Source: Armatimonadota bacterium (GTDB lineage Bacteria > Armatimonadota > HRBIN16). From it: a stretch of DNA of 64,000 nt. The notes under the pieces are model-generated. The model worked only from the letters and a program-made list of their open reading frames with translations, was not told the origin of the DNA and did no database searches. Made by a program: the position numbers and the translations under genes. Shown piece after piece: positions 1-64,000 of this stretch; position 1 is the stretch's first letter; each line of letters begins with the position of its first letter. Where the stretch lies: NCBI GenBank assembly GCA_049969495.1, contig JBMFOT010000007.1:1689-65688 (forward strand), written 5' to 3'.

Positions 1-4
1 TCTG

Positions 5-1822
5 GTGGTACAGATCCTGCTCCTTGTCGACAGTGACCAGACCGACTCGGTGCCAGAGATTGTTCATTTGCTGGAGGAGGCTTCGGTATCACTGCAGGAA
101 AAGGTGCCGCCAAGGTTACATCTGTTGGTTGTCCACCCTCATCCGAGTGCTTTCTCCCCCACCGTAGTTGGAGACCCTAGTGCCTTCGTCCGTACCGGTT
201 CACTCACTTTCTCTTCTACCTGGATACTTGCTCCTGTACGGTCGGACGGCTCGGTTCTCACTCTGGATGACCTTGAGACCGCTTTGCCCCACTTTCTCTT
301 CGCCTCCCTACAGCCGATTGACCATTACGAGAAACACTGGTTGTTTCGTAAGCCTCCATCCGCAGACAAAATCTGGCTCGTGCCCGGTTTTGGACTGGTA
401 GTGCTGCCTCTGCCGGAGATTGAGGACGCTTTAACGCACCAGCTGCTTGCAGACGCCTTTACCGAGCTGACTTCGGAGCCTGAGACCACACCAGAGGTTG
501 ACCCGGAGATACAGCAGGACGAGGTGACGTGGTGGCAACGCTTACTACAAGCCATACCGAACATCGCCTCGCAGGGGGCAGGGCTAACGCTGTCGCTTGC
601 GCAAGATAAGCCTAAACTCAGTGGTGACCCTCATCAATGGTTGCAAGAAACGGACGATTGGGATGCACACTGGCGCAAGGAAACATTGCCACAGTGTGAG
701 CAGGCGATGCTGTCGGCAGCAAACGAAATGCTGGAGGTGTTTCGCAGCTATCTCAGACAGTATATCCAGAATAATATGCTGGTATTTCGGGGTGCTCTGC
801 CTATACTCCGGTTCGCACTGGACAAAGCCGCCCAAGCGATGGACCGTTGGACAATCTTGAAAATGGAGCTGTCGGAACCCGGCGGAGAAACCGTGCAGTC
901 TGCGAGAACACGCTTCGAGGAGGCCCTCGAGCGGCTACCTGAACGAGGGCGATTGATAACCATAGCTACTTTGGTCACCCTCGTCTCGTGGGCGGTATTG
1001 CAAGGTGCCTTGTGGTTGTTGGCCCCTCGTCTGGGCGTCTACGTGTGGTGGGCGGTAGTGGTAGCTGCGGTTCTCCCCCCTGTACTGGCTGGTGGATGGG
1101 CGTACGCGTTCTATCGCCGACGAAAGGCATATCTTCAGGAATGCTGGGATGATTATCTGGGGCGTCTCCATGCACAACATGCTGAGATGCTCCGGTGGAG
1201 AGCGTTGCACGTCCTGCAAAACACGGCACAGGAAATGAAGGACGTTATTACCGACGAACTGCAGCGTGCTCAGCAACTGCAGCAGGACATCAACACTCGT
1301 ATTTCCCTCTGGAGACATCTGGCTCACACATTCCGGGTTATGTTACCCTTTCCCTTGCGGGCAATTGTCTCCAACTGGAAGCATATCCAGCCGATAGTAC
1401 AGGAGCTGTGGGGTAGACGCGACCTTACCAAAGTGCTTCGCAAAGGGCTGGAGGAGCTGGGCATCAGCACGCTCGTCGAACTGCAAGAGCGCACGGATGA
1501 TGTGGCTCAGTACCTGCGCCATCAGTTGCTTGACCACTGGATGACTCCAGAACACCGACAATCTGCATATTACCTGCGTCTCCGTTTCGGAAACGAAGAA
1601 GCCCTGCGCCAGTGGCTTGATGAGCAGATGAGTGAGGCGGCGCACGAGGCTGCAGCCCTGCTGTGGCGATGCGAACAACCCGCCCAACAGGGGTGGAAGT
1701 TATTCGCGGAAGGGCTCCCGATGCTGAACGGGATTACTCCTGGTGTCCCACACGGTGATGAAACTCTGGTGCTCCCTAATGTGTTTGGCAGAATTTGCGT
1801 AGGGCAGACTGATACTCCCTAA
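5..1822 (+). CDS. Hypothetical membrane protein (possibly 5'-truncated by the window edge)
   Basis: 605-aa ORF with two adjacent hydrophobic segments (~aa 315-370) flanked by helical regions; no family motif recognised; appears more A/T-rich than its neighbours. Confidence 0.7.
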   Translation: MVQILLLVDSDQTDSVPEIVHLLEEASVSLQEKVPPRLHLLVVHPHPSAFSPTVVGDPSAFVRTGSLTFSSTWILAPVRSDGSVLTLDDLETALPHFLFASLQPIDHYEKHWLFRKPPSADKIWLVPGFGLVVLPLPEIEDALTHQLLADAFTELTSEPETTPEVDPEIQQDEVTWWQRLLQAIPNIASQGAGLTLSLAQDKPKLSGDPHQWLQETDDWDAHWRKETLPQCEQAMLSAANEMLEVFRSYLRQYIQNNMLVFRGALPILRFALDKAAQAMDRWTILKMELSEPGGETVQSARTRFEEALERLPERGRLITIATLVTLVSWAVLQGALWLLAPRLGVYVWWAVVVAAVLPPVLAGGWAYAFYRRRKAYLQECWDDYLGRLHAQHAEMLRWRALHVLQNTAQEMKDVITDELQRAQQLQQDINTRISLWRHLAHTFRVMLPFPLRAIVSNWKHIQPIVQELWGRRDLTKVLRKGLEELGISTLVELQERTDDVAQYLRHQLLDHWMTPEHRQSAYYLRLRFGNEEALRQWLDEQMSEAAHEAAALLWRCEQPAQQGWKLFAEGLPMLNGITPGVPHGDETLVLPNVFGRICVGQTDTP

Positions 1823-1884
1823 TCCCCCCAAAGCAGGAACCCTCCCCATCTCCCGCCAAACTTTACCTCACGAGGAGGCTTCCT

Positions 1885-4800
1885 ATGCGTGTACTCATTC
1901 TGTTCACCGTGCTGTGTATCGGCATCACGCTGGGAAAGGCGGATAGCATGCCCAAAAAGAGCGTTGCCCTGTTCACACCTGAAGAGATACAGCGTGCGCG
2001 TCACCGTCTGGCGAACGAGGAGCCGGCGCGTCAGGCGGTGCAGGACATCCTGCAGATGGCAGAGCGATGGGCGCAGTGCAGTGATGACTACCTGCGCGAG
2101 ACCATCCCCCCGCCGCAGGTTCCTCGCGCGTTCAACATCAGCTTCTCCGGGTGCCCCGTGTGCGGTAGAGAAACCTTTAAATACGGCAACTACGGCTTCG
2201 AAACACCGCTGGAGAAACCGTGGAAGGTCATCTGTCCGAACTGCAAGAGCGAGTTCCCATCCAACGACTTCGGCGCGTTCCTGAAAAGCGGGATGAGCGA
2301 CCGCTCCCTGCTCACAGGCGACTATCCCGACGACGGCTGGGGCTGGAAGAAGCCCGGCGAGGAGAAGAAATACTGGTTCGTTGCCTACTACTGCCACTGG
2401 CACTGGATGCGCCACATCATCCCAGCGGTGCACAATCTGGCGCGGGCATACCTGCTAACCGGAGACCGACGCTACGCGCACAAGGCGCTGGTGATGCTCT
2501 GCCGTATCGCCGACTACTATCCCGATATGGACCACAACAAGCAGTCGCGCTACGCCACCGAGTTCTTACCCTCCTACACCGGCAAAATCGTCAACGCCAT
2601 CTGGGAGACAGGCGTGGCGACGAACCTCGCGGAGGCGGTGGATTTTGTCTGGGATGCCATCGACGAGGATGCGGAGCTGCACAGGTCGTTGGGCAAGGAC
2701 GCCGACGCCATCCGCCAGCATCTCTACCGCAACCTGCTAATGGAATTCGTCAAAGCCTTCAAGGAGTACCGTATTTCCGGTAACTATGGGATGCACCAGA
2801 AGACGCTGCTCACCACCGCCATTGTCTCCCAGGACCCGGAGCTGCTGAAGTGGTCAACCGATTACCTGCTGCACAACACGGGCGACCGCTACACACACGA
2901 GGGGTTACAGTTCGCGCTCGCTAACCTCTTCTTCCGCGAGGGGATGGGGCACGAATCCGCGCCCGGATACCATTTCCTCTGGAATCAGGAGGTGGCACGC
3001 ATCTGTGACACCCTGCAACGCGTAGGGGTGAATCTGTTCGAGCACCCGATGGTTCGTCGATTGTTCTACTATCCGTTCGAGATGAGTGCAGCAAAGGGGT
3101 TTACGCCCACCATCGGCGATTCGGGCAGTGTGGAGAGCTCGCGTATCGACTTGCCCGCGTGGATGGCGGAAATCGCCTACCGCCAGTATGGCGACCCGTT
3201 GTTCTATCCTTTCCTCCCCAAGCCGCAGGGCAACGCCGAACGCGCCTACACAGGGTTCGCCGACCTGTTCCTGCCGGCGTTCCCGCAGGCGCCCTCTGCC
3301 CAGCCCGACACCTCACCCTACGAGCGCTCGCGCCTGCTGGGCGATTATGGACTGGCAATTCTGCGCGGGGGAGAGGGCGAGAACCAGCGTGCGCTCACCC
3401 TGTACTACGGCTGGGCAGGCGGTGGACACGGGCATTACGACCGGCTCAATATCGAACTGTTCGCCTTTGGCAAAAAGTTACTGCCCGACCTCGGCTATCC
3501 GCAGTTTGCCGCCGACGACCCCGAGCCGCCCGGCTGGACGACGCACACCGTCAGCCACTGTACGGTGATGATCGACGCACAGCGACAGGCGAATTTGGCA
3601 AGGGGACGCCTGCATCGCTTCGCGCAATCACAGTGGGTACGACTCGTGGACGCCTCCGCCGAGAGCGTCTATCCCGATAGGGCGTCCCTCTACCGCCGAC
3701 AAACAGCCATGATAGACCTGCCGGGCGACGATGCCTTCTATGTGGTGGACGTGTTTCACGTGCGGGGCGGCAAACAGCATCATTACTCCCTGCACCTGCC
3801 GACGGCGGAGGTTCTGTACAGGGGCGTAGCGTTTCCCGAACCGCGCCCCGGTACGCTCGCGGGCGAGAACGTGCCCTTTGGCACGATGTACGACGACCCC
3901 CAGCGTGCGAACGCCACTTCAGGCTTTGACGGGTATACGGGTAGCGGCTTCGCCTTCCTCACCGAACCGCAGGAGACGCAAAGCGACCGTCCCTGGCTGG
4001 CAAGCTGGCGTCAGGGCGACACCCGCCTGCGCATCCACTGGCTGCCCACACAACCCATGCGCTTTATCGCCTGCAACGGCTATCCCAAGGGTAACCGCGC
4101 CAACCCACCGCTCAAATACCTGATTGCCCACACGCAGGCGGAAGGAGCAGAACCTCTACGCACCACCTTCGTCACGGTGATCGAGGCGTCGCGAAGCACG
4201 CCACCCATCCGCAGGGTGCGCCTGCTTCCGCTTTCGTCAGCCGGTGCAGACGCTGTGGCGATAGAGATAGTCCATCGGCACGGACGCGATGTGGTTTTGC
4301 TTTCCCTCACGCCGGAGAAGCGGGTGGAGTTGCCGGACGGTACCACCTGTGGAGCGGTTTTCGCGGTGATGCGTTATGATAGCGAAGGCGAACTCCGACA
4401 GGCGTTCGTGAGCGGTGGCGAGGTTGTTCATCGCGACCGGAAGCTACAGGCACACGACCTACGGGGAACCGTTACAGAGGTGTTGCCAGACAACCACGAG
4501 GTAGTGGTTCACCTGCAAGCCAACGTCACCGCGGAGACACTGCAACACCGCGCGGTGCTGTTCCGTGCGGGAGAGCATCAGGCGGACTACCAGATCCTCC
4601 GCGCCCGGCGCGAGGGCAACCGGTGGAGGCTGTGGCTGGGCGATTACGAGTTCCTGCGCGGCAGGGCGCTGGTCGGCGAGATCGACGAGGCACAGCGTGT
4701 CGTCCGCACGCCCACCGTGCTGGCTCTGGATGCGGTGGCACCCGTGCAGGGCATGGCGGTCAGCAACGAGGCGCGTACCGTCTGGTGGAGGTTGCGGTCC

Positions 4801-4953
4801 ACCCGCCGGGGCGAGATACTGCTGGAAGGAGACGCTCCCCTCGCCTCGCTGCGGACAGATTCCGACGGCGACGGTCGCGCCGTGCTGCTCATCTGGGACA
4901 TCGGTACGGGCGACAGCGTGCTTATCCCGGCTCAGGCGGAAGTCGCTCGCTAG
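1885..4953 (+). CDS. Secreted heparinase II/III-like polysaccharide lyase family protein
   Basis: GAGGAGG RBS; signal peptide; GGGHGHYDRLNIELFAFG and WTTHTVSHCTVMID motifs typical of Hepar_II_III; N-terminal CPVC..CPNC. Confidence 0.8.
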   Translation: MRVLILFTVLCIGITLGKADSMPKKSVALFTPEEIQRARHRLANEEPARQAVQDILQMAERWAQCSDDYLRETIPPPQVPRAFNISFSGCPVCGRETFKYGNYGFETPLEKPWKVICPNCKSEFPSNDFGAFLKSGMSDRSLLTGDYPDDGWGWKKPGEEKKYWFVAYYCHWHWMRHIIPAVHNLARAYLLTGDRRYAHKALVMLCRIADYYPDMDHNKQSRYATEFLPSYTGKIVNAIWETGVATNLAEAVDFVWDAIDEDAELHRSLGKDADAIRQHLYRNLLMEFVKAFKEYRISGNYGMHQKTLLTTAIVSQDPELLKWSTDYLLHNTGDRYTHEGLQFALANLFFREGMGHESAPGYHFLWNQEVARICDTLQRVGVNLFEHPMVRRLFYYPFEMSAAKGFTPTIGDSGSVESSRIDLPAWMAEIAYRQYGDPLFYPFLPKPQGNAERAYTGFADLFLPAFPQAPSAQPDTSPYERSRLLGDYGLAILRGGEGENQRALTLYYGWAGGGHGHYDRLNIELFAFGKKLLPDLGYPQFAADDPEPPGWTTHTVSHCTVMIDAQRQANLARGRLHRFAQSQWVRLVDASAESVYPDRASLYRRQTAMIDLPGDDAFYVVDVFHVRGGKQHHYSLHLPTAEVLYRGVAFPEPRPGTLAGENVPFGTMYDDPQRANATSGFDGYTGSGFAFLTEPQETQSDRPWLASWRQGDTRLRIHWLPTQPMRFIACNGYPKGNRANPPLKYLIAHTQAEGAEPLRTTFVTVIEASRSTPPIRRVRLLPLSSAGADAVAIEIVHRHGRDVVLLSLTPEKRVELPDGTTCGAVFAVMRYDSEGELRQAFVSGGEVVHRDRKLQAHDLRGTVTEVLPDNHEVVVHLQANVTAETLQHRAVLFRAGEHQADYQILRARREGNRWRLWLGDYEFLRGRALVGEIDEAQRVVRTPTVLALDAVAPVQGMAVSNEARTVWWRLRSTRRGEILLEGDAPLASLRTDSDGDGRAVLLIWDIGTGDSVLIPAQAEVAR

Positions 4954-4979
4954 GGGAATAGCCCCTGCAACGCCTTGCC

Positions 4980-5035
4980 AAACCTCCCCACAAAGGTTCT
5001 CACTGTGTATAGACGCAGAGGGCGAGGGGAGGTTT
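4980..5035. terminator. Stem-loop between the lyase and GH38 genes (terminator or mRNA-processing hairpin candidate)
   Basis: Perfect 10-bp arms AAACCTCCCC (4980-4989) and GGGGAGGTTT (5026-5035); no long U-tract. Confidence 0.35.
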
Positions 5036-5156
5036 CCAGCCGAGCGTTAGCGGAGCATCTCGGTTCTCATGGGCAGGAAGAGCACCCTTGTCAGGAGAAA
5101 CTACCGGTACTGTCTCGGCAAACAACGCCAAGTACGGAGGTGACGAGAGGGCATCC

Positions 5157-8100
5157 ATGCTCAAGCATCCTGAACTCACTCTGGCGCGGGTGGAGCGTTT
5201 TATCCGCAACGACCTCCAGCCCCGCATCTGGGCACAACAGATACCCATGCAGGCGGCGGTGTACCGCCCTGAAGGCAAAATCTCCCCCGAAGACGCCCCA
5301 CGACAAGCGTATGTGCCTGTGGAGCCGGGGTATACCTGGGGACCGATATGGAGCGATGCGTGGTTTCGCTTTACCGCTCTGGTTCCCCCCGAATGGCGCG
5401 GAGAAGCCATCTGTGCGCTGATAGACTGCGGAGCGGAGGCGGTGGTCTGGGTGGGAAACGACCCACGACAGGGCATCGACGGAAACCACCGCGAGTATCT
5501 GGTCACCGAGTCGGCGCGGGGAGGCGAGGAAATCACCCTCTACGTGCAGGCAACAGGCATGAACCCGTATGTGAGCGTGGATGCCAAACCGGTAGAGCCT
5601 CCGCCAAACCCCTTCACCTTCCGTATGGCGAATCTGGCGGTGTGGCACCGCGACATCACTGCACTATACTTCGATATGCGCGTGGCGCTGGAGGTGCTAA
5701 AGGAACTGCCCGCGAACGAACCTCGCCGGGCGCAACTGCTGACCGCGCTGAACGCCGCCGTCAACGCCTTCGACCCCGACGACCGAAACAGCATCGCCCG
5801 CTGTCGCCAAATCGTTGCGCAGGTGTATAACAAGCCCGCTTGCCCCTCTGCGCACGAGATCAGCGCGATTGGACATGCCCATATCGATACCGCGTGGCTG
5901 TGGCCCCTCGAACGCACACAGCAGAAGTGCATTCATACCTTTGCCACCGCCCTGCGCCTGATGGACATGTATCCCGAATACAAGTTCATCTGCTCGCAGG
6001 CACAGCAGTATGCGTGGGTGAAGGAGCTGGCTCCGCGTCTGTACGAGCGCATCAAGCAGAAGGTGCGTGAGGGGCAGTGGGAAGTGGCTGGCTCGATGTG
6101 GGTGGAAGCGGATTGCAACATCACCGGCGGCGAGTCGCTGGTACGGCAGATTCTGTACGGCAAACGGTTCTGGATGCAGGAATTCGGTATCGAAACGGTA
6201 GACCTGTGGCTGCCGGACGTGTTCGGTTACGCGGCGTGCCTGCCGCAAATCCTGAAGAAGGCGGGCGTCCGCTATTTTATGACCCAGAAAATCAGCTGGA
6301 ACCAGATGAACAAGTTCCCGCATCACACCTTCCTGTGGCAGGGCATCGACGGCACGCGCATCTTCACGCACTTTCCCCCCGCCGACACCTACAACGGCAA
6401 CATGACACCGCGCGAACTGATGTACCACGTGCACAACTTCCGTGAGCACGACCGCGCCAGCCGCGCGCTCTACATTTACGGTTATGGCGACGGCGGAGGC
6501 GGTCCCACCGTGCAGATGCTGGAATACGCCCGACGCCTGCGCGACGTGGAGGGGATGCCGCGCGTGACGCTGGAGTTCGCCCGCGACTTCTTTGCAAAGG
6601 CGGAGGCAGAGGCCAAAGACCTGCCCGTGTGGGTAGGCGAGCTCTATCTGGAGCTGCATCGCGGAACCTACACCACGCAGGCACGCAATAAGCGACACAA
6701 CCGCAAGAGCGAGTTCCTGCTGCGCGAGGCGGAATTTCTCTCCTGCGTGCGCCCCGACGGGCTGAGCCGCTACCCGGCTCAGGAGCTCGAGCGCGCGTGG
6801 AAGCTGGTTCTGCTCAACCAGTTCCATGACATCATCCCCGGCTCATCGGTGAGCGAGGTGTATCGCGACTCCGAGCGCGACTATGCGCAGGTGCGGGAGA
6901 TTGCAGAGCGAATCATCGACGACGCCCTGCACGCCATCGGTGAGCAGGTGAACACCGAAGGGATGCGGATGCCTGTGCTGGTGGTGCGCACAACGCCCCC
7001 CGCGCCTTCTACACAGGTGGTTGCAGTGGCCTTGCCTGACGGTGTTGCTCCACGTTCCGCGCTCTTTGACGAAACGGTGCTGCCCGTACAGGTGGTGGAG
7101 GATGGGAACGTCCGTGTCGCCCTGCTGGAAGACTGGTGCGCCTCGGAAGGGTATGCTTACACCGTGTACGACCTGCGTGAGGAACCTTGCGAGGAAGCCA
7201 ATCCGTTTACCGTCTCCCCTTGCGTGCTGGACAACGGCATCCTGCGGATAGAGTTCGATGCGCGGGGGCTGATAGAACGCATTTACGACCGCGAGAACGG
7301 GCGCGAGGTGCTTGCGCCCGGTGAGAGGGGCAATCAGCTACAGCTGTTCGAGGACAAGCCCCTCTACTGGGACGCGTGGGACATCGACGTCTTCTATCAG
7401 GAGAAAGGGCGCGTGATTACCGAACTGGACTCGGTAGAGGTGGTGGAGAGCGGGCCGGTTCGGGCAGCCATCCGCTTCACACGCCCCTTCGGCAACTCAC
7501 GCATCACCCAGACGGTGCAGCTGGCGAAGGGTAGTCGGCGCATCGATTTCGTGACCGAAGTGGACTGGTACGAGGAGCATAAACTGCTCAAGGTGGCTTT
7601 TCCTGTGGCGATTAACAGCCAGCGCGCGACTTACGAGATACAGTATGGTCATGTGGAGCGTCCAACACACTACAACACCAGCTGGGACATGGCGCGTTTC
7701 GAGGTCTCCGCGCAAAAGTGGGTAGACCTGAGCGAACACGGCTACGGCGTAGCGTTGCTCAACGACTGCAAGTACGGGCACGACGTGTTCGGTAACACCC
7801 TGCGCCTCACCCTGCTGCGTGCGCCCAAAGCCCCCGACCCTGAGGCGGACATGGGACATCACCGCTTCACCTATTCGCTGTTTCCCCATGCGGGCACGCT
7901 GCAGGAGAGCGGGGTGATTGAAGAGGCATACTGGCTGAACTGCCCACCCAGAGCGACGATATTGCCTGCGGACCGGCACGGCAGCAGGAACACCGAAGAA
8001 CAGTTCTTCTGGCTGAATCGTGACGGGGTGATCCTCGAATCGGTCAAAAAGGCGGAAGACGAAGAGGCAATTATCGTTCGGCTGTACGAAGCGTACAACT

Positions 8101-8264
8101 CGCGCGGAGAGGTCACCGTGACCACCAGCCTGCCCGTGCGCGAGGCGGTGCTTTGTGACCTGTTGGAACGGGATACCCAGCCTCTGCAGGTGCAGGACGG
8201 TTCCTTCACCATCACCGTTCAGCCCTTTGAGATAGTCACGGTGAAGCTGCGGTTGACAACGTGA
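5157..8264 (+). CDS. Alpha-mannosidase, GH38
   Basis: GHAHIDTAWLWP, WLPDVFGY, YGYGDGGGGPT, LYLELHRGTYT and NQFHDIIPGSS motifs; start moved to ATG 5157 (MLKHP). Confidence 0.93.
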   Translation: MLKHPELTLARVERFIRNDLQPRIWAQQIPMQAAVYRPEGKISPEDAPRQAYVPVEPGYTWGPIWSDAWFRFTALVPPEWRGEAICALIDCGAEAVVWVGNDPRQGIDGNHREYLVTESARGGEEITLYVQATGMNPYVSVDAKPVEPPPNPFTFRMANLAVWHRDITALYFDMRVALEVLKELPANEPRRAQLLTALNAAVNAFDPDDRNSIARCRQIVAQVYNKPACPSAHEISAIGHAHIDTAWLWPLERTQQKCIHTFATALRLMDMYPEYKFICSQAQQYAWVKELAPRLYERIKQKVREGQWEVAGSMWVEADCNITGGESLVRQILYGKRFWMQEFGIETVDLWLPDVFGYAACLPQILKKAGVRYFMTQKISWNQMNKFPHHTFLWQGIDGTRIFTHFPPADTYNGNMTPRELMYHVHNFREHDRASRALYIYGYGDGGGGPTVQMLEYARRLRDVEGMPRVTLEFARDFFAKAEAEAKDLPVWVGELYLELHRGTYTTQARNKRHNRKSEFLLREAEFLSCVRPDGLSRYPAQELERAWKLVLLNQFHDIIPGSSVSEVYRDSERDYAQVREIAERIIDDALHAIGEQVNTEGMRMPVLVVRTTPPAPSTQVVAVALPDGVAPRSALFDETVLPVQVVEDGNVRVALLEDWCASEGYAYTVYDLREEPCEEANPFTVSPCVLDNGILRIEFDARGLIERIYDRENGREVLAPGERGNQLQLFEDKPLYWDAWDIDVFYQEKGRVITELDSVEVVESGPVRAAIRFTRPFGNSRITQTVQLAKGSRRIDFVTEVDWYEEHKLLKVAFPVAINSQRATYEIQYGHVERPTHYNTSWDMARFEVSAQKWVDLSEHGYGVALLNDCKYGHDVFGNTLRLTLLRAPKAPDPEADMGHHRFTYSLFPHAGTLQESGVIEEAYWLNCPPRATILPADRHGSRNTEEQFFWLNRDGVILESVKKAEDEEAIIVRLYEAYNSRGEVTVTTSLPVREAVLCDLLERDTQPLQVQDGSFTITVQPFEIVTVKLRLTT

Positions 8265-8282
8265 ACCGTCTCATGCTACAGT
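8253..8282 (+). promoter_or_regulatory. Sigma70-type promoter candidate for the lipoprotein/beta-barrel pair
   Basis: TTGACA-N18-TACAGT with TG extension. Confidence 0.45.
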
Positions 8283-8332
8283 GAGAGCCGGTATTCTTAC
8301 CGGTAAATCCGGAGGGATGAGGTAAAACGAGC

Positions 8333-9064
8333 ATGGTAAAGAGGATGCGTGTGCTGGCTGGCGTTATTGCGGCAGGGTGGGCGGCGCTGGTTTTGAGTGG
8401 TTGCGGTGGCGGAGGCGCCGCTGCCCCCCCATCACAATATATCATCCTGACCAACGGCAAAGTGGTGACCGAACAGGGGGCAGGCGTTGTGATTATCAAA
8501 GCCGGAGAATCGCAGATACCAGGCGTGGGCTTTGACCAGGATGTGGTGATGGTGAGCCTTTACCAGGGAGATGGCTTTGTCAATCCTCGAACGGACACTC
8601 CCCCCCCTTCCAGCTTTCTGCGCACTTTCCGCGTGAGCCGAGATGGCACTCTACTGGACGACCTGCAACTGCCCGAAGGGCGGTACACCGCCGTCGCGGA
8701 GAATATCCGTGTGGTACAGGACGGCAAGGAGTTCCGCAGTGCCCTCACCGCGTACGTGTTCGATGTGTTTGCAAAAGAAGGCACCCTGCGCACTACCTTG
8801 CCCACCAAGTTCGAGGCGAGGTTTCCCGCACTGGGGGCGGTCATTGAGAACTCGTATGTGGCGTTCCTGACCGACGTTGGAGCCACAGGAGGTACCTCCC
8901 GCCTGTTTGTGCAGCACGCCAACGGTACGGTGGATATGACACGCTCCTTTGTTGGGCAGACGGAAGCAGGCGTTCCGGTAGCAGCAGTCAGCTTCGAAGC
9001 AATACCCGGCGGACCTACTCTGGGCAACGTCTCCCGTCTGATATTGAAAGCGTTAAAGCCATGA
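8333..9064 (+). CDS. Lipoprotein of unknown function
   Basis: Basic N-region, hydrophobic stretch, lipobox LSGC followed by a GGGG linker. Confidence 0.8.
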   Translation: MVKRMRVLAGVIAAGWAALVLSGCGGGGAAAPPSQYIILTNGKVVTEQGAGVVIIKAGESQIPGVGFDQDVVMVSLYQGDGFVNPRTDTPPPSSFLRTFRVSRDGTLLDDLQLPEGRYTAVAENIRVVQDGKEFRSALTAYVFDVFAKEGTLRTTLPTKFEARFPALGAVIENSYVAFLTDVGATGGTSRLFVQHANGTVDMTRSFVGQTEAGVPVAAVSFEAIPGGPTLGNVSRLILKALKP

Positions 9065-9984
9065 ATCGTCCTCCGATACCGGTTGCGCTCAGGGAGTGCG
9101 CGAAAGGGAACCTATCCCCCTGTCCCCCTTCCCTGCGAGGGGAGGGGGAACGCCCCTCTCCCTGGGGGAGAGGGGTTGGAGGAGAGGTCTTACTCACGTC
9201 CCTTTACCTCCTTATGGCGCTGATATTCCTTCTTTCCACCGGTGCGTGGGCGCAGGAGACAAATCGTGTGCACCTCTGCACCACCTGGCGTGCCGCCGAG
9301 GCAGAGGGGCGCACTCTGTGGGTGAGCGAACAGTCGGTCGCCCTGCGGGTAGATAGCCGTACAGAGCTGCAGGTTGGCTGGCAGAAGATTGTGGCGAAAG
9401 GGCGCGTGCGCACTAATCGCTTTTCCACCTCCGCCCGGTGGTTTGGGGCAGAGTACTTGCTCCGAGACGAGGGCGACCGTCGACTGATGCTGTCGGTACG
9501 CCGGCTGGAAGGCGGGGAAGGCGTTGCGGATGTGGCGGAGGGAGTTTTCACCTACGTGGCTCCGCGTGTGGATACGACCAGCCTGCTCTCTATCCGGCAC
9601 GACCGCGCGTGGACGACGACGTATCGCCTTTGCTACTCGCGCACGCACGCGGGCACGGAGTCGGCAGATACCGTTGGGCTGTCGGTCGGTGCGGTTTCCA
9701 CGCGAGCAGCGCGCTGGCAGGTACAGCTGGACGGTGGCATCTACGTCGACCGTCACAGAGAGACTACCTATCGCCCTGTGCTGAGCGGAGCGGTCAGCTT
9801 CGCTCTGGGGCGTGGATTGCGGGCGCAGTTCGGAGCCACCTTCGCGCCGAGCGGCTTTCCCGTTGCAGGCACATCCATAGAAGGGCTGACCGCGTTTGTG
9901 CTGTATCGCCCGGGCGGTCTGGTGGAAGGTTGGCGTGACCGCCCGGCGGGTTACCTGAGCCTGCAGCTCGGCATGGAGAGATAG
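9061..9984 (+). CDS. Secreted, probably outer-membrane beta-barrel-like protein with an in-frame palindromic insertion near its N-terminus
   Basis: ATGA overlap with the upstream stop; AWA-Q signal cleavage site; alternating-residue strands; ends GYLSLQLGMER. Confidence 0.6.
   Translation: MNRPPIPVALRECAKGNLSPCPPSLRGEGERPSPWGRGVGGEVLLTSLYLLMALIFLLSTGAWAQETNRVHLCTTWRAAEAEGRTLWVSEQSVALRVDSRTELQVGWQKIVAKGRVRTNRFSTSARWFGAEYLLRDEGDRRLMLSVRRLEGGEGVADVAEGVFTYVAPRVDTTSLLSIRHDRAWTTTYRLCYSRTHAGTESADTVGLSVGAVSTRAARWQVQLDGGIYVDRHRETTYRPVLSGAVSFALGRGLRAQFGATFAPSGFPVAGTSIEGLTAFVLYRPGGLVEGWRDRPAGYLSLQLGMER
9109..9189. repeat. Palindromic element family A (CCCC/GGGG-rich), copy 1, inside a CDS
   Basis: aacctatcccc...ccccttccctgcga...gagggg...ggagaggt; shares both ends with 54691-54782. 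Confidence 0.8.
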
Positions 9985-9992
9985 CAGGTGCG

Positions 9993-10661
9993 CTACTCCT
10001 CTTGCTCCTCTGCGAACACCTTGCGCAGCTGACGTTCGCTTTGCGCCGATACCAGCGCAATCACGCTATCGTTGGCTTCCAGCATAGTGTCGCCATGAGG
10101 CAACATAGCGTTTTCCTGTCGGATGATGCAAACAATGAGCGCGTCTGGGGGGAGGGGGAGGTCTTGAACACGCTTGCCCACCACCGGTGAGCGCGTGCTG
10201 AGTTCGATGTCCACAATCTCGATGTTGCCTCGCTTCAGCGCGGCAAGCGGGATCACTTCGCCCGCTTCGATCTCCTGCTCAATCAGGTGATAGATGACGT
10301 TTGTGCTGCTGACGGTCGCGTCGATGCCCAGTTGCTGGAAGATGCTCTCGTTGCGCGGGTCGTTAATGCGCGCCACCGTACGGGGGACGTTGAAATACCA
10401 CTTCGCAATCTGGCTGATAATCAGGTTGTCCTCGTCGTCGCCGGTACAGGCGACCACGATGTCCGCGCGGTCCGCTCCCGCCTCGCGCATGGTGCGGATT
10501 TCATCTCCTCGCCCGCGCATGACCGACTCGCCAAACTCATCGCGCAGCAGGTCACAGCGTCGCTTATCACGCTCGATCAGCAGCACCTCATGTCCGGCGT
10601 TCAGCAGCGTCTTCGCCAGATAGTAACCGACATTACCTGCACCGACTATGATAATGTACAT
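9993..10661 (-). CDS. trkA: TrkA/KtrA-family RCK protein (TrkA-N plus TrkA-C)
   Basis: IIIVGAGNVG Rossmann motif, ACTGDDEDNL, C-terminal RCK-C domain. Confidence 0.92.
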   Translation of the reverse strand: MYIIIVGAGNVGYYLAKTLLNAGHEVLLIERDKRRCDLLRDEFGESVMRGRGDEIRTMREAGADRADIVVACTGDDEDNLIISQIAKWYFNVPRTVARINDPRNESIFQQLGIDATVSSTNVIYHLIEQEIEAGEVIPLAALKRGNIEIVDIELSTRSPVVGKRVQDLPLPPDALIVCIIRQENAMLPHGDTMLEANDSVIALVSAQSERQLRKVFAEEQEE

Positions 10662-10677
10662 CGCGCAGCTACCTCAC

Positions 10678-11130
10678 TCAATCTTTCAGTTCCGGGGGAA
10701 CGACGTTGTACTCTTCTACCGAACCCAGCGGGCGGTCGTAAGCGAGGTCACGAATCATCGCCGAGCCGATAAGGCTATAACATATCGTGTAGATACCCCG
10801 CTCCCGATAGGCTTCTGCCCGAATGGGGTCGTTCACTTTGGCGATCACCTTTGGCACGCGAAACCGGTCCTTGGCGATTTGAGCCGCCATCAGGTTACGG
10901 TTGTCGCCTTCGGTGAGGGCGACGAACATATCCGCCTGTTCGATGCCCGCTTTTTTCAGAACGTCCTCGTCCAGCCCGTTCCCGGTGATGACCGCACCGG
11001 TGAACTTCCCCCCCAAACGCTCCAGCGAGTCGTTGTTCCACTCAATGAGAGTTACCCGGTGCCCTTCCGCTGCCATAATGCGTGCCAGTGCTGCACCGGT
11101 ACGCCCACACCCCAGGATGACTATTCTCAT
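10678..11130 (-). CDS. trkA: TrkA-family protein, N-terminal RCK domain only
   Basis: MRIVILGCGRTG start at 11130; ALTEGDNRNL. Confidence 0.88.
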   Translation of the reverse strand: MRIVILGCGRTGAALARIMAAEGHRVTLIEWNNDSLERLGGKFTGAVITGNGLDEDVLKKAGIEQADMFVALTEGDNRNLMAAQIAKDRFRVPKVIAKVNDPIRAEAYRERGIYTICYSLIGSAMIRDLAYDRPLGSVEEYNVVPPELKD

Positions 11131-11172
11131 CTGTAGCCTTTGCCTCTGCTTTGCGTAGTGATGCCGGACTTC

Positions 11173-11201
11173 AGTATACGCCGATGTCTGCTCATTGTCA
11201 A
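11173..11201 (-). promoter_or_regulatory. Sigma70 promoter for the trkA pair
   Basis: TTGACA-N17-TATACT on the minus strand. Confidence 0.8.
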
Positions 11202-11349
11202 CCGCCGGGGAGAACGTATCGGGTGGCAAAGGTATTTCCCTGTGCCGTCTCGAAATAACCTGTGCTTCGGGTGTTATATCTCCTCCCCGCTTTGCGTAAC
11301 TGATTCTGGAGAGAACGACTACAGGACGGAAAAAGGCAGGGATGTTCCG

Positions 11350-12456
11350 ATGAGATGGTCATGGAAATTGGGAGAATACGCAGGTATCGCGGTGTATGTA
11401 CACGCCACTTTCCTCCTGCTCGTGGGATGGATTGCTCTTCTACACTGGTTGCAGCTGGGCACGTTCCAGGCGGTGGTGAACGGGGTGGTGTTTATCCTCT
11501 TGCTGTTCGGATGTGTGTTACTGCATGAGTTCGGGCACGCGCTGGCGGCGAAGCGATACGGTATCCGCACGCGCGACATTACGCTGTTACCGATAGGCGG
11601 TGTGGCGCGTCTGGAAAGAATGCCGGACAAGCCGGTGCAGGAGCTGTGGGTCGCGCTGGCGGGTCCTGCGGTGAACGTGCTTCTTTTCGTGGCGCTGTAC
11701 TTTTTTGTGCAGGCAAAGAGCATGCTGTTTCCGATAGAGCCGGATATGGTACAGGGGTCTTTGTGGACAAGACTGATGACGGTGAACCTATTCCTGGCGG
11801 CGTTTAATCTGCTGCCAGCGTTCCCGATGGATGGTGGACGTGTGCTCCGGGCTTTACTGGCAATGCGCATGGACTACGTGCAGGCAACCAATATCGCTGC
11901 AGCATTAGGGCAGGGTATAGCTTTCCTGTTTGGCTTTCTGGGGCTGTTTCTCAACCCGTTCTTGTTGTTCATCGCGTTCTTCGTATGGATTGGCGCGGCG
12001 CAGGAAGCCAGCATGGTGCAAATCAAATCCGCGCTGGGCGGTATACCGGTGCAACGCGCGATGCTGACCGACTTTCGCACCGTCTCGCCCGATGACCCTC
12101 TGGAGCGGGTAGTGGAGCTTATCCTCAGCGGCTGGCAACAAGACTTTCCGGTCATAGAGGGCGGGCGAATCACAGGGGTGTTGACCCGCAGCGACCTGCT
12201 CAACGCGCTGGCACAGCAGGGGACGGACCGCTTCGTGCGCGAGGTGATGCAGAGGCAGTTCGAGGTGGTAGACGCCGCCGAGATGCTGGAAAATGTGCTG
12301 CCCCGCCTGCAAGCGTGCGCCTGCCACTCGATGCCGGTGGTGCGCGGCGACGAGCTGGTAGGATTGCTGACCATGGATAACGTCGGTGAGTTCCTGTTAA
12401 TCCAGTCCGCTCTGGATACTGCATCCAGAAAAGCCTCTCGTCGAGGTATCATGTAG
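11350..12456 (+). CDS. Site-2 protease (M50) with a CBS domain pair
   Basis: HEFGH zinc motif, NLLPAFPMDGGR, two C-terminal CBS repeats; start refined to MRWSWKLG. Confidence 0.93.
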   Translation: MRWSWKLGEYAGIAVYVHATFLLLVGWIALLHWLQLGTFQAVVNGVVFILLLFGCVLLHEFGHALAAKRYGIRTRDITLLPIGGVARLERMPDKPVQELWVALAGPAVNVLLFVALYFFVQAKSMLFPIEPDMVQGSLWTRLMTVNLFLAAFNLLPAFPMDGGRVLRALLAMRMDYVQATNIAAALGQGIAFLFGFLGLFLNPFLLFIAFFVWIGAAQEASMVQIKSALGGIPVQRAMLTDFRTVSPDDPLERVVELILSGWQQDFPVIEGGRITGVLTRSDLLNALAQQGTDRFVREVMQRQFEVVDAAEMLENVLPRLQACACHSMPVVRGDELVGLLTMDNVGEFLLIQSALDTASRKASRRGIM

Positions 12457-12469
12457 CCGGAGGCAGAAT

Positions 12470-13513
12470 GTGCACACGCTTCGCGATTTTCTGAGCAAAC
12501 GTTCCCGACACTTCTGGATTGCTTTAGGGCTGGTGCTGGTAGCTATCATCACCACGATAGACTACTTCACCGAACCCGACCTGCTCATCCTGTACCTCAT
12601 TCCGATTATTCTGGTAGACTGGTTCGCTGGCGAGAAGCCGGGCGTGATTCTGGCGATCACCAGCGCGATAGCGTGGTTCGCGGCGGACGTGCTCAGCACC
12701 ACCCATGACACCGCCGGCGTCGTGCCCTACTGGAACCTGGCGGTGCGCTCCGCCATCTTCCTGACCGTCACCTATATGCTTTCGGGTTTGCTGGCAACGC
12801 GCAAACGCCACGAGGAGCTGATGCATTTTATCATCCATGATCTACGCTCGCCGCTTACCAACGTGTTGACCGGCTTGCAAACCCTGCGTCAGATGCGCGA
12901 AAACAAAATGGATGAAACCGAACAAGAGCTGCTGGACATGGCACTCATTTCCAGCAACCGTATGTTGACCCTGATTAACTCCTTGCTCGACCTCCCCCGC
13001 CTAGAGCACCGTAAGATGCCGGTGCAGGTGCAGGAGGTGAGTGTGGATGAACTGGTGAACGCTTCGCTGGCGATGGTATCGCTGTGGGCGGCGCAGAACC
13101 GAGTGCGGATAGTGTACGAACCTGACCCGCAGGTCAGTACCGTCCGTGCCGACCCCGACATCACCACGCGCGTGCTGGTGAATCTGCTGAGTAACGCGCT
13201 GAAGTACAGCCCTCCCGATTCCACTGTCACCATCCGCACCCGCGCCTCAGAAGGAGCAACGGTGACCTTCAGCGTGACCGACCAGGGCCCGGGCATCCCG
13301 CCAGAGTGGGTAGACAAGGTATTTGACAAGTACGCGCAGGTGGAGGCACGCAAGGAGGGAGCCAGTACCGGACTGGGGCTCACCTTCTGCCAGCTGGCGG
13401 TGGAAGCACAGAAGGGGCGCATCTGGATCGAGAGCGAACTGGGCAAGGGCACAACGGTGCTGTTTACCCTGCCAGCGGGTAAGGCAAGGAAGGTTTCCTT
13501 GCTGGAGGCGTGA
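12470..13513 (+). CDS. Membrane sensor histidine kinase
   Basis: N-terminal TM helices, H-box HDLRSPLT, N-box NLLSNALKYS, DQGPGI and GLGL boxes. Confidence 0.93.
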   Translation: MHTLRDFLSKRSRHFWIALGLVLVAIITTIDYFTEPDLLILYLIPIILVDWFAGEKPGVILAITSAIAWFAADVLSTTHDTAGVVPYWNLAVRSAIFLTVTYMLSGLLATRKRHEELMHFIIHDLRSPLTNVLTGLQTLRQMRENKMDETEQELLDMALISSNRMLTLINSLLDLPRLEHRKMPVQVQEVSVDELVNASLAMVSLWAAQNRVRIVYEPDPQVSTVRADPDITTRVLVNLLSNALKYSPPDSTVTIRTRASEGATVTFSVTDQGPGIPPEWVDKVFDKYAQVEARKEGASTGLGLTFCQLAVEAQKGRIWIESELGKGTTVLFTLPAGKARKVSLLEA

Positions 13514-13635
13514 CGTGCGTATCACCGTGTCCGATATAGATGCTCCTATAGGGCTTAGACGAGTCCGCGAACCGCCCCCGGTGTACGGGGATGCGCCTCG
13601 CTTCGCCCAGCACCTCGCAGGATTGGCGTGTTCTT

Positions 13636-13709
13636 TGTCATGCTGAGGGTCGGCGAATCATCTCATCCTGTCGTTAAAACGAGATTCTTCGCTTGCGCTC
13701 AGAATGACA
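13636..13709. repeat. Palindromic element family B (TGTCAT..ATGACA), copy 1
   Basis: Ends TGTCATGCTGAG / CTCAGAATGACA; internal gagattcttcgct. Confidence 0.85.
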
Positions 13710-13740
13710 AGAAAGGGGGACCTTCCTACTAAATAATCTT

Positions 13741-13797
13741 TGTAGCCGCAGGCTTTAGCCTGTGCAACAAGGGCGCACGCTGAAGGTTGCGGCTACA
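13741..13797. repeat. GTAG-type REP doublet (family C)
   Basis: Perfect 10-bp inverted ends TGTAGCCGCA / TGCGGCTACA; each unit has an internal hairpin (caggctttagcctg). Confidence 0.8.
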
Positions 13798-13798
13798 T

Positions 13799-15184
13799 TC
13801 AGGGTGACAGGCGTTGCGGAAATATCTTCTCAGGGTTGCACAAACCCTGCGGGTCAAAGGCATCATGCACCCTCTGCATCGCCTGTAGGTCGGCGTCGCT
13901 ATAGAGCAAGCGCATATAATGTGCTTTTTCCACGCCCACGCCGTGCTCGCCGGTGATGCTACCGCCCATCTGCACGCACAGTCTGACGATGGCGTCGTTC
14001 GCGGCGCGTACGCGCCTGACCTCTTCGGCGTCTCGCTCGTCAAAGAGCACTATTGGGTGTAGACTGCCGTCGCCCGCATGGAACACGTTGGCGATACGCA
14101 CGCCGTGCTCCTGCCCGATTTCCATGATGCGCCTTAGCACCTGTGGCAGTTTGCTTCGGGGAACCACTGCATCCTGCGTGACGGTGCTGGGCGCCAATCT
14201 CCCCAGCGACCCCACCGCCTTCTTTCGTGCCGTCCACAGGCGCGTGCGTTCCTCCTCGTCGCGGGCAAGGCGAATCTCTTCGGCGTGGTTTGCGTTGCAG
14301 AGGTCCACCACGCGCTGTAGCTGCCTGTCCAGCCCTGCCTCCAGCCCGTCTAACTCAATCACCAGCACCGCGTCCGCATCCTGCGGGAAGCCAAAGCGGA
14401 ACGCCGCTTCTACCGCCTGCAGGGTCGTGCGGTCGATCATCTCCATCGCCGCGGGCACAATGCCCGCGGCGATAATGTCGGAAACCGTCTGACAGGCGTC
14501 TTCCAATCGCGGGTAGACCGCCAGCAGGGTGCGCCAGCTCTGGGGCAGGGGGGTGAGCTTGGCGATAACGGTGGTGAGGATGCCCAGCGTGCCCTCGCTG
14601 CCGGTAAACACACCCACCAGGTCGTATCCCAGCGGTTCCTCGCACTTCCCGCCGAACCACACCACCTCGCCGTCGGGAAGAACCACCTCCAGCCCGGTGA
14701 TGTGGTTGACGGTTACCCCGTACTTCAACGTGTGCGGACCGCCTGCGTTCTCTGCCACATTGCCGCCGATGGTGCTGACGCCTTGACTGGATGGGTCGGG
14801 CGCGTAGTGGTAGCCGGTCGCTTTCGCCGCCTTGGTGAGGTCCAGATTGATTGCTCCTGCCTGGGCGGTAATGCGTCGGTTGGGAATATCTACTTCCAGA
14901 ATGCGCGTCATCCGACTGGTGCAGAGTATCACCCCGCCTTTGACCGCCAGCGCGCCGCCCGATAGTCCCGTTCCTGCCCCGCGTGGCACAAAGGGAACGC
15001 CCAGCCGATTGCACAGCTGCACCACCTGCTGTACCTGCGCGGTTTCGGTGGGGAAGACCACCGCCTGCGGAGTCGCTTTCTCCATCGTGTAAGCGTCGCA
15101 GTCGTATACCAGCAGGTCAAACGGGTCGTGCAGCACGGCGTTCTCGCCCACGATACGCTGCAGTTCGGAGATGAGCTCTGTCAT
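13799..15184 (-). CDS. glcD: FAD-linked oxidase, glycolate oxidase GlcD / D-lactate dehydrogenase family
   Basis: PRGAGTGLSGG, APDPSS, NAGGPHTLKYG, HAGDGSLHP, TGEHGVG motifs. Confidence 0.88.
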   Translation of the reverse strand: MTELISELQRIVGENAVLHDPFDLLVYDCDAYTMEKATPQAVVFPTETAQVQQVVQLCNRLGVPFVPRGAGTGLSGGALAVKGGVILCTSRMTRILEVDIPNRRITAQAGAINLDLTKAAKATGYHYAPDPSSQGVSTIGGNVAENAGGPHTLKYGVTVNHITGLEVVLPDGEVVWFGGKCEEPLGYDLVGVFTGSEGTLGILTTVIAKLTPLPQSWRTLLAVYPRLEDACQTVSDIIAAGIVPAAMEMIDRTTLQAVEAAFRFGFPQDADAVLVIELDGLEAGLDRQLQRVVDLCNANHAEEIRLARDEEERTRLWTARKKAVGSLGRLAPSTVTQDAVVPRSKLPQVLRRIMEIGQEHGVRIANVFHAGDGSLHPIVLFDERDAEEVRRVRAANDAIVRLCVQMGGSITGEHGVGVEKAHYMRLLYSDADLQAMQRVHDAFDPQGLCNPEKIFPQRLSP

Positions 15185-15232
15185 GGTCGTTGTTATCCTC
15201 ATTGCTCGCTTAGCCGACGCAACCATTGTACC

Positions 15233-16702
15233 CTACTCCACCCTCATCTCCGTGTTGCCGAAGCGCAGCACATCGCCTGCCTGAATCACCCTCTGCTGTA
15301 CGGGTTGACCGTTCACAAAGCTGCCGTTGCGCGAGCCTTCGTCTATCAGTACCCACTGACCGCCCTGCCTCTCCAGTCGCGCGTGGCGCCGGCTGACGGT
15401 GGGGTCAAAATCGATATGCACATCGCGCCCGACCTCTCTGCCAATGGTCAACATGTTGCCCTGCAGGGGGAAAATCGCCCCTGCTTTCACTCCGCCCAGT
15501 ATGACCAGTCGGGTAGGAACCGTTCCGACCGCAGGCTGTACTGCACTTCCGGCGGATGACGGCAAAGCGGCAGGTGACGCCCCTGGCGCCAGCGCAGACG
15601 GTGCAGACGCCCCGGGCAACACACTGCACGCACACTGTCCGGTCATCGGGTCCTTGCGCTCGCCACAGTAGGGGCACAGGTAGTCCGGCAGGGGAGGGCG
15701 CGAGGAGGGTTGTTCCATCCGCTCTATTGCCTCCCTGACCAGCGAGCGCGTGGCTTTCTCGAAAAACTGCAGGCGCACAGAGCCAATCTGGATGAGGTCG
15801 CCGTCTTTCAACCATGCCTGCTGCACGGGTTGCCCGTTCAACAGAGTGCCCCCGGGCGCCCCGAGGTCTTCCAGCAGGTGGCGGTTCTGCTGCCTGATGA
15901 TGCGGGCGTGCTGTGGGGCGATGTGCGTGTCGCCAAAGAGGGGGATATCGGCGTACTCGTCGCGCCCGATGAGGCACACAGGTTTATCCACCGGGAACTC
16001 CTTGCCCTCGTTGCGCCCCAGAATGACGCGCACCCATGCTGCCTTCAGCGCCTCCTGCACCAGCGCGATGAAGAAGCCGATACTTGCGCCCAGCACGGGG
16101 AAGCCGACCGCCCGTCCGGGGGCTCCCACTTCCACTCGTTCACCATGCGACATCGCCAGATACAACGGGCTGAATATCAGCGTGAATATCTGGAAAGCCA
16201 CGCCGCCCAGCGCACCTCCAATCGCGCCCCCTATCGTGCTATGCCACCAGCGTTTGGCAGAGCCTGTGACCGCCCCCACCGCCGCGCCGATGCCAGTGCC
16301 GAAGAACAACCACCCCAACGTGCGTGGCACGATATCGGTGAGGAACCCCAGCGGCGTTGGTTCTGCTCCTGCACCGGACGGATTACCGAGCAGCTGACTG
16401 AGTGTGCCGTAGACGAAGTTCCCCAGGAACAGCGCAATCATCGCTCCGGGCAAACCAATCAACGCAGCCACAAACCCCCGACGAATCGCCTGCGCAGGCA
16501 ATCCACGCGTCAGGCTGTCTACCATGCCCAGCGAAAAACCATAACACGTTCCCAGGATGACGGATAGCCACAAGGTTTGCCTTATCATTTCTGCGGGGTC
16601 GAAAAGTGCTTTCTGGTGGTCTATCAGCGGCTCCTGTATCAGGAAAGCCACCGCTCCTCCTGCACCACCCAGCACCAGACCCAGCAGCAACCTGCCAAGC
16701 AT
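15233..16702 (-). CDS. Polytopic membrane protein with two FHA domains
   Basis: Multiple Gly-rich TM helices, FHA1 (IGRDE..IAPQHARI), CPYC..CAC, FHA2 (IGRE..VSRRHA..GSRNGSFVNG). Confidence 0.88.
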   Translation of the reverse strand: MLGRLLLGLVLGGAGGAVAFLIQEPLIDHQKALFDPAEMIRQTLWLSVILGTCYGFSLGMVDSLTRGLPAQAIRRGFVAALIGLPGAMIALFLGNFVYGTLSQLLGNPSGAGAEPTPLGFLTDIVPRTLGWLFFGTGIGAAVGAVTGSAKRWWHSTIGGAIGGALGGVAFQIFTLIFSPLYLAMSHGERVEVGAPGRAVGFPVLGASIGFFIALVQEALKAAWVRVILGRNEGKEFPVDKPVCLIGRDEYADIPLFGDTHIAPQHARIIRQQNRHLLEDLGAPGGTLLNGQPVQQAWLKDGDLIQIGSVRLQFFEKATRSLVREAIERMEQPSSRPPLPDYLCPYCGERKDPMTGQCACSVLPGASAPSALAPGASPAALPSSAGSAVQPAVGTVPTRLVILGGVKAGAIFPLQGNMLTIGREVGRDVHIDFDPTVSRRHARLERQGGQWVLIDEGSRNGSFVNGQPVQQRVIQAGDVLRFGNTEMRVE

Positions 16703-16705
16703 CGC

Positions 16706-18001
16706 TTACACTTCCCATCGGAAGAAGGTGGCACCAATCTGTATCTCGTCGCCCGGGCGTAGGGGTTGCTCGGTAATGCGCACACCGTTTACCCAGGTGC
16801 CGTTCGAGGAGCCTTCGTCGCGAATCACCCAGCTGTCGCCCTGCTTCAGCAGGCGGGCATGTCGACGGCTGACGGTGTTATCGCGATCGAGCTGTATCGT
16901 GTTCCCCACCTCGCGCCCGATGCTCACCTCCGCGCCGGTTACCTCAAAGATACTGCCTCCGTACGCTCCGCGTGCCCCCACCAGGCGCGGTGCGGTGGCG
17001 ATTGCAGTGGAGACTGAGGTTGTGGGCGTAGCAGCTGGCGCGGCGGATGTTACCGAGCAGGCGCACGCGCCCGTGACAGGGTCTATTGGCTGACCGCAGA
17101 AGGGGCAGTGCCCTTCGGGAACCTGTACCGCCGGCTTCTGGGAAGGTTGTACCGGCGGCGGGGCAGGTGGTTCCTGCGCTACGTCAATGCCCAGTTTCTT
17201 GAGCGCATCGGGCAGGGTTAACTGCTTGCGCTTCCAGATGCGGTAGCCGCTGTAAATCAATCCCACCAGCACCAGCAGTCCGAAAAGGGTGTTCCATACG
17301 GGGAAAGCGCGAGGCGCAGGCGCGGGGGACGGCGCCGTGGGCTGGGTTTGCGAAGCGGGTTGGGGTGCTGTGGGCGCAACCTCCAGCACAGGCGCACCGC
17401 TGGAGATGACCATCGTCAGGGTGACCACCGGGTCGGCGCGTTCGGCTTTCACCTCTGCCTCCTGTGAGGCAGTCAGGTTGTTACCGTAGTTCACCAGCAC
17501 GCTCACCTTGCCCAGCTTCACCCGCTCCAGCGAGACGACGCCGTTTTGCGAGGGGTCTAGCAAGGCGGTGTGGATGGTGTTGTTCGCGTCGGTGAGCATC
17601 ACGAACGCCGCGGCGATGGGCTTATCCTCCGGTGTTTGCAACCTCACCTGCACGCGCATGGCATACTGGAACTGGTCGGGCGTGACGGTGACGCTGGTAT
17701 CGTTCGGCTTCAGGGTCACCAGGGCAAGGTTGCCGTACTTCACATCGTATACGCCCACCCGTGCGCCTTCCAGAGTCTTGTCAGCGGTATCGGCGAACCG
17801 CTTCTTGAGCGAGGCGATGTCCAGCTCCACCTTCCCGCCTGCGCTCTCGTTCGGCGGCAGGAACACCGTTTGCCCGTTTGCCGATTCCAGCCACACCAGA
17901 TACTTGCCCTCGCTGGGCACGTTCACCGTGACCTTATCGGGCAGCGCCCACGTCATCGTTGTGATAATCGCCAGACACGTCACCCACGCGATACGCCTCA
18001 T
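16706..18001 (-). CDS. Single-pass membrane protein with an extracytoplasmic domain and a C-terminal FHA domain
   Basis: Signal peptide, Pro-rich linker, TM, CPFC..CAC, IGRE..VSRRHA..SSNGTWVNG. Confidence 0.88.
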   Translation of the reverse strand: MRRIAWVTCLAIITTMTWALPDKVTVNVPSEGKYLVWLESANGQTVFLPPNESAGGKVELDIASLKKRFADTADKTLEGARVGVYDVKYGNLALVTLKPNDTSVTVTPDQFQYAMRVQVRLQTPEDKPIAAAFVMLTDANNTIHTALLDPSQNGVVSLERVKLGKVSVLVNYGNNLTASQEAEVKAERADPVVTLTMVISSGAPVLEVAPTAPQPASQTQPTAPSPAPAPRAFPVWNTLFGLLVLVGLIYSGYRIWKRKQLTLPDALKKLGIDVAQEPPAPPPVQPSQKPAVQVPEGHCPFCGQPIDPVTGACACSVTSAAPAATPTTSVSTAIATAPRLVGARGAYGGSIFEVTGAEVSIGREVGNTIQLDRDNTVSRRHARLLKQGDSWVIRDEGSSNGTWVNGVRITEQPLRPGDEIQIGATFFRWEV

Positions 18002-19590
18002 GTTCCTGTCCTCCTATCCTTCAGCGGCTCGGCAGGAGCCTCGCCCTCCAGCGTTTGTATCGCCTGCGGCAGGAGTCGGATGATGTCTCCCGCTATGAAG
18101 CCTGCCATTCCCAGCTCCTGCGCGGCGAGGTCGCCTGCCAGTCCGTGTATATATACGCCTGCTGCCGCGCCCTGTTGCATGTCCAAACCCTGCGCTATCA
18201 GTCCTGCTATCGCGCCGGTTAGCACATCGCCGCTACCGCCCGTTGCCATGCCCGCGTTGCCAGTAGGGTTTACCCAGATTCTGCCTTCGGGTGTGGCGAT
18301 AACGGTGCGCGCTCCCTTCAACGCCACAACTGCCCCAAAACGCTGCGCCGCCTGTCGCGCCATCTCCAGCCGGTCCGCCTGCACCGTCGCGGTATCGGTG
18401 TTCATCAGCCTCGCCATCTCGCCCGGGTGGGGGGTGAGCACCAGTGACGGGTGTCCAGCAGGCAGGATGTCCGGCTCCAGCGCGATGCAGTTGAGCGCGT
18501 CGGCGTCGATAACGCAGGGAACCCGCGCGACAGCCAGCAGTTTTCGCAACGCCTCGCGGGCAGGTGGGTGGGTGCTCCAACCCGGCCCGATGGCGAGCAC
18601 GTTCGCCCTCTGCAGCAACGGCGTCATCGCGTCGACGGATTCTGCGCTCAGGCAACCTTCGGGCGCGTCGGATAGCGGATGCACCATCGCCTCGCGCAGA
18701 GCGCTGGCTGCAGCGGCGTAGACGCTCTGCGGAACCGCCACAGAACATAGCCCTGCGCCCACGCGCAATGCGGCTTCTGCCGCCATCATCGGCGCGCCCG
18801 CCAACCCCACCGAACCGCCCACCACCAGTACATGCCCGAAATGCCCTTTATGTGCATCCGGCGGGCGAGCAGGCAACCATTCGCGCACCTGTTCCCGCGT
18901 TATCAGACGGCGAGGGATGTTTGCCTGTTCCACCACCACAGCAGGGATGCCGATGTCGGCGACCACTACCTCTCCCGCATACTCCGCGCCCGGGTAGACC
19001 GCCAACCCCACTTTCATCGCGCCGAAGGTGACAGTGAGCCTCGCACGCACGGCGCAACCGCATACCGCACCGGTATCGGCGTCGATTCCGGATGGCACGT
19101 CCACTGCCACGACCGGCACAGCGCACCCTTCAAAGAAGCGTATCACCTCGCCGATGAGCCCGCGCACCTCGCCGGTGACGCCGATACCCAGCAGGGCGTC
19201 CACCACGATGTCCCATCCACTCGCCCAGAGGTCGCGCAGTTGGTCGATGGAGCGCAGCACATGTAATGGCAGTTCCAGTTTCTGCACGATGCGCAGGTTG
19301 GTCAGGGCGTCGCCTGCCACTTTGGCAGGGTCTGCAACCAGTACCACTAGCACCTCCGCGCCGCGTTGTGCCGCGTGACGCGCCACCACCATCCCGTCGC
19401 CGCCGTTGTTACCGCCGCCGCACAACACCAGCACGCGCTTGCCCTGCCAGTTGCCGAACCGTTTCTCTGCCTGATTTACCACCTGCAAGCCCGCGTTCTC
19501 CATCAGCAGTAAGCCGGGGATGCCCATCTCCTCGATGGTTCGGCGGTCCATCTGGCGCATCTCCGCGGCAGTCACCAGCACCGGCAACAT
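17998..19590 (-). CDS. nnr: Bifunctional NAD(P)HX epimerase/dehydratase
   Basis: GGGNNGGDG, DVPSG, KGHFGHV, TPHPGEM, GMATGGSGDVL. Confidence 0.95.
   Translation of the reverse strand: MLPVLVTAAEMRQMDRRTIEEMGIPGLLLMENAGLQVVNQAEKRFGNWQGKRVLVLCGGGNNGGDGMVVARHAAQRGAEVLVVLVADPAKVAGDALTNLRIVQKLELPLHVLRSIDQLRDLWASGWDIVVDALLGIGVTGEVRGLIGEVIRFFEGCAVPVVAVDVPSGIDADTGAVCGCAVRARLTVTFGAMKVGLAVYPGAEYAGEVVVADIGIPAVVVEQANIPRRLITREQVREWLPARPPDAHKGHFGHVLVVGGSVGLAGAPMMAAEAALRVGAGLCSVAVPQSVYAAAASALREAMVHPLSDAPEGCLSAESVDAMTPLLQRANVLAIGPGWSTHPPAREALRKLLAVARVPCVIDADALNCIALEPDILPAGHPSLVLTPHPGEMARLMNTDTATVQADRLEMARQAAQRFGAVVALKGARTVIATPEGRIWVNPTGNAGMATGGSGDVLTGAIAGLIAQGLDMQQGAAAGVYIHGLAGDLAAQELGMAGFIAGDIIRLLPQAIQTLEGEAPAEPLKDRRTGT
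18025..18051. repeat. REP family D (GGAGGGCGAGGCTCC..) inside the 3' end of nnr
   Basis: cggctcggcaggagcctcgccctccag matches the copies at 20484, 29246 and 29317; encodes LEGEAPAEP. Confidence 0.75.
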
Positions 19591-19593
19591 GCT

Positions 19594-20328
19594 CTATCCC
19601 TCCTGGCGCTGTGCGATGATGGCACGCACCCGGTTCAGGTCTTCCTCCGTATCGACGCCGATGGAGGTCTGCTCTACGCGCACCATGCGGATACGGTAAC
19701 CGTTCTCCAGCACGCGCAGTTGCTCCAGCATCTCCATCTGTTCCAGCGGGGTCGGTTCCATCGCCGCGTACTGGAGCAGGAAGTCGCGCCGGTAGGCGTA
19801 GATTCCCAGATGTTTGTAGACGATGGCGGGAGCAGAGGGGTCGCGTGGGTAGGGGATGCGCGAGCGTGAGAAGTACAGCGCGTTGCCCATGCGGTCTACC
19901 ACCACTTTCACCACCGTCGGCTTGTCCTTTTCCTCCTCGGTAGCGGGGCACATCAGACTGCTCATCGGCAGAGCAGGGTCTTCGAGGAGCGGACGCGCGA
20001 CCGCGTCGATGTTCTCCGGTGGCATGAGCGGTTCGTCACCCTGAATGTTCACGATGACCTCTGCGGAGAGGTTTTGCGCTGCCTCTGCCAGCCGCTCGGT
20101 GCCGGAGCGGTGCCTGGGCGAGGTCATCACCGCGATACCGCCGAAAGCGCGTACCACTTCGGCGATCTCTTCATCGGGCGTGGCGACCATCACCTCGCGC
20201 AGCGTTTTCGCCTGTTTCGCATTGTGCCAGACCCACCATATCATCGGTTTGCCCGCGATGTCCAGCAAGGGCTTGTTCGGCAAACGAACCGCCGCCAGCC
20301 GCGCCGGAATGATGCCCACGACTTCCAT
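19594..20328 (-). CDS. kdsB: 3-deoxy-manno-octulosonate cytidylyltransferase
   Basis: IIPARLAAVRLPNKPL, NIQGDEP, YFSRSRIP, HLGIYAY, EMLEQLRVLENG. Confidence 0.95.
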   Translation of the reverse strand: MEVVGIIPARLAAVRLPNKPLLDIAGKPMIWWVWHNAKQAKTLREVMVATPDEEIAEVVRAFGGIAVMTSPRHRSGTERLAEAAQNLSAEVIVNIQGDEPLMPPENIDAVARPLLEDPALPMSSLMCPATEEEKDKPTVVKVVVDRMGNALYFSRSRIPYPRDPSAPAIVYKHLGIYAYRRDFLLQYAAMEPTPLEQMEMLEQLRVLENGYRIRMVRVEQTSIGVDTEEDLNRVRAIIAQRQEG

Positions 20329-20483
20329 ACTCTCCTCCTCCTTCCCTGTAATCATTCGCCACCCCTCTGAGCGATTCCCCTGTGTCTGTGTTTACTCTGC
20401 AGCAGGGCAATTCTGGCTAAAAAACCGGTGGCACAGTGGGGTAGTAGTGGAGCGTCAAGCATGATTCCTGGCTTCTTAGCCAG

Positions 20484-20544
20484 TTGGAGGGCGAGGCTCC
20501 TGCCGGGCCGTCTGTTTGTGGTCACGACGGAGGCGACCCTCCAA
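20484..20544. repeat. REP family D inverted doublet
   Basis: ttggagggcgaggctcctgccgggccg followed by the inverse variant gtcacgacggaggcgaccctccaa. Confidence 0.75.
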
Positions 20545-20566
20545 AAATTCCGGATTTGACGGTATG

Positions 20567-21166
20567 CTAAGATTCCGAAAAGTACTCCTCCAGATGCTCG
20601 CGCAGCAGAGCGCGGGCGCGGTGTAAACGTGCCTTCACCGCCGCCACGGTCAGACCTGTGCGCTCCGCCGTTTCCTGATTGGACAGGTCCTCCATGTCGC
20701 GCAGGATAAGCACCTCGCGCAGGTTGGGGGGTAGTTTGTCTACTGCCTCGCGCACTTTCTGGCGTACCTCTTCATCCAGAAGTACCTGCTGGGGGTTTGG
20801 GGCAGTGGTGTCTATCATCTGGCGAAGCAGGTTTTCAGCATCCTCTTCCTCGCCGAGAGGCTGGTCCAGTGAGACGGTGGGGTGCGCCATAATCTGCTGC
20901 TGCTTGCGCATACAGAGGTTTTTGGCGATACGGAACAGCCAGGTGGCAAACGAGGCGTCCCCTCGAAACCGAGGCAGGGCACGGAAGGCGCGAATCATCG
21001 CCTCTTGCAGTACGTCCGCTGCAAGGTCCGGGTTGGCACAGGCACGGGTCATCGCCCGATACACCTGTGCCTGATAGCGGTGCACCAGTCGGTCAAACGC
21101 ACGGCTGTCACCCTGCTGGGCGGCGCGAATCAGATGGCGATCCTCGCGAGTGGACATAATACTCAT
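20567..21166 (-). CDS. ECF RNA polymerase sigma factor
   Basis: Region 2 (DVLQEAMIRAF, FATWLFRIAKN) and region 4 (LSNQETAERTG..VKARLHRAR). Confidence 0.93.
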   Translation of the reverse strand: MSIMSTREDRHLIRAAQQGDSRAFDRLVHRYQAQVYRAMTRACANPDLAADVLQEAMIRAFRALPRFRGDASFATWLFRIAKNLCMRKQQQIMAHPTVSLDQPLGEEEDAENLLRQMIDTTAPNPQQVLLDEEVRQKVREAVDKLPPNLREVLILRDMEDLSNQETAERTGLTVAAVKARLHRARALLREHLEEYFSES

Positions 21167-21257
21167 CTCACCCCCTCTTATCCATTCGTGTCGACCGACA
21201 GGGTTTCCTCTACGAGAAGGTATCCCTCACCGGGGTGCAGGAGGCGTACGTGATAAC

Positions 21258-21561
21258 CTACGCTCCGCTCCGGAAGGTGAGCAGGGTCAGCGAAAGCGGT
21301 GCAAAGGTGTAGCGTAAGCCGTTCTTGCCCGCCCTGTCTGTGCCTTTCACGATGCGCACTGCCTCCGGCTGTTCGAAGCTGTTCTGCGCGGTGGGGCTAT
21401 CGCCCGCCAGCGACTGAACGGTTACCGTGATACACATTGCGTCCGAGATGCTCGGTGAACTTGCCGAAAAGGCGGGGGCTAATCGTTTGCTCCCGCCGCT
21501 CCCCGACAAACACCTCCAGACGTGGCGCGCTGTCCTCCATGAAGCGAATCAACGGTTCCAT
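21258..21561 (-). pseudogene. GH51 alpha-L-arabinofuranosidase-like remnant: N- and C-termini fused out of frame
   Basis: RBS GAGGAGG plus ATG 21561 gives MEPLIRF..ISPRLFGKFTEHLGRNVYHG, stop at 21397; a second frame from ~21430 gives TVTVQSLAGDSPTAQNSFEQPEAV..YTFAPLSLTLL*. Confidence 0.8.
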
Positions 21562-21570
21562 TCTTCCTCC

Positions 21571-22464
21571 TCACCCTGTTAGAATCTGCTTCAACATGCC
21601 AAGTGTCTCGTCTATCTGTTCGCGCTTCTCGAACCCGATGATGAGGTTGTCCACGCATCGCTGCGCTACCACGAAGCGCAGGCTCTCCTCCCGCTCCTGA
21701 GGGGTAAGGAACCTGCCCTCTCCGAAAATCTTCATGCCGATAACGCCTTTTCCAGCCGACCGCATCTGGCGCAGCAGTTCGGCAATCTCCTCGGGTTTGC
21801 CGTCCATCGCCGTACCTCGATGGTTGATGCGAGCCAGCTGCACCTGCACCCAGGGCGAAGCCTGCGATGTTTTTAACGCGGGCAGGCTGTGACACGAGGT
21901 GCCGTGCGCACGGATGAGCTTTTTCTGGCGCGCCTCTTCCAGTGCGTCTCGCATTGCCTTCAGGTCATCTGCCCAGCTGGCTTCCGTCGTGCAGTGGAGC
22001 AGCACGATATCGAGGTAGTCCGTACCCAGCTCCTGCCGGAATCGGTCGATAGCCTGTTTCGCATCGGTCACCTGTTCGGGCAAGCCCATCGGGCGGAACC
22101 AGATTTTGCTCTGGATGACAATCTTCTCGCGCGGAATGCCTCGCAGTGCCTCGCGCAAGAAGGGATGCGTGCCGTACAGGTCGGCGGTATCGAAGAAGGT
22201 GATGCCGTTATCGTAGGCGTGCCGAATGAGCGCGATGAACGCCTCCTTGCCCATGCGGGTATGGTTGGACTGGCGCATCCAGCCGCGCATTCCCGTGCCA
22301 ATACCCGCGAAGGATGCTTTAATGCCCGTTTTACCCAGCGCGACCAGCTCCGTTGGCGAACGCACAGGAGGCTTCTGCTGGGCATCTATGCCTGTGTCCA
22401 GTAGCATCCCTCCCGCTCCCACGAGTACGGTTCCAAGAAACTCACGACGTGTCATCGGTTGCAT
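21571..22464 (-). CDS. Aldo/keto reductase family protein with a Tat-like signal
   Basis: TRREFL twin-arginine motif; GITFFDTADLYG, DYLDIVLLH, GVIGMKIFG. Confidence 0.88.
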   Translation of the reverse strand: MQPMTRREFLGTVLVGAGGMLLDTGIDAQQKPPVRSPTELVALGKTGIKASFAGIGTGMRGWMRQSNHTRMGKEAFIALIRHAYDNGITFFDTADLYGTHPFLREALRGIPREKIVIQSKIWFRPMGLPEQVTDAKQAIDRFRQELGTDYLDIVLLHCTTEASWADDLKAMRDALEEARQKKLIRAHGTSCHSLPALKTSQASPWVQVQLARINHRGTAMDGKPEEIAELLRQMRSAGKGVIGMKIFGEGRFLTPQEREESLRFVVAQRCVDNLIIGFEKREQIDETLGMLKQILTG

Positions 22465-22485
22465 GGCTTGCGCACCTCCGCCTGT

Positions 22486-22515
22486 ATTATACGCTCTCGG
22501 CAGGAAGACTGTCTA
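22486..22515 (-). promoter_or_regulatory. Sigma70 promoter candidate for the AKR operon
   Basis: TAGACA-N18-TATAAT on the minus strand. Confidence 0.55.
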
Positions 22516-22730
22516 TGAGCTGGTGGTTTTTCAATCCTGATTATTTGGATGCAGGCGAACTGAACGCAGGGAGCCTCACCCTCCAGGTGGCGTCCGACGC
22601 GGTGCGTGCGCTGGTGGCGTTTGCCCAGAGCCTCTGGTCGGTGCTTATCTGGGTGGCGGTGTGGGCGGTGGTATGGCTGCCGATAGCTGCGATTGGCTGG
22701 CTGGGCTATCGTCGCTGGCGCAGGGTGTGA
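22515..22730 (+). pseudogene. Probable 3' remnant of a DUF4349-like membrane protein
   Basis: 71 codons, no clear RBS; amphipathic helix plus TM plus RRWRR stop-transfer, resembling DUF4349 C-termini. Confidence 0.4.
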
Positions 22731-22803
22731 GCAGCTGCTCGCACGAAGTCACTGAAGAGAAACTTCACGCTCTTCGCGCCTTCGTGTGAGCCTTTTATCT
22801 GCC

Positions 22804-23727
22804 CTAAAGCACCTTCCCCGTGATGCGCCGATACGCCTCGCGGTATTTCTCGGATGTTTTCGCCACCACTTCGTCCGGCAGGGTGGGAGCGGGTGGGGTC
22901 TTATCCCATCCGGTGCTCTCCAGCCAATCGCGCACATACTGCTTGTCAAAGCTCGGTTGCGAGCGTCCGGGCATGTAATCATCCACTGCCCAGAAGCGCG
23001 AAGAGTCGGGAGTGAGCACCTCGTCGATGAGCAGAATGCGCCCCTCTTTCTCGCCGAACTCGAACTTGGTATCGGCGATGATGATGCCTTTTTGCGCCGC
23101 GTCTTCGCGGGCGAAGCAGTATACCTCTATGCTCAGGCGCTCCAGCTCCCAGGCTACCTCGCCCGCAATCTGTACCGCCCGCTCCATGCTGATGTTTTCA
23201 TCGTGTCCGATCTCCGCTTTGGTGGCAGGGGTGAAGATGGGTTGCTGCAGACGGTCGCTCTCGCGCAACCCGGCGGGCAGGGGAATGCCGTGCAGTGTCA
23301 CCGGTTTCTCCATGCCTCCCGCCTGCACGTACTCTTTCCACAGCGACCCCGCCAGGTATCCACGCACCACGCACTCGATGGGATAAGGCTTCGCTTTGAC
23401 CACCAGCATCGAGCGTCCGTCCAGCATTTCACACGCGTCGGCGTCCAGCTGACCACCTGCGGCAACAACCGCTTCCGCAATCGCGTCGATGTCTGCGCTG
23501 AGCAGGTGATTGGGCACGATGTGCTCCGTTCGCTCGAACCAGTATAGCGAAAGCTGCGTCAACACGCGCCCTTTGTCGGGAATGCCGTTGGGTAGCACGA
23601 CGTCGAAGGCGGAGATGCGGTCGGTAGCGACGATGAGCAGCTTATCGCCCAGGTCGTAGATGTCGCGCACTTTGCCCCGCTTTGGCTCTGGCAAACCGGG
23701 GATCCGGGTGTAGGTAACCGTTCGCAT
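22804..23727 (-). CDS. purC: SAICAR synthetase
   Basis: [65 protein letters not shown]. Confidence 0.97.
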
Positions 23728-23752
23728 TGATACTCAACCTCTTTCCCGAAGG

Positions 23753-24033
23753 ATGAAGCACTGCTTCTTGCGAATCTTGTTTCAGGGGTGATAGCGGTGC
23801 AATCTCGCAATGTCCCTGATTACCCGAACAATCCATTCGTCGTCAAGATGGAGATTCCTGCCCCGCAGGACAGCGCGGGAAGCCTTATTGTGGCGGACCT
23901 GAATAACGACGGGCGCATGGACTATCTGGTCACCGTGCCGGGGCACGTTGCCGCCTACGCCTGGGACGGGAGAAAGCTGTGGGGGCTGAAGACCGATGGT
24001 CTTGCAGGCTATCCGATGGGTGGCGGGGGGTAA
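23753..24033 (+). pseudogene. Frameshifted and truncated FG-GAP-repeat secreted protein remnant
   Basis: One ADLNNDGRMDY Ca-binding repeat followed by an early stop; ATG 23753 is one base out of frame with a hydrophobic signal (ALLLANLVSGVIAVQ). Confidence 0.65.
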
Positions 24034-24062
24034 AGGCAAACGAAAGATGAGGTAGTGAGCCG

Positions 24063-27000
24063 ATGGGATGGATGAAGGCTTTTCGCAATCCGGGAACGGA
24101 ATATCGCGGCGCACCGTTCTGGTCGTGGAACGACCATCTGGAAGATGCCGAGCTGGTGCGCCAGATAGAGAGCATGATGCAGGCAGGCATGGGCGGTTTC
24201 TTTATGCACTCCCGCACCGGCCTGCTGACCGAATATATGTCTGAGCAGTGGATGCAGCACATCCGCACCTGCGTTGGCGCTGCGAAAGAGCGCGGGATGC
24301 TGGCGTGGTTGTACGATGAAGACCGCTGGCCCTCCGGCTTCGCCGGAGGTGACGTGCCCGCCATGCACCCTTCGTTTCGCGCAAAGCATATCACCTGGCA
24401 ACGCGGAGAGGCAAACGATGTTACCGAAGGCGGCGTGCTGGCCACTTACCGCTGTGTGGAAGAGAACGGGCAGCTGCGCGATTTCCGCCTGCTTCATGAA
24501 GGCGAAGAGGTGCCTCCTGGGCAAACTATCGTCCGCTTCGTCTGGCGTTATGACCCACCCAGCCCCTGGTACAACGGCGGAAGTTATCTGGACACCCTCA
24601 ACCCCGAGGCGGTCGCCGCCTTTCTGCACCATACTTACGACGCTTACGCGCGCGAAGTGGGCGAAGAGTTCGGTAAAACGGTGCCGGGCATCTTCACCGA
24701 TGAGCCTCACTACGGCAAGTTCTTCCAGCCCGATAAGCTACCCTTCACCGAACGGCTGCCGGAGGAGTTTCAGAAAGCGTACGGCTATTCGCTGATAGAG
24801 GCGTTACCCGCGCTCTTCTTCGACGCCCCCGATGCCTCTGCGCACCGTTATCGCTTCCATCGACTGTTGACCCAGATGTTCGTGCAGAGCTTCGGTAAGC
24901 AGCTTTACGATTGGTGCGAACGGCACGGCATCCACCTCACGGGGCACTACCTGCTGGAAGACACTTTCCCGGAGCAGATTGCCGCCATCGGCGCGGCGAT
25001 GCCCCTGTACGAGTACATGCAGTCGCCGGGCATTGACCACCTGGGCAGGCGTTTGCCGGAGGCATTGCTGGCACGGCAGGTTTCCAGCGTAGCGCGGCAA
25101 ATGGGCAGGCGGCGTGTGTTGTGCGAGACCTACGGCTGTTCGGGATGGAATATCTCCTTCGCCGAGCAGAAGTGGATTGCGGACAGCCTGTTCGTGCAGG
25201 GTGTGACCTACATGAACCAGCATCTTGCCCTGTACTCGATGTGGGGCGGGCGCAAACGCGACTTCCCGCCTTCTATCTTCTACCAGCAGCCCTGGTGGAA
25301 GTATTACCGCTACCTCTCCGACTATATGGCGCGGGTGACGCTGATGATGCGGTCGGGCACGCCTTGCAGCGAGCTGTTAGTACTACATACCATCGGCTCG
25401 GGGTGGGCAACCTTCCGACCGGATAACCAGCAGCGATGTGCCCGCTACGGCGAGGCGTGTATGCGCGTCAGCACCTGGCTGAACGAGATTCAGCACGACC
25501 ACGACTTCGGCGATGAGCTTATCATGCAGCGGCACGCGCGCGTAGAGGGCGAGTATCTGGCAATCGGGCAGGCGCGCTATCGTCTGGTGGTGATCCCTCC
25601 TGCGCTGACGCTGGCACGCTCCACCGTGCAGTTGCTGCACGAGTGGCTGGATGCCGGCGGGCAAATGATCGCTGTTGGTGAGACAGCCTCGCAGGTAGAG
25701 GGCACTCCTGCCGGGGAAGAGCTCGCCGCGTTGTGGAACCACCCGAACGTGACGCGCATCCCTGAGGATTGTACCGCCCTGCAGGAGGCGGTGGATGCTC
25801 TGCTCCCGCCGGTGGTGCGCGTGACCACTCCCGGCGGCGACATCTGTCGTTCCGTTTACGCGCGTCTGGTGCGCAGCGACGACGGTGAGCTGGTGCTGTT
25901 CCTGGTGAACCGTGCGCTGGATGATGACTATGGCGAACTCACCGTACATGTGCGCGGTGAGGGGCATCTGAGCCTGTGCAAGGCGGAGACAGGGGAGATT
26001 GTCGCCCTGCCGATAGAGAAAACGGGTGAAGCGATACAGTGTGCCTTGCCGTTCGGTCCGGCGCAGTCGTACCTGCTGGTGCTGGATGGCAGCGCAGGCT
26101 GTGCGCATGAGCGCAGAAAGCATCCGGCTATGCAGATAGACCTCGACGGCAACTATCGAGTGGAGCGTACCGAACCCAACGTGTTGCTGCTGGATTACGC
26201 TACGCTGACCATCCCCGGTCAACCGCCTACCGCACGCCTGCCGATGTGGAAACTGCATCTACACCTTGCAAACCATCTGGGCATTGACCCCGACCTGCAC
26301 AACAGCGGGGTGTCGCTGTGGAAGCGCGAACGAGATCGCCACTCGCCGCCCAAAACGTGCGACGTGGTGCTGACCTATACCTTCGAGAGCCGCATCGAGC
26401 CGGGGGCGCCGGTGATGCTGGTGGTGGAAAAGCCGGAGTTCAGCCGGTTCGTGGTGAACGGCGTGGAGGTGGAGAGTAAAGACGCGGGGTGGTGGCTGGA
26501 CATCGGCTTTCGCAAACTGGATATTTCAGGAGTCCTGCGCAAAGGTGTCAACGTGATCGAACAACATCTCCACTTTGTGGAGGGACTGGTGCTGGAACCT
26601 GTTATGGTATTGGGAGACTTCGGAGTGCTGCCGATGAAGGAAGGTCAACAGTTCGTACTGGACACGGAGCCAGAGAGTATCACCCTGGACGACTGGTGCT
26701 CGCAGGGGTATCCCTTCTACTGCGGGTCACAGCGGTTCACGTGGGGAGTGCGCCTGCCCGGAGAGGCACAGCGCGTGGTGCTGGAGTGCCAGAAGCCCTA
26801 TGCGCCGGTGTGCAGCGTGCATGTCAACGGGCAGTATGCCGGTTTGCTGGCGTGGTATCCGTACGAAGTAGACATTACCGACCTCGTGCATGAGGGCGAG
26901 AACGAAATCACGGTGGAGGTCTTTACCAGCCCGCGTAACCTGCTCGGACCGTTGCATCACCAGCAGGGCGAGCTGTACGGCGTGGGACCGGAAAGCTTCA

Positions 27001-27083
27001 CCGCGGGAGACGCGTGGACAGACGAGTACCGGTTCGTGCCATACGGTCTGCTCGCCCCGCCTCGCATCCTGGTTTACGAGTAG
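24063..27083 (+). CDS. Glycoside hydrolase, GH106 (alpha-L-rhamnosidase)-like
   Basis: GMGGFFMHSRTGL, WLYDEDRWPSGFAGG, GIFTDEP, CETYGCSGW; C-terminal beta-sandwich; no signal peptide. Confidence 0.78.
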   Translation: MGWMKAFRNPGTEYRGAPFWSWNDHLEDAELVRQIESMMQAGMGGFFMHSRTGLLTEYMSEQWMQHIRTCVGAAKERGMLAWLYDEDRWPSGFAGGDVPAMHPSFRAKHITWQRGEANDVTEGGVLATYRCVEENGQLRDFRLLHEGEEVPPGQTIVRFVWRYDPPSPWYNGGSYLDTLNPEAVAAFLHHTYDAYAREVGEEFGKTVPGIFTDEPHYGKFFQPDKLPFTERLPEEFQKAYGYSLIEALPALFFDAPDASAHRYRFHRLLTQMFVQSFGKQLYDWCERHGIHLTGHYLLEDTFPEQIAAIGAAMPLYEYMQSPGIDHLGRRLPEALLARQVSSVARQMGRRRVLCETYGCSGWNISFAEQKWIADSLFVQGVTYMNQHLALYSMWGGRKRDFPPSIFYQQPWWKYYRYLSDYMARVTLMMRSGTPCSELLVLHTIGSGWATFRPDNQQRCARYGEACMRVSTWLNEIQHDHDFGDELIMQRHARVEGEYLAIGQARYRLVVIPPALTLARSTVQLLHEWLDAGGQMIAVGETASQVEGTPAGEELAALWNHPNVTRIPEDCTALQEAVDALLPPVVRVTTPGGDICRSVYARLVRSDDGELVLFLVNRALDDDYGELTVHVRGEGHLSLCKAETGEIVALPIEKTGEAIQCALPFGPAQSYLLVLDGSAGCAHERRKHPAMQIDLDGNYRVERTEPNVLLLDYATLTIPGQPPTARLPMWKLHLHLANHLGIDPDLHNSGVSLWKRERDRHSPPKTCDVVLTYTFESRIEPGAPVMLVVEKPEFSRFVVNGVEVESKDAGWWLDIGFRKLDISGVLRKGVNVIEQHLHFVEGLVLEPVMVLGDFGVLPMKEGQQFVLDTEPESITLDDWCSQGYPFYCGSQRFTWGVRLPGEAQRVVLECQKPYAPVCSVHVNGQYAGLLAWYPYEVDITDLVHEGENEITVEVFTSPRNLLGPLHHQQGELYGVGPESFTAGDAWTDEYRFVPYGLLAPPRILVYE

Positions 27084-27150
27084 TCACGGCTCTTTCCCGA
27101 GAGAGTACACTGCTGGTGGGGTGGTCCGTTAATCCTTGTGTGGCGGAGTA

Positions 27151-27696
27151 CTACCGGTGTTCGAATACTTTTCGGTACGCCTCCAGATTTCCCTTATCCC
27201 AGCAGGCAATAAGCGCGGTTTGAATCTTTCCCTCGTTGTGCCGAATCGCCTGAAAAATGACGAGCGCACATTCCTCAGCGCTCCACCCTACCAGCTGCTC
27301 AGTGAAGTCCGGGAAGATTACGCGCCGCGCGCCCAGCTGTTCACACTGTTTGAGTGCGTTATCCAGTGCTCGCTCCAGCAATTCCGGCGTGGCTATCAAC
27401 TGCTCATTCAACACGTTGGCATGTATGATGTGTCGCACGCGCAACATGCCTCCACCGGTGCTTATCGCCTCGCCCGGGGGAAGGGGAGCGTAGCGACGGG
27501 CTTCGTCCTCTACCATATCGCCCGCCTCGTCTCGGATGCGTTTGCTTACCCGCGCGCCCATCCACAGCAGGTGGTTGGAAAGCAGTATTAGCGCGTCCGC
27601 GCGCAGGTTGCGCAGATAGCGCACGTGGTAAAGCTCTATCGTACACGTCCCAACCTGTCTGCGCATAACGGGCTTCGGCGATATACCAAACAGCAT
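27151..27696 (-). CDS. Macro-domain protein with atypical ligand loops
   Basis: DALILLSN..MG, PGEAISTGGGMLRVRHIIHA, ALKQCEQLGARRVIFP. Confidence 0.8.
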   Translation of the reverse strand: MLFGISPKPVMRRQVGTCTIELYHVRYLRNLRADALILLSNHLLWMGARVSKRIRDEAGDMVEDEARRYAPLPPGEAISTGGGMLRVRHIIHANVLNEQLIATPELLERALDNALKQCEQLGARRVIFPDFTEQLVGWSAEECALVIFQAIRHNEGKIQTALIACWDKGNLEAYRKVFEHR

Positions 27697-27707
27697 CTGT
27701 CACCTCC

Positions 27708-28490
27708 TTATAGCCAGTCCGAGAGACGCTCGAAAACCGCTTCGGTGGTGTACGCATCGATGCGCCGCCAGCGGGTATCGCTACGCGCTTGACGTTCGGC
27801 ATCCTCCATGCGTTTATAGTGAAGGCGCACGGTCACCGGACTATCCACGCGAAACGGGCGCATTTCGGGCAGCCGCGCCACTGCTCGCGTTACCGCCTCA
27901 TATATCTCCGCCTCCACCCGTTTGGGGTGTTTGCTCAGCGCGGCGTTCCAGCCGAAGCTCTGCTTGGTCACCACCACTTCCACCCAGGGCAAGAATCGCT
28001 TTGCCTCGGCAACGCATTGATCATCACTGCTGACGAAGATGACCGGCACACCCATTTCGCCCGCAATGGCGGCGTCTATCTCCACCTCGCCCATCTGTAC
28101 GCCGTTCACTTCTATCCACTGGTAGGCTTTAGAACTGTAAGAGTGTGCCAGCACCGCATCGGGGGTGTTGTCCATCGCGTGGTAGCCGATGAACAGTACG
28201 CCGTCAAAGCGTTCGTCCACTCCCGGGTAACGACGTCCGAAGCCCGATCCCAATGCGATTTCCGCCCGCTCGTCCAGCTGCTCATAATCGAGGTTCACTC
28301 CGCCCCCATGACTGTCAGAAACGATTACTCGCTCTGCGCCCGCGTCGAACAGAGCACGCACCGCCGCGTTTGCCTCGCGCACTGCCTGTTGGCAGGCGAA
28401 AGCATAGTTGCGCGAGTCGGTCAGCGTGCCGCCGGGCGCGCCCACCACACAGGCTAATCCTTCACAATCCACCGATACGAAAAAGCGCAT
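27708..28490 (-). CDS. dppA: M55 D-aminopeptidase (DppA family)
   Basis: SVDCEG, VSDSHGGGVN, FIGYHAM, LAHSYS, FVSSDD. Confidence 0.92.
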   Translation of the reverse strand: MRFFVSVDCEGLACVVGAPGGTLTDSRNYAFACQQAVREANAAVRALFDAGAERVIVSDSHGGGVNLDYEQLDERAEIALGSGFGRRYPGVDERFDGVLFIGYHAMDNTPDAVLAHSYSSKAYQWIEVNGVQMGEVEIDAAIAGEMGVPVIFVSSDDQCVAEAKRFLPWVEVVVTKQSFGWNAALSKHPKRVEAEIYEAVTRAVARLPEMRPFRVDSPVTVRLHYKRMEDAERQARSDTRWRRIDAYTTEAVFERLSDWL

Positions 28491-28554
28491 CGCTCGCCCT
28501 CTTTTAGTCTGTCAACGTGATTATTTAGATATAGGCAGGACGTTGCCGCATGCC

Positions 28555-28616
28555 TGTCATTCTGAGCGCAAGCCATGACAGAAAGAAGAGATGCTTCGCT
28601 GACGCTCAGCATGACA
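28555..28616. repeat. Palindromic element family B, copy 2
   Basis: TGTCATTCTGAG..CTCAGCATGACA; 37 bp (28588-28624) identical to 47852-47888. Confidence 0.88.
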
Positions 28617-28659
28617 CAATAGACCGCCCCCTGCCTTCGGGCGAAACATGCTTATCCCA

Positions 28660-28704
28660 AGACTAAGATATAGCAGAGTAAAAAACTCTCTGCTTCTTGA
28701 GTCT
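28660..28704. other. Long imperfect hairpin in the divergent dppA / radical-SAM intergenic region
   Basis: agact-aaga-tat-agcagag [taaaaaact] ctctgct-tctt-g-agtct. Confidence 0.4.
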
Positions 28705-28759
28705 ATTGTTCGCCGGACCGGCAGAACCCTGCTGTAACAGAACCACCGACCACATTTAG

Positions 28760-28797
28760 TTGACATCCCTTCTCAATCCAGTATACAATAGTATACT
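28760..28797 (+). promoter_or_regulatory. Near-leaderless sigma70 promoter overlapped by a perfect palindrome
   Basis: TTGACA 28760, TACAAT 28784 (N18), AGTATAC-AATA-GTATACT 28780-28797, ATG 28800 with no RBS. Confidence 0.65.
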
Positions 28798-28799
28798 TT

Positions 28800-29237
28800 A
28801 TGCGCACTCTGCAGGTTCAGGAGATACGGTGCAAACGTCTGTTGCACCGGACAGGCGCGTCCTTTGCGGAGTTTACGCTGAACCCGTACATCGGATGCGG
28901 GTTCGGGTGTTCCTACTGCTACGTACCCGTGCTGCGAGCGAAGCGCGGTCAAGAGGGCGCAGACACCGCCACGTGGGCGTGGTGCCCTTTCCTGCCGGGC
29001 GTGGAGAACACCCCGGAGCAGATCAGGCGTTATGTGCAGACCGCTGCACAGGTGGGCGTGCGTGAGATCTGGGTGGGCAGAATCAACTACTGGAGCTTTC
29101 TGGAGGAACGATACAAAGCGCTGTTGCGTCAGTATCGCGCAGAGACGGGGCGGACACCGCGCCTGCTGATGCGCGAGCAAACCGAGCAGCTGGTCAAGGA
29201 AGAGTGCGAGAAGGCTGGGATTGTGTGCCGAATCTGA
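28800..29237 (+). pseudogene. SPL-family radical SAM gene, apparently internally deleted in frame
   Basis: LNPYIGCGFGCSYCY (CxxxCxxC) followed ~20 aa later by the late-barrel motif TWAWCPFLPGV; only 145 aa. Confidence 0.65.
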
Positions 29238-29245
29238 TACCATAT

Positions 29246-29344
29246 CGGCCTGGACGGAGCCTCGCCCTCCAGAGGGATTGCTTTGGAGGGTCGCGCTCCG
29301 TCGCGACCAAAACCAACGGCTTGGACGGAGCCTCGCCCTCCAGA
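29246..29344. repeat. REP family D triplet (BIME-like) between convergent genes
   Basis: Direct copies cggc(c/t)tggacggagcctcgccctccaga at 29246 and 29317 with an inverse variant ttggagggtcgcgctccgtcgcgacc at 29283. Confidence 0.85.
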
Positions 29345-29354
29345 AAGACGTCAC

Positions 29355-29615
29355 TTAGAAGCTCTCAGCAGGAACAGCCAGCATAGTATCGGTTACCAGC
29401 AGACCGGTCTCCGCTACGGCGCGCAGGAAGCGGTTGGCGGTCGCCTGGTCCGGGGCGGACCACACGGCAACCAGGTCGTACTGTCCGTAGGTAATCACCG
29501 CCGCTTTAATCTGGATGCCGTGTTGTGAGGCAAGGCTGTTCATTTGTGACAGCCCACTGCCGAACAGCTCCTTCGCCCGACCGGGCACCGCTTTCGCGAG
29601 CGTCACGAACTGCAT
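29355..29615 (-). CDS. GYD-domain protein
   Basis: 86 aa; TYGQYDLVAVWSAPD motif; GGAGGT RBS. Confidence 0.8.
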   Translation of the reverse strand: MQFVTLAKAVPGRAKELFGSGLSQMNSLASQHGIQIKAAVITYGQYDLVAVWSAPDQATANRFLRAVAETGLLVTDTMLAVPAESF

Positions 29616-29672
29616 GGCTGACACCTCCCTTGTCGGAGATTTTTTGTATCGTGCTTCAGGGAATGACCCCTG

Positions 29673-30983
29673 TTAGCCTGTGCCGGTCAGTACCTTCGTC
29701 GCCTGCTTCAGACTGCGCTTCGCCAGATCGCTGATTCGGTTCTCTGCAAAGCCGAAAACCGCGCTGTACAGCTTATCCTGTAGCGGTTCCGTCCATTTCG
29801 CCGGCAACGCCTTCGCACCGAACGCCGCACCCCAGATACTGCCTGCCGTCGCGCCGTTACAATCGGTGTCCATCCCCTGCATCACCGCAATAGTGATCAC
29901 CTTTTCAAAATCGGGCCAGCCCCACAGCAGGGCGTTCAGCACGATGGCGTCGTTGTTTACCGTATGCACCGGATGGTATCTGCCATAATATCGATTCAAG
30001 AGGCGTTGCAAAGCCTCCTGCCAGCTCCTGCACTCTTTTCGCCATTGCAGGCAGTCGCGCACCATCTCTGCCTCACGGCTGCGCGCAGGTATTTGGGCTG
30101 CGCCGGCGCGGATGATTTCCACCACGTCTTGCGTGGCAAAGGCGGAGGCAATCATCGCCGCAGCGAACATCTCACCGTAAACACCGTTTTTCACGTGTGA
30201 CAGCGTTGCATCCCGATGGGCGAACTCCGCTGCCTTTTCCGGACAACCCGGAGCCACGTAGCCCCAGAAGTCCGCCCGAATGCGTGCGCCAATCCACTCG
30301 CGATAGGGGTTTAAGTGTAGCGGAACCTCTTCCGGCGGCAGCTCGTTGACCAGATTGATATACGCCTGTCGCTCGGCGGTGTAGGTCTGGTAGACGGGCA
30401 GCAAGTGCAGCCATGCATTGCCTACGTCGCGCGTGGTAAAGCCCGCACCGTGTTTTTCAAAGAGGTGCAGACCGAGAACCGTATAGTCGGTATCGTCATC
30501 GCGCTCGCCTGCGTGAATATACCCCCTGGTGCACCACGTATACGGCTGTGGCACGCCTTCGGGAGGGGTGCGCGTCTCGGCAGGCAGGTAGTCGGTCATG
30601 GGATAGGCATCGGCTCCCTCCAGGTACTGGCGAATGCGTTCGTGGCTCCAGCCTTCCACCGGTTTACCCAGCATACATCCTGCCACGCGCCCCAGCCACG
30701 CGCCGTGTAACCGGTCCAGCAGGTCTTCTTCGCAGATGACCATTTTGAAGCGGCGCACTCCCTCATCGCGCGCCTGCTGGATGCCCCGCAGGTCGGTGGG
30801 CTCGTGGTAAGGGAAATCCTCGCGGACGGGCAAAGCCATCAGCTCGCGGTAGAGGTTCCATAGAGAGTCGGCGTTTTTTGCCTCCTGCCAGCGTTCCATG
30901 AATCCGGATGTGTCCGCGCCTTCTTCACCGCGCTGGACGATTTCATCGCGTACGAGCATCCGCAGTGTTTCGTAAGATGGCAT
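29673..30983 (-). CDS. ADP-ribosylglycohydrolase family protein
   Basis: GAWLGRVAGCMLGKPVEG, RDDDTDYT, GMDTDCNGATAGS. Confidence 0.9.
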   Translation of the reverse strand: MPSYETLRMLVRDEIVQRGEEGADTSGFMERWQEAKNADSLWNLYRELMALPVREDFPYHEPTDLRGIQQARDEGVRRFKMVICEEDLLDRLHGAWLGRVAGCMLGKPVEGWSHERIRQYLEGADAYPMTDYLPAETRTPPEGVPQPYTWCTRGYIHAGERDDDTDYTVLGLHLFEKHGAGFTTRDVGNAWLHLLPVYQTYTAERQAYINLVNELPPEEVPLHLNPYREWIGARIRADFWGYVAPGCPEKAAEFAHRDATLSHVKNGVYGEMFAAAMIASAFATQDVVEIIRAGAAQIPARSREAEMVRDCLQWRKECRSWQEALQRLLNRYYGRYHPVHTVNNDAIVLNALLWGWPDFEKVITIAVMQGMDTDCNGATAGSIWGAAFGAKALPAKWTEPLQDKLYSAVFGFAENRISDLAKRSLKQATKVLTGTG

Positions 30984-31104
30984 CGCGTGAATCTCCTCAG
31001 GGTTGTTTTGGGCTATAGATGCCACGTCTTGCCCTCTTGCCATGCATCATATTTCCCTGTGTGTTACAGCATTGCCTGCACGCACGCTCGGTTGCCTCGC
31101 TGCG

Positions 31105-31133
31105 TTGACGATTGCCATCAGAGGCGGTATAAT
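31105..31133 (+). promoter_or_regulatory. Sigma70 promoter for rpoZ-dnaJ
   Basis: TTGACG-N17-TATAAT. Confidence 0.85.
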
Positions 31134-31168
31134 TCATGGGTGTGAAAAAGAAAAAGAGGTAGCCAACC

Positions 31169-31693
31169 ATGATCCTGCCCAGTCCCGATAGGTTAAACCG
31201 CTTCAATAAGTACGCGCTGGTGATGTTGGCGGCGAAGCGTGCACGCCAGCTGCAGGAGCAGGGCATCGCTCGCCGTGCGCTGGTAAAGAGCTCTTCCAGC
31301 AACCCGTTGACCATTGCGCTGGAAGAGATTGCAGCCGGGCGGTTAGTGCCCAGCTTCAATCCTGAACCTTTGCCCGAGCTGATGGAACCCGAAGCGCCGG
31401 AAGCGGTGTTGACCCCCGAAGAGTTCGAGGAAGCGATGGCGAAAGTTGTCGAGGCAAACCTTAAGGCTTCCGATAATGGTCATGAGGCATCTGAGGTCGA
31501 ACCGGACGTGGTGGAGCCAGAAGAGGAAGCCAACGAAGATCTGTCGCTGAGCGAGGAAGAGGAACCTTCGCTCTCAGAAGAGATAGATGCGGTGCTCGGT
31601 CTGGACGAGGACGAGCCGGACACGGGCGACCTGTCGGAAGAGGAAGACGTACAACATACTCTCTTCGGCGATGAGGATCAGTCTGCTGAGTAG
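31169..31693 (+). CDS. rpoZ: RNA polymerase omega subunit with a long acidic C-terminal tail
   Basis: NKYALVMLAAKRARQL and NPLTIALEEIAAG motifs, then ~100 Glu/Asp-rich residues. Confidence 0.9.
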   Translation: MILPSPDRLNRFNKYALVMLAAKRARQLQEQGIARRALVKSSSSNPLTIALEEIAAGRLVPSFNPEPLPELMEPEAPEAVLTPEEFEEAMAKVVEANLKASDNGHEASEVEPDVVEPEEEANEDLSLSEEEEPSLSEEIDAVLGLDEDEPDTGDLSEEEDVQHTLFGDEDQSAE

Positions 31694-31713
31694 CCGAAAC
31701 GTGAGGTGTGCCG

Positions 31714-32853
31714 ATGCCGGGCGAGGTAGATTACTACGAGACATTAGGGGTTAGCAGAGATGCGACGCAGGAGGAGATCAAGCGTGCCTACCGGCGTCTT
31801 GCGCGTCAGTACCACCCCGATGTAAACCCCGGCGACAAGCAAGCCGAAGAGAAGTTCAAAGCGATCAACGAAGCGTACGAGGTGTTAAGCGACCCCGAGA
31901 AGCGCCGTGCTTACGACCTGTTTGGGCGCGCCGGAGTGCGTGGGGGCACGGCGGAACCCGATTTCGGTTTCGGCGACTTCGGCAACATCGGCGACCTGTT
32001 TGACCTGTTCTTCGGTTCCGGAGGCGCGCGCACCGAGACGCCGCGTGCACAACGCGGCAACGATTTGCGCGTGGATGTGGAGGTAACCCTCGAGGAGATC
32101 GCTTCCGGTGCACCCAAAACCATCCAGTACGCCCGCTTTCAGACCTGCTCCCGCTGCGAAGGTAGCGGCGCAGAGCCGGGTGAAAGCCCCACCACCTGTT
32201 CCACCTGCCGCGGTAGCGGGCGTGTACGTCACACACAGCATACCCTGCTGGGAACCATTTCTACCGTTGTCACCTGTCCCAACTGTCATGGCGAGGGCAG
32301 AGTGATTGCGCGACCATGTACCCAGTGTCGTGGCGAGGGACGGGTGCGCCAGATGGTGGAGCGCAACATCCGCGTACCGCTGGGCGTAGAAGACGGAACC
32401 GCCGTGCAATTTCTGGGCGAGGGCGACTCGGGCAGGCGCGGTGGTGAGGCGGGCGATCTGTATGTGGTGTTTCATGTGCGCCCGCACGAACGCTTCGAAC
32501 GAGACGGCTCCAACCTGCGCACGAAGCTAACCATCTCCTTTGCGCAGGCTGCGTTGGGAGCGACGGTGAAGGTACGCGGACTGGATGAAGATATCGACCT
32601 GGAAATCCCGCCCGGCACCCAGCCCGGCAGCGTCATTCGCCTGCAAGGGAAAGGACTGCCCAACCGCCGACAGGGCAGGGGCGACTTGCTGGTGCACATC
32701 AACATCCACGTTCCCACTCATCTGAACGAGGTGCAGCGAGGGCTCCTGCGCCAGTTCGCCGCGGCGTGCGGTGAGCGATTCACGGACGTGCCTGAAGAAG
32801 AGAAGAGCTTCTTCGAAAAGTTCATCAGCGGACTGAAGGGCGAAAAAGGCTAA
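31714..32853 (+). CDS. dnaJ: Chaperone DnaJ
   Basis: J domain with HPD, G/F region, four CxxCxGxG repeats. Confidence 0.97.
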
Positions 32854-34043
32854 CGCCCTTTGTCTTCCGCGTGACGCAACGCCTGCTCAAGGTCTGCTAT
32901 CAGGCTCTCCGGCGGCTCCAGTCCGATGTGCACCCGCAACCCCCAGCGCTGTTGCCCGTCGTAATCCTCTATCAGCATCGGCAGAGCCAGGCTTTCGTAA
33001 CCACCCCAGCTCACCCCGATATGGAACATCTTCAGCGCATCCACCACGCTGACTGCCGCCTCGCGCGAGTTGTGCTTGAGGGTGAACGAGAACAACCCGC
33101 TGAATCCACTCATCTGGCGGCGCGCTAGGTCGTGTTGTGGATGGGAGGGTAAGCCCGGATACAGTACGTTATGCACCGCAGGATGCTTGTAGAGCCATTG
33201 TGCGACTTGCAGAGCGTTCTGCTGATGCTGGCGCAGGCGTGTAGGGAGTGTGCGCAAACCGCGCAGGATCAGCCATGCTGCGAAGGGGTCCAAAATACCA
33301 CCGATGAGCGTCATCTCGCGGTGAATCGCCTCGATATGCTGGCGCGAGGTGCATACCACGCCCGCAATCACGTCGCTGTGCCCGCCGAGATACTTGCTCG
33401 CCGAATGCACCACGATATCCACGCCCATTTGTATGGGTCGCTGAAAGATGGGGGTTGCCCACGTGTTGTCGATGATGGTGGTGATGGCGTGCTCTTTGGC
33501 TAACGCACAGATCGCTTCCAGCGGCTGCAACCACAGGTTGATGCTGGTAGGGCTTTCCAAATAAAACACGCGCGTGTTGGGACGCAAGGCTTGCTGGAAA
33601 TCCTCCACGTTGACACCGTGCACGAAGCTCACCTCGACGCCAAAGCGGCTCAGATAGTCCTGCAGCAGCACCCGCGCTGGGTAGTAAACGTTCTTGACGC
33701 ACACCACATGGTCGCCACTACGCAGCTGCGACATTACCGCTGCGCTGATGGCTGCCATGCCTGAAGCAAAGCAACGTGCCTCCTCTGCGCCTTCCAGCGC
33801 GGCGATTTTGCGGTTGAGAATGTCTGTGGTCGGATTGGACTCACGGGTGTAGATATATCGTCCCGATTTACGTGACCGCGCGTCGACGCTCGGCGCGGTA
33901 AACAGACTGTTCTGAAAGATGGGCGGCACCACCGAACCCATGTATCGCTCGGGGTCCTCGCCCCAGTGAATGCATATCTCCTCAAACGACAGGCTGTCGA
34001 TATCTTCGTTCACCCTGAATATCCCCCGGTTGGTGGAATGCAC
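32850..34043 (-). CDS. PLP-dependent trans-sulfuration enzyme (cystathionine gamma-synthase/lyase family)
   Basis: [42 protein letters not shown]. Confidence 0.9.
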
Positions 34044-34095
34044 AGGTTACGATACACCCTGCCGCGTGGGAAAACCTGCCGACATTTGTGTTTCT

Positions 34096-34527
34096 CTAAA
34101 TCGGCGGCTCACCCGGTGGCAGGGAAAGCGCTTCCACCTCGATGGTTATCGGGCTGCTCTGGGTGCGTACGCCGAAGAGGTCTTCCGCTTCTATGGACAC
34201 CTGATACCGCTGGGCGTTGGCGGTTAGGTTTGGGGACAGGGTGATGGTGGCACGATAAATATCCTGTCCTGCGGAGTCCATCGCCAGAGAGGAGCGAGAG
34301 CCGTCTGGTGCAACCACTACCAGTGTAACGGAACGCACTCCGTTGTCGTCGCGCACCTCGGCACTCACTGTCGCCTGTCCGCCTGTAAAGCGCATCCGTG
34401 AGGGTTCTATCTGCAGGAAGCCGATACTGGGGGGTGTCATCGGCTGTGCTCCCGACAGGAACATCCCGCACCCGCCCAGGCTTAGAGATAAAGCCAGCAC
34501 GAACGGCGCCGTCAGAATGCGTCTCAT
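34096..34527 (-). CDS. Lipoprotein with one Ig-like domain
   Basis: Lipobox LGGC; beta-strand pattern; 13 bp downstream of the giant gene. Confidence 0.75.
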   Translation of the reverse strand: MRRILTAPFVLALSLSLGGCGMFLSGAQPMTPPSIGFLQIEPSRMRFTGGQATVSAEVRDDNGVRSVTLVVVAPDGSRSSLAMDSAGQDIYRATITLSPNLTANAQRYQVSIEAEDLFGVRTQSSPITIEVEALSLPPGEPPI

Positions 34528-34540
34528 CTCGCTCCTCCCA

Positions 34541-37500
34541 TTAAGGTAGTATCAATTCGCACTCCACGTTTGCCTTAATCCAGTAACCTTTCCACGGCTC
34601 CAGTGTGTTGCGGATGCCGGGTATCAGGTTGGCATCGTAAATCAGCACGTAGGAACCTCTGTTCGGGTCGTTGGCGTCTTGCTGCCAGCCCCAGGCGTAG
34701 TCTTCTACCCAACCCGCCTGTTGCGCCTCCGCCAGCGTGAGTATCTGCTGGTCTTTGCGCACGCGGATTTGCTGTACATCCCACACAACCGCGCCCTGCG
34801 CCTGCGTGACGCCAAACAGGTTCCATCCGGGCTGCAGGCGGATGGTGCTGGGGGCTTTGACGCCCGACAGCAGGCGGTCTGCGGGAGCAGGCAGTCGCAC
34901 CCAGTACGCCTTGCCTGGTTCCAGCGCCGTGATGTCGTTCGCCGTACGGTAGGCCCCCGCCACAGGGTCCCACCAGGCGATGCGCAGCTGTGCGGGGTCG
35001 ATGCCCAGCACGCTCGCCGGGTTCGCATCCAGCGGGAGCATCGGGATGGAGATGATGGATAGACCTGCCGGGAAGGTGTTGCCCAACCGGAGCGGTGCCA
35101 CCTCCACGCTCTGCTGCAGGGTGTTGTCGTACTCGTTCATCTCCTCCACGCTGTTTTCGGGGTCTACGACCACCGTGAGGTCGCGAGTGAGCAGCCCCCG
35201 ATGCGCATCCCACAACACCGACACCACCTGCTGTTGACCAGACTGCAGGCTATCGATACTTGCTTCGCCGATGTTCTGCGAGCCGTACAGCAGACGCACC
35301 ACCACGTTGTTGGCAGGCTCTTCGCCTTCGTTCACTACCCGCACGCTCAAGCGGGTCTTCCCATCCGCTTCATCGGCGAGCAGCTGGGTCGGTCTCAGGT
35401 TGGGTAGCCCCAGAGCGTTCACCTGAGCAGCTTTGTCCAGCTTCGTTTGCTCCAGCCCGGATTCGGCGACGATCTGGAAGGTGTAGATACCCTTCGCCAC
35501 AAACAGACGGTTATCGCCGGTGCCGTTCCATGTGACGCTGAACTGCCCGTTGCGTGGCTCGAAGGTGAAGCGCCGAACGATAGCGCCTGCGTCGGCAGTG
35601 TCGGTTCCGGCGAATACGTTCACCGTGACGTTGGCGGTCTGCGACAGGTTGAAGCGCAGGGTGACCGCTTCCTGTCCAATCTTGAACTGCTCGCGAGAGA
35701 GGGAGACGCCGGTAATGGTCAGCGCACCCTGTGCCAGCTGGAGCCTCTTCTCTACCACCTGCTCGGTCTGCGTGCCCTGTGCCGGGATGTGCAGGCGTAT
35801 GGTGTACGTGCCTGCGGGCAGCGGCTGGTCGGCGTCGTCCTTGCCATCCCAAGATAGCTGCTGTGGCGTGGCAGCCATCGGGGCAAGCGCGTGCAGGGTG
35901 CGAACAACCTGTCCGGCACTGTCCAGTACCAGTACCTGCACCGGTGCTTCGCCCGTGAGCCTGAACTGTATGTTCACGACGTCATCGATGCCGTCGCCGT
36001 TCGGGCTAAACGGGTTGGGGGCTACCTGCACGTCCTTCAACTCTACGGGCGCAGACAGGTTCACCGTAAACGCCCACTCTGCGCTGCCCACATTGCCCGC
36101 CAGGTCGCTCGCGGACACCCGCACGCGGTGTTCGCCCTCGCTCAGTGCGGAGGTGGGCTGATAGCGGAGAGTGGCGCTGGCGGCGTCGTAGGTGGCGGCG
36201 ACAGGGCTACCGTCTACCAGCATCTGCAGGCTGTTCGGGTTGACCACGCCGCTATCTAGCACCCGGGCGAGAATCAGCGGCTGTGCAGAGCGCACCACTT
36301 CGCCAGAGGCGGGCGCAACCGCGAGCACCTGTGGCGCGATGGTATCCACACTGCTCAGCGGTATCCAGCCGGTGGACGCCGTGATGTTATTCTGCAGCAG
36401 GTTCACCGTCATCATGCCCGTAGAGCCGCGTGTGGGAGCCGGGCGCACAACGGCGGTGAAGGTAAACTCCTGCGACGGCGCAAGCGCAGGCACTGCCGAT
36501 GCTCCTGCCGATACGAGGTCAAACGCCCCGGAAACCTGCACCTGCACGTTCACCGGTGAGGAGACCGCCGCTCCCTCGTTGCGCACCAGCACCAGCACCT
36601 GCTGCGTGCCATCGGGCTGAGGCGCGGCTAAGCCGGTAACGTAGAGCACCGCGGGCAGCTGCACGCCCAGCGTTTGCATCCGCTGAATCGCTTGGTCTAC
36701 CTGAGTCTCCGAGGCGGCGGTCAGCGCGATGGCTTCCTCCAGCGCGTTGTTGTAGGTCTGCACCGCGTTCGCCGCCTGCGCGGAGTCGGAGGACTCGATG
36801 AACCCGGCGACCGCCGCCAGCAGTTGCATCCGACGAGCGGTGCCCCTGTCCACGATGTCCACCGCCGCTCCTGCCTGGGCGGCAAAGCCGGGGTCTGCAG
36901 CGGAACCGTCCAGCCAGTTCTGGTTCAGCACCTGCTCGCGGGCGCGGATGCGCTCGTTCACCTGCGCGGTGGCGGCGATAAACTCATTCACCGCAGTCTG
37001 CAGCTGCTCCGGGGTCACCTGGTCGCTGGTCATCAGTGCGGCGAGACGTCGCGCCGCCGCCTCGAACTGCGCCGCCTGGCGAGAGCGCGTGCCGTAGATG
37101 CCTCGTCCGCCGGTGCCGGTCAGCCAGCTGGTTATCTCATTCAGCAGGTTGCGCCCAATCCAGTACTGAAGCCATCCGGGTTCTGGTTGACCCATCAGGT
37201 CGTACTCCCAGATAGCTTTGCCAGCACCATCCACGCGCAACCACACGATAGGAGTGGTCGCAGCCTGCGCTACCTTGCCTACAGGCAACAGCCCATCCGC
37301 AACCGAACCGATGAAATTGAGCACGTGCGCCCACCAGGGTATGTTGCCGAGCAGCACATCGCGCGAGCTGCGCAGGGTATCGTTGAGCCAGCCGGTCAGC
37401 AATCCGAAGGGTTGAGCAATGGCTTTACGCCACTGACGGTCGTTCTGAATAGTAGCGCGCACCTCCTGAATCCGGCTACGCATCAGCGCATCGTCTCCGG

Positions 37501-40500
37501 GCAGCGAGCCGGTTTGCTGGATGGTTCTGTCTACTGCTGCCAGCTGCGCCAAAGCCAAGGTCTCGTCCCCCTGCCAGCGGATTTCCACAAAGGGCCATAC
37601 CACCGCCGATACCGCGCTATCATATACGCCGGTGAGGGAAACGGTGAAGTTGTCCTGCACCGCTTGCTGAATCAAGCCGTCGATACTGCCGAAAACACTG
37701 TCGATAACCCTTCCGACGAGCTCGTTATCGGTTTTGAACACACCCTGCTCTATCGTTTTCCACGAGCCGAAAGTAATCGGCAGCTTCCGCAGTAGACCCG
37801 TTATCTCGCCGCGTACTGCGGAGACCAGACCTTCCAGCGCTGCCTGGATGCGGGTTCGCTGGGTTGTCAGCGCAGCCACGAAGGCGTTCGCCGAGGCAAC
37901 CTCACCGGGGAACTGTTGCAGGTAGCGCGCCTTCACCAGGTTCAGGTTGGCGTCGCTCATGCCGTTCTTCAAGATGTTCAGCATGTCATCGCGAAACTCG
38001 GGGTGGATGAGCAAGTAGGAGTCCAAACCGACGAGGCGTGCGGTATCATCCAGGGCTCCTTCTGCGAGCTTCGCGTTGAGTTTGAACCCCTTCAGTGCGG
38101 TGAACGAATCGGTTGCTGTCTCGAAGATCTTGAGCTCGCTGGCGAAGAAGAGCAGGATGTCTACCACCGCTTTCACCAGCTCCTCGCCGTATTGCTTCCG
38201 GGCTTCGTAGAACTCCTGCAGCGCGGGCACCGCCGCTTCCAGACGTGCTGCTGCACTGAGCAGGCTTTGCAGTTTCTGCCTGTCCTGACCGGTTTGCTGT
38301 GCCCATTCCCTCAGGTAGCGGGTAATCGGCAGGTTGGGGAACCCCGTTTCCGCCTCGAACCCCAGACGGAACTTGTCCGGTATCGGTGTCATGGCGCGCA
38401 CCAGGTCCCACACGCGCTGTTCGAACTGCATCGCCTGGTCGTTGATTTCCACCGCAGGCTCTGGTGGCGACAGGATGGCGAGGTCATAGTTGCCCGTCTG
38501 GTCTGTATACGCGCGCGGGTCGGTGTCGTTGTTCTGCACGACGGCAAGCACCTGCACGTCGGCGATGGGGGCGGAGGGCTTGTTCAGTTGACGCTCTATG
38601 ACCCCACCGCGTACCGAGCCGGGCAGCTGCGACACCGTTGAACCATCGACGGGCAGAGGGGCACTGACGTCCTCGAACCCCAGTTTGCTGTAGCGCAGGA
38701 AGGCGTTTTTGTACACGAGGAATCGACGGGTGCCTTTGAGCTGCGGTATCTCCTCGTCGGTGGCGGTGACCTCCACGCGGATGAACGGCTCCGTGAAGTT
38801 CTGAGGTGGGTTGTAGCGTATCGCCAGAGGCAGTTCCTGTAGCTGTTCACCGGTGCTGCCTGCGCTCACCTCGATGCGGAAGCGACGTCCTCGCACAATG
38901 GTTCCCGTTTCTACCTGCGGCAAGCCCGTTTGCGGCTGCACCCGCAGCTGCAGGTCTTTACCCAGCGCCGCACCCACCGCGCCGTTAAAGTCCGAGCGCC
39001 CTAACATGCTTTCGGGGATGGCGTACACCTGCACGCGCAGGTCTTCAGGCAGCAGTTTGAAGTCGTGCGTTTCGGTTTCGGTGCCGCGGCTGTCGATGGT
39101 CAGCGAGTAGTTGCCCTCTGCGTTGGTGCGGAGGGTACCTCCGTTCTCCACGACGATAGTGGCGTTGCGCAAGGGCTTCAACTGCAGTTCTCGACCCTCC
39201 AGCTGCCACGCCAGCACCGTGCCCCGCAGCTCCTTCAGTCCCTGTCGCAGTTCCACCTCCACGTCGCCCTCGGGCTCTATCTGGCGATACCCCGATGCCT
39301 CTACGTGATAGCGTATGGTGGTCACAGCCAGCGCGGTAAAGCTCTTTTGCGCGGTCTCCACAGGTGTGCCAGGCGGGGTCATCACTGCTTCTTCGCGTGC
39401 CTCAACGGTGGCTTGTAGCTCGCCCGGTTCCTCCACCAGCAGGACGAACACGAACTGTCCGTTGCGCCCGACGGCACGCCAGTCCTCGTTGTACGACACG
39501 GTGGGCGAGAGCGCGGTTGGCAACAGCTTGCGCAGGCTACCCCTTAGGCGCACGATCGCGTTCGTCACAGGTTCCTGAGTCTGGGCGTCGAGCACCACGC
39601 CCTTAATCATCACCGTCGCCGTGCCCTTGAAGGGGATACGGATGGGGTTGACGAATTGCCCCGTTTCGGTCATGGGCGGGTCGGTGAAGCGAATGAGTAG
39701 CGGTGAGCTCTTCACCCGCAGTTCGCGCGACTGGGTGACGGAGCCTTCGCAGCCGGTCGCGGTGGCAGTTGCCCGAATCACGCCGACGAAGTCGCCCTCT
39801 GGCGTACTGGCAATCGCACGAGGTGTGTTGCGCAGGGTCACTCCTGCCAGAAAGACGCCGGTGCCACCGAGCGGTTTGAGCACGACGGTCTGGTCGCCGT
39901 TATCGAAGTCCACTTTGACCAGCGCCTGGCTCAGGTCGCCATCGCCGCTGACGCGTACCCGCACATTGCCCCGCCATGGTATCCGGAACGGCTCCTGTAC
40001 CGGCTCGAAGTCCCCCAGACGAGCCTCTAAGAAATCGATGCTCTCGATGCGCAGGTTGCGCGGCACTTGCTTGTACAGCTCCTGCAGTCGCTGTTGGGCG
40101 ATATTCATCGCCTCGTCCGCGCTGCGCGCGCATACGGTGACAATCACGTCGCGCATGCACAGCTTCAGCTTGAGGTTTGAGATGTTCCAGAAGTGGCCGT
40201 CGTTGAAATTGCTCTTCCGGATGTCCACCCTTCCGCCCGGAGGCGTACCGATGGGCACGGTAACGGACGGCTGGTTGGCGCAGTGCCGGGCATATATCTC
40301 TCTCACCAGCACTCTGGAGCCCAGGTTGACCTCGTACAGCTGCGAGTCGGGCGGGCAGTCGGTGTTGACGGTAATCTGCAGAGGTGGTTGATTGCCCTCC
40401 CAGATGCGCAGGCTGCCGACCGCTCGCGAATTGGCTCGGATCAGAGCCTGTTCCGCTGGGCTCAGCAAGCGCACCGTGCCGGCAGGTACGCGGGCGGAGC

Positions 40501-43500
40501 GCGTGTTGCTCAGCGCGAAAACTGCAGGCGGGATGGAGAACACCTGCACCCCCAGCGGTATCTGGTTCTGCAGCGCACCGATTTCCACCCCGTTGTAAGC
40601 GATGTACATGTCGAACGGCACCAGGTTGTAGGTTACCTGGATGCTGTTTTCAAACTCCAGCATCGCCTGCTCGACGTTTTCGAACCGCATTCCGCCCACA
40701 TCCGCTCCCCCGGAGTAAAGCGGGAACACTTTGAACTCAATCGCCTCGCCGGGTGCCAGATATGCATGGCTCACCTGCGGTTCGATGCCCACCTGACCGT
40801 TCACCGAGTCGTCCGGTGCGACGTTCACATCCACCGCAGGCTCGGTGCCGATGTTGCGGATGCGGTAGGTTTGCACGCGGGTGGTCGGGTCCTCGTTCAG
40901 CAAGTCCACCACCAGTTGCGCCTGGGAGGGGCGGACGCGCACGCTAGCTTCGGCTTCATCGGTCATCTGCTCGGGCTCACCAACGGTACGCGCCACGAAC
41001 CGCCACGCGTAGTTGGCGTTGCGCGCGTTCTGGAAGTGGCAGGCAAAGGTGAGGGTGGCGGTACCGTTCGGCTGGATGATTATCGGTTCGTCGAAGCTTC
41101 CGAGCCCGATGAAGCCCGCTGGGGCATCGTCGTAGCTGTTCAGCACGCTCACCTGCACCTGATGAGGGCGGCTATCGTTGTTGCGCAATGTCACGCTGAA
41201 GCGCTGGTCATAGTCTCGGCGTGCCTCAAACTGCATTTGCGGGTCAGTGAAGGCGATGCCCTTGGTCACTGTAACCGTGCGCTCTTCGCTCTGGGCGCTA
41301 CCGTAAGCGTTGGTGCTACGTGCGATGAAGACGTAGCGTGCGTTGCGCTGCAGGTTGCGCAGGGTGACGCTGTGCTGGGTGCCCGGCTCACCGGTGGCTG
41401 TGCGCCAGTCGGCGTCGGCGGTGCTCCGATACAGCACCTCGGTGCTGGCAGGAACATGGGTGTTCCAGCGGATGGTCAGGTCGGTCGTGCCGACTGTGGC
41501 GCCGTTGACAGGGGTGAGGCTGGTGATGATCGGCTCGGCGATGATGCGCAGGGTGCGTTGGGCGGAGACCTGCAGGCTATACGCGCTGGCAGTGGCGGTG
41601 ATGGTGAACACCACATCGCGGCTGGTGACGTTGCTGGGCACCCGGATTCGTAACCTTTGCTGAGCCTCCTGACCGGGCACCAACCGCAGGCTCATTGCGC
41701 TCAGGTCGCCCCAGCCCTCCGGCAGACCGGTGACCTCCAGCACAGGGGTCAGCTCCACCTGCCCATTGTTGCGCAGCACGATATCGATATCCACCGTTTG
41801 CCCCGGCGCCAGAGGCACTGGGGGTTCGGAGACCGAAGTGAGCTCCAGAGCAGGGCGGGGTGCAACGTTGATTGCCAGCACCTGTGCCAGCGAGTTGTTC
41901 TCCTCGTTGCTTTCGGCAACGACGTTGTCAGGGTCAATAACCGCCGTCAGCGGGTGGCTATTCCCCTGAATGGCGGGCCACTCCACCACGATTTGCCGGC
42001 TTCCACCGGGTTCGGGCGCTAGCACGTCTAAGTTGCGCTGGAACGAGCCGTCGATGCTGATACGTACCGGTACATTACCCTGGTAGGCGCCGCCGTTGTT
42101 CAGCACCTGCATCCGCACGCGCACTCGGTCGCCCTGGCGCACGCCCTCCGTCGGTTCGTATTGCAGGTCGCCGAAGGCGAAGTCAGGAGCGTCCACCGGG
42201 TAGTTCACCACGTGGTTCAGCACGTTGTTGGTGTCATCACTCTCGGCGATGCGGTTGTCGGGGTCTACCTCAGCGCGGATGGCGCGATTAGCCCCCGGGG
42301 TGACCGTCCAGCGTAGGGGGATATCGGTGGTACCCCCTTCAGGGATGTTGACGTTTGCCTCCACGGGGGGCAGGCGTGTGCCGTCTACCTGTGCTGCCAC
42401 GCTGAGGCGTCCCTGATACGCGCCGGAACTGCGCACGCGCACGATCACGTTCGCGGTGTCGCCGGCAGGCTTGCCTGTGGGCTGGATGTCGATACTCTCT
42501 ACAGTAAAGTCCACCGGAGCCACGCTCGCCGCCAGCCGCTCTTCGGTGGCGTTGTTGTCTTCATTGCTCTCGGAGATGACGTTGTCGGGGTCCACCACCA
42601 CACGCACCAGCGGGTTGTCTATTGGGCGGTCTACGTTCCATGCCACAGAGACCTCGGTACTCACGCCCGAGTCGAGACCTCCGATAAGCGCCTGTCCCAC
42701 AGCCTGCCCATCCACAAAGAGACGCACCGGAATGCCCTGTGGATAGCCGATAGGCAGTCGGAAGTTGCCTCCGTCGTTGCGGATTTGTACATTAAAGCGG
42801 ATGGTACTGCCGAAGCGCAGGTCGCCGGGCAGTTGCACCGACATCTGCGACAGCACGAAGTCAGGAGGAGGCACTACCGGCAGGTCGGTTTCGATGGTGT
42901 TGTTATCGGGTTGCGGGTCGCTGATGTCCTCCGGCGACACCCGCACGCGCAGGCGCGTTGCGCCCATCGGACGGGCGGTAGACAGGCTGAACCGCTGGTC
43001 CAACCCCGCTGCCAGGTTCGGGATGCTGGAGGTGCTGGTGGCAAGTACCGCACCGTTGCTGTCCAGTTGCTGCAGCACGATCGGCACTGCACCTGCCAGT
43101 TGTCCACCAGTGTTGCGCACGCGCACGGTCGCCACGTATTGCTGTCCGACCTGCGGGTTGGTGGGTAGCAGTTCCAGCTCCGACAGGGCGACCTCGGGGG
43201 CACGTACATCCGGCAGGGTGACCTCGCGCACGTTGTTGGCGACGTTGGCTTCACCCAGCGTCCTGCTGGGGTCCACAATTGCCTGCAGGCGATGCTGCCC
43301 AGGTCGCGCCGTGTAGTCGATGCGCACAATCTGGCTGCTGCCGGGTGGTATGGGCGGCACCAATTGCGCGACCTGTAGCGTCGCGTCGTCCAGGCGGAAC
43401 TCCACGTTCACCGGCGTGTTGATGCGCCCCTGTCCGACGTTGCGCACCTCCACTGCCACGCTCACTCTTTGCCTCATCGCAAAGGTATCGGGCGAGAAGG

Positions 43501-45613
43501 TCAGGTTGGCTATCTCCAGGTCCGGCGGGATGATCTCCGGCAAGTCGAGCGAGGCGCGGTTGTTGTCGGTGTTGGCGTCGGGCAGGCGGAAGTAGGGGTC
43601 TGCCACTACCCGCAGGGTGTGTGTGCCGCTGGTGGCTGTCCAGCTGGCGGAGAGGGGCTGCGACGCGCCTGCCGCCAAGCCGTTCAGGTTCAAGAGCGCC
43701 ACCGAACCCTCATCGATGAGGAACTGCACCGCAATGGGGCGTAATGTCGCGCCGCCCGCGTTGCGCACCACTGCCCGCAGCTGCACTTCCTGCCCGTAGG
43801 CGATATCTGCACTGGGCACATGAGATAACGATTCCACAATCAGGTCCGGCGGAGCGATGTCGGGGATGCGCACCTCAGCGCGCTCGCGCACCGTGGGATC
43901 ACTGGAACGGATGCCGTTGTTGGTCTCATCGCTTTCGCCCGCTTCGTCCAGGTCGTCCACTTGTGCGCCCACCGTCTGGTTCGTGCCTGCGCGCGCCTCA
44001 AAGGGAATCACCACCTCCGTGCTGGCGCCTTGAGCCAGTCCACCGGTCACCCGCGCGACCCCGTTGACTGGCATGGGGTTGCCCGTCGCGCCGGGTAGCA
44101 GGATCACTCGGAAGTCGCTCAGGGTATCTGCGCCGTTGTTGGCAACGGTCACCACTGCCTCCACGCGCTGACCATCCACCAGCCCTTCTGCCGGCTGGAT
44201 GCGCACACCGCTGACCACCAGGTCTGGGGCGGGCACCGGCGCAAACTCCAGCAGCTGCGCGTTGTTACTCTCGCTGGTCTCGCTCACCCAGTTGTAGTAG
44301 TCCGCAACCACGCGCAGGCGGGAGTCGTTGCCACGCAGGCGCACGGGCAGGGCGATGTCCACTGTCGCATTGGCGCCTAGGCTGGGTACGTCCTGATAGG
44401 CTGCCAGTCTTTCGTTCGCGCCTCCTGAAGAGGCAAACACCGCCACGCGGAACGCCTGCGCAACGGCGTCTACCCCCTCATTGCGGATGCGGATGTTTGC
44501 GGTCACCGTCTGCCCGTCTTTAAAGTTCTCCGAGGGCGTGGGGGCGACGCTAGTCACCTGCAGGTCACGATCGGGCACCACGGTAATGATGGCGCTGTCC
44601 TCATCCACACGCCCCGCGCTGTCGCGTACGCGCACGCTAATGACGTACTGTCCCAGCGTGTCCCAGCGGTAAGGTACCTGCACTCCGGTAGCGTCGTCAA
44701 ACTGTCCATCGTTATCTAAATCCCATTCATAGGCAACAATCTGGTCTACCGAGTTGGAGGCGGAGGCATCCAGAATCACCTCGCGTCCTCGTCCAACCGT
44801 ACGGTCGGGAATCAGTGCTTGAATGCCTGCTGCACCGCCGAAGAAGAAGGTGACGGTCACTTCCCACGTTTGCCCGGGCGCGAGGTCACCGATGTTCCAC
44901 TGCAGTCCCACGCCTGCATCAGCAGTACCCGAGGCGGGATAGCGCGTCTGGTCGTTGAGTTGACCATCGTCCCAGTCGTCGTACAGCATGAAACTCCAGT
45001 GTCCCGTCCCGTGGTGACTGGAACGGATGCTGCCTGTAAAGCCGACCCGATAATAGCTATCATCGTTCATGAACACCGAGTCCGAGCCAACGTTGTACCA
45101 GGCGTAATCGCCGCCTGCGCCCGCAATATCGAAGTCGATGGTCTGGAAGAAGCGAACATCCTGAATAGGCTGAGAGCCGGTGTTGGTGAGCACGTAGGTG
45201 ATGTTGAACTGGCGCGAGGCTCCCGGGTAGAACTGCACCCGCCGGATGATGCGCAGGGAACGCCCGTTGGCGCTGTAGGAGACCACCGCTTCCGCTAGGC
45301 GGTCGGGCTGTAGTTCGCGGAAGCCCTGCTCGACCGTCATGTTCTCGGAAGGCACAATGCCTCCCCAGTCTGGCGTCCATACGCCGTAATGCTCCAGATA
45401 AACGGCATCCGCGCTCTGTCCCGGTGCATAGCGGAAGATCCATGTATTGCTGTTGCGTGGACCGACACGGATGTCTAACAGATCGTTTTGCGCAACAAAG
45501 TCCTGCCCGTCCACACCGCGCGTATCGAGGTCAGGCTTCTCCTGCGCGAAGAGAGTGGCTGCTCCCAGCAGCCAGGTGCTCACCCACAAAAACGTGAGGA
45601 AGGTGGCTCTCAT
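34541..45613 (-). CDS. Giant secreted surface protein (PKD, multiple CARDB, FN3-like, FlgD-Ig domains)
   Basis: Uninterrupted 3690-aa ORF; signal peptide; PKD (LDASAS..YEWDLDNDG); repeated 'PDL.V..........VDP.N...ES.E.NN' CARDB units; two 'WDGKDD / WNGTGD' FlgD-like domains. Confidence 0.92.
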   Translation of the reverse strand: MRATFLTFLWVSTWLLGAATLFAQEKPDLDTRGVDGQDFVAQNDLLDIRVGPRNSNTWIFRYAPGQSADAVYLEHYGVWTPDWGGIVPSENMTVEQGFRELQPDRLAEAVVSYSANGRSLRIIRRVQFYPGASRQFNITYVLTNTGSQPIQDVRFFQTIDFDIAGAGGDYAWYNVGSDSVFMNDDSYYRVGFTGSIRSSHHGTGHWSFMLYDDWDDGQLNDQTRYPASGTADAGVGLQWNIGDLAPGQTWEVTVTFFFGGAAGIQALIPDRTVGRGREVILDASASNSVDQIVAYEWDLDNDGQFDDATGVQVPYRWDTLGQYVISVRVRDSAGRVDEDSAIITVVPDRDLQVTSVAPTPSENFKDGQTVTANIRIRNEGVDAVAQAFRVAVFASSGGANERLAAYQDVPSLGANATVDIALPVRLRGNDSRLRVVADYYNWVSETSESNNAQLLEFAPVPAPDLVVSGVRIQPAEGLVDGQRVEAVVTVANNGADTLSDFRVILLPGATGNPMPVNGVARVTGGLAQGASTEVVIPFEARAGTNQTVGAQVDDLDEAGESDETNNGIRSSDPTVRERAEVRIPDIAPPDLIVESLSHVPSADIAYGQEVQLRAVVRNAGGATLRPIAVQFLIDEGSVALLNLNGLAAGASQPLSASWTATSGTHTLRVVADPYFRLPDANTDNNRASLDLPEIIPPDLEIANLTFSPDTFAMRQRVSVAVEVRNVGQGRINTPVNVEFRLDDATLQVAQLVPPIPPGSSQIVRIDYTARPGQHRLQAIVDPSRTLGEANVANNVREVTLPDVRAPEVALSELELLPTNPQVGQQYVATVRVRNTGGQLAGAVPIVLQQLDSNGAVLATSTSSIPNLAAGLDQRFSLSTARPMGATRLRVRVSPEDISDPQPDNNTIETDLPVVPPPDFVLSQMSVQLPGDLRFGSTIRFNVQIRNDGGNFRLPIGYPQGIPVRLFVDGQAVGQALIGGLDSGVSTEVSVAWNVDRPIDNPLVRVVVDPDNVISESNEDNNATEERLAASVAPVDFTVESIDIQPTGKPAGDTANVIVRVRSSGAYQGRLSVAAQVDGTRLPPVEANVNIPEGGTTDIPLRWTVTPGANRAIRAEVDPDNRIAESDDTNNVLNHVVNYPVDAPDFAFGDLQYEPTEGVRQGDRVRVRMQVLNNGGAYQGNVPVRISIDGSFQRNLDVLAPEPGGSRQIVVEWPAIQGNSHPLTAVIDPDNVVAESNEENNSLAQVLAINVAPRPALELTSVSEPPVPLAPGQTVDIDIVLRNNGQVELTPVLEVTGLPEGWGDLSAMSLRLVPGQEAQQRLRIRVPSNVTSRDVVFTITATASAYSLQVSAQRTLRIIAEPIITSLTPVNGATVGTTDLTIRWNTHVPASTEVLYRSTADADWRTATGEPGTQHSVTLRNLQRNARYVFIARSTNAYGSAQSEERTVTVTKGIAFTDPQMQFEARRDYDQRFSVTLRNNDSRPHQVQVSVLNSYDDAPAGFIGLGSFDEPIIIQPNGTATLTFACHFQNARNANYAWRFVARTVGEPEQMTDEAEASVRVRPSQAQLVVDLLNEDPTTRVQTYRIRNIGTEPAVDVNVAPDDSVNGQVGIEPQVSHAYLAPGEAIEFKVFPLYSGGADVGGMRFENVEQAMLEFENSIQVTYNLVPFDMYIAYNGVEIGALQNQIPLGVQVFSIPPAVFALSNTRSARVPAGTVRLLSPAEQALIRANSRAVGSLRIWEGNQPPLQITVNTDCPPDSQLYEVNLGSRVLVREIYARHCANQPSVTVPIGTPPGGRVDIRKSNFNDGHFWNISNLKLKLCMRDVIVTVCARSADEAMNIAQQRLQELYKQVPRNLRIESIDFLEARLGDFEPVQEPFRIPWRGNVRVRVSGDGDLSQALVKVDFDNGDQTVVLKPLGGTGVFLAGVTLRNTPRAIASTPEGDFVGVIRATATATGCEGSVTQSRELRVKSSPLLIRFTDPPMTETGQFVNPIRIPFKGTATVMIKGVVLDAQTQEPVTNAIVRLRGSLRKLLPTALSPTVSYNEDWRAVGRNGQFVFVLLVEEPGELQATVEAREEAVMTPPGTPVETAQKSFTALAVTTIRYHVEASGYRQIEPEGDVEVELRQGLKELRGTVLAWQLEGRELQLKPLRNATIVVENGGTLRTNAEGNYSLTIDSRGTETETHDFKLLPEDLRVQVYAIPESMLGRSDFNGAVGAALGKDLQLRVQPQTGLPQVETGTIVRGRRFRIEVSAGSTGEQLQELPLAIRYNPPQNFTEPFIRVEVTATDEEIPQLKGTRRFLVYKNAFLRYSKLGFEDVSAPLPVDGSTVSQLPGSVRGGVIERQLNKPSAPIADVQVLAVVQNNDTDPRAYTDQTGNYDLAILSPPEPAVEINDQAMQFEQRVWDLVRAMTPIPDKFRLGFEAETGFPNLPITRYLREWAQQTGQDRQKLQSLLSAAARLEAAVPALQEFYEARKQYGEELVKAVVDILLFFASELKIFETATDSFTALKGFKLNAKLAEGALDDTARLVGLDSYLLIHPEFRDDMLNILKNGMSDANLNLVKARYLQQFPGEVASANAFVAALTTQRTRIQAALEGLVSAVRGEITGLLRKLPITFGSWKTIEQGVFKTDNELVGRVIDSVFGSIDGLIQQAVQDNFTVSLTGVYDSAVSAVVWPFVEIRWQGDETLALAQLAAVDRTIQQTGSLPGDDALMRSRIQEVRATIQNDRQWRKAIAQPFGLLTGWLNDTLRSSRDVLLGNIPWWAHVLNFIGSVADGLLPVGKVAQAATTPIVWLRVDGAGKAIWEYDLMGQPEPGWLQYWIGRNLLNEITSWLTGTGGRGIYGTRSRQAAQFEAAARRLAALMTSDQVTPEQLQTAVNEFIAATAQVNERIRAREQVLNQNWLDGSAADPGFAAQAGAAVDIVDRGTARRMQLLAAVAGFIESSDSAQAANAVQTYNNALEEAIALTAASETQVDQAIQRMQTLGVQLPAVLYVTGLAAPQPDGTQQVLVLVRNEGAAVSSPVNVQVQVSGAFDLVSAGASAVPALAPSQEFTFTAVVRPAPTRGSTGMMTVNLLQNNITASTGWIPLSSVDTIAPQVLAVAPASGEVVRSAQPLILARVLDSGVVNPNSLQMLVDGSPVAATYDAASATLRYQPTSALSEGEHRVRVSASDLAGNVGSAEWAFTVNLSAPVELKDVQVAPNPFSPNGDGIDDVVNIQFRLTGEAPVQVLVLDSAGQVVRTLHALAPMAATPQQLSWDGKDDADQPLPAGTYTIRLHIPAQGTQTEQVVEKRLQLAQGALTITGVSLSREQFKIGQEAVTLRFNLSQTANVTVNVFAGTDTADAGAIVRRFTFEPRNGQFSVTWNGTGDNRLFVAKGIYTFQIVAESGLEQTKLDKAAQVNALGLPNLRPTQLLADEADGKTRLSVRVVNEGEEPANNVVVRLLYGSQNIGEASIDSLQSGQQQVVSVLWDAHRGLLTRDLTVVVDPENSVEEMNEYDNTLQQSVEVAPLRLGNTFPAGLSIISIPMLPLDANPASVLGIDPAQLRIAWWDPVAGAYRTANDITALEPGKAYWVRLPAPADRLLSGVKAPSTIRLQPGWNLFGVTQAQGAVVWDVQQIRVRKDQQILTLAEAQQAGWVEDYAWGWQQDANDPNRGSYVLIYDANLIPGIRNTLEPWKGYWIKANVECELILP

Positions 45614-45645
45614 GCTCGCATCCTCCTACGGATTCATGGTTCACT

Positions 45646-46419
45646 CTATCGTCTGAGTACAAATGGGATCACTGCCCGTGCCTGCTCCATTTCATCACTG
45701 GCCGCGATCACCTCCAACAGATAGGCGCCTGCAGGCAGTGCAGTGCCTGAAGTATCTCTGCCGTCCCACTGTACGTTTTGCACCCCCGCACTGCGGGCGA
45801 CCGCCTTTTCTATCTCACGCACTATCTTGCCGCTGGCGGAAAGCACTCGCACCTGCGTGCTGGCAGGCTGACTGAGCATAAACTGCATCCCTATCATGCT
45901 GCCGCGAGTTTGCTGCACCTTGACCTGTGAGATGCGCAAAGGCAAGCGGGCATCAGTGTCCATCTCCACCACAAACTGTCGGCGCGTGACGCCTTTGCCG
46001 CTGCGGAAGGTATAGGAGGGGGCGGTGCGCATCCATAGACGACGCCCTGTTGCCGTATCCAGCAGTCTCAGGTTCACCTGTCGGGGAACCTTCGCCGTAT
46101 TCTCCCAGCGCAGTACCACATCGGCGTCCTCGACGTCCGTCTCCACTGTAAACTCCCAGCGGGTGCGCGCTCGGCTAAAGGCGCGAACGTCTACCGAGCC
46201 ACCGTGCGCGAAGGTAAGGCGAACCCGCGCCGGGTTGCCCGGGGCAGGTGGAGGGTCTATAAAAGCGCGGGAGACTTTGCTCTGTCCGAAGAGGTTATCC
46301 GAATCTTGATAAATGCCTGCCTGAACGCTGAGACGCACGCTCCAGGCGCGAAAAACTTCGTTTTGTGCAGAAACGGCACTTGCCAACAGCGCCAAACCGA
46401 GCAGTAAACAGCGCACCAT
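45646..46419 (-). CDS. Secreted protein with a C-terminal FlgD-Ig-like domain
   Basis: Signal peptide (AVSA-Q); QWDGRDTSGTALPAGAYLLEV motif. Confidence 0.8.
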   Translation of the reverse strand: MVRCLLLGLALLASAVSAQNEVFRAWSVRLSVQAGIYQDSDNLFGQSKVSRAFIDPPPAPGNPARVRLTFAHGGSVDVRAFSRARTRWEFTVETDVEDADVVLRWENTAKVPRQVNLRLLDTATGRRLWMRTAPSYTFRSGKGVTRRQFVVEMDTDARLPLRISQVKVQQTRGSMIGMQFMLSQPASTQVRVLSASGKIVREIEKAVARSAGVQNVQWDGRDTSGTALPAGAYLLEVIAASDEMEQARAVIPFVLRR

Positions 46420-46567
46420 ATCGGCTTCCTCCTCACCCTCAGGTGTTGTCAGCAGAAACGTAGATGCCTGCTAGGGAATCTGCTGTGTATTTTCCGCTGG
46501 AAAATTCTCGGCAAGGTTGAGAGATTCCTCTAGGTTTGTTTACTGGAGAGGGGACCTGGGGAAAACG

Positions 46568-47743
46568 CTACTTCTCGGAGCCGGGCAGGTTGAACCACCG
46601 ACGCTGACCGGCGATATACAACAGCGTTCCCCCAACGATGCCCACCACGTAACCGTAGGGCAGACCCACCACCGCCATCGCCACCAGCAGGGCGAGCCAC
46701 ATCTCCGCCGGTTGTGACATCCGGTCGCGCAGCAGCACCATCAACCCCAACCCCTCGAACAGCAACACCACTCCCAGAATGGGCATGGGGAACACCTGCA
46801 CCGCCTGGTGGAATCCTTTGCTGAGAAAAAGTCCCAGTAACAGGTACATGCCGCCGTAGATAACGGGCGCGCCTCCGGTACGCGCCCCAAAAGCGTAAAA
46901 CCCGGCGAGCCCACCGCAGCCGTGACAGGTAGGCACTCCGCCGAACAGGGGATTGATCAGGTTCATGAGCGAGTAGGTCAGCCCGATGCGCCGGATACTT
47001 ACCGCTTTTTCGGGGAACAGGTCGTGCAGGGTCTGGCTGGTTGCAACCACCGAGTTGCTGAGCGACAGCGGTATCTGGGGCAAAGCCAGCAGTAACGCCC
47101 CTTGCAGGATAGCATCGCGCGAGGGAATCTGCAAATGGGGCAGGCTGAAGCCGATAGAGCGCGCTAGCTGCGCGAAGTCCATTTTGAACAGAACCGCATA
47201 CACAACGCCGACGCCGATGAGTACCAGCGCAGCAGGCACATGCCGGTATCTCCTGAGCCAGAGAAACGCGGCGAACCCTGCCGCTGCCAGCAGATACCCT
47301 ACAGCACCTGAGGATTGCACATAATCCTTCAGCGCAAGGGAGCAGAGGCTCACACCCAGCCCAAATTGAATGCCGCGCACCACACTGAGCGGAATCACCT
47401 TCGCCAGCCAGTCCAGTCCCCCGCTGAGGCTCAACAGCAGCATGGCGATACCGATGGCTAAACCACCACCGTATAGCAACTCCGGCGAGAGCTTTTGTGA
47501 CAACATAATCACCGCCATCGCTTTCAACGGCTGCACGGGCATCGGCAGCCCATATAGAAGCCCCGTCAGCACCTGCATCGTCCCAAAGAGGATAAGCACG
47601 CTGGCGGCGTCCAGTCCACAGGTGGCGACCAATCCCACCAGCAACGGTAAATCGGTGCCGATGTCCCCGAATGCCCCCGCCAGCTCATGACGGTCAAATC
47701 GGATACGCTGAGAGCGAAGTAGATTACCCACAGACCCCCCCAT
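46568..47743 (-). CDS. Putative molybdate/sulfate transporter (MOT1 family)
   Basis: ELAGAFGDIGT, PMPVQPLKA, PTCHGCGGLAG..FGARTG. Confidence 0.88.
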   Translation of the reverse strand: MGGSVGNLLRSQRIRFDRHELAGAFGDIGTDLPLLVGLVATCGLDAASVLILFGTMQVLTGLLYGLPMPVQPLKAMAVIMLSQKLSPELLYGGGLAIGIAMLLLSLSGGLDWLAKVIPLSVVRGIQFGLGVSLCSLALKDYVQSSGAVGYLLAAAGFAAFLWLRRYRHVPAALVLIGVGVVYAVLFKMDFAQLARSIGFSLPHLQIPSRDAILQGALLLALPQIPLSLSNSVVATSQTLHDLFPEKAVSIRRIGLTYSLMNLINPLFGGVPTCHGCGGLAGFYAFGARTGGAPVIYGGMYLLLGLFLSKGFHQAVQVFPMPILGVVLLFEGLGLMVLLRDRMSQPAEMWLALLVAMAVVGLPYGYVVGIVGGTLLYIAGQRRWFNLPGSEK

Positions 47744-47807
47744 GAACCTGTCAGCGTTGAGACCGCAGTTTAAGTGTTTGTGGTAACGTGCTTCATCTCC
47801 TACTTGC

Positions 47808-47880
47808 TGTCATTCTGAGCGAAGCGAAGAATTTCATTTTATCGTCATATCGAGATGCTTCGCTGACGCTCAGCATGACA
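47808..47880. repeat. Palindromic element family B, copy 3
   Basis: TGTCATTCTGAGCGAAGCGAAGAAT..GAGATGCTTCGCTGACGCTCAGCATGACA. Confidence 0.9.
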
Positions 47881-47944
47881 CAATAGACTGCATCGCGCCT
47901 TTGGGCAGAACGCACATGTCCAAAGATTGACGAGAGGTCAAGTA

Positions 47945-48271
47945 CTACGGCAGTTGCCTCAGCAAGGCAGAACTGATAGCCCACAGGCTCAGCGCAAATA
48001 CTGTTATCGCGGCTACCGCTGCGCCCAAAAGACTGCGTCCCGACCGCGCGAATCGGAGACGGTCGTATACAGCCCCGCCGGATTCGACAAACAAAGGGAT
48101 TGCCAGAGCGGCCATCACAGAGCAAACAAGCATCCCCAGCCATGCCTGCTGGGGCAGGTGCCACCTCCATGCGCCGTACAGGGCGATACTTATTATCGCC
48201 CAGCAGGCAGGGCTGGTCACCATCAGCCACAGGCACATCGTCCACAGCCTCATGAACGCCCTCACTGCCAT
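47945..48271 (-). CDS. Small membrane protein, possibly a truncated ABC-2 permease
   Basis: 108 aa, ~3 TMs, overlaps the ATPase stop; VESGG..DRL resembles the ABC-2 coupling loop. Confidence 0.5.
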   Translation of the reverse strand: MAVRAFMRLWTMCLWLMVTSPACWAIISIALYGAWRWHLPQQAWLGMLVCSVMAALAIPLFVESGGAVYDRLRFARSGRSLLGAAVAAITVFALSLWAISSALLRQLP

Positions 48272-49098
48272 CCTCCCTCGCGTAACAGAGCGGTCAGCAC
48301 ATCCTCTATTGTGGGCATACGCTGGAGGATGAGTTCCCTTGCTATGCCGTTACCTTGCGTTATGATACCCTCTTGGCTTTGCCGGATGTATACTTTCAGC
48401 GATTGCTGTTTGTCAAAATCTTGTGCCGACTGTAGGCGCACCACGCCGGGCGTCGCCCGGGTACGCAGTCGCTCCGGTGTATCCATCGCCAGTAACTGTC
48501 CTTCATGAAGCAGTAGCACACGGTCCGCCATCTCCGCCTCGCGGGCGGAATGGGTAGCGTAAATCAGTGCAAGCTCGCGTCGGGCACAGCGGGCGTCCAC
48601 TTCTTCCCAGAACCTTGTTCGCGTCGCCTCGTCCAGCGTGTCCAGCAACCCGTCTACCACCAGCAGACGCGACGCTACCGCCATCGCGCAGCACATCTCC
48701 AGCTTCGCCTGCTCACCGGGGGAGAGACGGCTCACAGTTTTCTGCCGGTGCGCCCACAGGTGCCAACCGCTCAGCAGCTCATGGATTCGGCTTCCATGCG
48801 GTGAGAGGAAGACGCCGTGTAACTGGGCGCACCAGAGAATCTGTTGTAAGGTGGTGGTGCGCGGGAGCAGGCGAGGGCGTTGCGCGGCGTAGCCTGTGCT
48901 GGAACGGGGCACGTGCCAGACCACCTCTCCGCGATAGCGGATGAGCCCCAGCGAGGCACGCAGAAGGGTCGTTTTGCCCGAGCCGCTGTGCCCATATATA
49001 CACAACCGCTCCCCCTCGCGCAGGGTGAACGAAATCGCCGAGCGCACACGGGGCGGCACACTCAAATCACGCACTTCCAGAACAATCGGCGTTGCCAT
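48262..49098 (-). CDS. ABC transporter ATP-binding protein (degenerate)
   Basis: Walker A GHSGSGKT, signature LSPGEQ, Walker B LLVVDG, H-loop YATHS. Confidence 0.85.
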   Translation of the reverse strand: MATPIVLEVRDLSVPPRVRSAISFTLREGERLCIYGHSGSGKTTLLRASLGLIRYRGEVVWHVPRSSTGYAAQRPRLLPRTTTLQQILWCAQLHGVFLSPHGSRIHELLSGWHLWAHRQKTVSRLSPGEQAKLEMCCAMAVASRLLVVDGLLDTLDEATRTRFWEEVDARCARRELALIYATHSAREAEMADRVLLLHEGQLLAMDTPERLRTRATPGVVRLQSAQDFDKQQSLKVYIRQSQEGIITQGNGIARELILQRMPTIEDVLTALLREGGWQ

Positions 49099-49104
49099 CT
49101 CCGC

Positions 49105-51630
49105 TCACCGCGCTCGACGCACAAAGCGTGTCTGCATCAGCACCCAGGGTTCGAAAGCAGAACACCACCCTCTATCGCCGGTGAGTGCGATGCGCACACC
49201 GGCCAGCGCATTTACCTGCCAGCGAATCGCCCCGCGCGGGATGCCGATGCGATATAGCAATCGCCCATCGGGTAGCGTGCTAACCTCCAGCGAAGGAGCG
49301 GGGGCTTCCACCCACGTGCCCAGCGCGCCATCCCACACACGGGCGGTGATTTCCGGCTCCTCGACGCCCCGTACGCGCAGGCGCACGTTCAGATTGTCAT
49401 TGCCCGAGAACCAGCCGTTGTTCTCGGCGTCGATGTCTATCTCCGCATCGCAGGCTTCGTGACAGGCGATGGCGAACTGCAGTTCCCACTCGTTCCATGC
49501 GGCGAAGATGTCGGCGGACAGGAAGCGGTTCCGCGCCTGCGCATAGCGGAACCAGCCCTCCGGTGAGCTCCGAAGGTCTCCGTACGGGATGAGCAGCACC
49601 GCCTCACGCGGCAAACGCCATGTCGCACCTTCCTCGCGATACCCGATGCCATCGGGCAAGCCGTTGTCCAGTCGGTAGCCAAAGAAAAGGCCTGCCATCG
49701 CCTTGCGTAGGTCATCGGAGCGTGCGTTGCCCGGGCGGGCCATCCTGCCGAGCCGTTTCTCGTCCAGAGGCAGGCGCGAGTCGTCATCGGGAATGCCGTT
49801 GCCGTTGAGGTCATCCACCTCCCACACCTTGCCGAAGCGCATCTGGAACCAGTCGTTGGGGTTCCACTTTCGGCAGATAAAGGCGTTGACATCCCAGTGC
49901 TGACCGTATCGGCCCGGGTGGATGGTGGGGTCGGGATGATTCAGCCAGAACTTTTGCACGCCGCTACGGTCAAAGAAAAAGTCCAGCTGGTGACTATACT
50001 CGTGGCACAGCAGCCACGCCAGCTTCCCGCTGATGGCGAAAGTGGAGTAGCCGAAAGTGGTCAACCCTCCGCCTCCCACATCCCCCAGCTGGTCGGGTTT
50101 GCTGACATCGTAGCCCGGCGATGCCCATATCGCGATGATACTGTCGTAGTCTTCCACCTTTTTGCCTTGCGCTTCCAGTATCGGGCGTACCTGCTCACGC
50201 ACGTTCTCCGGCGCCATCCATCCGCGACGCACACGGGCGGTCGGCTCGTCCAGGAACAGGTAGTCCTTCAGGTTTAGATTCAGGCGGAAGTGCGTGTTGC
50301 GGAAATACCACTCGCGTGCCTTCTCGAACTCTCTCTGCAACTTATCGCCGATTTGCTCGCGAGCAAGGGTATGTACCGTGCCATCCACATCTGCCTTCAG
50401 ATAGACGACCGTTAGCACGTCCAGCGTGAGCACGTGCATCTTGCCTCTTGGCGGTGCGCTCAGGAAAGAGTACACCTTTGAGAGGTTGCTCCCTTCCTCG
50501 CCGATGGTAGGCAGGGCAGGAGAGAAGCGATAGAAGATACGGGTTGACACAGGCAGTCCCCGCAGTCGTACCAGCATCTCGCGCCGTGCGCCCTGCCAGC
50601 GAACGGTTTGCTTACGCCACGAAGCGGGGTTGTTTTCGTCCGTGCCGTACCAGACCACCGCTTCGGTGGTGGGGAAAGCACTTCGCCAACGAATCGCCGC
50701 CTCGCGGGGTTGCAGAGAGACCACCGGGTCGGGTTCGCTCAGGTCGGCAGGCAGGATAACCAGACGGTCGTTCACCTCGTCCGCCAGCACCACGCGGTCG
50801 TCCGGCAGCAGGGCGATTCCGCCTGCACGCCCCATCCCGCCCAGCGAGAAGAGTCCGGTGTGCGCCACGCGGTCACCTCGCTCGGTGATGATGCGGATTG
50901 CTCCGCCGTCCTCATAGTAACCGATCGCCCCCAGTGTGACCAGTTGTCCGCGCGAGTTCACGCACACCTGCAACGGGTCCAGCCATGCGGGTACATCCTT
51001 CACCAACTGCGCCTCACCGCGCAGATCGGAGTAGCGATAAATCTTCACGCGGTGGCGGTTGGTGCGTCGGTCGGTATCGGTGACCAGCACGCGCCCGCGG
51101 CGGTCTACGGTAATGCTGGTAGGGTTCACCAGCTGCTCCGGTTGCTGCCCCGCTCCGGCGAAGGTGGTAATCGGTTTGCCGTCGGGAGTAAGCACGTGTA
51201 CGCGATTGTCGGGGCGCGTGAGCAGGAAGATCCGTCCGGTGGAATCTACCGCCAAATCGACCACATCCTGCGTTTCATCCACAGGCAGGGGTAGCGTGCG
51301 CAGGTAGGCACAGGGTGGTCGCGAATCGAAGATTTGCACGCGCCGCGCGGGGGCGTCCAGTATCCATACCTCTTCGCGCACCAGCAGCACGCGCTGTGGA
51401 AAGTGCACCTCTTGTTCGCCTGTGCCGCGCGGAGCGGATTGAGCCAGTATCCTTCCCGATGGAGAAACTACCTTGAGTGTCGTGTCGTCTATCGTGGCAA
51501 CGAAAAACGTACCGTCCGCTCCCACTGCCACGCTATGCGGTTGCTTTAGCGGTTGCGCAGACGATGGTGCGGGCAGGTTATGAAACTGCCCCCACAGACA
51601 CACCAGAAGGGCAACAACGCCTATTCGCAT
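49105..51630 (-). CDS. Secreted NHL-repeat protein with an FN3-like domain and an HExxH motif
   Basis: Signal peptide; NHL repeats (P.S.AVG.DG, NPTSITVDRRGRVLVTD); HEYSH; DDLNGNGIPDD. Confidence 0.8.
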   Translation of the reverse strand: MRIGVVALLVCLWGQFHNLPAPSSAQPLKQPHSVAVGADGTFFVATIDDTTLKVVSPSGRILAQSAPRGTGEQEVHFPQRVLLVREEVWILDAPARRVQIFDSRPPCAYLRTLPLPVDETQDVVDLAVDSTGRIFLLTRPDNRVHVLTPDGKPITTFAGAGQQPEQLVNPTSITVDRRGRVLVTDTDRRTNRHRVKIYRYSDLRGEAQLVKDVPAWLDPLQVCVNSRGQLVTLGAIGYYEDGGAIRIITERGDRVAHTGLFSLGGMGRAGGIALLPDDRVVLADEVNDRLVILPADLSEPDPVVSLQPREAAIRWRSAFPTTEAVVWYGTDENNPASWRKQTVRWQGARREMLVRLRGLPVSTRIFYRFSPALPTIGEEGSNLSKVYSFLSAPPRGKMHVLTLDVLTVVYLKADVDGTVHTLAREQIGDKLQREFEKAREWYFRNTHFRLNLNLKDYLFLDEPTARVRRGWMAPENVREQVRPILEAQGKKVEDYDSIIAIWASPGYDVSKPDQLGDVGGGGLTTFGYSTFAISGKLAWLLCHEYSHQLDFFFDRSGVQKFWLNHPDPTIHPGRYGQHWDVNAFICRKWNPNDWFQMRFGKVWEVDDLNGNGIPDDDSRLPLDEKRLGRMARPGNARSDDLRKAMAGLFFGYRLDNGLPDGIGYREEGATWRLPREAVLLIPYGDLRSSPEGWFRYAQARNRFLSADIFAAWNEWELQFAIACHEACDAEIDIDAENNGWFSGNDNLNVRLRVRGVEEPEITARVWDGALGTWVEAPAPSLEVSTLPDGRLLYRIGIPRGAIRWQVNALAGVRIALTGDRGWCSAFEPWVLMQTRFVRRAR

Positions 51631-51647
51631 TCCTCACCTCCCACCTT

Positions 51648-51676
51648 ATGTTACGGAAGGGAGGGCAGGGTGTCAA
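51648..51676 (-). promoter_or_regulatory. Sigma70 promoter for the NHL-ABC operon
   Basis: TTGACA-N17-TAACAT on the minus strand. Confidence 0.7.
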
Positions 51677-51690
51677 GGGCATCTGCAAGA

Positions 51691-53085
51691 TTACTTCTCT
51701 TGCCCGATAACCTTCACCAGCTCGCCGAGGTACGCCTTCGCGTCACCGAAGAGCATGAGCGTTTTATCCATGTAGTACAGTTCGTTCTCGATACCGGCGA
51801 AGCCGGGGTTCATACTGCGTTTAATCACCATCACCGTGCGTGCCCTGTCCGCCTCGATGATGGGCATGCCGTAAATGGGGCTGTTCTTGTCGTGCTTGGC
51901 GGCGGGGTTCACCACATCGTTCGCGCCGATAACCAGCGCAACGTCGGTGTGTGGCAGTTCGGAGTTGATGTCCTCCATCTCAAGCAGGCGGTCGTAGGGG
52001 ATGTCCGCCTCCGCCAGTAGCACGTTCATGTGCCCGGGCATACGCCCCGCGACAGGGTGGATGCCGAATTTCACGTCGATGCCGCGCCGGGTCAGCAGGT
52101 CAAACAGCTCGCGCACCTTGTGCTGCGCCTGTGCTACCGCCATACCGTATCCGGGGATGATGGCTACCGAGGAGGCTGCCAGCAGGATGTCCGCTGCCTC
52201 TTCAGGCGTGGCACTGCGCACCGTGCGTTCTTCTGCCTTCAGCGCTTGCGGTGATACCTGTCCGAATGCACCGAACAGCACATTGGTAAACGAGCGGTTC
52301 ATCGCCTTGCACATGATAATGGAAAGGATAAAGCCCGACGAGCCGTCCAGTGCGCCTGCGATAATCAGCAGCTTGTTCTGCAGCACGAAGCCCATCGCCG
52401 ACGCCGAGATGCCCGCATAGGAGTTCAGCAGGGCAATTACCGTCGGCATATCTGCGCCACCGATAGGCAGGATCAACATCACGCCGAAAGCCAGCGCAAG
52501 GGCAATGAAAATCGGGAACAACCCAATCTGCGCGGGGTTTATCGTCAGGTAAACGCCGATGGCGACCGCTATTGCTAGCACCGAAAGGTTCACGAAGTTC
52601 TGCCCGCGATACACTATCGGGCGGGTGGGTATCAGCTCCTGCAGCTTGCCGAACGCCATCAGACTGCCCGTGAAGGTGAGGAAACCAAGCAACACCTCGA
52701 AGCAAAGCACCGCCATGATGAAGGGGGTTAGCCGCTCGGGGTCATGCTGGTTCCACAGATAGTACTTGGCGGTTCCCACCAGCCCTACCGCCAGACCGCC
52801 GAAGGAGTGCGAGAGAGCGGTTCGCTGGGGCACATGTGTCATCGGCATCAGGTAGGCAATGGGGATGCCGATCGCCGAGCCGATAAGCAGGGTGAGGATA
52901 ATCCACTTGTAGCTCACAATTTGGGGCAACAGTAGCGTCCCCGCAATCGCCAGAATCATGCCGATTTCGCCTGCGATCACGCCGCGTCGGGCGGTCGGCA
53001 CTGCGCTGAGCCATTTCAGCGACAGGATGAACAGCGCAGCGGCGATGATGTAGCTGGTCTGCGTAAAGATAGCCTGTGCGCTCAT
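51691..53085 (-). CDS. pntB: NAD(P) transhydrogenase beta subunit
   Basis: ALSHSFGGL, LLNSYAG, PGYGMAVAQAQH, HPVAGRMPGHMNVLLAEA. Confidence 0.97.
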   Translation of the reverse strand: MSAQAIFTQTSYIIAAALFILSLKWLSAVPTARRGVIAGEIGMILAIAGTLLLPQIVSYKWIILTLLIGSAIGIPIAYLMPMTHVPQRTALSHSFGGLAVGLVGTAKYYLWNQHDPERLTPFIMAVLCFEVLLGFLTFTGSLMAFGKLQELIPTRPIVYRGQNFVNLSVLAIAVAIGVYLTINPAQIGLFPIFIALALAFGVMLILPIGGADMPTVIALLNSYAGISASAMGFVLQNKLLIIAGALDGSSGFILSIIMCKAMNRSFTNVLFGAFGQVSPQALKAEERTVRSATPEEAADILLAASSVAIIPGYGMAVAQAQHKVRELFDLLTRRGIDVKFGIHPVAGRMPGHMNVLLAEADIPYDRLLEMEDINSELPHTDVALVIGANDVVNPAAKHDKNSPIYGMPIIEADRARTVMVIKRSMNPGFAGIENELYYMDKTLMLFGDAKAYLGELVKVIGQEK

Positions 53086-53393
53086 GATGACTTCCCTCGC
53101 TCACCCGGTTCACGCTTCTTGAACATCTTTAACATGCGGTCGGTGATCAGGAAACCGCTGACCACGTTGATGGTGGAGGCGGTCACTGCCAGCGCGCCCA
53201 GCACGGTGGTCAAAGTGGTCTCCTGCGCTCCCAGTATCACCAGCGAACCCACTAGGCTAATCGCCGAGATGGCGTTGGTGAGGGACATCAGGGGCGTATG
53301 CAGTAGAGGCGATACACGGCGTATCACCTCGAAACCCAGGAACGTCGCCAGCACGAACACATAAAGGTTGCTGAGAATATCTTGCAGTGTCAT
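53082..53393 (-). CDS. pntA: NAD(P) transhydrogenase alpha subunit part 2 (membrane)
   Basis: VSPLLHTPLMSLTNAIS, GFLITDRMLKMF. Confidence 0.95.
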   Translation of the reverse strand: MTLQDILSNLYVFVLATFLGFEVIRRVSPLLHTPLMSLTNAISAISLVGSLVILGAQETTLTTVLGALAVTASTINVVSGFLITDRMLKMFKKREPGERGKSS

Positions 53394-53405
53394 TTTGCTT
53401 CCTCC

Positions 53406-54563
53406 TTACGTGCTCAAGCCGAGCTTCTCGCGCACGCGCGGATGAACGACCTGTCCGTCGCGCGTTAACAGGGTGTCGCGGATAATCTGGTCTTCCGTGT
53501 CCAGACTCAGCTCCCCGTCTTGAAGTAGGTTGACGGTGAAGCTGCCGATGTTTCTGGCGTACAACTGGCTGGCATGGTACGGCATGGTAGCAGGCAGGTT
53601 CAGAGGTCCGATGATGGTTACCCCTTGATGCACTACCGTTTGCCCGGGCTGGGTCAGCTCGCAGTTACCTCCGCGCTCTGCGGCGAGGTCCACGATAACC
53701 GAGCCGGGGCGCATTCCCTCCACCATCTCCCGCGTGATGAGCACCGGAGCGCGCTGTCCGGGCACTGCGGCGGTGGTGATCACCACATCGTTTTCGGGCA
53801 GCACGTCCCTCATCATCTCCGCCTGCCGTCGGTAGAAGTCCTCACCCAGTGCCTTTGCATAGCCACCGGCGTCCTGCGCGTCCTGTACCTCCAGCGGCAG
53901 CTCCACGAAACGGGCGCCGAGGCTCTCCACCTGCTCGCGCACGGCGGGACGCACGTCATACGCGCTGACCACCGCTCCCAGCCGTCTCGCGGTGGCAATC
54001 GCCTGCAAGCCCGCCACTCCCGCGCCGATGACGAATACACGGGCAGGGGTAATCGTGCCTGCCGCCGTCATCATCATGGGGAAGATTTTGGAGAGCGAAT
54101 TCGCGGCTAAGAGCACCGCCTTGTAGCCCGCGAGGTTCGATTGGGAAGAGAGCACGTCCATCGGCTGAGCGCGTGTGATGCGGGGAACCAGCTCCAGTGC
54201 GAAAGCGATGATGCCCTTCTGCGCCGCCTCGGCGATGGGCTCCGGTACCCACAGCGGGTCCATCATCGCTATCCACACCTGTCCTTCCCGCGCCAGCGAC
54301 AGGTCAGCCTGCCAGCCGTCGGGGTTTGCCCCCAACGCACGTACCTGCAGCACAATGTCTGCTCCGGCGATTACCTCCTCGCGCGTCGGCAGGACGGTAG
54401 CTCCAGCATCGGCGTACTCCAGGTCGGAGAACCCCGCTGCTCTGCCCGCTCCTGCCTGCACCAGTACTTCCGCCTTCGCTTTCTTCAGCGCGGCAATCGC
54501 AGAGGGAACCAGCGCGACCCGCGTCTCGCCCGGAAAGGTCTCTTGCGTTATTCCAATGCGCAT
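53406..54563 (-). CDS. pntA: NAD(P) transhydrogenase alpha subunit part 1 (soluble dI)
   Basis: ETRVALVP, PRITRAQPMDVLSSQ, GAGVAGLQAI, GGYAK, DLAAERGGNC. Confidence 0.96.
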   Translation of the reverse strand: MRIGITQETFPGETRVALVPSAIAALKKAKAEVLVQAGAGRAAGFSDLEYADAGATVLPTREEVIAGADIVLQVRALGANPDGWQADLSLAREGQVWIAMMDPLWVPEPIAEAAQKGIIAFALELVPRITRAQPMDVLSSQSNLAGYKAVLLAANSLSKIFPMMMTAAGTITPARVFVIGAGVAGLQAIATARRLGAVVSAYDVRPAVREQVESLGARFVELPLEVQDAQDAGGYAKALGEDFYRRQAEMMRDVLPENDVVITTAAVPGQRAPVLITREMVEGMRPGSVIVDLAAERGGNCELTQPGQTVVHQGVTIIGPLNLPATMPYHASQLYARNIGSFTVNLLQDGELSLDTEDQIIRDTLLTRDGQVVHPRVREKLGLST

Positions 54564-54651
54564 GGCTGTAACCCGTGATACCAGAATAAATGAACTCGCT
54601 GTACTTTATTCACGTGGGGAAAAGGTATTTCCTGCTTGCAAAACGCCGGAA

Positions 54652-54668
54652 TTGTGAAATTCTTACAA
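54652..54668. promoter_or_regulatory. Rex-like operator candidate upstream of pnt
   Basis: TTGTGAA-ATT-CTTACAA: one perfect Rex half-site, but 17 bp instead of the 18-bp consensus. Confidence 0.4.
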
Positions 54669-54690
54669 TATAGGGTGCCGGCTGAAACTA

Positions 54691-54782
54691 TTAACCTATC
54701 CCCCCGACCCCCTTCCCTGCGAAGGAAGCGTCGAGTCGAGGCTCCCCGCTCCTCGTAGGAGAGGGGCCGGGGGAGAGGTTAA
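54691..54782. repeat. Palindromic element family A, copy 2
   Basis: Bounded by perfect TTAACCT / AGGTTAA; internal ccccttccctgcga and gaggggccggggga; similar to 9109-9189. Confidence 0.8.
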
Positions 54783-54794
54783 TACACGCACCGC

Positions 54795-55766
54795 TCAGCC
54801 TGTTGCAGCGGCGTAAGCCTCGTACACGATTTCCACCGCACGCAAGCCGTCGTAGCCGGTCACCTGAAGCTCAGTTCTGCCCAGACAGGCATCCACGAAG
54901 TGCTGTATCTCCCCGACAAAGCGGTCAGGACCGGACTCCTCCAGCGGTTGCCAGTCGTCCATTCTGTTCGTTTTGTAACGGCTCTTGAAGCCGTCCCAGT
55001 AGTGCACCATTGCCGCGCCTTCCGTGCCGTACACTTCCACCACGTTGAATCCGGCGGCGAGCACCCAGCTGGCTTCTACTACGCCCATACGGTTGTCTGC
55101 GGTAGACAACAGGGCGATAGCGGTATCTTCCACCTCCCCGATAGCGGGATTCGTTTGGCGGGTGACCGCCTGCACGCGAGCGACCTCACCCACCAGAAAG
55201 CGGAAAAGGTCTATGCTATGAACGCTGGTATCCATCAGCACTCCGCCGCCGGCGACCTCCTTATCGGAGAACCACCGTTCCTCGACCCCTTTGAACGGGC
55301 CGGCGAAGCGATTACGGAACATCACCACTTCGCCCAGATCTCCCGACTCAATAAGTCGCTTCAGAGCCACTATCGGGGGGTGGAAGCGGTGGCAGAAAGC
55401 GGTCATCAGCTTCACGCCTTTCTCTTCGGCAGCGTGTACTATCTGACGGGCAGCATCAGGCTGGTGCGCCAAGGGCTTCTCGCACAGCACATGCAAGCCG
55501 TGTTCTATCGCCAGCGAGGCTGCCTCCAGGTGGGCGGAGGGCGGCGTACAGATGTCCACCGCGTCCAGCTCCACGTGACGAAGCATCTGTTCCACGTCGC
55601 GGAACGCCTGCGCCCCTACTTGCTGTGCTGCGGTGCGGGCGGACTCCTCATCGATATCGACTATCGCCACGATTTGCGCTTCGCGCACGTGCTTGTAGCT
55701 GGCGAGGTGTGTTCGTCCGATGCCTCCAGCACCAATCAACCCAACGCGTAGTGTATGGTTGCTCAC
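54795..55766 (-). CDS. Gfo/Idh/MocA family oxidoreductase
   Basis: VGLIGAGGIG, VLCEKP, GGGVLMDTSVHSID. Confidence 0.93.
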   Translation of the reverse strand: MSNHTLRVGLIGAGGIGRTHLASYKHVREAQIVAIVDIDEESARTAAQQVGAQAFRDVEQMLRHVELDAVDICTPPSAHLEAASLAIEHGLHVLCEKPLAHQPDAARQIVHAAEEKGVKLMTAFCHRFHPPIVALKRLIESGDLGEVVMFRNRFAGPFKGVEERWFSDKEVAGGGVLMDTSVHSIDLFRFLVGEVARVQAVTRQTNPAIGEVEDTAIALLSTADNRMGVVEASWVLAAGFNVVEVYGTEGAAMVHYWDGFKSRYKTNRMDDWQPLEESGPDRFVGEIQHFVDACLGRTELQVTGYDGLRAVEIVYEAYAAATG

Positions 55767-56602
55767 GATGCATGAACCTCCTGTAGAATCTTTCGAATGT
55801 TATCCAGACTTCTTTGCACGCCTGCTGTGGCTTTCTCCATACCCAGATACTCCACGCTAAAGGGCCCACGAAAGCCTCCAGAAATCAGAGCCTCTATACA
55901 TCTCCGGATATCTATTTCGCCATCGCCTACCGTAGTTCCCTCATACACCTCACCCGTTACCGAGCGATAGGGATACCCCTTTTGGTAGCCCTTCCGTGCG
56001 CGGCGCATGTCGTTGAGGTGAGCCAGTTTGCACAGGTCCGCTACCGACGCGCACTCGCGCACAGGGTCCAGCCCCATCAGCAAAAAGGTGCATACATCCG
56101 CGTTGACCCCGAAAGCGGCGGAGTTTACCTGCTCGGTAACGTATCGAAACGTCTCGGCGGAGTACACTACGTCCTCATGCGGTTCCAGCACCACCGTAAT
56201 ACCGGCGTTGTGTGCATAGCGTGCTGCTGAAGACACCGATTCCACCACCATCTGCAAGGCGTCTTCGTAAGCGATGCCGTTTTTGATTTTTCCCGGCAGC
56301 AACCGTACTATCTCCGCTCCAACACGCACTGCTTCCTCTATCGCTGCGTATGCCAGTTTAATCTGCTGCTGTCTGCTCTCGGGGTCCAGGTGTACGAAGT
56401 CGGTCGCGGTGTCATACGCACACACGCGAATACCGAAATCACGCAAAGAGGATAGAGGCTGTCCCGCAGACACCCAGAGGTAGTCCACCAGTTCTACGGT
56501 ATCTATTCCCATCTCGTGGCATGTGGCAGCGAAGCGTTCGACATCCATCTGACGCCGCTGAAAATCCAGAGCGAAACTCCACATGCTGAGACAGAGGTTC
56601 AT
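55763..56602 (-). CDS. Sugar phosphate isomerase/epimerase (xylose isomerase-like TIM barrel)
   Basis: VVLEPHE, NADVCTF, AHLNDM, FSVEY metal ligands; start at MNLCLSMW. Confidence 0.85.
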   Translation of the reverse strand: MNLCLSMWSFALDFQRRQMDVERFAATCHEMGIDTVELVDYLWVSAGQPLSSLRDFGIRVCAYDTATDFVHLDPESRQQQIKLAYAAIEEAVRVGAEIVRLLPGKIKNGIAYEDALQMVVESVSSAARYAHNAGITVVLEPHEDVVYSAETFRYVTEQVNSAAFGVNADVCTFLLMGLDPVRECASVADLCKLAHLNDMRRARKGYQKGYPYRSVTGEVYEGTTVGDGEIDIRRCIEALISGGFRGPFSVEYLGMEKATAGVQRSLDNIRKILQEVHAS

Positions 56603-56636
56603 CGAGGGGGTAACGTCCTCCCCTGACGTTGTCTGA

Positions 56637-56669
56637 AGGTAGTATACCTGATACAATTGCTGTCGTCAA
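56637..56669 (-). promoter_or_regulatory. Sigma70 promoter with an overlapping palindrome in the divergent region
   Basis: TTGACG-N17-TATACT (minus strand); AGGTA-GTA-TACCT at 56637-56649 covers the -10. Confidence 0.7.
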
Positions 56670-56724
56670 ATGGCAACAGGAACGCCTGTATCCACCTGCG
56701 AATCGGGGATAAAAGGAGGGCAAT

Positions 56725-57702
56725 ATGCGCGTTATCACCTTTGGCGAGACGATGCTTCGGCTGTCTCCGGCGGGCTATCAACGGTTCGCGCAGGCGGAGC
56801 GGTTCGAGATAGCGGTTGCTGGCACGGAAAGCAATACCGCCGCTGTGCTGGCGCAGCTGGGTGTTTCAGTTACATGGCTCTCTCGCCTGCCTGACAATCC
56901 GCTCGGGCGTCTGGTAGCACAGAGATTGCGCGCGCTAGGTGTGGACGTGGAGCAGGTAACATGGGACGCCGATAGCCGACTGGGGCTGTATTTTGTGGAA
57001 GCGGGCGTGACGCCTCGTCCCACGCGCGTGCTTTACGACCGCAAAGGTTCCGCCATGAGTGGGTGGAAGCGCGGCGAATGGGACTGGCGCGCTCTGCTGA
57101 AAGGTGTGAACCTGCTTCACGCTACAGGCATTACCCCTGCTCTCAGCGAAGGTTGCCTTGAAGCCACCCGCGAAGCGTTGCAAATCGCGCGGGAGATGAG
57201 CGTGCCGGTTTCGTTTGACCTGAACTACCGTTCCTTGCTCTGGTCGCCTCAGGAGGCGCGTCGGGCGCTGGAACCGCTCCTTTCGCTGGTACAGGTGCTG
57301 ATAGTGTCTCCTGCCGACGCACGCACGGTGCTGGGGGTAGATGCCGAAGATACCGAAATCGCTGTACAGGTACAGCGGCGCTATAGCATTCCTGTGGTAG
57401 CCACCCCCTTGCGCGACCAGCAATCGGCGACGGCAGGAAGGCGCTACAGCGTGGTGGTGAGCGCGCAGAAGGTATGGCAATCGGCAGGTTGTCCCTTTGA
57501 GGTGGTGGACCCTATCGGTAGCGGCGATGCGTATGATGCGGGCTTTTTGTACGGCTACCTGCAAGGCGACATCGAACTGGCGATGCGTTGCGCCGACATT
57601 CTATCCGCCCTCAAGCACACTGTGCCGGGAGATGTGTTGTTTACTTCGCCGGAGGAGCTTCGGCAACTGCTGCAGGGTATCCCCAGAGGAATCATCCGAT
57701 AA
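56725..57702 (+). CDS. kdgK: PfkB-family sugar kinase, 2-keto-3-deoxygluconate kinase-like
   Basis: FGETMLRL, AGTESN, SFDLNYRSLLW, VDPIGSGDAYDAG. Confidence 0.8.
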   Translation: MRVITFGETMLRLSPAGYQRFAQAERFEIAVAGTESNTAAVLAQLGVSVTWLSRLPDNPLGRLVAQRLRALGVDVEQVTWDADSRLGLYFVEAGVTPRPTRVLYDRKGSAMSGWKRGEWDWRALLKGVNLLHATGITPALSEGCLEATREALQIAREMSVPVSFDLNYRSLLWSPQEARRALEPLLSLVQVLIVSPADARTVLGVDAEDTEIAVQVQRRYSIPVVATPLRDQQSATAGRRYSVVVSAQKVWQSAGCPFEVVDPIGSGDAYDAGFLYGYLQGDIELAMRCADILSALKHTVPGDVLFTSPEELRQLLQGIPRGIIR

Positions 57703-57768
57703 CACGAGCGGATACAGCGCGTCTATCCGCCAAAGTGCAGGGGCACGGCAGTGCCGTGCCCCTGATTA

Positions 57769-59571
57769 CTACCCGTACAGCGGTCCGAACGTCTGGCAGG
57801 CGCGGTAGTCTGCCGCTTCGGCGTCGGAAGTGCCGAACAACCCCCAGGCGTGTGGGCGGAAGATGCGTTCAGGGGGTACGTTGTGCATGGCCACCGGAAT
57901 ACGCAAAGCCGATGCCAGTGTAATCAGCTCCGCGCCGATGTGTCCGTAGCTCAGCGTGCCGTGATTCGCCGCCCAGTGTGCCATCACCGTGTACGCGTCG
58001 CGGAACGCCCCTTGCCCCGTGACATTCGGCACGAACCAGGTGGTCGGCCAGGTGGGGTTGGTGCGCTCATCCAGAACGGTATGCACCTCGTCCGGCAGTT
58101 CGATGGTGTACCCTTCCGCAATCTGCAGCACCGGTCCCAGCCCATGTACCAACCCCAGGCGGAACATGGTCGCGGGCATTCCGCCGCGGGTACGGAAGCG
58201 GGTAGACCATCCGCCGCCCCGGAAGTACTCCAGCATCGCACAGTGCCATGTGGTGGCTTGCAGGCAGCGGTCTACCTCCTCGGAGGTCACGTCCCACCAT
58301 GGCTTGATAGCGGGCTTGCCGTCTATCTCCTGCTGTCCGGTACCGTCCAGCGCAGCGGGTCCGGAGTTGATGAGGTGGATGAATCCGCCCTCTGCCATAC
58401 CTGTCGGTGTCCAGCCGGTCACGCGCTTGACAGCATCCGGGCTCCAGTAGGTGCGCACATCGGCAAAGATTTGCGCCGTGCCCGTCAGCAGGTGTCCCCA
58501 CAACATGCAGATGCCGTTGAGATGGTCGTTCTCGGTAGCAAGGATGTAAGGCTGACGGACGCCGTTCCAGTCAAATGACGAGTTCAGGATCGCCTCCATG
58601 AAGTCGCCGTTAGGCAGGTGGTCGGTCCACTGGCGCTGTCCCTGGAAGCCTCCGGCGATGCCGTTGAAGCCCAACGCCTCCTCCTCGTAGCCGAGTTGAG
58701 CCAGCCTGGGGTTGCCCACCATCAGGTCGCGGGCGATCAATGCCATCTTCACGCTGATTTCCCATGCGCGGTCCTTTTCAGCACGGCTCATCTGCTTGTC
58801 GGGCGGGTTGTAGTCTTTGCCCTCTTTGCAGTATTCCTTCACCCACGCCATTGCACGGCGGAACTCCTCCTGGTCGTAGATTCCGCGCTCCATGCGTCGC
58901 ACAAACTCCACCATGTCGACGGTCATGACACTCATGCCCAGATAGCGCTGCAGGAAGTGCTGGTCTACCAGCGATCCCGCGATACCCATTGACACGTTGC
59001 CCATCGAGACGTACGTCTTGCCTCGCATGGTAGCGACCGCCAGCCCCGCTTTGGCAAAGCGCAGCAGCTTCTCTTTTACGTCGTCAGGGATGGAGGTATC
59101 GGTGGCATCCTGTACGTCGCGCCCGTAGATGCTGAAAGCGGGCAAGCCTTTTTGTGCGTGTGCAGCCATCACCGCCGCCAGATAGACTGCGCCCGGGCGC
59201 TCCGTGCCGTTAAATCCCCATACCGCTTTGGGGCGATAGGGGTCAAAGTCCATCGTTTCATAGCCGTAGCACCAGCAGGGTGTGACGGTGATGCTGACGC
59301 CAACGCCCTCTCTCTGGAACTTCTGTTCGCAGGCGGCGTTCTCTGCCAGACCGCCGATGCAGGTATCGGCGATCACGCATTCCACAGGCAAACCGCACGC
59401 ATGGCGCAGGTTTTCTGTAAGCAGTTTGGCGACCGACTGCGCCATCGCCATCGTTTGCCCTTCCAGACTTTCGCGGACGCCCTGTCGCCTTCCGTCGATA
59501 GTGGGACGAATGCCGATTTTGGGCAGGTCGCCCTTCAGCCGATTGACAGGCGGGTTCTTCGGATGTGCCAT
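57769..59571 (-). CDS. fucI: L-fucose isomerase
   Basis: [61 protein letters not shown]. Confidence 0.96.
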
Positions 59572-59660
59572 GGGTTATCCCTCCTCGATGAGGTGAGTTC
59601 TCGAAGCGTTCTGATTAGCGATTCGGGGCAGGGCAGGGGGAGTCCTTTTCCCCGGTGCCG

Positions 59661-60698
59661 TTACTTCGGCGGGGCAACGCTCTGGCGAACGACCATTTCG
59701 GCAGGGAACAGCACGATTTCACGCACTCGCTTGCCCGTCTCAATCTGATTTATCAGTAACTCTGCAGCTTTCACTCCAATTTGACGTGTTGGCTGGCGCA
59801 TGGTGGTCAGCGGAGGTGTTACCCACTGTGCGGTATCGATATCGTCAAAGCCCATGAGGGAAATATCTTCGGGAACGCGCAGCCCCTTTTGATAGATAGA
59901 TTCCAGAGCTCCCATCGCCATCCAGTCGTTGCCGCACACAACTGCCGTCAACTCCGGAGCCTCGCTGAGCAGCTGTTCCATCGCCTCTTTACCGGAGGGG
60001 GGCGTGTAGAATCCTTCCACTACCCAGCTTGGCTTCACCTCGATACCTGCATCCTGCATTGCCTGACGGTATGCCTGCAGTCGCCTCTTTGCACTCCATT
60101 GCGTTTGCGGGCCGGCGATGTGCCCGATATGCCGATGTCCCAGATCAATCAGCCAGCATACTGCCTGGTAAATCGCCGAGGTATCGTCTACATCCACGCA
60201 GGATAAGGGTATATCGGGCAGGGTGCTGCCCACGACCACCGCAGGTATGTTTGCCTGCCGTGCCCATTGTAATGCGGCGCTATGTGTGCGAGGCGCCACC
60301 AGCACCACGCCGTCTACCGAGCCATCGTCCACGTGTGCCAGGAAGCTATCAGGGCGCTGTTGATACAACATGCTGACTATCTTAATGGGATAGTTACGCG
60401 GCACGGTATATTCCAGAATGCCTTCCAGCACCGACATCACGTACGGGTCCAGCACCAGCTCCTTTCGCTCTTCCAGAATTACCCCAATGGTATCTGTGCG
60501 CTGGCGGATCAGACTACGTGCCACCGAGCTAGGACGATAGCCCAGCTCGCGCACCGCCTGCCATACGCGCTCTGCGGTCTCCGGAGAATAGAGATGGCTT
60601 TTGTTCTGCAGCACGTTAGAGACCGTAGCGACCGATACCCCGCTACGTGCGGCAACCTCCTTAATAGTGCATCGCTTGCGCTGGACGGACATCCTCAT
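59661..60698 (-). CDS. LacI-family transcriptional regulator
   Basis: TIKEVAARSGVSVATVS, GYRPSSVARSL, GFDD, PLTTMRQP. Confidence 0.96.
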   Translation of the reverse strand: MRMSVQRKRCTIKEVAARSGVSVATVSNVLQNKSHLYSPETAERVWQAVRELGYRPSSVARSLIRQRTDTIGVILEERKELVLDPYVMSVLEGILEYTVPRNYPIKIVSMLYQQRPDSFLAHVDDGSVDGVVLVAPRTHSAALQWARQANIPAVVVGSTLPDIPLSCVDVDDTSAIYQAVCWLIDLGHRHIGHIAGPQTQWSAKRRLQAYRQAMQDAGIEVKPSWVVEGFYTPPSGKEAMEQLLSEAPELTAVVCGNDWMAMGALESIYQKGLRVPEDISLMGFDDIDTAQWVTPPLTTMRQPTRQIGVKAAELLINQIETGKRVREIVLFPAEMVVRQSVAPPK

Positions 60699-60707
60699 TC
60701 CCTTCCA

Positions 60708-60758
60708 TTAATCGTTTAAGCACACTGTCATTGTAACAAACCTGTTCAGGGATGTCAA
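60708..60758 (-). promoter_or_regulatory. Promoter of the LacI gene plus a candidate auto-operator
   Basis: TTGACA-N17-TACAAT with extended TG (minus strand, 60758-60730); CG-centred imperfect palindrome TTAATCGTTTAA at 60708-60719, downstream of the predicted start site. Confidence 0.75.
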
Positions 60759-60762
60759 GCAT

Positions 60763-62265
60763 CTAAAGAGTGCTCTCCTGAGGCTCCTCTGCCTCCTCTT
60801 CCTCTACCTCCGTCGGAGTGACCTCGATGCGCAGCTTGCGAATGCGTCTGCCGTCTGCTTCCTCCACCACGAAATTGGCGCGACCGTAGGCAATCTGCTC
60901 ACCCGCCTGTGCGGGTCTACCAAACAGCCCGAACACGAACCCGCCAATGGTATCGTATTCGTCGGTGGGCAGATGCAGACCTGTCTTATCGTTCACGTCG
61001 TCCACCGGCGTGCGTCCGTCGGCGCGGTAGGTATGGTTATCCAGCTGCTCAAACGGCGTCTCCTCCGTATCGTACTCATCGTGGATTTCGCCGACCAACT
61101 CTTCTAGGATGTCCTCCAGCGTGACCAGCCCCGAGGTGCCACCGTACTCGTCGCGCACGATGGCAATCTGTGTCTTCTTCGCCCGGAACTCGCGCATCAG
61201 CTCGTCGACCTTCTTGGTCTCCGGGATGAAATACGGTGGGCGCATCACTTTGCGCAGGTCAAAGGGCTCCAGATGTGGGTAGAGCCTCAGCAGGTCCTTA
61301 GCATAAACGACGCCGATAATGTTATCTACCGTGCCCTCATAAACGGGGATACGCGAATGTCCCGTATTGCGGATAATGTCCAGCACCTCTTGCAAGGAGG
61401 CTTCTACCGGCACGCAGTGCATATCGATGCGCGGCGTCATCACCTTGCGCACGATAGTGTCAGGGAACTCCAGCACGGACTGAATCATCTCGCGCTCTTC
61501 TTCCTCAATCACTCCCTGTTCCTCACCGGCGTCCACCAGACTGATAATCTCTTCGGGAGTGAGCACGCGCGGGGAGAAGTCTACCCGTACCTTCAAAGGC
61601 TTCACCATCGCGTTGCTAAGCGCGATCACCGTCACCACCAGAGGCGACAAAAGCCACGTGCAGACCCATAGCGGACGCGCCAGGCGCAACGCCACTTTTT
61701 CGGCATACTTCTCGGCGATGGTGCGAGGTACGAGGGTGCCCGCTATCAGCGCCAGCAAGCCCGTCAGCACGGTGACAAGAAACACTGCTACCGGTTCCGA
61801 GTGCCTTTGCCACCAATCAGCCTCTGAGAGAAGCCGGAGGAGCAGGGCAGCTCCTCGAGACAGACCCGTTGCCGCCACCGCCGCTGCCAGAAAACTGCTC
61901 AGCACCATACCGATTTGCGCGGTGGCGATGGATCGGTCGGGGGCGGCAAGTAGTCTCTCCACCAGCCGCGCATTGGGCACGCCTTCCTCTACTAGGTCAC
62001 GCACCCGCGGACCGTGCATCGCGCGCAGCGCACTGTCCACCATCGCAAAGAAGGCGGTCGCCAGTATCAGCACCACCACCCACAGTAGGTCGCGCAGGTA
62101 ATGCGTTTGTTCGGTGGTCTGTTCCGTTGAAGAGGTTCCCTGTGCATACAGGGCGCCAGCCACCAGCAATATCAGCCATACCCAGCGATAAGGTTGGGGA
62201 CTGGGACTATCGGACTCTTCTTTCTGTGTTGTCAAGGTTGTTCTTGCGCCTCCTTCCTCGTTCAT
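60763..62265 (-). CDS. Hemolysin/TlyC family protein (CNNM-CBS-CorC)
   Basis: DUF21 TMs, VMTPRID, HSRIPVY, DEYGGTSGLVTLEDILEELVGEIHDEYD. Confidence 0.93.
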   Translation of the reverse strand: MNEEGGARTTLTTQKEESDSPSPQPYRWVWLILLVAGALYAQGTSSTEQTTEQTHYLRDLLWVVVLILATAFFAMVDSALRAMHGPRVRDLVEEGVPNARLVERLLAAPDRSIATAQIGMVLSSFLAAAVAATGLSRGAALLLRLLSEADWWQRHSEPVAVFLVTVLTGLLALIAGTLVPRTIAEKYAEKVALRLARPLWVCTWLLSPLVVTVIALSNAMVKPLKVRVDFSPRVLTPEEIISLVDAGEEQGVIEEEEREMIQSVLEFPDTIVRKVMTPRIDMHCVPVEASLQEVLDIIRNTGHSRIPVYEGTVDNIIGVVYAKDLLRLYPHLEPFDLRKVMRPPYFIPETKKVDELMREFRAKKTQIAIVRDEYGGTSGLVTLEDILEELVGEIHDEYDTEETPFEQLDNHTYRADGRTPVDDVNDKTGLHLPTDEYDTIGGFVFGLFGRPAQAGEQIAYGRANFVVEEADGRRIRKLRIEVTPTEVEEEEAEEPQESTL

Positions 62266-62963
62266 GCCAGCCAGTAGATGGCTCCCGCTAGCAGCACCGC
62301 CACCAGCGCACCCAGCAGCACCTCCTGCAGGCTATGGATGCGCCCTTCCACCCGGCTCTGGGCAATGAGCGCCGCCATGCTCAGCGCGAGTATCGCCATC
62401 AACAGGTTATTGGAGAGGAAGATAATGGTCATTGCCATGAAGAAACCCAGCGCACTGTGACCGCTGATAATGCCCCCATGCAGTAACGAGCCTTTGCGTC
62501 CGAATACTTTGCCCAGAATAATAATCAACAATAGCAACACCGTGCCCACCACCAGCGTCACCATCGGCTCCGGTTTGTGCTCTTGCAGGTTCAGGCGGAT
62601 TTCGTCCAGATGCTGTTCGGTCAGGAAGAGCAGAAAACCCACCACAATGGCGTTCACGGTAGTGACCAGCACCGCCCCTGCCGCGATGTCCTTTGCCAGT
62701 TTCGCCAGCGGATGATAGGTATCGGTAATCAGGTCGACGATGGCTTCCACTGCGGTATTGAACATCTCCGCCACCAGCACCATCGACACGGTGAATAGCA
62801 GGATCACCATCTCGGTCTTATCCAGCCGGAACAACAGCCCCACCAGAAGCACCAGCACCACGCTGAAAAAGTGAAAGCGCATGTGCTTCTGCGTGCGGAA
62901 GGTGTAGATGATGCCCTCGACGGCGTAACGGAAGCTATCCAGCGGGTTCTTGGCAATTCTCAT
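62262..62963 (-). CDS. dgkA: Diacylglycerol/undecaprenol kinase fused to a PAP2 domain
   Basis: EMFNTAVEAIVD, AKDIAAGAV, then SGHSA and RVEGRIHSLQEV. Confidence 0.9.
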   Translation of the reverse strand: MRIAKNPLDSFRYAVEGIIYTFRTQKHMRFHFFSVVLVLLVGLLFRLDKTEMVILLFTVSMVLVAEMFNTAVEAIVDLITDTYHPLAKLAKDIAAGAVLVTTVNAIVVGFLLFLTEQHLDEIRLNLQEHKPEPMVTLVVGTVLLLLIIILGKVFGRKGSLLHGGIISGHSALGFFMAMTIIFLSNNLLMAILALSMAALIAQSRVEGRIHSLQEVLLGALVAVLLAGAIYWLA

Positions 62964-63430
62964 ACGGTATCACGCCCCGGTTGGGTGGCTTGTACCACTG
63001 CCCAGCCTCGCCGATACATCTGCTCGTAGCCCTCTTGGCTTTCGTCCTCGTAGCCCAGCAGATGCAGCACCCCATGCACCGCCAGAAAGGCCACTTCCTC
63101 CTCCAGCGTGCGTCCTCCTGCCTGTGCCTGGCGCAAGGCGGTCGGCACCGAAATGTATACCTCGCCCAGCGGCGGCTCGTCCTCCAGCGTGGAGAGGTCC
63201 ACCTGTGTCTCCTGCGCGGACGCCTCACGCAGGGAGAAAGAGAGCACATCTGTCGGCTCGTCCTTGCCGCGATAGGTGCGGTTCAGCGAGCGAATCTGTT
63301 CGTCATCTGTTAACACGATGCTGACGTCCCCCTTACTCCAGCCTTCCTGGCGCAGTAAGAGGCGTATCGCTCGGCGCATCCACGAGCGATTCAGACGGTG
63401 TGGCTGTCGGTTCGTGATCGTAATGCGCAT
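62960..63430 (-). CDS. ybeY: rRNA maturation endoribonuclease YbeY
   Basis: LNRTYRGKDEPTDVLSF, HGVLHLLGY. Confidence 0.95.
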   Translation of the reverse strand: MRITITNRQPHRLNRSWMRRAIRLLLRQEGWSKGDVSIVLTDDEQIRSLNRTYRGKDEPTDVLSFSLREASAQETQVDLSTLEDEPPLGEVYISVPTALRQAQAGGRTLEEEVAFLAVHGVLHLLGYEDESQEGYEQMYRRGWAVVQATQPGRDTV

Positions 63431-64000
63431 GGGTCACCGCTGCCGACGAAGGATACTCCACACGCGAGTGGAGCATCGCCACCAGTAATCGGCAGAACGC
63501 CTCCTGAATCTTATGTACCTCGCGGAATGTTAAGCTGCACTCGTCCAACTGTCCATCGGCTATCTTTTCCTGAATAATATGCTCCACCAGGCTTTCGATA
63601 CGCGCGGGTGTCGGGCGCGAGAGCGAGCGTGACGCCGCCTCCACCGCGTCCGCCAGCATCACGATGGCTGCTTCCTTGCTCTGCGGTTTTGGTCCGCTGT
63701 AGCGAAACTGCTGTTCCAGCACAGGGGTGTGCATCTCGCAACCTGCCAACGCCTGCTGATAGAAGAAGGAGATCAGGCTGGTTCCGTGATGCTGGGCGAT
63801 GATGTCGCGAATGGGGCGGGGCAGGCGATACTGGTCCGCCAGATCCAGACCGTCCTTCACGTGTGCGGCGATAATCAGCGCGGAGAGGGACGGGGTGAGG
63901 CGGTCGTGCACGTTCTCCATGCGCTGGTTCTCGATGAAGAACTCGGGACGACGCATCTTGCCCACGTCGTGGTAGTAACAACCCACTCGCGCCAGCAGGC
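63333..64000 (-). CDS. HD-family phosphohydrolase (PgpH-like, c-di-AMP phosphodiesterase family), C-terminal part
   Basis: YYHDVGK, IIAAHVKDG, QHHGTS, YSGPKPQSKEAAIVMLADAVEAA; runs off the window end; typical position before ybeY-dgkA. Confidence 0.88.
   Translation of the reverse strand, partial: LLARVGCYYHDVGKMRRPEFFIENQRMENVHDRLTPSLSALIIAAHVKDGLDLADQYRLPRPIRDIIAQHHGTSLISFFYQQALAGCEMHTPVLEQQFRYSGPKPQSKEAAIVMLADAVEAASRSLSRPTPARIESLVEHIIQEKIADGQLDECSLTFREVHKIQEAFCRLLVAMLHSRVEYPSSAAVTHAHYDHEPTATPSESLVDAPSDTPLTAPGRLE

Follow-up and report, generated by a model that had tools for sequence, protein, structure and literature searches.

Two adjacent genes, A and B, lie in a 64-kb window (the whole stretch of Armatimonadota DNA that was analysed, 64,000 nucleotides) and encode membrane proteins that probably serve as inner-membrane phosphothreonine (pThr)-reader adaptors of a Hanks-type Ser/Thr kinase/PP2C switch. 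The pair is most likely an undescribed variant of a known signalling part and not a new kind of system. We infer, in addition, zinc binding, an A-B complex, the identity of the ligand and the output. The reader role is supported by the C-terminal FHA domains of both proteins, which are nearest in sequence and fold to GarA/OdhI, FhaA, EmbR and DgcB, all of them substrates or readers of kinases.

Gene A (P0001; positions 16706..18001, minus strand) encodes a single-pass membrane protein of 431 amino acids with a Cys4 knuckle, a linker and an FHA domain at the C-terminus, and gene B (P0002; 15233..16702, minus strand) a polytopic membrane protein of 489 amino acids in which FHA1 precedes the Cys4 knuckle, the linker and FHA2. 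The two open reading frames, with their motifs, linkers and FHA domains, were all found on the minus strand where the original prediction had placed them, and the topology that it had proposed (a periplasmic part and one transmembrane helix in A; many transmembrane helices and a second FHA domain in B) was borne out as well. The pair belongs to a run of five genes. The first is kdsB (CMP-Kdo synthetase; 19594..20355, minus strand; Pfam CTP_transf_3, E 3.7e-57), separated by 3 nt from nnr (bifunctional NAD(P)H-hydrate repair enzyme; 17998..19590, minus strand; Pfam YjeF_N and Carb_kinase), the stop codon of which overlaps the start codon of A by 4 nt (ATGA). Downstream of B, after a gap of 6 nt, lies the gene for a GlcD-like FAD-linked oxidase (13799..15226, minus strand; Pfam FAD_binding_4 and FAD-oxidase_C). 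The predicted gene order kdsB-nnr-FHA-FHA-glcD was confirmed by this Pfam annotation of the neighbours, and the spacing of the five genes, from a 4-nt overlap to a 6-nt gap, is consistent with one operon. A scan for promoters and terminators gave no signal over the shuffled background. The sequence was found in hot-spring DNA metagenomes only, and no RNA run contained it.

The close packing of kdsB, nnr, A, B and glcD in the window, together with the same order in the close relatives L025, L046 and L049, could indicate that the pair has a regulatory part in the synthesis of Kdo/LPS or of other envelope components, as had been proposed originally. However, kdsB or glcD adjoins the pair only in close relatives, namely L025, L038, L046 and L049 (neighbour-gene identity of at least 74%), with kdsB beside it in L025, L046 and L049 only and glcD downstream of B in L038 and L046 only. 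Neither adjacency occurs in L001-L007 or the remaining lineages; no kdsB was present nearby in L001, L002, L003, L006, L007 or any of the more distant loci, and the pair is conserved far more widely than its adjacency to kdsB. This indicates that the Kdo link is incidental, and a role of the pair in envelope synthesis is very improbable.

Protein A starts with a signal peptide (residues 1-20), which is followed by an extracytoplasmic part (residues 21-200; 17402..17941, minus strand) consisting of two beta-sandwich domains of the Ig-like or CarboxypepD_reg-like type. In the AF2 model this part is all beta, with a pLDDT of 91-98. Residues 117-197 gave a weak CarboxypepD_reg match under the Pfam cut-off (E 0.002-0.008), and Foldseek yielded merely weak pilin or TIE Ig-like matches for the periplasmic region. 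One transmembrane helix (residues 235-259; 17225..17299, minus strand) is present in the AF2 model and is backed by hydropathy. Past this helix there is a basic stretch and then a conserved juxtamembrane motif, (T)-x-x-x-A-L-K-K-L-G-[VI], where G271 is kept in 53, L267 in 46 and T262 in 29 of 55 homologues. The Cys4 knuckle CPFCGQPIDPVTGACACSV, identified in the sequence at residues 299-317 (17051..17107, minus strand), was modelled with short beta bridges and a pLDDT of ~77-85, and C299, C302, G303, D307, G311, C313, A314 and C315 are each conserved in at least 90% of the family. The linker (~20 amino acids, residues 318-337) is rich in Ala, Pro, Ser and Thr and is disordered at residues 318-334 (pLDDT <50, AF2). 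It leads to a canonical FHA domain (residues 338-431; 16709..16990, minus strand; Pfam FHA at 359-423, E 3.6e-20), with which A scored 72.6 bits against the Pfam FHA family (PF00498), well above the cut-off of 20.7, and is thus a member of it. Residues G362-R363, S378-R379-x-H381 and N400-G401 of this domain are invariant in 55/55 homologues, and the top Foldseek match of A was GarA/OdhI (39% identity, TM-score 0.85-0.93).

Protein B opens with a six-helix, glycine-zipper-rich membrane domain (residues 1-220; 16043..16702, minus strand). Its helices (residues 2-26, 36-65, 69-105, 117-144, 149-184 and 193-218) have pLDDT values mostly above 90 in the AF2 model, and the positive-inside rule predicts that both the N-terminus and the C-terminus are inside. 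Only weak glycine-zipper matches, under the cut-off, were obtained for this domain in Pfam, and it co-occurs with an FHA domain in every database instance. The juxtamembrane FHA1 (residues 222-315; 15758..16039, minus strand; Pfam Yop-YscD_cpl/FHA) keeps G246-R247, H265 and N289-G290, but the position of the phosphate-binding Ser is occupied by Ala in 32/57 homologues and by Ser in just 4/57; because of this replacement, FHA1 is non-canonical. The Cys4 knuckle of B, CPYCGERKDPMTGQCACSV, was located in the sequence at residues 343-361 (15620..15676, minus strand; pLDDT ~81-86 in AF2), and the linker behind it (residues 362-396) is again rich in Ala, Pro, Ser and Thr, with disorder at residues 365-393 (pLDDT <50, AF2). 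FHA2 (residues 397-489; 15236..15514, minus strand) is canonical, G421-R422, S437-R438-x-H440 and N459-G460 being invariant in 57/57 homologues. Pfam placed the FHA domains of B at residues ~225-315 and 419-482 (E 1.6e-35), and the 121.8 bits scored over the two domains against PF00498 (cut-off 20.7) make B a member of the family as well. GarA/OdhI was also the top Foldseek match of B (35% identity, TM-score up to 0.96); nearly all matches obtained with the full-length models of A and B were FHA domains.

The periplasmic beta-sandwich of A and the absence of the phosphate-binding Ser from FHA1 of B would also suit structural parts of an envelope-spanning machine (secretion, gliding or pilus-like), in which FHA folds are phosphate-independent assembly domains, as in SctD/YscD of the T3SS, TagH of the T6SS and GltG of Myxococcus. 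Pfam Yop-YscD_cpl matches too, and weak NCBIfam matches to TagH, GltG and SctD were obtained. Nevertheless, these NCBIfam scores are far under their cut-offs (SctD 14.9 vs 86, TagH 66.7 vs 120.25 and GltG 55.4 vs 650 bits), every pThr residue is kept in the C-terminal FHA domains, genes for secretion or motility are missing next to the pair, both in the window and in the contexts read (L001-L007), and the recurrent neighbours are kinase and phosphatase genes. A role in such a machine is therefore improbable. The term 'trans-envelope', used in the original prediction, had to be abandoned, since A and B are inner-membrane proteins, the periplasmic part of A comprises ~200 amino acids, and no sign of outer-membrane reach was found.

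The motif, linker and FHA domain form a cassette common to A and B (44% identity over 161 amino acids, E 3e-36, BLASTP). The consensus of the motif is C-x-[FY]-C-G-x3-D-x2-3-G-x-C-A-C, and in the window the corresponding degenerate DNA pattern matched at 17057-17107 and 15626-15676 only, with 0 matches in 100 shuffles. A profile of the motif, run against 1.84e9 proteins, retrieved ~125 cluster representatives, in nearly all of which the motif sits 55-110 residues ahead of the FHA signature; in this search it was found almost exclusively N-terminal to FHA domains, in the A and B architectures. A DNA-pattern scan among GTDB species detected motif plus FHA in Armatimonadota only, although its counts are lower bounds because the pattern takes in just the longer variant (D-x3-G). 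No Pfam or NCBIfam model matches the Cys motif, and comparison with the zinc fingers and ribbons of Pfam (Zn_Ribbon_1, DZR, Zn_ribbon_3 and others) gave no zinc-finger match at E values up to 10. The top Pfam matches, all far under the cut-off, were DUF3090 (E 0.1), DUF2116 (0.15), the TFIIB ribbon (0.22) and L24e (0.36), whereas the profile comparison with the PDB gave rubredoxin (E 0.0055) across one knuckle only; none of these searches assigned the motif to a well-described zinc-ribbon family. The knuckle is probably a structural zinc site. Its description as a novel zinc knuckle holds for the sequence motif, which is new, but has to be qualified for the layout, since the order Cys4 finger-linker-FHA already exists in archaeal ArnA and zinc-ribbon/FHA proteins are encoded in the same cluster in relatives. 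The linker between motif and FHA has a median length of 24 amino acids (253 homologues), and 231/253 linkers contain at least one Thr, with no positionally conserved Thr when linkers were compared across homologues. The linkers may plausibly be phosphorylatable, as predicted.

In 40/40 complete pairs from other Armatimonadota genomes, B follows A in the same orientation, which confirms the co-occurrence of the two genes in relatives, and the matches of both families carry Armatimonadota names only. No paper on the A/B proteins or on FHA signalling in Armatimonadota was found in the literature. The motif is absent from A in 16/40 pairs and from A and B alike in 2/40 (L003/L004, one contig from two sources), which indicates that it is not essential to the pair. 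The most often kept neighbour is nnr, which precedes A in L001, L003, L006 and L007 and, among the 35 pairs that could be evaluated, lies upstream in at least 19; in the Fimbriimonadales-type loci it is not linked to the pair. FHA identity between A and B is 49.5% within a genome vs 43.4% between genomes. General gene conversion of the A/B cassette was ruled out, since in most lineages the cassettes group in the tree by type, as orthologues, and only those of L024/L034/L053 are clearly homogenised. A further conserved downstream gene was also discarded; the large secreted proteins encoded after B in L001/L036 and in L054/L074 are mutually unrelated.

One question raised by the motif and by the frequent nnr linkage is whether the four cysteines constitute a thiol/metal redox sensor or a rubredoxin-like iron site, through which FHA availability would respond to oxidative or metal stress. 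In the PDB profile comparison the first half of the motif is similar to the CPxCG knuckle of rubredoxin, the neighbour kept most often has a function in NAD(P)HX repair, and an FAD oxidase follows the pair in the window. Against this, the likeness to rubredoxin spans a single knuckle and is generic, many lineages have the pair without the motif in A, and the nnr linkage is missing from the Fimbriimonadales-type loci. We consider a redox role unlikely; it concerns the motif alone, is compatible with pThr reading by the pair and could explain why nnr is so often linked.

The cognate Ser/Thr kinases that the signalling proposal presupposes were located in part: in several lineages a Hanks kinase and a PP2C are encoded immediately behind the pair, whereas genes for a kinase, a PP2C or a vWA protein are absent from the 64-kb window, where the GlcD-like oxidase occupies the slot in which the vWA gene stands in other lineages. 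Behind the pair, L006 and L007 carry genes for a vWA protein, a zinc-ribbon protein with two FHA domains (2xFHA), a PP2C and a Hanks-type Ser/Thr kinase (STPK), and the same vWA, 2xFHA, PP2C and STPK genes are present in L013, L021 and L051. The vWA gene was detected in 11 loci and stands downstream of the pair in L003, L006, L007, L039 and L061; the vWA module directly adjoins 5/30 complete pairs with enough downstream sequence, and six further loci carry it. This linkage is recurrent, not universal. The vWA protein of L007 matches ArnB over nearly its full length (PDB 8S05_A, E 8.8e-13) and also the ArnB paralogue vWA2 (5A8J). At their N-termini the vWA proteins bear repeated D-P-x-[KR]-T-x-x-hydrophobic motifs, a sequence that would suit FHA binding. 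Distant homologues of the membrane plus FHA module of B adjoin kinase genes too, an STPK with a zinc ribbon in L005, and three STPKs plus a PP2C in L080.

Combinations of kinase, PP2C, FHA and vWA genes are known in conflict systems (PMC7159879), and the kinase of the relatives matches PADLOC kinase models, so the pair might be part of a kinase/FHA-type anti-phage defence system that is mobile. Yet in PADLOC-DB 2.0 the A, B, vWA and 2xFHA proteins had no match, only the generic kinase and PP2C of the relatives being recognised; moreover, the pair is inherited phylum-wide in a fixed place by a housekeeping gene and the cassette tree mostly follows orthology. A defence function is the least probable of the explanations considered and is scarcely credible.

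As pThr readers, A and B find a close parallel in layout in the ArnA-ArnB switch of Sulfolobus acidocaldarius, operated by the kinases ArnC/ArnD and the phosphatase PP2A (PDB 8S05, 5A8I, 5A8J; PMC6509490, PMC12852372). Through its Cys4 finger, ArnA docks loosely on ArnB, a vWA protein, when this is unphosphorylated (8S05; PMC12852372, PMC6509490), and the ArnA FHA domain binds phosphorylated ArnB tightly (PMC12852372, PMC6509490). A and B each contain the Cys4 motif, the linker and the FHA domain in that order, like ArnA, and the pair of the relatives is trailed by an ArnB-matching vWA protein, a zinc-ribbon FHA protein, a phosphatase and a kinase. On the other hand, ArnA is soluble, whereas A and B are membrane proteins; its RanBP2-type CxxC-x10-CxxC finger has no detectable sequence similarity to the CxxC-x10-11-CxC knuckle of A and B, and in the PDB ArnA (8S05_C) was matched through its FHA domain only and missed by the motif profile. 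The FHA domains of A and B are nearer in sequence to GarA/OdhI than to ArnA, the phosphatase of the relatives is a PP2C instead of PP2A, and the ArnB-like vWA partner is encoded beside the pair in relatives but not in the 64-kb window.

Mycobacterial FhaA (Rv0020c) and FhaB/FipA (Rv0019c) are encoded by adjacent FHA genes that head the pstP-rodA-pbpA-pknA-pknB cluster. A and B resemble them as two neighbouring FHA adaptor genes linked to a PP2C and Hanks kinases, and FhaB/FipA in particular as membrane-anchored proteins with a C-terminal FHA domain; the FHA domain of FhaA was a structural match of both proteins in Foldseek. The FhaB model (NF049868) was the top NCBIfam match for A and B, but it covers the FHA domain and part of the linker only, and the scores (A 74.2, B 109.8 bits) are below the equivalog cut-off of 125, which places neither protein in FhaB/FipA. 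FhaA and FhaB lack the Cys4 motif, the periplasmic domain and the six-helix membrane domain, all of them present in the A/B pair, and no rodA or pbpA occurs at the pair. Membership in GarA/OdhI (NF041660) was likewise not supported (61.3 and 104.3 bits vs a cut-off of 200); the FHA proteins of this family are small and soluble and bear a phospho-switch at the N-terminus, unlike the membrane proteins of 431 and 489 amino acids described here.

Protein B also recalls M. tuberculosis Rv1747, a PknF-controlled ABC transporter with a module of FHA1, disordered phospho-acceptor linker and FHA2 (PMC3138270). Both are polytopic and have two FHA domains joined by a disordered linker containing Ser/Thr, and the FHA domains of Rv1747 turned up as sequence matches. 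This likeness suggests multivalent pThr-FHA clustering at the membrane. Nevertheless, the membrane part of Rv1747 is an ABC exporter with ATPase domains, whereas that of B has no transporter signature; the FHA domains are N-terminal to the membrane part in Rv1747 and follow it in B; and only B has an FHA1 without the phosphate-binding Ser and a Cys4 knuckle within the linker.

Known gene triads of the vWA-PP2C-Ser/Thr kinase type include Deinococcus DRA0331-0334 (bioRxiv 10.64898/2026.01.23.701218) and the 'TerY-P triad'. In L006, L007, L013, L021 and L051 the genes behind the pair make up a triad of this kind, extended by FHA proteins; the described triads lack the two membrane Cys4-cassette FHA proteins, and the triad itself is not present in the 64-kb window.

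In the mechanism that we propose for pThr reading, each C-terminal cassette, with its Cys4 knuckle and its canonical FHA domain joined by a short disordered linker, would face the cytoplasm, while the ~200-amino acid periplasmic part of A could have a sensing or binding function in the envelope and the degenerate FHA1 of B would probably bind a partner independently of phosphate. By analogy with ArnA/ArnB, the knuckle would first hold a partner weakly, independently of phosphorylation; the best candidate is the ArnB-like vWA hub encoded beside the pair in other lineages. Next, the C-terminal FHA domain would lock onto threonines phosphorylated by the kinase, and in this way the hub would be recruited or clustered at the membrane, a step that PP2C would reverse. 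A more far-reaching and tentative version of this analogy, which is possible but which we hold to be rather less likely than the adaptor role as such, is that the pair is a phylum-wide, membrane-tethered bacterial counterpart of ArnA/ArnB, in which the knuckles would loosely hold an ArnB/Sec23-like vWA hub, the FHA domains would lock its repeated DPx[KR]T phospho-sites, the beta-sandwich domains of A would feed in an envelope signal, and the switch would function even where, as in the organism of the window, pair and kinase module are encoded apart.

Few Armatimonadota have been cultured and the phylum has received little study; to our knowledge, nothing is known about their Ser/Thr-kinase signalling. 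The tempting link to LPS (Kdo) synthesis has been removed as wrong. The phylum-wide reader pair provides a concrete entry point to this signalling, since it has an easily searched sequence signature and clear mutational targets, namely the four Cys and the Arg and Ser of each FHA domain. If the knuckle acts like the ArnA finger, a design in which a zinc finger holds and an FHA domain locks would be common to archaea and bacteria, and this two-step design would here be joined to a membrane and a periplasmic domain.

Two membrane FHA proteins, A and B, are encoded within a run of five closely packed genes on the minus strand of the window, with spacings from a 4-nt overlap to a 6-nt gap. The run comprises kdsB (19594-20355; CTP_transf_3 cytidylyltransferase in Pfam), nnr (17998-19590; YjeF_N and Carb_kinase in Pfam), the gene of A (P0001, 431 aa, 16706-18001), in which Pfam recognised one FHA domain, that of B (P0002, 489 aa, 15233-16702), with two FHA domains, and a glcD-like gene for a FAD-linked oxidase in Pfam (13799-15226). 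The overlap is the ATGA at the junction of nnr and A, and an ECF sigma gene is located 211 nt upstream of the run. The original prediction of tandem FHA proteins with near-identical cysteine motifs was confirmed, the quoted motifs being exact in A and in B. A degenerate DNA pattern for this four-cysteine motif (the knuckle) matched twice in the window, once in each gene, and never in 100 shuffles. The cassettes of the two proteins, consisting of knuckle, linker and FHA domain, share 44% identity over 161 residues (E 3e-36).

AlphaFold2 models of A and B, built on 55-57 homologues, were both confident (mean pLDDT 85.6 and 87.3, respectively). Protein A starts with a signal peptide, followed by two beta-sandwich domains (residues 20-200, pLDDT >90), for which a sub-threshold hit to CarboxypepD_reg was the sole Pfam match, a Pro-rich spacer and a transmembrane helix (residues 235-259). 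After this helix comes a conserved juxtamembrane A-L-K-K-L-G motif, then the knuckle (residues 299-317, pLDDT about 80), a disordered linker and the FHA domain (residues 338-431). Just ahead of A-L-K-K-L-G stands a semi-conserved threonine, T262 (Thr in 29 and Ser in 5 of 55 homologues), a candidate phospho-site of A (window 17213-17236, residues 256-263). Protein B was modelled with six long, glycine-zipper-rich helices (residues 2-218), and the positive-inside rule places both termini of this membrane domain in the cytoplasm. Helix 6 leads directly into the first, juxtamembrane FHA domain (FHA1), followed by a short helix, the knuckle (residues 343-361), a disordered 35-residue linker and the C-terminal FHA2. 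Because of this order of parts in the two models, A and B are inner-membrane proteins with cytoplasmic FHA domains. A sizeable extracytoplasmic part is present in A only, and neither protein showed any sign of spanning the whole envelope, which does not fit the 'trans-envelope' complex originally proposed.

The ability of the FHA domains to bind phosphothreonine was assessed from the family alignments (55 sequences for A and 57 for B). The residues G-R, S-R-x-H and N-G are retained in the C-terminal FHA domain of all 55 A and all 57 B proteins. The nearest solved structures to these domains are GarA/OdhI (35-39% identity, TM-score up to 0.96), followed among FHA relatives by FhaA, EmbR, DgcB, Rv1747 and ArnA. 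FHA1 of B (window 15758-16039, residues 222-315) retains G-R, H and N-G, and its phosphate-binding Ser position is occupied by Ala in 32 of 57 sequences and by Ser in only 4, most of the family having A-P-x-H-A in place of S-R-x-H. Since this Ser is replaced, FHA1 is probably a conserved interaction domain that acts independently of phosphate.

The Cys motif has the consensus C-[PQAE]-[FY]-C-G-x2-K-D-x2-3-G-x-C-A-C-[ST]. It was matched by no model of Pfam or NCBIfam, and comparison of its profile with PDB sequences gave a weak likeness to rubredoxin, in one knuckle only (E 0.0055). A search of 1.84 billion cluster representatives with the 32-column profile yielded 150 matches at E up to 1e-3. 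The motif was present in about 125 of them, nearly all of which carried an FHA signature 55-110 residues further on and were A-type or B-type proteins; the remaining matches were Cys-rich repeat proteins. A few matches showed a third membrane architecture (P0290, P0298 and P0368), with some 200 N-terminal residues lacking a Pfam match, about five transmembrane segments, the Cys4 motif and one FHA domain.

Scanning one genome per GTDB species with the DNA pattern gave 71 loci, in 64 of which the motif was in frame inside an A- or B-type gene. All those with a lineage name were from Armatimonadota (Fimbriimonadales, Chthonomonadia and Armatimonadia), the others, HR15 and HR16 included, being labelled merely 'bacterium'. 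The seven other loci lacked FHA, and one of them was out of frame. Two corresponded to a 64-aa ORF of Bryobacterales with the sequence CKYCGSWRDPAGG[YC]CAC (L011, 6460-6651, minus strand; L033, 6237-6428, plus strand), and one to a methanogen multi-zinc-ribbon protein of 265 aa with two motif-like copies (L035, 561-1355, plus strand); these sequences may be due to chance or convergence. Three fell at the C-terminus of DUF3090 proteins (Pfam PF11290, E 2e-40) of Acidimicrobiales (L029, 2731-3246, minus strand; L042, 5871-6386, plus strand; L030, 3-164, plus strand). There, CPYCGRPLD[AP]EQGLCACYN shows the spacing and key residues of the Armatimonadota knuckle with no FHA domain after it. The knuckle may be a small zinc-binding element of wider use, occurring also at the C-terminal end of an unrelated family. 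The outcome of the profile search and the scan indicates that the motif is genuine and highly conserved, and that its combination with FHA in one cassette is private to Armatimonadota.

The pairing of the two genes holds in relatives, as the original prediction implied: 40 complete pairs were found in other genomes, all with A followed by B on one strand. The motif was present in both proteins in 22 of these pairs, as in that of the window, in B only in 16 (the Fimbriimonadales type) and in neither protein in two (L003 and L004, one contig from two sources), motif-less states being under-counted here because the loci were found via the motif. Some lineages can do without the motif, which therefore modulates the pair and does not define its function. 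FHA identity between A and B was 49.5% within a genome versus 43.4% between genomes. In the maximum-likelihood tree the cassettes grouped by type in most lineages, and A and B cassettes clustered together in one lineage only (L024, L034 and L053; support 100/99), the two motifs of L053 being identical. This clustering suggests that the two neighbouring genes underwent a local gene conversion or a re-duplication. The cassette was duplicated long ago and became homogenised once, locally, at a later time.

The nnr gene lies directly upstream of A in at least 19 of 35 evaluable pairs (among them L001, L003, L006 and L007). The kdsB and glcD genes flank the pair in close relatives only (L025, L038, L046 and L049), so the suggested link with Kdo synthesis is incidental. 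A vWA gene was found directly downstream of B in 5 of 30 evaluable complete pairs and in six further loci. Four genes come after the pair in L006 and L007, coding for a vWA protein, a protein that combines two FHA domains with a zinc ribbon of the classical CxxC...CxxC kind, a PP2C phosphatase and a Hanks kinase; parts of this series occur in L003, L013, L021, L039, L044, L051, L059 and L061, and none of the four genes is located within the 64-kb window. Kinase/PP2C/vWA linkage thus recurs in several lineages and is not universal. Distant homologues of the membrane and FHA module of B, shorter or motif-less and outside the core group, also adjoin kinases that have zinc ribbons of their own: a Binataceae locus (L080, 346-7873) has three kinases, of which one is fused to PP2C and to a zinc ribbon, and L005 (9322-11427) encodes a kinase matching Zn_Ribbon_1 together with a zinc-ribbon membrane protein of 140 aa.

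The vWA protein of L007 matched ArnB of Sulfolobus acidocaldarius (PDB 8S05 chain A) over nearly its full length (E 8.8e-13), and also the ArnB paralogue vWA2 (5A8J). In that archaeal system, ArnA has a Cys4 zinc finger connected through a linker to an FHA domain. The finger attaches to ArnB in its unphosphorylated state, and the FHA domain binds ArnB after phosphorylation by kinases (PMC6509490, PMC12852372). The A/B cassette has the same order of parts. However, the second half of its knuckle, which has no sequence similarity to the ArnA finger, reads CxC; the FHA domains are nearer in sequence to GarA/OdhI than to ArnA, and A and B are membrane proteins. The resemblance is a matter of design rather than of membership. 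The ArnB-like vWA proteins encoded downstream of the pair (L003, 9530-10909; L006, 10908-12254; L007, 10826-12175) contain two or three N-terminal D-P-x-[KR]-T-x-x-[LMIA] repeats, such as DPNKTHI, DPNATQL and DPNRTAM, which are good candidate kinase sites to be read by FHA domains. A similar D-P-[NST]-x stretch was observed directly before the first knuckle cysteine in many A-type proteins. The mycobacterial pair FhaA and FhaB/FipA is a relevant model as well, with A and B scoring under the equivalog cut-off. A further model is Rv1747, a membrane transporter in which a phospho-acceptor linker connects two FHA domains. Roles as FHA proteins of secretion systems or as defence-system proteins were also tested and were unsupported.

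The architecture, the conserved phosphothreonine-binding residues, the phylum-wide pairing and the repeated linkage with genes for a kinase, a phosphatase and an ArnB-like vWA protein lead us to favour, with some reserve, a role of A and B in a kinase/PP2C switch, as phosphothreonine readers anchored in the membrane. The knuckle would bind zinc and hold a partner independently of phosphate, and the vWA hub is tentatively put forward as that partner. A role of the four cysteines in redox or metal sensing is considered unlikely. As phosphothreonine readers, the C-terminal FHA domains would then bind the sites made by the kinase, concentrating the hub at the membrane, with input supplied by the periplasmic domains of A and assembly mediated by FHA1 and the glycine-zipper helices of B.

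A literature search found no description of these proteins or of FHA signalling in Armatimonadota. A and B would be FHA adaptors of Ser/Thr-kinase switches that are bound to the membrane and bear a private Cys4 knuckle. The mechanism class is already familiar, and the pair represents a clean, testable and phylum-specific module of it.
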